Shown: one piece after another, positions 1 to 25,369 of the stretch
Numbering within the stretch: position 1 is the first letter of the stretch
Layout: each line of letters starts with the position of its first letter
The notes under the pieces: generated by a model
Told to the model about the DNA's origin: nothing
The model's input: only the letters and a program-made list of their open reading frames with translations
Database searches by the model: none
Position numbers and translations under genes: made by a program
DNA from: a virus
Lineage: Duplodnaviria; Caudoviricetes
Length of the DNA: 25,369 bases
IMG/VR virus record: IMGVR_UViG_3300025614_000016
Location: 1 to 25,369 of that record
Direction: 5' to 3' (one strand)

Positions 1-693
1 ATTTTATTAATGCCTTGGATTAACGCACAGAATTATGATGTAGCAATTGACGCTATGGATAAAACACCTGCTCAAGTTATGTTTGGTCACCTAGAGATTG
101 CTGGTTGTTTAATGAATGTTGGTATGCCTAACCCTCACGGTATGAAAGTATCAGACTTCGATAAGTTTGATTTGGTATGCTCTGGACATTTCCATCACAA
201 GTCTACGACCAAGAACGTTGAGTATCTAGGTTGCCCGTATGAATTGACTTGGGCAGACTTCAACGATGCTAAAGGTTATCATATCTATGACACAGATACG
301 AGGGAAATTGAGTTCGTAAGAAACCCAGTGTCAATGTTCAAGAAAGTATTCTACTCAGATGATAATAAAACTATTGAAGAAATTTTAGATTTCCCGTTCG
401 ACTCATACAAAAACTCATACGTTAAGGTGGTTCGTCAAACTAACGACAATCCTTACTGGTTTGATTTGTTTATGGACAAGTTATATAAGGCAGATCCAAT
501 TCATATTCAAATTGTTGACGACCATCTCAATCTTGATTTGGAAGATGACGATGACATTATCAATGAAGCAGAAACTACTCAAACGATTATGTCTAAGTAT
601 ATTGACAACCTTCCAGATAAAGTTCCAAAAGAGAAATTGGATATTTTGATGCGTGAGTTATATTCTGAGGCAATACATATGGATGTAGCATAA
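1..693 (+). CDS. gp47: Recombination endonuclease subunit gp47 (Mre11/SbcD-like), 5'-truncated by the window edge
   Basis: Frame is open from base 1. Metallophosphoesterase motifs FGHLE, SGHFH and YLGCPY; directly upstream of gp46. Confidence 0.92.
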   Translation: MLLMPWINAQNYDVAIDAMDKTPAQVMFGHLEIAGCLMNVGMPNPHGMKVSDFDKFDLVCSGHFHHKSTTKNVEYLGCPYELTWADFNDAKGYHIYDTDTREIEFVRNPVSMFKKVFYSDDNKTIEEILDFPFDSYKNSYVKVVRQTNDNPYWFDLFMDKLYKADPIHIQIVDDHLNLDLEDDDDIINEAETTQTIMSKYIDNLPDKVPKEKLDILMRELYSEAIHMDVA

Positions 694-694
694 C

Positions 695-723
695 TTTACT
701 TTTGAGGGGGAATAGGGTATAAT
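695..723 (+). promoter_or_regulatory. Sigma70-type promoter, TTTACT-N17-TATAAT class
   Basis: TTTACT 695-700 and TATAAT 718-723. The same motif recurs at five other intergenic sites. Confidence 0.8.
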
Positions 724-729
724 TATATT

Positions 730-2442
730 ATGATCCATTTTAAGAAATTACGGTATAAAAATATACTGTCGACTGGTAACGTCTTTACCGAACTAGAACT
801 TGACCGATCTCCTAACACAATTGTTGTTGGTGAGAATGGTGCAGGTAAAAGTTCTTTCATCGATGCTCTATGCTTTGTGTTATTCAACAAACCGTTCAGA
901 GATATTAAGAAGAACCAACTACTCAATTCTATCAACCAGAAAGATCTTCTAGTTGAGATTACATTCAACATCGGTAAGATTGATTATGAAGTTAAACGTG
1001 GTATCAAACCTAACGTGTTTGAGATCTATAAGAATGGCACGTTGTTGAATCAACCTGGAAGTTCTAGGGATTATCAAGAAACGTTAGAGGACAGTATCCT
1101 CAAACTGAATTACAAATCGTTCACTCAAATTGTTGTATTGGGTAATGCGTCCTTCACACCGTTTATGCAGTTGAAGTCTTACGATCGTAGAATTATTATT
1201 GAAGACTTACTAGACATTCAAATCTTCTCTAATATGAATACAATCTTAAAGGATCGTATCTCTATAAACAAAAAGGAAACTCAAGAGATCAATTATCAAA
1301 TTGATTTGACTGAAGATAAGATACAAGTACAACAAGAATACTTAGAGCAACTAAAGAATGATGTGAACAAGCAAATTGATTCCATCATAACAGAACGCAC
1401 TGGATATGAAACCAAATATAATACATCTGAAGGTGTTTGTTTCGAATTAGGTGACGAGGTTGACTCTCTACTTGACGAGGTTGGGCATGAGAAGAAGGTT
1501 AAGGTTAAGTCTAAGAGAGTATCAGAACTATTACAGAAGTTACACGATAAGACACACAATAACAATAAACGTAAAGTGTTCTTTGAAAAGAATGACAACT
1601 GCCCGACGTGCGAGCAACTGATTGACTTAAAGATTAAGGCAGAAAAGATTGAATCAACTCAAAAATCTATTTCAGAAACTGAGTCTGCTATTGTTACGTT
1701 GGTTGAAGAACAAGATAAACTAACTGTAGAGATTACCAAGATTGATACTCTACAATCACAAATACAAAATAAGCAATTAAAGATTAGAGAACACCAATCC
1801 GAAATGAAACATATGAGGAATAACGGTAAGTCTGCTAATACAAGAATTAGAACACTCGAATCTAAGAGTGTTGAAGACAACCATTCAGAGAGTAAGATAA
1901 ATGATTTGAAATCTGATATGGATGCGTTAGACACTAAGAAAGAAGTCAATTCAATTGATAAAGAATTGCTTGGGTTTGCGTCAGGTATGCTAAAGGATGG
2001 TGGTATTAAAACTAAAATCATCAGACAGTACATACCTATTATGAATAAGTTAATCAATAAGTATTTGGCATCACTTGAATTCTTTGTAAACTTTGAATTA
2101 GATGAAGAGTTTAACGAAACGATTAAGTCAAGATACCGTGATGCGTTTAGTTATGCCAGTTTTTCAGAAGGTGAGAAGATGCGTTTAGACTTGGCATTAC
2201 TATTCACTTGGCGTGCAATTGCTAAGATGAAGAATAGTATTAATACCAACCTATTAATTCTAGATGAAGTATTTGATGCTTCACTTGACTCAACTGGTTG
2301 TGATGAGTTCTTAAAACTATTACACGAACTAGGCAACGAAACAAATGTATTCGTCATCTCACATAAGGGTGATGTATTGATTGATAAATTTAGAAGTAAG
2401 ATTGAATTTCAAAAAATTAAAAACTTTAGCAGGATAGTATGA
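730..2442 (+). CDS. gp46: Recombination ATPase gp46 (Rad50/SbcC-like)
   Basis: Walker A GENGAGKS, zinc hook CPTC, signature FSEGE, Walker B LILDE, coiled coil. Confidence 0.97.
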   Translation: MIHFKKLRYKNILSTGNVFTELELDRSPNTIVVGENGAGKSSFIDALCFVLFNKPFRDIKKNQLLNSINQKDLLVEITFNIGKIDYEVKRGIKPNVFEIYKNGTLLNQPGSSRDYQETLEDSILKLNYKSFTQIVVLGNASFTPFMQLKSYDRRIIIEDLLDIQIFSNMNTILKDRISINKKETQEINYQIDLTEDKIQVQQEYLEQLKNDVNKQIDSIITERTGYETKYNTSEGVCFELGDEVDSLLDEVGHEKKVKVKSKRVSELLQKLHDKTHNNNKRKVFFEKNDNCPTCEQLIDLKIKAEKIESTQKSISETESAIVTLVEEQDKLTVEITKIDTLQSQIQNKQLKIREHQSEMKHMRNNGKSANTRIRTLESKSVEDNHSESKINDLKSDMDALDTKKEVNSIDKELLGFASGMLKDGGIKTKIIRQYIPIMNKLINKYLASLEFFVNFELDEEFNETIKSRYRDAFSYASFSEGEKMRLDLALLFTWRAIAKMKNSINTNLLILDEVFDASLDSTGCDEFLKLLHELGNETNVFVISHKGDVLIDKFRSKIEFQKIKNFSRIV

Positions 2443-2951
2443 TGAGTGAATATGAAATGATAATGAAACTTGATGATAAGATATTAAGAGAACCAACTCA
2501 ACGATTTGACTTCAGCAACCCACCAATGGACCCGACTGTACTATTTGAGTATTTGCGTGATACGATGATTGCTCATAATGGTCTAGGACTGGCAGCAAAT
2601 CAAGTAGGCATTCCTTATAATGTATTTGTTATAGGAAACCCACACATCCCAGAGAGTATTTTCTCAGTGTTTAATCCAACCATCGTAGATTATTCACAAT
2701 CAATCCAACTTGCTGAAGAGGGTTGTTTATCATTCCCCAACTTATTTCTAAAGGTTAAACGACCAACAATCATTAAAGCAAGGTTTTCTGGACACGATGG
2801 TAAGATTGAAACTATCAAGTTTGATGGATTTACTGCTCGAGCATTTCAACACGAATACGACCATCTACAAGGTGGGGTGTTTATGGATAGAGCATCTAAG
2901 TTTCATCTTGACCAAGCAAAACGAAATAAGAAGAAGTTGGATAGAAAATGA
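2439..2951 (+). CDS. def: Peptide deformylase
   Basis: Motifs GLGLAANQVG, EGCLS and QHEYDH. Confidence 0.96.
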   Translation: MMSEYEMIMKLDDKILREPTQRFDFSNPPMDPTVLFEYLRDTMIAHNGLGLAANQVGIPYNVFVIGNPHIPESIFSVFNPTIVDYSQSIQLAEEGCLSFPNLFLKVKRPTIIKARFSGHDGKIETIKFDGFTARAFQHEYDHLQGGVFMDRASKFHLDQAKRNKKKLDRK

Positions 2952-3364
2952 GAATCTTAATAATGGGTCTGCCTGGATCTGGCAAGACCACATTAGCAAA
3001 TAGACTAGCAGATAAGTTGGGTGCTACGTGGTTAAATGCTGATGTTATTCGTAAGGAATATGATGACTGGGATTTTAGTGTAGAGGGTAGGCATCGTCAA
3101 GCAGATAGAATGTATATGTTATCCCGAAAGGCATGCACCAAATATGTTGTATTAGATTTCGTCTGCCCACTGATAGAATGTAGAAAAAAGATAGATGCTC
3201 AGTATGTAATTTGGATGAACACAATCAAAGAAGGTAGGTTTGATGATACTAATCAGATGTTTGTACAACCAACTGAAGATGAGGTTGATTTAACTTTGTC
3301 TAAATATTGTACAGATGCTGACTTGGAATATGTCATCAAAAAACTTGACAGATTGTCTAAATAA
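2948..3364 (+). CDS. Small P-loop kinase, adenylylsulfate-kinase-like
   Basis: GLPGSGKTT, LNADVIR, FSVEGR and DFVCP resemble the CysC family, but the protein is shorter (138 aa). Confidence 0.7.
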   Translation: MRILIMGLPGSGKTTLANRLADKLGATWLNADVIRKEYDDWDFSVEGRHRQADRMYMLSRKACTKYVVLDFVCPLIECRKKIDAQYVIWMNTIKEGRFDDTNQMFVQPTEDEVDLTLSKYCTDADLEYVIKKLDRLSK

Positions 3365-3373
3365 GGGTATAAT
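3345..3373 (+). promoter_or_regulatory. Consensus sigma70 promoter
   Basis: TTGACA 3345-3350, 17-nt spacer, TATAAT 3368-3373. Confidence 0.88.
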
Positions 3374-3406
3374 AGTATGAGAGACGAAATTAATCAAGGA
3401 GTATAT

Positions 3407-4843
3407 ATGGAAGAAATTACAATCAATGGTAACACGTGGCAGAAGTATAAAGGGGATGAAGGACAAGATGTATTCATTGCTAAGTTTATGATTCCTGCTG
3501 ACGACTTATTAGGTAAATATGTAGACGAAAGTTTCTATGATGTGTTGATTGATAATGACGCAGATGTGTATCTCCCACCCGAATGCGATATGACAAAGAG
3601 TCAAGATTGCGATAACATATGCTTGAAGTGTATGGACGAATCTAGACTAGCATTTAAATTCCGTAAGAACGTATTTACCCCAGAAGAACAACTTGGAGCA
3701 TTTGAAGGTTTGTACGATTCAGCAGTTGAATCTAACAACCGAGGTATGGCAGCAGGTCCAAGAGTGGAACAGTCTGGTCACCGTGATTGGGTAACACCAT
3801 TCCAACAAGATATCCTTGAGTATTATGCATCTGGTCAACCAACACCTGTCGACGGATCTAACCCAATTGAAACTATTATTGAAAAGCATAAGACTAAGCA
3901 ACACGAAACCCGTGGGTCAGTCTGGTTGCGTTCTAAGATTGAGGGTGAGTTCGGTGTATATACTGGGTTCTTTGACGTTGCTATGGAACGTTTTGCGTCT
4001 ATGCCAGTTGATGAAGCAACTGAATATGTTAAAGATATCCGTAAGAATATGATTTCTGATACATCTTATGCTTCACCTATGTGGTCAGGTATCGCAGGTT
4101 TCTATGGCAGATATCCACGTATTCCATATGGTAGAGAAACTTCTTATGTAGAACACAACCGTGAGAAGTTTGAGAAGTGCTATCCTTTCGCAAGAAAACT
4201 TGATAAAGAATTTGCTAGATTAATTCCTGGACGTTATGCTAAACAAAAAGAGTTTGCAGATAGATTAGATAAGAAATTCTTAATTGGTGAAGACACTACA
4301 TTAACTACGATTACCGTGAACACAACTACAAGTGATAGAAATGCTAGAATGGCATGCCACCGTGATGCGGGTTCTTTGAATGAAGGGTTCTCAAACCTAA
4401 CAGTAATTACTAAAGACGGTAAGAGTTGGAAGGGTGGTTATCTTGTAGCACCAGAAGTACGTGCTGCAATTAATATCCAACCTGGAGACTTATTACTGAT
4501 TGACAATATGAGAGTTATCCACGGTAACACACCTATTGAAGCACCTGACTCTGGTATTGAAGATATGCTACGCATGAGTTTAATTTTCTACTTCCGTGAA
4601 GATATGGATAAGTTAGGCACTTGGGATTATGAAAAGACTAGACGTGAGTATGTAGATAGTCGTAGGTTGAATAAAGAACATGAATTGTGGAGACCGTTCT
4701 GGAATGGAGTATCACCGTCAATGTGGCATAACGATGAATGGTATGATTACTTGAAAGAACAAGATAAAGGTTTGGAGTGGTTAGAGGATTATCATCCTGA
4801 AGCACTTGAAGAGAAAACTACACTAGAGGGGTTCTTCGAATAA
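3407..4843 (+). CDS. TET/JBP-family 2OG-Fe(II) dioxygenase (putative 5-methylpyrimidine DNA oxygenase)
   Basis: HxD (CHRDAG), distal His (IHGNT) and RxS (RMSLIFYFRE). Start moved to ATG 3407 because it follows SD AAGGAG, whereas ATG 3377 is only 3 nt after the -10 box. Confidence 0.8.
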   Translation: MEEITINGNTWQKYKGDEGQDVFIAKFMIPADDLLGKYVDESFYDVLIDNDADVYLPPECDMTKSQDCDNICLKCMDESRLAFKFRKNVFTPEEQLGAFEGLYDSAVESNNRGMAAGPRVEQSGHRDWVTPFQQDILEYYASGQPTPVDGSNPIETIIEKHKTKQHETRGSVWLRSKIEGEFGVYTGFFDVAMERFASMPVDEATEYVKDIRKNMISDTSYASPMWSGIAGFYGRYPRIPYGRETSYVEHNREKFEKCYPFARKLDKEFARLIPGRYAKQKEFADRLDKKFLIGEDTTLTTITVNTTTSDRNARMACHRDAGSLNEGFSNLTVITKDGKSWKGGYLVAPEVRAAINIQPGDLLLIDNMRVIHGNTPIEAPDSGIEDMLRMSLIFYFREDMDKLGTWDYEKTRREYVDSRRLNKEHELWRPFWNGVSPSMWHNDEWYDYLKEQDKGLEWLEDYHPEALEEKTTLEGFFE

Positions 4844-6192
4844 TGAAAGTTTTAGTCCCAGTACATTCGTTTAATAATTTTGGTGGTATCATTAATCATA
4901 ACGAGCAGTTGATTGCAGGTTTGAAAGAAGTTGGACACGAGGTGACATTCGCATTCTTAAAACCAACTGCCGTGTATCCTAAGAAAGTAGATATCCCTAC
5001 AACCCTTGCCGAAGGATATGCCATTGGCGAAGGAACTGGATTACCAGTCCACCAAGGAAAAGGTTGGATTACGGATTACTATTCATTCCTTAACGAGAAA
5101 AGTATTCAAGAGTTTGTTGATATGGCAAATACTCACGATGTTGTTATCTGGCAAAGTATCTTCGGTTTCAAGAATAAGAATACAGAGAATAACGTTGATT
5201 GGTTGCCTATGGTAGAGGATGTATATGCTAAACAAGTTGCTATCATTCACGATGGTAATTTGAGAAAGTTGTATCCTTGGATTGATAAGTTGAAGCATAA
5301 AATTGATGGTCTGGCATGCGTACATCCGAGTGCATATGCAAGTGCTGAGTCAATTGATTTACCTAGAGCAATGATTTTGAATCCTCAACAGATTGACCCA
5401 TTACCTAAAGCACCTGCATTCAGTGAACGTAAACGTCAGTTGTTATCTGCTCAAACGTTTAAGAGATGGAAACGTGTTGACGATTTAGTAGCAAGTGTTC
5501 CTTACTTAAAGGATGCGAAGGTATATGTTGCTGGTGATGGAATTGAAAGAAACTATATGTGTTCAATTGATAAGTGTAAACCAGAATACTACTGTACAAA
5601 GGAACGGGATCCAAACGCAACAGAGGACATTCTAGGGAATAAGATATGGGATAATGCAACTGCTAATGGTATGGAATATCTTGGTTTTATCACTGAGGAA
5701 AGACGTGACGGAATCCTGAGAGAGTCTTTGTTTATGATTGACTCATCTTGGTCAAACTCATATGGTGAGCACTTTAATAGGGTTGTGGTTGATGCTATGA
5801 GAACTGGAACTGTTCCAATTGCTGTTAATAGAGGTATCGCATCTAACGATGACGGAATTGGTTCACTATTTCGACCGAATGAGAATTATCTGATGCTCAA
5901 GTATGACTACAAACCTAAAGAGTACGCAGACAAAATCAATCAGTTCTTGGATATCCCTGAGAATGCATATATGAAAATGGTTGAAAACAATTATAAAGTT
6001 ATTCAGAATTTTGATAGAAAGAAAATTGCTGATGATTATATCAATTTAGCATTCGGAAACCCTGCTGGATATCACGGTAAATTAGAAACACCTAAGTTTG
6101 TTGATCCGAAGTTTGAGAGAGATGGAAGTAAGCAATGGGAAGCACACTTCTCTACAGAAGAGGTTGCAACACTTGATTCGTTCTTTGGGTAA
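4843..6192 (+). CDS. GT-B fold glycosyltransferase (GT4-like), probable DNA glycosyltransferase
   Basis: N-terminal FGGIINH...LKEVGHEV, KRWKRVD, and EHFNRVVVDAMRTGTVPI (GT4 E-x7-E-like). Overlaps the TET stop (TAATG). Confidence 0.8.
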   Translation: MKVLVPVHSFNNFGGIINHNEQLIAGLKEVGHEVTFAFLKPTAVYPKKVDIPTTLAEGYAIGEGTGLPVHQGKGWITDYYSFLNEKSIQEFVDMANTHDVVIWQSIFGFKNKNTENNVDWLPMVEDVYAKQVAIIHDGNLRKLYPWIDKLKHKIDGLACVHPSAYASAESIDLPRAMILNPQQIDPLPKAPAFSERKRQLLSAQTFKRWKRVDDLVASVPYLKDAKVYVAGDGIERNYMCSIDKCKPEYYCTKERDPNATEDILGNKIWDNATANGMEYLGFITEERRDGILRESLFMIDSSWSNSYGEHFNRVVVDAMRTGTVPIAVNRGIASNDDGIGSLFRPNENYLMLKYDYKPKEYADKINQFLDIPENAYMKMVENNYKVIQNFDRKKIADDYINLAFGNPAGYHGKLETPKFVDPKFERDGSKQWEAHFSTEEVATLDSFFG

Positions 6193-6209
6193 ATAAAGTG
6201 ATAAAACGC

Positions 6210-6238
6210 TTGACTTTTTAATTGAAGTCGAGTATAAT
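6210..6238 (+). promoter_or_regulatory. Sigma70-type promoter
   Basis: TTGACT-N17-TATAAT; the upstream 24 nt are identical to 8099-8122. Confidence 0.82.
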
Positions 6239-6337
6239 TAGTAATATGGATGGTTGAAAAACTATCCACAAACGACTGGATTAACAGTCGGAATTTAACA
6301 GTAGGACAACGTTCTACGCAAATATAAGGAGAAATGT

Positions 6338-7708
6338 ATGCAACCCGCAAAAACATTCAAAAAAACAGTTGGTGACTTAATCACCTCATCGTTAAACGGT
6401 AAGATTAACCCTAATCCTATCGGTCAACGTCCCCCAGTTTCAGAAGGATGGGGGAAATCAAAAGGTATCATTGAGTCATTACTTAAAGGATACTCTATCG
6501 GTCTAATCACTCTACGTGATATCATAAACGATAATGACAATCAAAAAGTGTATAAAGGAACTGACTACTTAGTAATTGATGGTGGACATCGTATTCGTGC
6601 ATTGAGAGATTTTCAAATGAATAAGTTTGATGTTAATGGTTTAAGATACCTTGACTTGCCAGACGATATCCAGAAATCGTTTCTTGAAATTATTATTAGT
6701 GTTGATATATATATTGCTAACAATAAACAGGCAACTGAGATCTTCCGTAGACTTAACACTGTGACACCAGTTAATCCTATTGAAATGATTATGTCAAACG
6801 ATACATCTACCTTTGCTAAGGAAATTCGTTCTAGAGTTTCATTCTATGCTGAGTATGAGAATAAAGTGCATCCTTTGTTTGATGCTGCAGCAAAAAATGA
6901 TAAACCCCCTAAACCTTTGAATTGGGCAACTGATGTCAATCCCCGTAGAAAGTGGGATGAATATGTAGCAGTTATTATGATTAAAACTATTAACAGTGGT
7001 AATGCTACTGCTGGTCTTGACGTAGTTGCTGAATACGTTGAAGAAGATGCCCCAATTAGTAAATCAAAACTTAAATTGGTTGACCGTTTTCTAGATGACG
7101 CATTGAAAGTTAGAAACAGTGTTAAAAGAAAATTCAATACTGATACTTTCTCAGCACTACAACTTGTTTGGTTTGCTTTACTTGAAAAGAATAAGAACTT
7201 TAAGATTGGCGACATCGATGCATTTGCCAAAGAGTTCTTCAAAGCACATACGTTTTTGACTGGTAATGCTGTTAATAAGTTTGATACTGAAGTTAGAAAG
7301 TTTAAGATTAATGCTACTGATAAGAAGGAAAGAATTGTTAAAGAGTTTGCTAGACGAGCAATTAAAAACTTTGCTAACAAATATAATCAACAAGAAGTTG
7401 CTGAGTTATACCTTGACTTAATGCATATTGCTAATGTAGTAACATTCCGTGATGACGTTAGAACTATTAGTCGTGATAAGAAGTTTGATATGCTTGCTGC
7501 TCAAAACTTTAAGTGTGGTATTGATGGTTTGCCTTTAGATATCGATGATGCTATCTTTGGTCACGATACACCTTGGAGTAAGGGTGGTCTTTCATCTGAT
7601 GCTGTTATCATTCGTAATACTCATAATGTTGATATGGGAACTATGACTATCTCTGAGTATAAAGCATATCTTGAGTTTAAAACTGCTCGTGAGTCTATGA
7701 CTGTTTAA
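6338..7708 (+). CDS. DUF262 (ParB/Srx-like) domain plus C-terminal HNH protein, GmrSD-like
   Basis: QR...W, IIESLLKGYSIG, VIDGGHR and IFRRLN motifs of DUF262; C-terminal CGIDG...GHDTPWSKGG...HN HNH-like segment. Confidence 0.78.
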   Translation: MQPAKTFKKTVGDLITSSLNGKINPNPIGQRPPVSEGWGKSKGIIESLLKGYSIGLITLRDIINDNDNQKVYKGTDYLVIDGGHRIRALRDFQMNKFDVNGLRYLDLPDDIQKSFLEIIISVDIYIANNKQATEIFRRLNTVTPVNPIEMIMSNDTSTFAKEIRSRVSFYAEYENKVHPLFDAAAKNDKPPKPLNWATDVNPRRKWDEYVAVIMIKTINSGNATAGLDVVAEYVEEDAPISKSKLKLVDRFLDDALKVRNSVKRKFNTDTFSALQLVWFALLEKNKNFKIGDIDAFAKEFFKAHTFLTGNAVNKFDTEVRKFKINATDKKERIVKEFARRAIKNFANKYNQQEVAELYLDLMHIANVVTFRDDVRTISRDKKFDMLAAQNFKCGIDGLPLDIDDAIFGHDTPWSKGGLSSDAVIIRNTHNVDMGTMTISEYKAYLEFKTARESMTV

Positions 7709-7762
7709 CGTATTCAGCCCTGCCTCAACCAGACACTAATAATTATAATATTGGTGTTTCCT

Positions 7763-7788
7763 AAAACCTCCTGCAATGGGGGTTTTTT
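7763..7788 (+). terminator. Intrinsic terminator
   Basis: AAAACCTCC-TGCAAT-GGGGGTTTT followed by a T-rich tract. A second hairpin (7732-7758) precedes it. Confidence 0.8.
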
Positions 7789-7818
7789 ATTATTTTACAA
7801 TCCCTTACTATTTACCGT

Positions 7819-7856
7819 GTTATTCTTCTACCTATTTGAGCCAATGAGAGTATAAT
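7819..7856 (+). promoter_or_regulatory. Promoter with non-canonical upstream box GTTATTCTTYYACCT-N17-TATAAT
   Basis: The same box and spacing occur at 10425-10462. Confidence 0.65.
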
Positions 7857-7887
7857 ATAAGTATAGATTGAGTTAAAGGAGTAAAAT

Positions 7888-8076
7888 ATGAAAAAAGATA
7901 TAAGGGAAATTGAAGATTTTATGGGTGCTAAGGAAATTGTTGATGATTTCTTTGATTACCTTGATGTGATTACCGACGAGTACAAAAATGAGGTGATTGT
8001 TGATGATGAAAAGGAAAAAGTTACTGACCATGGGAAAGCATTCTTTGCTGCTAAGGGTTGGGAAGTTGTTGAATAA
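7888..8076 (+). CDS. Small acidic hypothetical protein (62 aa)
   Basis: Strong SD AAAGGAG and its own promoter. Confidence 0.75.
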   Translation: MKKDIREIEDFMGAKEIVDDFFDYLDVITDEYKNEVIVDDEKEKVTDHGKAFFAAKGWEVVE

Positions 8077-8113
8077 CCCTAAAATAAACGTGGGAATAAA
8101 AGTGATAAAACGC

Positions 8114-8141
8114 TTGACTTTTACCAAAATTAGGGTATAAT
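8114..8141 (+). promoter_or_regulatory. Sigma70-type promoter
   Basis: TTGACT-N16-TATAAT. Confidence 0.78.
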
Positions 8142-8176
8142 TGATGGTGTTGATTGATTGAAAAGGAGTTTATATT

Positions 8177-10405
8177 ATGTTTAACCAAAAAGATTTACTT
8201 GCTAAATTACTTGCTACGGAAGATGTTACCGTTATGCATGCTAATGCCAAGACTGCGTCGTTTGACGTGAAAAATCGTGTCCTGACTTTACCAGTCTGGA
8301 ACGATATGACCAATGAAACTTATGACCACTTGACTGGTCACGAGGTTGGTCATGCCCTTTACACCCCATTTGAGGGTTGGGAAAAAGAACTAAAGAAAAA
8401 AGATATGGGTCCAGGTTTCAAATCGTTCTTGAACGTTGTTGAAGATGCTCGTATTGAAAAACTAATTCAAAGACGTTATCCTGGACTGAGACGTTCATTT
8501 GTTATGTCTTATAAGAAAATGATTGCTGACGGTTTCTTCGGTGGTGACATTGATAAAATTAATACTTATCCGATAATTGACCGTATCAATACTTTCTTTA
8601 AAGCAGGTCCTACTGCTGGTGTTCTTATTGAAACTGATGAGCAAGTTTGGGTTGATGAGATTGAAAAACTTGAAACTTGGGATGAGGTTGTTGATGTTGC
8701 TACTCGTCTTTATGAATATGCTAAACTGAAAAAAGAAGAGGAAAATGAACTTGCCCAAGAAATGGAGCATGAGTTTGGTGATGAAGATGAAGATGGTGAA
8801 TTTGGTGATGAAGATGAAGATGGTGAATTTGATAATGATGAATTTGGTGACGAAAGTATTGACGGTGAGTCTGAATCGATTGAAGGTTTAGAGTCTGACC
8901 AAACTTCTGATGATGAAACTGATGACGAAGATGCTACTGGTGAGAGTAATATTAAAGGTGCTGGCGATGATGACGTTAAATCTAAAACTGATGAAGCATT
9001 AAGTCAAAATATTAATGCCAACTATAACAACGACTCTGGAATTGAAGTTAAAAATATTATGCTGAATACTGCTGATGTTTCTCCACTGATTGTTGATTAC
9101 AAAACTATTATTTCTGATTTTGAAGAATTTGATATAAAACGTAAAGCAATCGGTGAGTCTATCGATTATATGGGCAATTCTTTATTGCTTGGTAAACGTG
9201 GTGAGAAATTGTTTACTAAGTTTATGGCAAACAATAAGAAATCAATTGCTTATCTTGTGAAAGAATTTGAGATGAAGAAGTCAGCTAAGGAATATGTCCG
9301 TGCTACTACTGCTAAGACTGGTGTTATTGACCCAGTTAAAATGAACTCTTACTTATATAATGACGATATCTTTAAGAAAGTTACTACCATCCCTGAAGGA
9401 AAATCTCACGGAATGATTATGTATCTTGACTGGTCAGGTTCTATGCATTATGATATGAAAGCAACTATGGACCAACTTTTAAACTTGGTGAACTTCTCGC
9501 GAATTGTGAACATCCCTTTCTGTGTGTATGCCTTCACTACTGGTTATCAATTAGAGGGTTCAACTGAGAAACTTAAAGGCAATAACCTATTTTATGATGA
9601 AGTTAATGCTGATACTGTTTACTATGAGGATAAATTTAGATATCTTGAGTTGTTTAACAGTAAAATGAATAAAAAGGATTTTATTCAAATGCAAAAATAT
9701 ATGCTTGCGTTTGGTTCAGATCCTAGAACTATGCCATATCAATATCAGTTACACGGAACTCCTCTTGATGTTTCTCTTATGGGTGCGTCTAGTTTACACG
9801 GAATGTTTTTGAAGCAACACCGTGTTGATATTGTGAATACAATTGTCTTGACTGATGGTGATAGTCATAATGCCCCTGTTAAAACCGTAGAAACAAGCAC
9901 CGATTATGATGGTGAGGTGAGAACTTTCGAAAGGTCTAGTGGTTTGAATGATTTATTCGGGTGGAGGTTTAAGGGGCAAGTTAATGTGATTGACCCTGTG
10001 ACTAAGAAAAGATATCCTCTTACTATGGAAACAAATCGTATTGAAGTTACTGATATGTTCTTGAAGATCTATCGTGAGAGAACTGGTTCTACTACTATTG
10101 GTTTCCGTATCTTACCTACCCAAATCAATAGAATTCGTAGAGAGTTGGTTTATTTACCATATGATACTGACTATTCTGAGTTGTCAAAAGCAATGAGAAA
10201 CGATAAGTATTGTGTAATTCCTTCAAATGGTTATGACAAGTATTTTGGAATTGGTGGTGGTAATGATCTGAAGACTGCGAATGGTGCATTTGAGGTTTCT
10301 GATGACGCAACTACTGCTCAGTTGAGAAATGCCTTTAAGAAGGCAAGTAAAAATAAAGTGAACTCTCGTGCGTTGTTGAATGAGTTTATACGTGAGGTTG
10401 CCTAA
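8177..10405 (+). CDS. CobT-like protein: N-terminal HExxH peptidase-like domain, acidic linker and vWA domain
   Basis: GHEVGH, NVVEDARIE, MIDAS motif DWSGS, GTPL and LTDGD; adjacent to a CobS/MoxR AAA+ gene. Confidence 0.85.
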   Translation: MFNQKDLLAKLLATEDVTVMHANAKTASFDVKNRVLTLPVWNDMTNETYDHLTGHEVGHALYTPFEGWEKELKKKDMGPGFKSFLNVVEDARIEKLIQRRYPGLRRSFVMSYKKMIADGFFGGDIDKINTYPIIDRINTFFKAGPTAGVLIETDEQVWVDEIEKLETWDEVVDVATRLYEYAKLKKEEENELAQEMEHEFGDEDEDGEFGDEDEDGEFDNDEFGDESIDGESESIEGLESDQTSDDETDDEDATGESNIKGAGDDDVKSKTDEALSQNINANYNNDSGIEVKNIMLNTADVSPLIVDYKTIISDFEEFDIKRKAIGESIDYMGNSLLLGKRGEKLFTKFMANNKKSIAYLVKEFEMKKSAKEYVRATTAKTGVIDPVKMNSYLYNDDIFKKVTTIPEGKSHGMIMYLDWSGSMHYDMKATMDQLLNLVNFSRIVNIPFCVYAFTTGYQLEGSTEKLKGNNLFYDEVNADTVYYEDKFRYLELFNSKMNKKDFIQMQKYMLAFGSDPRTMPYQYQLHGTPLDVSLMGASSLHGMFLKQHRVDIVNTIVLTDGDSHNAPVKTVETSTDYDGEVRTFERSSGLNDLFGWRFKGQVNVIDPVTKKRYPLTMETNRIEVTDMFLKIYRERTGSTTIGFRILPTQINRIRRELVYLPYDTDYSELSKAMRNDKYCVIPSNGYDKYFGIGGGNDLKTANGAFEVSDDATTAQLRNAFKKASKNKVNSRALLNEFIREVA
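8774..8827 (+). repeat. Perfect 27-bp tandem duplication (FGDEDEDGE x2) in the acidic linker
   Basis: TTTGGTGATGAAGATGAAGATGGTGAA at 8774-8800 and 8801-8827. Confidence 0.9.
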
Positions 10406-10424
10406 TACCCTTAAAATAAAGGTG

Positions 10425-10462
10425 GTTATTCTTTCACCTTTCTGTCGCAATTAGGGTATAAT
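10425..10462 (+). promoter_or_regulatory. Promoter with GTTATTCTTTCACCT-N17-TATAAT
   Basis: Matches 7819-7856. Confidence 0.68.
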
Positions 10463-10509
10463 AGGTATTGTAGGTTGAGTTAATATGTTAAATAAAAGGA
10501 GTATATATT

Positions 10510-11667
10510 ATGAATAAAATTGAAATGCAAAATAAATTGGCGAAAGTCGTATTCGAGAAATTCGGTTCGACTATGACCAATACTGAAATAACAGAAACTG
10601 CTGAGGAAATGGGTATGCCTTTCCCGCACTTTCTGTTGAAAACTGAATTACGTGTTGGTCGTGGCCAATACCGTTCACCTCTTGCTGAGAGAGTTGTTAC
10701 TAAACAACCTGATACGGTTGCTGCGATGACGGTAAATGTAAGTGACTTTAATGTAGAGAGTGACTCGTTTGCGGAAAACCTTGTTCCTGAGAAGGATCCA
10801 TTGTTTGTTCCGTTCGGTAACTTTGCTACTGTTAAGAAAGTTTTACAGAGCAAAATGTTCTACCCAATCTTTGTTACTGGTATGTCTGGTAATGGTAAGA
10901 CGTTCGGTATTGAACAAGCGTGTGCCCAAACTGGTCGGGAAGTTATCCGTGTGAACTTTACGGTTGAAACTGATGAAGATGACTTGATTGGTGGTTTCCG
11001 TTTAGTGAACGGTGAAACTAAGTTCTTTAAAGGTCCAGTGATTAAAGCAATGGAAATGGGTGCGGTATTGTTACTTGACGAAATTGACCTTGGTAATCCT
11101 TCTAAGATTATGGCTCTTCAGTCAATTCTTGAGGGTGGTGGTTACTTCATTAAGAAGACTGGCGAGTATGTGACTCCGGCAAAAGGTTTTACTGCTATCG
11201 CAACTGCTAATACTAAAGGTAAAGGTTCTGATGATGGTCGTTTTATTGGTACTAACATTCTGAATGAAGCATTCCTTGAACGTTTCCCAGTTACGGTTGA
11301 GCAGGAATATCCTTCTCCAGCAATTGAGAAGAAAATCCTGGGTCGTGTGTTTGACTCGTTAGATATTAAAGACTCTGACTTTGTTGAGAAACTTGTAGAC
11401 TGGGCTGATATTATCCGTAAGACTTTTTATGACGGTGGTGTTGACGAAATTATTTCTACTCGTCGTCTGGTTCACGTTGCTAAAGCGTTCTCTATCTTCG
11501 GTGATAGAATGAAAGCAATTAACCTATGTATTAACCGTTTTGATGAGGATACTAAGTTGTCGTTTGCTGACTTATATACTAAGGTTGATGCTGGTGTTGA
11601 GCAGTATGATGATGCTGCTGGTGCGACTAAGGTTGAAGATGAGGATGTTATTGATAACCCTTTCTAG
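10510..11667 (+). CDS. cobS: CobS/MoxR-like AAA+ ATPase
   Basis: Walker A GMSGNGKT, Walker B LLLDEID, TANTKG, NEAFLERF and ISTRRL. Confidence 0.9.
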   Translation: MNKIEMQNKLAKVVFEKFGSTMTNTEITETAEEMGMPFPHFLLKTELRVGRGQYRSPLAERVVTKQPDTVAAMTVNVSDFNVESDSFAENLVPEKDPLFVPFGNFATVKKVLQSKMFYPIFVTGMSGNGKTFGIEQACAQTGREVIRVNFTVETDEDDLIGGFRLVNGETKFFKGPVIKAMEMGAVLLLDEIDLGNPSKIMALQSILEGGGYFIKKTGEYVTPAKGFTAIATANTKGKGSDDGRFIGTNILNEAFLERFPVTVEQEYPSPAIEKKILGRVFDSLDIKDSDFVEKLVDWADIIRKTFYDGGVDEIISTRRLVHVAKAFSIFGDRMKAINLCINRFDEDTKLSFADLYTKVDAGVEQYDDAAGATKVEDEDVIDNPF

Positions 11668-11691
11668 AGTCTAACTAATAAAAATAAAATT

Positions 11692-11719
11692 GGCAGGAAC
11701 TTTACTTCCTGCCTTTTTT
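11692..11719 (+). terminator. Intrinsic terminator overlapping the next promoter
   Basis: GGCAGGAA-CTTTAC-TTCCTGCC-TTTTTT. Confidence 0.88.
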
Positions 11720-11729
11720 ATAGTATAAT
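11701..11729 (+). promoter_or_regulatory. TTTACT-N17-TATAAT promoter
   Basis: TTTACT 11701-11706 and TATAAT 11724-11729. Confidence 0.78.
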
Positions 11730-11759
11730 ATAATATGAGAATTAACCTTTTGGAGAAAA

Positions 11760-12623
11760 ATGGAATTAGAGATAGAACTGAGTGAATTAAAAAAACGTAA
11801 GATATTTGTCGCAACCCCTATGTATGGTGGAGTTTGTCACGGAATGTATTGTAAATCAACTGCCGACCTTGCTAAACTTGGTCAAGCATATGATGTCGAT
11901 ATCAAGTTTTTCTACCTATTCAACGAGTCATTAATCACTCGTGCTAGAAACTATTGTGTTGATGAGTTTATGCGTGGTGATTATACTCACCTGATGTTCA
12001 TTGACTCAGACATTGGTTTTGACCCGAATGATGTATTATCCCTTGCTGCGATGATGGATCCGGATGAGAAAGATCCTAAGAAACGTAAAGAGATTATGTG
12101 TGGTCCATATCCTAAGAAAACTATTGCTTGGGAAAAGATTAAGTTGGCAGTCGATAAAGGTTTTGCTGATGATAATCCAGGAGACTTAGAAAACTTTGTT
12201 GGTGATTATGTATTCAACCCAGCAGGTGGTCAATCTGAAATCCGTTTAGACAAACCAGTATCGGTTCTTGAAGGTGGTACAGGTTTTATGATGATCCAAC
12301 GTAGTGCCTTTGAGAAGTTTGGTGAAGCATATCCTGACTTCTCATACATCCCAGACCACGTAAGAACTAAACACTTTGATGGTAGTCGTGAGATCCATAT
12401 GTACTTCCAGGCACTAATTGATGAGAAGTCTAAACGTTACTTGTCTGAAGACTATATGTTCTGTCAGTGGATGCGTGAGATTGGAGTTGACACATACTTA
12501 GCACCTTGGATGAAACTTCTACACACGGGTTCATATACGTTCGGTGGTTCATTAGTAGACTTGGCAGCACTAGGTGCATCTGCTACTGCTGATGCTGACC
12601 AGATTAAGAATATGAAGAAATGA
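11760..12623 (+). CDS. GT-A fold (GT2-like) glycosyltransferase-related protein
   Basis: IFVATPMY, SLITRARN, DxD motif FIDSD, GTGFMMI and SEDY. Confidence 0.7.
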   Translation: MELEIELSELKKRKIFVATPMYGGVCHGMYCKSTADLAKLGQAYDVDIKFFYLFNESLITRARNYCVDEFMRGDYTHLMFIDSDIGFDPNDVLSLAAMMDPDEKDPKKRKEIMCGPYPKKTIAWEKIKLAVDKGFADDNPGDLENFVGDYVFNPAGGQSEIRLDKPVSVLEGGTGFMMIQRSAFEKFGEAYPDFSYIPDHVRTKHFDGSREIHMYFQALIDEKSKRYLSEDYMFCQWMREIGVDTYLAPWMKLLHTGSYTFGGSLVDLAALGASATADADQIKNMKK

Positions 12624-12922
12624 GTAAGTTTAAGTACAGCGAGGATAAGATCCTAAAAGAAATGTACGAATATATTAATGCTACTTATGGCGAGCATTAC
12701 TCTATGAATAATATTCAGTCTACTGAATTTATAATGGATGCTGGTCATGGGATAGGATTTACTGTTGGGAATATTATTAAGTATGCCCAACGATATGGAA
12801 AGAAAGGAACACCTGAAGACCATAGAAAGGATTTGATTAAGGTAATCCACTATGCTATTATGGCGTTACACGTACACGATATAAAATTTAATAATGATAA
12901 GGAAATAGATAATGAAGATTAG
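12620..12922 (+). CDS. DUF3310-like protein (T7 gp1.7-related putative nucleotide kinase)
   Basis: HY...GFTVGNIIKYAQRYGKK...DLIKVIHY pattern. Confidence 0.65.
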   Translation: MSKFKYSEDKILKEMYEYINATYGEHYSMNNIQSTEFIMDAGHGIGFTVGNIIKYAQRYGKKGTPEDHRKDLIKVIHYAIMALHVHDIKFNNDKEIDNED

Positions 12923-13571
12923 TAATCAAACAATGGAAATTTTAAAGAATTTCGCAACAGTAAACCCATCAATCGCTTTCAAAGCAGGCAATAAAATTAG
13001 AACAGTATCTGAGCAGAAGAATATTCTTGCTGAAGCAACTGTTGTTGAGGATTTCCCTAAAGACTTTGCTATCTATGAGTTGAATCAATTCTTAGGTCTA
13101 GTAAGTTTATTTGAGAATGGTGATATGGATTTCGGTGACAAGAGTGTGACATTAACCGAAGGCAGTACTAAATCTCGATACACCTATACTGACTCAAGTA
13201 TGGTGACAACTCCACCTGAAAAGAATATCGATTTGCCATCTGAAGAAGTTTCATTCAGTATGAGTAAGGATGTATTTGCTCGTGTTCAAAATGCAGCAAA
13301 TCAATTACAACTTCCAGAGATCGTTGTTCGTGGTGATGGTGAGACAGTTAAGTTGGTAGCAACTGATGTTAAGAACCCAACGTCTAATGAATTTGCTGTG
13401 AACGTAGGTGAAGATACTCATACATTTAACTTTGTATTCAAGACTGAGAACTTCAAAATGATTGCTGGCGATTATACCGTCACTATTTCGGCGAAGGGAA
13501 TTTCGCATTTCAAAGGTGATGTAGCACAATATTGGATTGCTACTGAAGCAGGTTCTAAGTACACAGCATAA
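12912..13571 (+). CDS. gp45: Sliding clamp gp45
   Basis: MKISNQTMEILKNFATVNPSI, FAIYELNQFL and YWIATE; synteny. Confidence 0.95.
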   Translation: MKISNQTMEILKNFATVNPSIAFKAGNKIRTVSEQKNILAEATVVEDFPKDFAIYELNQFLGLVSLFENGDMDFGDKSVTLTEGSTKSRYTYTDSSMVTTPPEKNIDLPSEEVSFSMSKDVFARVQNAANQLQLPEIVVRGDGETVKLVATDVKNPTSNEFAVNVGEDTHTFNFVFKTENFKMIAGDYTVTISAKGISHFKGDVAQYWIATEAGSKYTA

Positions 13572-13581
13572 GGGGAATAAT

Positions 13582-13827
13582 ATGACATTGAATGAACAAG
13601 ATAAGAAAGATATTTTACACGTAATCAAAGATTGCTCTGACTCACTAACTCGTATGGAGGGTGAACGTGAATTTATTAAGGAAGCAATCATTGGTTTGAA
13701 TGATAAGCATGGACTTGACAAAGCACATCTCCGTAAGGTTGTGAACATTTACTATAAGCAAAACCTAGCAGAAGTCCAAGCACAAAACACCGAAGTTGAA
13801 GATCTATATGAATCCTTAACTGGATAA
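13582..13827 (+). CDS. dsbA: DsbA-like dsDNA-binding protein
   Basis: IKDCSDSLTRM...LRKVVNIYYKQN...EVEDLYE resembles T4 DsbA. Start placed at ATG 13582 after AAGGGG. Confidence 0.7.
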   Translation: MTLNEQDKKDILHVIKDCSDSLTRMEGEREFIKEAIIGLNDKHGLDKAHLRKVVNIYYKQNLAEVQAQNTEVEDLYESLTG

Positions 13828-13830
13828 TAT

Positions 13831-13905
13831 GTTCGGTTCGTCTATCGGTTAGGACTCTAGGTTTTCATCCTAGTAAGAGGGGTTCGATTCCCCTACCGAA
13901 TACCA
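13831..13905 (+). tRNA. tRNA-Glu (TTC) with encoded CCA
   Basis: Acceptor stem GTTCGGT/ACCGAAT, anticodon arm CTAGG-TTTTCAT-CCTAG, T arm AGGGG-TTCGATT-CCCCT, ACCA end. Confidence 0.95.
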
Positions 13906-13918
13906 AATTTGATAGAAC

Positions 13919-13947
13919 TTTACTTTTATGTGAATGTAGGGTATAAT
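13919..13947 (+). promoter_or_regulatory. TTTACT-N17-TATAAT promoter
   Basis: Motif and spacing; upstream of gp44. Confidence 0.8.
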
Positions 13948-13971
13948 ATAAGTATATGATGGAGAATGTGA

Positions 13972-14913
13972 ATGGAAGACTTTTTATGGGTTGAAAAATA
14001 CCGCCCAAAGACGGTTGCTGATACCGTATTACCAGCAGATCTAAAAGCAACGTTTCAACAGTTCGTTGACAATAAAAATGTACCAAACCTATTATTGACT
14101 GGATCGGCAGGTGTCGGCAAGACAACTATCGCAAAGGCAATGCTTGAAGAGATTGGTTCTGACTATATTGTTATCAACGGTTCTGATGAAGGCAGACTAA
14201 TTGACACACTGAGAACTAAGATTAAAAACTTTGCTTCAAGTATGTCATTAGCAGGTGGACGTAAGTATGTCATCCTAGATGAAGCAGACTACCTTAATGC
14301 TGAGACAGTACAACCTGCTCTTAGAAACTTTATGGAGGAATACTCATCTAATTGTGGATTCATCCTAACGTGTAACTTCGTTAATAAGATTATCGCACCT
14401 CTACACTCACGTTGTTCTGTGGTTGAGTTTAAGATTGGTAATAAAGATAAACCTAAAATGGCAAGTGAATTCTTCCATCGTGTTTGTATGATTCTTGACT
14501 TTGAGAACATTGAGTATGAGGAAAAGGTTATTGCTGAGATTATCACTAAGCACTTCCCTGACAACAGACGTGTACTAAACGAACTACAACGTTACAGTGC
14601 TACTGGCAAGATTGATGCGGGGATCTTAGTCAATACTTCAGATGCTAACTTCAAGACGTTAATGGATGCCTTGAAGAATAAGGAATTCTCAACTGCTCGT
14701 AAATGGGTGGGTCAAAATATTGATGGGGATATCGCACCGTTCTTCCGTAAGTTATATGATACGATGTATGAGCATGCTGAACCTGCTAGCATTCCTCAAA
14801 TCGTAGTAACGTTAGCAGACTATCAACATAAAAGTGCATTTGCTGCCGACCAAGAAATAAATACTATGGCATTATTGACTGAAATTATGGTGGACACGGA
14901 TTGGAAGAAATGA
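13972..14913 (+). CDS. gp44: Clamp loader large subunit gp44
   Basis: LWVEKYRP, GSAGVGKTT, ILDEAD and LHSRC. Confidence 0.97.
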   Translation: MEDFLWVEKYRPKTVADTVLPADLKATFQQFVDNKNVPNLLLTGSAGVGKTTIAKAMLEEIGSDYIVINGSDEGRLIDTLRTKIKNFASSMSLAGGRKYVILDEADYLNAETVQPALRNFMEEYSSNCGFILTCNFVNKIIAPLHSRCSVVEFKIGNKDKPKMASEFFHRVCMILDFENIEYEEKVIAEIITKHFPDNRRVLNELQRYSATGKIDAGILVNTSDANFKTLMDALKNKEFSTARKWVGQNIDGDIAPFFRKLYDTMYEHAEPASIPQIVVTLADYQHKSAFAADQEINTMALLTEIMVDTDWKK

Positions 14914-15500
14914 AATGTGTAATATACGATTATGAAACTTTAAGCCAAAACGCATTCAATGGTGTTGTATTATCTGTTGCTGGAATTGCATATGATGAAG
15001 ATCGTTTCTTAACCAACCCATACACCTACGAAGAACTACTCGATAGTTGTGAGTATGTTAAGTTTGATGTTAAAGACCAAGTTAAGTATGGTCGTAAGGT
15101 TGAGAAAGGTTCATTAGATTGGTGGAAGTCGCAGTCTAAAGATGCTCAAAAGCAATTGATGCCATCTGATAATGATGTGTCAATCTCAGAATTACTTCTG
15201 TTCCTAGAAAGACTAAACATAGCAACTGCTAAAAAGGTATTCACACGAGGTAACTCATTCGATCCAGTATTCACACGATCTATATGTGATAGTCTAGGAA
15301 TAGCAGATCCGACTCCATGGTGGGTCATCAGGGACGTACGATCTTATATAGACGGTTTCACTTATGGAACGGACATTAACCACGACTTCATTCCAAAAGA
15401 CTTAGTTGATAAGTTTGTTCAACACGATCCAGAACACGATGTAGCAATGGATGTGATGAGAATGCAATTCTTAATCAGGACAATATATGGCAAAGACTAA
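14910..15500 (+). CDS. dexA: DexA-like DEDDh 3'-5' exonuclease
   Basis: DYETL, WWKSQ, RGNSFD, RDVRS and HDPEHD. ATGA overlap with the gp44 stop. Confidence 0.8.
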   Translation: MKCVIYDYETLSQNAFNGVVLSVAGIAYDEDRFLTNPYTYEELLDSCEYVKFDVKDQVKYGRKVEKGSLDWWKSQSKDAQKQLMPSDNDVSISELLLFLERLNIATAKKVFTRGNSFDPVFTRSICDSLGIADPTPWWVIRDVRSYIDGFTYGTDINHDFIPKDLVDKFVQHDPEHDVAMDVMRMQFLIRTIYGKD

Positions 15501-15885
15501 TCCGTTTGACTTCACCAATTCAATCAACAGTTCTAAAAAGAATTTGATGAGGAAAACTGACAACGATGTGCTTGCTGAGAAATCATACAGTCCATTCCTA
15601 ACTAACCGTGCATTGTCATATCATAATGATACAGTTGCTATTGCTAATGAGATGAACACCAGACACTCACTTGATAAACGTTTACAGTATGAATTCTTAT
15701 TGAATATTGTACGTCCGAAGAAAAGATATGCTAAGTGGTCTAAGAAAGAGAAGGGTGGAGATGTTGATATTGTCAAGGAATATTTCAAGTACAATGATAT
15801 CAAAGCAAGGCAAGCATTAACAATATTGACTAAGGAACAGATTGTAGAGATTAGACAGAAGTTGGAGAAGGGTGGTAAAGGTTAA
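15487..15885 (+). CDS. gp62: Clamp loader small subunit gp62
   Basis: YSPFLTNRALS, ANEMN, LQYEFL and KKRYAKW; upstream of regA. Confidence 0.92.
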   Translation: MAKTNPFDFTNSINSSKKNLMRKTDNDVLAEKSYSPFLTNRALSYHNDTVAIANEMNTRHSLDKRLQYEFLLNIVRPKKRYAKWSKKEKGGDVDIVKEYFKYNDIKARQALTILTKEQIVEIRQKLEKGGKG

Positions 15886-15889
15886 TTAT

Positions 15890-15897
15890 TATAAATA
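15890..15897 (+). promoter_or_regulatory. T4-type late promoter TATAAATA
   Basis: Exact gp55 consensus, intergenic before regA. Confidence 0.6.
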
Positions 15898-15928
15898 TTC
15901 TAAATAATCAATTAATTATGAGATCCAA

Positions 15929-16318
15929 ATGATAGATACAATGATAGAAGTCACAATTGCGAAAGAAGATGACTTCTTAAAGATTAGAGAAACACTTACT
16001 CGCATAGGTGTGTCATCTCAAAAGAATAAAACCATATACCAATCCTGCCATATTCTACATAAGAAAGGTAAGTATTACATCACACACTTCAAAGAGTTGT
16101 TTGCCTTAGATGGCAAACCAAGCAACTTCGGTGATGAAGATAAAGGTCGTAGAAATACAATTTCCAATCTTCTAGCAGAATGGGGTTTGGTAACTCTTGT
16201 TGATAATGAGAAGAGCAAAGATCCAGTTGCTCCTCTGAGTCAAATCAAAATCCTTCCGTATAAAGAAAAACGTGAATGGAACCTAGAACCTAAATACAAT
16301 TTAGGAAAAAACTTCTAA
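15929..16318 (+). CDS. regA: Translational repressor RegA
   Basis: DDFLKIRETLTRIG, QSCHILHK and YYITHFKELFALDG. Confidence 0.97.
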   Translation: MIDTMIEVTIAKEDDFLKIRETLTRIGVSSQKNKTIYQSCHILHKKGKYYITHFKELFALDGKPSNFGDEDKGRRNTISNLLAEWGLVTLVDNEKSKDPVAPLSQIKILPYKEKREWNLEPKYNLGKNF

Positions 16319-16322
16319 AAAC

Positions 16323-16375
16323 TTTACTTTCATACCGTTTCAAGGTATAATAAAGGTAACGAACAAGTATAAATA
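16323..16375 (+). promoter_or_regulatory. Tandem TTTACT-N17-TATAAT promoter and late TATAAATA promoter
   Basis: 16323-16351 and 16368-16375. Confidence 0.72.
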
Positions 16376-16449
16376 AACTGAACATTCCTGATAAGGAAAT
16401 GTCCGTGACGACATTAAACTATTTTTTAAACAAAAAAGAGGTAAGAAAT

Positions 16450-16668
16450 ATGTTAGATAAAATTAACAGTTGGATTAAAGCAGGTACTGAAACAGGTGTA
16501 GCATTAATCGCATTCGCGATTGTATTACAGGTAATTTTTGGTGGAACTGTCCCTTTCGTAGGTGGTGATATTATTGCTACTATTACTGGTATCGTTGCAC
16601 AACTTGGTGCTCAAGGACTTGTTGGTCTTGTTGCTGCTGCAGTGCTATATAAACTTTTCAATAAGTAA
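16450..16668 (+). CDS. Small hydrophobic membrane protein (72 aa)
   Basis: SD GAGGT before ATG 16450; two Gly/Ala-rich hydrophobic segments. Confidence 0.8.
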   Translation: MLDKINSWIKAGTETGVALIAFAIVLQVIFGGTVPFVGGDIIATITGIVAQLGAQGLVGLVAAAVLYKLFNK

Positions 16669-16785
16669 AGTTATATGAAGTTTAGTAGAACTTAAAACTA
16701 CGAACCACTTTCAGTCAGCGAAGACGTCGGCGTTATAATGGGAGATAAGGATTGGCTAAAGTCGATCGAGTGTTCCCACCAAATT

Positions 16786-17067
16786 TGGTAATTCCGTGAG
16801 TTATAATCATAGGCATTACCATTTACTCTTTATTGGAGTTATGATGGACACGAGTTCAATTCTCGTCGACTCCACCAATGAAGGTATTGTTTCCCCCGAC
16901 AGTATCTTCTTTGATGGGGTTGCTAGGTTTCGACATGGTAACAGAAGGTTTAGAGTTGTAAGACCCAAAGTAAACGCAAACGCAGATACTTACGCAATCG
17001 CAGCCTGATAGGCATAGTGTGATTTGAGGATTTAGGCAGGATGAACCTTATAACCAAATCATCCTCC
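16786..17067 (+). ncRNA. ssrA: Circularly permuted two-piece tmRNA, tag ANADTYAIAA
   Basis: T arm ACGAG-TTCAATT-CTCGT and CGACTCC-ACCA (to 16877) come before GGGGTTG...TTCGAC (from 16916). The acceptor stem has a G3:U70 pair. Tag ORF 16976-17008. Outer boundaries are approximate. Confidence 0.92.
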
Positions 17068-17073
17068 AACTTT

Positions 17074-17120
17074 ATTAAGGAACGCATTACATCCTCCCCC
17101 ACTGTAGTGTGTTCCTTAAT
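17074..17120 (+). other. 18-bp hairpin with C-rich loop
   Basis: ATTAAGGAACGCATTACA-TCCTCCCCCAC-TGTAGTGTGTTCCTTAAT with two G:U pairs. Confidence 0.8.
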
Positions 17121-17195
17121 GAGGTTAATACTTCATTATGACGAGTTGCTCAATAGAGGACTCATTTTATAACTCGCTTAACAGGAGAAAATAAT

Positions 17196-17654
17196 ATGAC
17201 TACAAGTGCATATAACTTCCCGAGAGATCTATTCTTGGGATTCGATAGTTTGTTTGATAATCTATATCAATACGAAGGCAATCAACAATCAAAACAACAA
17301 ACCTACCCACCATATAACGTGGTAAAGAAAGATGATAATCATTATCTAATTGAGATCGCTGTCGCAGGATTCAAATCAGATGATATTGATTTAACTTTGG
17401 AGAAGGGTGTTTTGACAGTGGAAGGAAACAAGAAACTTAAAGAAGAGGCAACTGAATATATCCGTAAGGGTATTTCTGCTCGTAATTTTAAACGTTCTTT
17501 CACTCTTGCTGATACTATCAAAGTGGTTGGTGCTGACGTTGTAGATGGACTATTACTAATTGGTCTTGAAAACGTTGTACCAGAAGAAGAAAAACCTAAA
17601 ACAATTAATCTTGGAGAGTTTACAAAATCTGCTAAGAAGATCTTGTTAGGTTAA
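17196..17654 (+). CDS. hsp20: Small heat shock protein Hsp20 (IbpA-like)
   Basis: YPPYN, IEIAVAGF, KGISARNFKRSF and DGLL. Confidence 0.95.
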   Translation: MTTSAYNFPRDLFLGFDSLFDNLYQYEGNQQSKQQTYPPYNVVKKDDNHYLIEIAVAGFKSDDIDLTLEKGVLTVEGNKKLKEEATEYIRKGISARNFKRSFTLADTIKVVGADVVDGLLLIGLENVVPEEEKPKTINLGEFTKSAKKILLG

Positions 17655-17666
17655 TTATAATGAATA

Positions 17667-17684
17667 GGGGATTTTCGGATCCCC
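17667..17684 (+). other. UUCG-tetraloop hairpin (stability element or weak terminator)
   Basis: GGGGATT-TTCG-GATCCCC with no U tract. Confidence 0.6.
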
Positions 17685-17702
17685 GACTATGGAGAAATAA
17701 GA

Positions 17703-17972
17703 ATGGCAAACGTGTCAAAAATGAACAAGAAACAATTAATGGACCACGGCAAAAAGTTAGGTATTAAACTTGACGATGGCATGGTCAAAAAGACTATGGT
17801 CGGTTTAATTAAAGATGCTAAGGCCACATCTACACCAGCACCTAAAGCAAAGGCAAAACCTAAAGCAAAGATCGTAGGCAAACCACCAACACCTCAACCA
17901 ATTCAAATGCCCAAAAAGGTCGTTGAAGATAAATCTATCTGGCAAAAAGTCAAAGACTTTTTCGGAGTATAG
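17703..17972 (+). CDS. Basic protein with Rho-N/HeH-like N-terminus and Lys/Pro/Ala-rich linker
   Basis: SKMNKKQLMDHGKKLGI...MVKKTMV pattern; SD GGAG. Confidence 0.65.
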   Translation: MANVSKMNKKQLMDHGKKLGIKLDDGMVKKTMVGLIKDAKATSTPAPKAKAKPKAKIVGKPPTPQPIQMPKKVVEDKSIWQKVKDFFGV

Positions 17973-17973
17973 T

Positions 17974-18267
17974 ATGGATGAAGTTAAGATTGTAAGACTC
18001 ACAACAGGTGAGGAATTGCTATGTAAGATGGATCCCGCATCAACAATGATTGGACCGATTGTAGTTGACACACCAGTACTAATTCTACCAACTGCTGATG
18101 GAAAACTAACATTTATGCCATACATGCCGTATGCTGATATTAAGAAATTGAAAATCAAAGAACGTAGTATTATGTTCATTGTAGACCCAACTGAAGAACT
18201 CGCAGCACAATATAGAAATATGATTGGCGATGTAGTTGTACCACCAAAACCTAAAATCGTGGTCTAA
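17974..18267 (+). CDS. Conserved T4-like hypothetical protein (possible Sm-like fold)
   Basis: VKIVRLTTGEELL N-terminus; start at ATG 17974 after GGAG; lies between hsp20 and gp43. Confidence 0.7.
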   Translation: MDEVKIVRLTTGEELLCKMDPASTMIGPIVVDTPVLILPTADGKLTFMPYMPYADIKKLKIKERSIMFIVDPTEELAAQYRNMIGDVVVPPKPKIVV

Positions 18268-18269
18268 AC

Positions 18270-18298
18270 TTTACTTTTGGGGAGTTATATTATATAAT
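18270..18298 (+). promoter_or_regulatory. TTTACT-N17-TATAAT promoter
   Basis: Motif and spacing; 7 nt upstream of the gp43 ATG. Confidence 0.8.
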
Positions 18299-18305
18299 AT
18301 AAGTA

Positions 18306-20780
18306 ATGAATAAATTTTACACGAACTTTTACCAACGAGGTAATAACGTCTATATTCGTGGATATAAAGATGGTAAACGTTTCAGAGATAAGATCTGGTA
18401 CAAACCGTCACTGTTTATTTCCACTAACAAAGACACCGAATTCAAAAATATCAAAGGTGAACCAGTTGATGCTGTTGTTCAAGAATCTATGGGTGATGCC
18501 AGAAAATTCTTTCAGAAGTATGATGGTGTTTCAAACTTTGAAGTCTGCGGAACTACTCAGTATGCATACTCTTGCATCAATGAGGAATTCGATAACTCAT
18601 TCAACCAAGAAGATATTGTTGTTGTAAACTTCGATATCGAGGTTGCATCTGGTGATGGGTTCCCTAGTCCAGATGAAGCATCTCAAGAAGTGACAGCAAT
18701 CACTGCTAGTTACAAGGGTGTCTACTACACTTTCGGTTGTCAAGACTATACGGTTAAACGTAAGGACAACAAGTATATCAAGTGTCACGATGAGAAACAC
18801 TTGCTACATCGTTTCCTTCAGTTTTGGCAGTCTGCCGATCCAGATATTATTACTGGTTGGAACATCCGTTTCTTCGATATCCCATACTTAGTGAATAGGA
18901 TGCGTAAGTTACTCGGTGATAAGCAAACTAAAAACTTCTCACCTGCTGGGTTAATCAAAGAACACATTCAAACAGTGTTTAATCGTGAACAGACTGAGTA
19001 TGAGTTGTGTGGTATTACAACTCTGGACTATCTAGAAGTGTATAAGAAGTTTACTTATTCTCAGCAAGAGAGTTATAGACTTGACCATATTGCTCACGTA
19101 GAATTGGGTGAACGGAAGTTGGACTACTCTGAAGTGGATAGTTTGTATCAATTATATGAAACTGACTATGAAAAGTTTATTGACTATAATATCAAAGACG
19201 TTGAGTTAGTTAATCAGATTGAAGAGAAGATGAAACTTCTTGACATGGTAATCGCACTTGCATACGACGCTAAAGTGAACTATATTGATACGTTCAAGCA
19301 AGTACGAATGTGGGATGTATTAATCAATAACTACCTGCTTGAGAAAGGTGTCATCGTTCCACCTAAGAAGGATGTTGAAAAGAAAACTCAATTTGCTGGT
19401 GGTTATGTTAAAGCACCCCAAGTCGGAATGCACGATTGGGTAATGAGTTTTGACTTGGCATCCCTATATCCACATCTTATTATGCAGTATAATATTTCAC
19501 CTGAAACCTTTTTGGTTGGTGAGTATCAAGATTTAACTGTAGATGGAATCATCAATGGTAAGTTTGAGAAAAGTTCCGACTGCTTATCCGCAAGTGGATA
19601 TTCGTATCGAAAAGATAAGCAAGGGTTTCTTCCTGAAATGATGCAACGATTATATGACGATCGTGTTATTTACAAGAAGAAAATGTTAGAGTCTTTAACT
19701 AAACTTGAAGAACTGACTAAGTCTGGTGGTGACATAACTCAAGTGACTAAGGATATCTCTAAGTACAAGAACCTACAACTAGCAAAGAAAGTACAGTTGA
19801 ACTCTGCCTATGGTTTCCTAGGTAATCAGTATGCTAGGTTCTTTGACGTTAGGATTGCTGAAAGTATTACGTTGTCTGGTCAGTTGTCAATCAAATTCAT
19901 TGCTAAGAAACTTAATGCATATCTGAATAAGTTGTTGAAGACTGATGAAGACTATGTAATTGCTGTTGACACCGACTCAGTATATTTGAAGATGGGTGGG
20001 TTAATTGATAAGGTCAAACCTAAGAACCCAGTCGACTTTCTTGATAAGGTTGGTAAGCAACAAATCGAACCATACATTAATAAGTGCTATGATGAACTTG
20101 CCGAGATGATGAATGCATATGAACAGAAAATGTTTATGGATCGTGAGGTTATTGCCGACAAAGGTATTTGGACTGCTAAGAAACGTTATGTATTAAACGT
20201 ACACGATAATGAGGGTGTTCGATATGCTACACCTAAGTTGAAAGTGATGGGTTTGGAAACAGTTAAGTCTTCAACTCCATCAATTTGCAGGGAAGCATTG
20301 AAGGAATCCCTTAACATTATCCTTAACAGTGATGAAGAAACAGTACAGAAATACATTGCTGACTTCAAGAAAGTGTTTGATGAGCATCCGTTTGAGGACA
20401 TTGCATTCCCTAGATCCATTTCTGACTTGAATAAATATACTGTTCCAGGTGACGATTTGATTATTCCTAAGGGAACATCTATTCATGCCAGAGGTGCGCT
20501 AGCATATAACTACCTCGTCAAGAAACATAATCTGACTAAACGTGTTGAGTTAATCAAAGACGGTGAGAAGATTAAGTTTTGCTATATGACTGTACCAAAT
20601 CCAATCAGGCAAAACGTTTTGAGTGTTGCAAATGGTTTACCTAAAGAATTTGAGATGGAACAATTCATCGATCGTGATTTACAATTCAGTAAGGCATTCG
20701 TAGAACCACTAAGAGCAATACTAACTGCTGTTGGGTGGGAAGTTGAGAAGACAAATAATTTAATGGAGTTTTTCGGATGA
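18306..20780 (+). CDS. gp43: Family B DNA polymerase gp43
   Basis: Exo I FDIE, FDLASLYP, KVQLNSAYG, DTDS and KKRY; uninterrupted. Confidence 0.98.
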   Translation: MNKFYTNFYQRGNNVYIRGYKDGKRFRDKIWYKPSLFISTNKDTEFKNIKGEPVDAVVQESMGDARKFFQKYDGVSNFEVCGTTQYAYSCINEEFDNSFNQEDIVVVNFDIEVASGDGFPSPDEASQEVTAITASYKGVYYTFGCQDYTVKRKDNKYIKCHDEKHLLHRFLQFWQSADPDIITGWNIRFFDIPYLVNRMRKLLGDKQTKNFSPAGLIKEHIQTVFNREQTEYELCGITTLDYLEVYKKFTYSQQESYRLDHIAHVELGERKLDYSEVDSLYQLYETDYEKFIDYNIKDVELVNQIEEKMKLLDMVIALAYDAKVNYIDTFKQVRMWDVLINNYLLEKGVIVPPKKDVEKKTQFAGGYVKAPQVGMHDWVMSFDLASLYPHLIMQYNISPETFLVGEYQDLTVDGIINGKFEKSSDCLSASGYSYRKDKQGFLPEMMQRLYDDRVIYKKKMLESLTKLEELTKSGGDITQVTKDISKYKNLQLAKKVQLNSAYGFLGNQYARFFDVRIAESITLSGQLSIKFIAKKLNAYLNKLLKTDEDYVIAVDTDSVYLKMGGLIDKVKPKNPVDFLDKVGKQQIEPYINKCYDELAEMMNAYEQKMFMDREVIADKGIWTAKKRYVLNVHDNEGVRYATPKLKVMGLETVKSSTPSICREALKESLNIILNSDEETVQKYIADFKKVFDEHPFEDIAFPRSISDLNKYTVPGDDLIIPKGTSIHARGALAYNYLVKKHNLTKRVELIKDGEKIKFCYMTVPNPIRQNVLSVANGLPKEFEMEQFIDRDLQFSKAFVEPLRAILTAVGWEVEKTNNLMEFFG

Positions 20781-21292
20781 TAGAAGTTTATGAAGATGTA
20801 TTGAGCCAAGAAGTTTGTAATGAATTAATTTCATTATTTGATTCTACAGATGATAAGAGAATGCATCTGATTGATGGTGACACTGAGGTGTTTGATATGT
20901 ATGAGATCCCTTGGGATAATCCACTAGCAGGATATCTTAAAGAAATCACAAAAGAACTCAGAAAGCATTATCTAGAAAAGTATGACACACATCATATGAT
21001 TCCTAAAGAATATAAACTTGAAGGATTCAGAATTAAAAGGTATGAACCTAATAAGCATTTCTATCCATGGCATTCTGATGTTTCTGGCCTTGGTACTTGT
21101 TCGAGGTATATTTCATTCCTATTCTATTTGAATGACAGCGAAGCAGTAACTGAATTTGCTGACTTCTCGATAGAACCAAAGAGGGGAAGTATAGTTATGT
21201 TCCCTCCATTATGGATGTTTCCGCATAAAGCACATATGCCAACAAAAGCACCAAAATATATTATGAGTACATATTACCATTATGATAAGTGA
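20777..21292 (+). CDS. 2OG-Fe(II) oxygenase (prolyl-hydroxylase-like)
   Basis: WHSD, FLFYLND, FPPLWMFPH and KYIMST. Confidence 0.88.
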   Translation: MIEVYEDVLSQEVCNELISLFDSTDDKRMHLIDGDTEVFDMYEIPWDNPLAGYLKEITKELRKHYLEKYDTHHMIPKEYKLEGFRIKRYEPNKHFYPWHSDVSGLGTCSRYISFLFYLNDSEAVTEFADFSIEPKRGSIVMFPPLWMFPHKAHMPTKAPKYIMSTYYHYDK

Positions 21293-21542
21293 TAAGAAGC
21301 AGGAACTCTTAACCATTATAATGGAAGAGTGTGCTGAAATACAAGTTGAGTGTTCAAAGATGATGAGGTTTGATGCTGATAGCAAAAAACTTGAGATGGA
21401 GGTTGGCGATCTACTATGTATGCTTGATATAATGTATAAATGGAATATGTTAGATTGGGATGAGATAGAAAAACAAATACCACGTAAGAGAAAGAAACTC
21501 GAAAAGTGGAGTAATTTATTTAAAGGAGAAATATATGAGTGA
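21282..21542 (+). CDS. MazG-like NTP pyrophosphohydrolase
   Basis: EECAE...EVGD metal-binding pattern. Confidence 0.72.
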   Translation: MISDKKQELLTIIMEECAEIQVECSKMMRFDADSKKLEMEVGDLLCMLDIMYKWNMLDWDEIEKQIPRKRKKLEKWSNLFKGEIYE

Positions 21543-21798
21543 TTTTGATTTTGATTTTGGTTTCACAGCAGTAGACGAGGATGAACTAGAAGTAGTACAA
21601 CAAGCATCTAAAACTGCTGCGAAATCGTCAGAAAACTACGACCACGTACAAGAAAAGATTGATGCGTTGTATAATGCAATCATACCACTACTTAACAACT
21701 TAAAGAAAAATCCAGAGAAGGAATATATCCTCTGGCCAAATAGAGTTGAAAAGGTTGATGAGTTTGAAGACCACTTGACTAAAATATACAAATCGTAA
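21535..21798 (+). CDS. Conserved phage hypothetical protein
   Basis: SD AAGGAG; DFDFGFTAVDE...NPEKEYILWPNR. Confidence 0.75.
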   Translation: MSDFDFDFGFTAVDEDELEVVQQASKTAAKSSENYDHVQEKIDALYNAIIPLLNNLKKNPEKEYILWPNRVEKVDEFEDHLTKIYKS

Positions 21799-21799
21799 C

Positions 21800-21828
21800 T
21801 TTACTTTTGAGTGGGTTTATAGTATAAT
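21800..21828 (+). promoter_or_regulatory. TTTACT-N17-TATAAT promoter
   Basis: Motif and spacing. Confidence 0.8.
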
Positions 21829-21834
21829 ATAGTT

Positions 21835-22005
21835 ATGTTTAAAATATTTAAAAAGAAAAAACAAGATCCAGTTGAAGAACTTGATTGGGATAAAATTACA
21901 ACTCTAGATGACGTGAGGTTATTGATAAAACTTGCTTTCCCAGTCTTAAAGGTGAGTAATAGTAGAATTGAAGAAGTGAGACATTTATTAAAGGAGAAAG
22001 AATGA
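21835..22005 (+). CDS. Small hypothetical protein (56 aa) missing from the ORF track
   Basis: MFKIFKKKKQDPVEELDWDK...LLKEKE fills the gap; ATGA overlap with uvsX. Confidence 0.7.
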   Translation: MFKIFKKKKQDPVEELDWDKITTLDDVRLLIKLAFPVLKVSNSRIEEVRHLLKEKE

Positions 22006-23045
22006 GTTTTTTGAGTGATATGACTAAGGGCATTGACACTGCCAATTTATTGTCGGACGGTGGTAATAGTTCTGAGTTTTCAGGTACTATTGATACTGGT
22101 TCGTATATTTTAAATGCATTAGTGTCGGGTAGTATTTACGGTGGTGTTCCAAATAATAAGATTGTAGCATTTGCAGGTGAGTCTGCGACTGGTAAGACTT
22201 TCTTCGTACTAGGTGTAATCAAACAGTTTATGGAAGATAATGCTACTGGTGGTGTGATTTATTTTGACACTGAGGCAGCAGTTACTAAGAAGATGATGGA
22301 AGACCGTGGCATTGACTCAAGTCGAGTTGTTATCGTAGAACCTTCATCTATTGAAGAATTCAGAACAGATGCTACTCGTATCCTAACAAGTTATATTGAC
22401 ACTCCCGAAAAGGAAAAAGAACCTATGATGATGGTGCTTGACTCATTAGGTATGTTGTCATCTAAGAAAGAATTAGAAGATACTGAAGCAGGCACAGATA
22501 AACGTGATATGACCAAAGCACAATTGCTACGTGGTACGTTCAGAGTATTATCATTGAAACTTGCCAAGGCAAATGTACCATTAATGCTAACTAACCACGT
22601 GTATGATGTGATTGGTTCTTACTTCCCGCAGAAAGAAATCTCTGGTGGTAAAGGTTTGAAATATGCAGCAAGTTCTATTATTATGCTTGGTAAGAAGAAG
22701 GATAAAGATGGTACTGAGATTGTTGGTAACATTATTGGTTGCACAACTCATAAGTCACGATTCACTAAAGAGAATAAGAAAGTAGAAGTCAAACTATCAT
22801 TCGACAAAGGTCTTGATAGATACTATGGACTCCTAGAACTCGCTGAGAAGTACGACATCATTAAGAAGGTATCAACTCGTTATGAACTTCCAGATGGCAG
22901 TAAAGTATTCGGTAAAGCGATAAATGCTAATCCTGAGAAGGTATTTACGAAGGATATCCTCGACCAACTCGACATTGCAGCACGAAAAGAGTTTATGTAT
23001 GGTGAGTTCGTAGAGGAAACGGAGGTAGAAAATGACGAAGTATAA
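22002..23045 (+). CDS. uvsX: RecA-like recombinase UvsX
   Basis: AGESATGKT, FDTE, LDSLG, NHVY and GGKGLKY. Confidence 0.96.
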   Translation: MSFLSDMTKGIDTANLLSDGGNSSEFSGTIDTGSYILNALVSGSIYGGVPNNKIVAFAGESATGKTFFVLGVIKQFMEDNATGGVIYFDTEAAVTKKMMEDRGIDSSRVVIVEPSSIEEFRTDATRILTSYIDTPEKEKEPMMMVLDSLGMLSSKKELEDTEAGTDKRDMTKAQLLRGTFRVLSLKLAKANVPLMLTNHVYDVIGSYFPQKEISGGKGLKYAASSIIMLGKKKDKDGTEIVGNIIGCTTHKSRFTKENKKVEVKLSFDKGLDRYYGLLELAEKYDIIKKVSTRYELPDGSKVFGKAINANPEKVFTKDILDQLDIAARKEFMYGEFVEETEVENDEV

Positions 23046-23331
23046 ATTAGTTGACCATGCTAATGGATTCCACGATGAGCATTGGTGTGTTGAAATTGAA
23101 GAAGGGTTGTTTAAGGGTGTTGTTTATCAGTATGACACAATTAATATTGAAGAGAATGTAGACGGTGGTGATGCAGTGTTGAGGTTTAACACTATTACGG
23201 TTGACAACCCAAACGAAGAAGACTTGGCAGAAGATGAGTTCGTAGATACAATAGGTGATATATTAGTTAAAATTATTTCTGATAGAATGGAAGAGGAAAA
23301 CTTGAGTGAACGTAACCCATCTGATACTTAA
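23032..23331 (+). CDS. gp40-like protein (head vertex assembly chaperone)
   Basis: Acidic 99-aa ORF between uvsX and gp41 as in T4; assigned mainly by synteny. Confidence 0.5.
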   Translation: MTKYKLVDHANGFHDEHWCVEIEEGLFKGVVYQYDTINIEENVDGGDAVLRFNTITVDNPNEEDLAEDEFVDTIGDILVKIISDRMEEENLSERNPSDT

Positions 23332-24691
23332 AAATTTAATACACGATGAAGAATATGCAAGGACTACACTACCTTATCTAGAATCAAAATACTTTGATGA
23401 ACACATTGAGAAGATTGTCTATGAACAAGTCAATGAGTTTATATCAAAGTATAATTCTTTACCAACACGTGAAGCATTAGTAATTGAATTGGACAACCGT
23501 AAAGGTATGTCCGATAAAGAATTTACTGAATGTGGTGCATATATTGGAACTCTCATTGATGATGAGAAGGAAGATCCCGAGTGGTTAGTAAACACAACTG
23601 AAAAGTTTTGTCAAGAAAAGGCATTGTATAATGCTATTATGGATTCTATTGCCATCATCGATGGTGAGAGTGATGAAGACAAAGGGGCAATTCCAGAACT
23701 ATTAACTGATGCATTGAGTGTGTCATTCGATCCAAACGTTGGTCACGACTTCCTTGACGATGCTGATGATAGATACGATTTTTATCACAGAGTTGAGGAA
23801 CGTATTCCGTTTGATATTGATTATCTAAACAAAATCACTAAGGGTGGTTTGCCTAAGAAATCCTTAACAGTATTAATGGCAGGTACAGGTGTTGGTAAGT
23901 CGTTAGCAATGTGTCACTTCGCATCTGCTAATATGCTTGATGGTAAAAACGTTTTATACATTACTATGGAAATGGCAGAAGAACGTATTGCTGAACGTAT
24001 TGACGCAAACTTATTGAATGTGAAACTTGATGACTTGCCTAATATGGCAAAGGAAACCTATAAGAAAAAGATTGCTAAGGTTAAAGGCAAGACATCTGGT
24101 AAGATGGTTGTTAAGGAATATCCAACCTCATCGGCAGGTGTTGGTCACTTCAGACACTTATTAAATGAGTTGAAGTTGAAGAAAGGGTTTAAACCAGACA
24201 TCATCTATATTGACTATCTGAACATCTGTATGTCGAGTAGAATGAAGATGGGCGCTAGTGTGAACAGTTATACTTATGTCAAGGCAATTGCTGAAGAGAT
24301 TAGAGGATTAGCAGTTGAGCATAATGTACCAATCGTAACTGCAACACAGGTTAATAGAACTGGTTATGGTGACAGTGACTTTGGTCTTGAAGATACATCT
24401 GAATCATTTGGTTTACCTGCTACGACTGACTTAATGTTAGCACTCATTTCTACTGAAGAGATGGAAGCGATTGACCAAATACTTATTAAGCAGTTGAAGA
24501 ATAGATATGGCGATCCTGGAACTAACAAACGTTTCGTGGTTGGTATTGATAGACCTAAGATGAGATTGTATGATGTTGAATCAAATGCTCAGTTAGATTT
24601 GGTCGGAACTCATACTGCCACTGAACATAAGTTTAACAAACCAATCCACGTTGGTGATGAAAAGAAATCATTTGGACAATTAAAGGTATAA
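23306..24691 (+). CDS. gp41: Replicative helicase gp41 (DnaB-like)
   Basis: AGTGVGKS, MEMAEE, IDYLNI, TATQVNR, SESFG and QLKNRY; GTG start. Confidence 0.96.
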   Translation: MNVTHLILKNLIHDEEYARTTLPYLESKYFDEHIEKIVYEQVNEFISKYNSLPTREALVIELDNRKGMSDKEFTECGAYIGTLIDDEKEDPEWLVNTTEKFCQEKALYNAIMDSIAIIDGESDEDKGAIPELLTDALSVSFDPNVGHDFLDDADDRYDFYHRVEERIPFDIDYLNKITKGGLPKKSLTVLMAGTGVGKSLAMCHFASANMLDGKNVLYITMEMAEERIAERIDANLLNVKLDDLPNMAKETYKKKIAKVKGKTSGKMVVKEYPTSSAGVGHFRHLLNELKLKKGFKPDIIYIDYLNICMSSRMKMGASVNSYTYVKAIAEEIRGLAVEHNVPIVTATQVNRTGYGDSDFGLEDTSESFGLPATTDLMLALISTEEMEAIDQILIKQLKNRYGDPGTNKRFVVGIDRPKMRLYDVESNAQLDLVGTHTATEHKFNKPIHVGDEKKSFGQLKV

Positions 24692-24720
24692 TTCCCCTAT
24701 TATAAACACGGTTAATACGC

Positions 24721-24749
24721 TTGACATTTGCTCAAAACTAGGGTATAAT
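24721..24749 (+). promoter_or_regulatory. Consensus sigma70 promoter
   Basis: TTGACA-N17-TATAAT. Confidence 0.88.
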
Positions 24750-24782
24750 ATAAGTATAGATTGAGTGAAAAGGGGTTGAGTT

Positions 24783-25112
24783 ATGATTGATACTAAAAAA
24801 ATTGTTGAGTTTGCTAGAGATGAGTTGATGATTTCAAAGAATGTTATTGTTAATGTTTATTTAGAAGATCTAACTGAAGACAATGCCCATGGTTGGTGTG
24901 TTGCTTCTTCTGACAAACCAGGATTCAATAAGAATGAATATGATATTGAACTTGAAGAAACTTTAAATGATGATGAGTTGTTAGTTACTTTGTGTCACGA
25001 AATGGTTCACGTTAGACAATACTCACAAGGTGAGAGATCTAATGAACGTGAAGCAATTTCTTTAGAAAACGAATTAGCAGAGAAATATTTATTGATTGTA
25101 AGTGATTTTTAG
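24783..25112 (+). CDS. Small HExxH zinc metallopeptidase-like protein
   Basis: TLCHEMVHVRQ...EREA. Confidence 0.75.
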   Translation: MIDTKKIVEFARDELMISKNVIVNVYLEDLTEDNAHGWCVASSDKPGFNKNEYDIELEETLNDDELLVTLCHEMVHVRQYSQGERSNEREAISLENELAEKYLLIVSDF

Positions 25113-25122
25113 ACGATGCGTC

Positions 25123-25369
25123 TGGTTTTACACTATAAACTAAAACCAAAAACCAAAGAGTCCGTTTTGGTAGTTTTGACTTTAAAAAAACTACCACTTA
25201 TTAAATAGAAGTCGCTTTGGTAGTTTAAGACTTCTCAAAACTAAACTACCATGAGTGCTGTGTAAATACTCTCGACTCAATCAACGACCTCTACACAGCA
25301 CTCCCTCTTTAGGATGCGGACTCCTTTGTTATGTTTTTTGACGCATCCCCGACCTGAGCATGTCTAAAC
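25123..25369 (+). ncRNA. Putative structured ncRNA: array of hairpins and pseudoknots, running off the window
   Basis: Perfect stems at 25123-25148, 25168-25196, 25218-25251, 25253-25303 and 25312-25348; no ORF. Strand is inferred from the upstream promoter. Confidence 0.6.

Follow-up and report, generated by a model that had tools for sequence, protein, structure and literature searches.

Genomic context and anatomy of the cassette

The window, i.e., the complete 25,369-nt stretch of IMG/VR record IMGVR_UViG_3300025614_000016 analysed here, is a fragment of the replication module of an uncultured marine T4-like phage, with genes for gp46, the clamp loader, RegA, gp43, UvsX and gp41; 92% of it is coding. 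Its closest annotated relatives are distant, with ~60% identity of gp41 to DLP6 and cyanophages. The clade is known from fragments only, which are 10–23% complete, and at least two thirds of the genome of the window phage lie outside our view. The window also encodes a tRNA, and a permuted two-piece tmRNA with the tag ANADTYAIAA is located at 16785–17099. A similar LxxFFx tail was observed in two adjoining large ORFs (3377–6192) and in the DNA polymerase (18306–20780).

At the 3′ end of the window, downstream of an ORF with an HEXXH motif, lies a cassette of ~165 nt that consists of a 5′ pseudoknot, two hairpins and a 3′ pseudoknot (Table 1). The first-pass annotation had described the two hairpins as an array of independent small RNAs. 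Its coordinates for the stems, loops and leader sites were all correct when re-read from the sequence and both hairpins are real, but the element is larger, with pseudoknots on either side of them, and constitutes a single cassette instead of an array.

Table 1. Features of the cassette, its presumptive transcription unit and its predicted interaction partners in the window
Feature	Position	Strand	Details
Predicted target leader, 62-aa hypothetical gene	7863..7887	+	−18.6 kcal/mol with loop 1, best 1% of windows
Predicted target leader, 742-aa peptidase-family gene (phrog_459)	8148..8176	+	−16.7 kcal/mol with loop 1
Predicted target leader, AAA ATPase gene (phrog_249)	10469..10509	+	−16.7 kcal/mol with loop 1
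regA, translational repressor	15929..16318	+	PDB 1REG, E 1e-36; PF01818; candidate partner of loop 2
Sigma-70 consensus promoter, 12/12	24721..24749	+	Would transcribe ORF and cassette
Predicted own-transcript leader	24756..24782	+	Seeds 24759–24766 and 24774–24781; start placed by −10 spacing
ORF, 109 aa, HEXXH motif, host gene of the cassette	24783..25112	+	Weak putative metallopeptidase, DUF6782 below cut-off
Variant-specific insertion	25113..25206	+	Extra hairpins 25123–25148 and 25168–25196, resembling the 5′ pseudoknot stem
Predicted 5′ H-type pseudoknot	25207..25251	+	25207–25213 with 25229–25235; 25218–25227 with 25242–25251
Hairpin 1	25253..25303	+	Perfect 12-bp stem 25253–25264/25292–25303
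Loop 1	within 25253..25303	+	Anti-SD tract 25267–25272; anti-leader seed ACTCAATCAAC 25275–25285
Hairpin 2	25312..25348	+	Invariant 7-bp stem 25312–25318/25342–25348
Loop 2	within 25312..25348	+	Anti-SD ACTCCTTT 25320–25327; RegA-SELEX-like 9-mer 25326–25334
3′ H-type pseudoknot	25351..25369, past window end	+	Complete in L001 1507–1530

When the core cassette was folded alone, both hairpins formed (z −5.3). In the minimum-energy fold of 25100–25369, hairpin 2 is not formed and is paired with 25115–25163 instead. This partner region belongs to an insertion private to the window-type variant, which adds seven codons to the ORF and can mask hairpin 2 in the predicted fold; long-range masking was dismissed as a general feature, since the partner region is missing in eight of nine variants. 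In the other variants, the space separating the ORF from the cassette is either empty or occupied by a tRNA or a different hairpin. Where the tRNA is located directly 5′ of the cassette, in one variant, it would supply a processed 5′ end. No intrinsic terminator closing the cassette was predicted.

Conservation across relatives

The first five variants were fetched via the adjacent protein (65–100% identity) without using the motif. Both loop cores are invariant in them, whereas the hairpin-1 stem and all upstream sequence differ, and the changes in the hairpin-1 stem are compensatory. Four further variants came from motif scans: a metagenome scan returned 56 stretches, eight of them with the hairpin-2 arm and the remainder treated as chance, and removal of the chance rows L226 and L268 from 11 matches gave a set of nine. 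The loop motifs were required in the extraction of this set; therefore, invariance was tested without bias in the first five variants only.

Across the nine variants, hairpin 1 comprises 9–12 bp with six different 5′ arms, and hairpin 2 keeps an identical stem in which all seven pairs are constant. The loop of the upstream stem is complementary to the 5–7 nt preceding that stem, which constitutes the predicted 5′ pseudoknot; its helix of 5–7 bp is present in 9/9 variants, with p<0.05 against shuffles in seven. RNAalifold chose this helix unprompted, with two-sided changes in 6/6 pairs, a count that gap placement may favour. In alignment A2, 86% of the cells are paired and 15 of the 32 pairs change on both sides, which was matched by 0/500 shuffles.

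Four G-U pairs in hairpin 1 and four in the 5′ stem stand against two A-C mismatches among the nine variants, an asymmetry that favours the + strand as the RNA strand. A function on the minus strand, with the loops acting as sense decoys, is disfavoured on these grounds and because of the + strand promoter, although the minus strand folds equally well. A small peptide starting at the AUG of loop 2 was rejected, as it would have eight codons in the window and three in variants with one extra T.

Searches for distant homologues with model R1 over 64 loci gave seven full matches, all within the clade; the 20 loci whose ORF is distantly related to the host gene of the cassette gave none. BLASTN against annotated phages matched only fragments of the promoter and the 3′ knot. 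The full cassette was seen in the close clade only. No Rfam family matches it, the best being RsaA with 22.9 bits versus a gathering threshold of 50. Judged from conservation and folding, we consider the cassette to be a real, conserved and hitherto uncatalogued RNA element.

Predicted transcription of the cassette

The cassette lies ~460 nt downstream of the promoter at 24721. No + strand terminator was predicted between 21828 and the cassette, which makes read-through from the uvsX–gp41 unit plausible as well. Transcription from either source is therefore plausible from the arrangement of signals. The stretch is contained in 18 RNA runs from 15 studies, as assembled contigs that carry neither strand nor ends and give no ranking of genes, and one contig of 768 nt covers the entire cassette, with the depth dropping beyond it. 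RNA-library contigs also bridge promoter spacers, pointing to a possible DNA origin, and they were not counted as support.

Complementarity of loop 1 to promoter-proximal leaders

The 8-mer GATTGAGT occurs twice on the + strand of the window (7866, 24759) and AAAGGAGT three times (7875, 8162, 10495), in each case in non-coding sequence, and on the minus strand each occurs once, namely in a loop of the cassette. For each 8-mer, the chance of landing in the 96-nt hairpin region is ~0.001. The question whether the seed complements concentrate in leaders versus coding sequence has a divided answer: the two 8-mers are always in leaders, but shorter seeds are common in coding sequence, with non-coding shares of 2/8 for GTTGAGT, 5/22 for TTGAGT and 1/2 for GTTGATTGA.

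Reading from 5′ to 3′, loop 1 presents an anti-SD tract, a short spacer and the anti-TTGAGT seed, i.e., the colinear complement of the leaders. The earlier reservation that the two loops are not in colinear antisense order consequently falls, since loop 1 has an anti-SD tract of its own 5′ of the seed. Its computed pairing with the four leaders reaches −14.3 to −18.6 kcal/mol, which is within the best 1–7% of windows, versus −5.3 to −10.0 kcal/mol (31–81% of windows) for eight other promoter-proximal regions. Coding windows can pair with loop 1 equally well or better, and the top five windows are non-leaders. In the reverse test, loop 1 ranked first among 752 + strand windows as partner of the four leaders, which had been picked after the motif was seen, and the best window of the element for the eight other promoter-proximal regions ranked 28 of 736. 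When the leaders were selected by their promoter boxes plus an SD filter, hairpin 1 ranked first of 13 hairpins in the window (z −5.5), first of 22 in G002 and first of 17 in G001. Thus, the complementarity to these leaders noticed in the first-pass annotation holds, and loop 1 is the computed best partner of this leader class. The seeds are predicted to be unpaired (0.84–0.90), so that by computation loop 1 has what is generally expected of an antisense sRNA, a conserved and accessible seed complementary to its targets.

One of the four leaders belongs to the transcript that carries the cassette, and the tail of the transcript from 24721 might fold back on it in cis, limiting the translation of a single gene. 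This leader offers two sites to loop 1 and one of 8 bp, including a G-U pair, to loop 2; however, of the four leaders it pairs least strongly with loop 1 (−14.3), it varies among relatives in which the loops are constant, and when it was omitted loop 1 still ranked first of 748 windows. We regard pairing in cis as distinctly improbable.

Covariation of loop and leader, suggested earlier as a check, was not visible within the clade, where both sides are invariant. Nor is the leader motif a private barcode, as had been assumed: unrelated phages carry it, and TTGAGT-type leaders were found in 67 stretches of other phages in a scan without a control pattern. The motif may resemble the strong initial transcribed sequence of the T5 promoter N25, a likeness that would account for the leader motif but not for the loop. 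From the complementarities, repression of multiple targets by antisense pairing is likely.

Promoter types and a proposed mechanism

The seed follows three types of −35 element to different extents, in 8/8, 4/11 and 1/12 gene groups, respectively (Fisher p 0.003; 59 promoters in 31 clade gene groups that are not mutually independent, some being split orthologues). Replication genes lie behind promoters of the third type, which often give leaderless messages. For gp46 and gp43, the ATG follows the −10 box by 6–7 nt, and both messages are predicted to be leaderless, as had been proposed; leaderless and replication-type starts were unmatched by loop 1. Many replication-type promoters (718, 18293, 21823 and in clade loci) have an ATG at or beside the predicted start site. 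An early-to-replicative switch, the role originally envisaged, is a possible reading of this pattern; which promoter type is early is not readable from the sequence.

We lean towards the view that a stable, knot-protected RNA pairs in trans with seed-bearing leaders and blocks ribosome entry. The message from the promoter at 24721 would carry the + strand of the cassette at its 3′ end, and the cassette would then be processed to, or left as, a free small RNA that the pseudoknots would guard against nucleases. Loop 1, helped by loop 2, would pair in trans with the seed and the Shine-Dalgarno sequence, and exclusion of the ribosome would repress the leader class. As the stable RNA accumulated while the unstable target messages turned over, the shut-off would be delayed; this negative feedback would cover the host gene of the cassette itself, and leaderless and replication-type messages would escape. 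What is known of how lytic phages shut down their first messages comes mainly from T4, in which the nuclease RegB accounts for part of the effect. If the mechanism is true, a phage would repress a whole class of its own messages through the leader they share, and would need no protein for it.

Loop 2 and RegA

Loop 2 is the less discriminating of the two: 9–13% of windows pair equally well, it ranked fourth of 13 hairpins, and it performed nearly as well on the leaders of other phages (−11.4, −10.1 and −8.9). Leaders complementary to it were found in 71 other viral stretches, none of which is similar to the clade loci (scan without a control pattern), and none in 26 clade loci plus the window. 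The complements of both loops are thus promoter-proximal leaders in many phages, and the absence of loop-2-type leaders from the clade itself would fit loops that are generic anti-SD or anti-leader arms directed against host messages or co-infecting phages. Yet loop 1 prefers its own leaders, with −16.1 versus −2.6 to −9.9 for those of other phages, and the 42 matches in GTDB to the 18-mer complement of loop 2 were scattered, having neither a taxon nor a gene in common. Three related matches from marine alphaproteobacteria fall inside a coding frame, and a host target by exact 18-mer match was discarded, as none of the six matches inspected among the 42 was persuasive. We therefore consider such generic arms improbable. 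Within the cassette, loop 2 probably serves as an additional anti-SD arm, weaker than loop 1, and may also bind RegA.

The possible link to RegA comes from the invariant part of loop 2, which extends beyond the anti-SD. In a match noticed post hoc, positions 25326–25334 are identical to the 9-nt core of the T4 RegA SELEX consensus, as given in PMC3014915. The 9-mer is kept in 9/9 variants, including L429, whose anti-SD part has changed, and only 432 of 200,000 loop shuffles contain it. The RegA encoded in the window matches K14, T18, R21 and W81, named there as RNA-binding residues (PMC3014915). The cassette might therefore be mainly a protein-binding RNA, acting as a RegA decoy or being gated by or delivering RegA, with pairing secondary. 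An invariant hairpin-2 stem is expected for a site that is read by sequence. In addition, TTATG was absent within 60 nt from all 13 other hairpin-plus-knot loci, and RegA was absent from the knot-bearing records G009 (38% complete) and G014 (complete).

Against this, the A tracts that flank the SELEX site are absent around the 9-mer, the known sites of RegA lie in message starts that lack structure, and the RegA of RB69 has another preferred sequence (PMC3014915). In four complete T4-like genomes, the 9-mer (7 sites) was not enriched and never located in a comparable loop. Its letters also complement a leader type of other phages, and binding of RegA leaves loop 1 unexplained. A mainly protein-binding role thus appears unlikely to us.

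Comparison with known systems

A close parallel is the c4 RNA of P1 and P7, a phage RNA processed from a longer transcript, as the cassette may be, which uses two single-stranded elements, one for the ribosome site and one for specificity upstream of it, to block a message of its own phage (PMC12197685, PMC5320573). The precursor of c4 is matured by RNase P. Two-element pairing of this kind is present by computation in loop 1 with the seed and SD of four leaders. The cassette differs in its fold, its flanking pseudoknots and its occurrence in a lytic-type T4-like phage, and the Rfam C4 model gave no match to it at E values up to 5, 1 and 10. Moreover, c4 acts on one icd/ant antirepressor message in an immunity region, whereas the predicted targets here are several unlinked leaders, belonging to a hypothetical gene, a peptidase-family gene, an AAA ATPase and a putative metallopeptidase, with no antirepressor among them.

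T4 RegB inactivates a class of phage messages via the SD region and helps the phage to exit the early phase, according to PMC3014915; it is a protein nuclease, whereas here an RNA would act by pairing. The RegB profile PF10715 gave zero matches anywhere, controls included, and is uninformative on the absence of RegB. T4 RegA operators also differ, being unstructured message starts (PMC3014915), whereas the core in loop 2 lies in a hairpin of a putative non-coding RNA. The PeSL cassettes of T4-type phages are likewise intergenic stem-loops near sigma-70 promoters, but they are described in PMC2839356 as repeated promoter-terminator units; the cassette is single-copy in each contig searched and has large conserved loops, no U tail and no terminator-like site.

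In the mostly open-access literature that we searched, neither the element nor any antisense RNA by which a lytic phage addresses several leaders was described. The available portions of PMC9004378, on phage Melnitz, and of PMC10690425 hold no description of the element. None of five motifs was found in six supplementary files of PMC10690425, whose other files may hold models of the element. A review of phage sRNAs mentions, in its available part, only single-target or host-directed cases (PMC12197685).

The 3′ pseudoknot and related hairpins in other phages

The 3′ pseudoknot, which has no Rfam family, occurs alone in ~840 viral stretches of IMG/VR, in most cases just behind a stop codon or the end of an RNA gene. 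Its flanking pair, which the search pattern did not fix, is kept in 135 of 186 instances by four pair types (near duplicates included). Among isolates, SIO1 and Lentibacter phages have it, and it was also observed in L058–L177 and L398–L508. A motif so widespread in these positions, together with the late-type promoter and the next gene located immediately 3′ of the cassette, would suit an element that stabilises or processes 3′ ends at an operon boundary, and CU-rich loops match purine-rich leaders to some degree anyway, so that the complementarity could be incidental. Such a role, however, leaves invariant loops within freely changing stems unexplained, and nowhere else in the 25 kb than in these two loops do the leader 8-mers have a reverse complement. 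We judge it very improbable.

Hairpins with loops fitting the leaders of their own phage were also found elsewhere. Phage Melnitz (MZ577097, ~38546–38600; L594 18546–18600) has a unit of promoter, 15-bp hairpin with a CU-repeat loop, and terminator. Its CU-rich loop ranked first of 77 hairpins by energy for its own GA-rich leaders, although it was no better than its own shuffles (z −1.2). Like the cassette, this unit has a long stem and an open pyrimidine loop complementary to promoter-proximal leaders; it differs as a stand-alone promoter-hairpin-terminator unit with one loop and no pseudoknots, and its function is predicted. Nothing in Melnitz matched model R1 significantly (best E 0.096). 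The Melnitz loop has CTCTCGACT in common with loop 1 of the window.

In a second lineage, a hairpin is located directly 5′ of the same 3′ knot, and its loop fits the AGAAAGGA ribosome sites of that lineage. A hairpin with a TCCTTTCTT loop before the 3′ knot was observed in L399, L401, L415, L435, L437, L457, L459, L439, L491 and L503, and the ribosome sites are mostly AGAAAGGA where these loci have enough flank. In seven records, 6/6 to 10/13 of the AGAAAGGA occurrences precede an ORF, versus 0–1 in the clade; the fit may simply track the host anti-SD. Comparing four loops, each pairs best with the leaders of its own phage (diagonal best in 4/4 rows), in a matrix that is partly circular because its targets were motif-filtered. 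The complete, RegA-bearing G008, with two TTGAGT leaders, had no matching hairpin among 93, and the leader-hairpin test gave nothing clear in HTVC008M and DLP6 and no clear result in G007, G009, G013, L437 and L459, which are fragments or have few leaders.

A more far-reaching reading, which is tentative and which we rate as rather unlikely, combines these threads: in marine T4-like phages, the pseudoknot-armoured RNA would replace a RegB-type nuclease and read the leader by one loop, while the RegA site of the following loop would bring RegA to the silencing or let it set the timing, and the RNA would belong to a convergent class of anti-leader RNAs in unrelated phages. If true, this would be an RNA-guided form of the classic phage translational repressor, in which the RegA-like site links a textbook repressor to a non-coding RNA.

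Two further structured elements were noted. On the minus strand of L394 (9211–9255; G013), one hairpin carries a pyrimidine-rich loop, ranks first among 62 for the leaders of its own phage (z −3.0) and adjoins a cluster of strong promoters. In another phage group, downstream of the end of an Hsp20-like gene, a conserved, promoter-started and structured stretch of ~60 nt precedes the same knot (L064, L075, L077, L078, L087, L091, L111 and L112).
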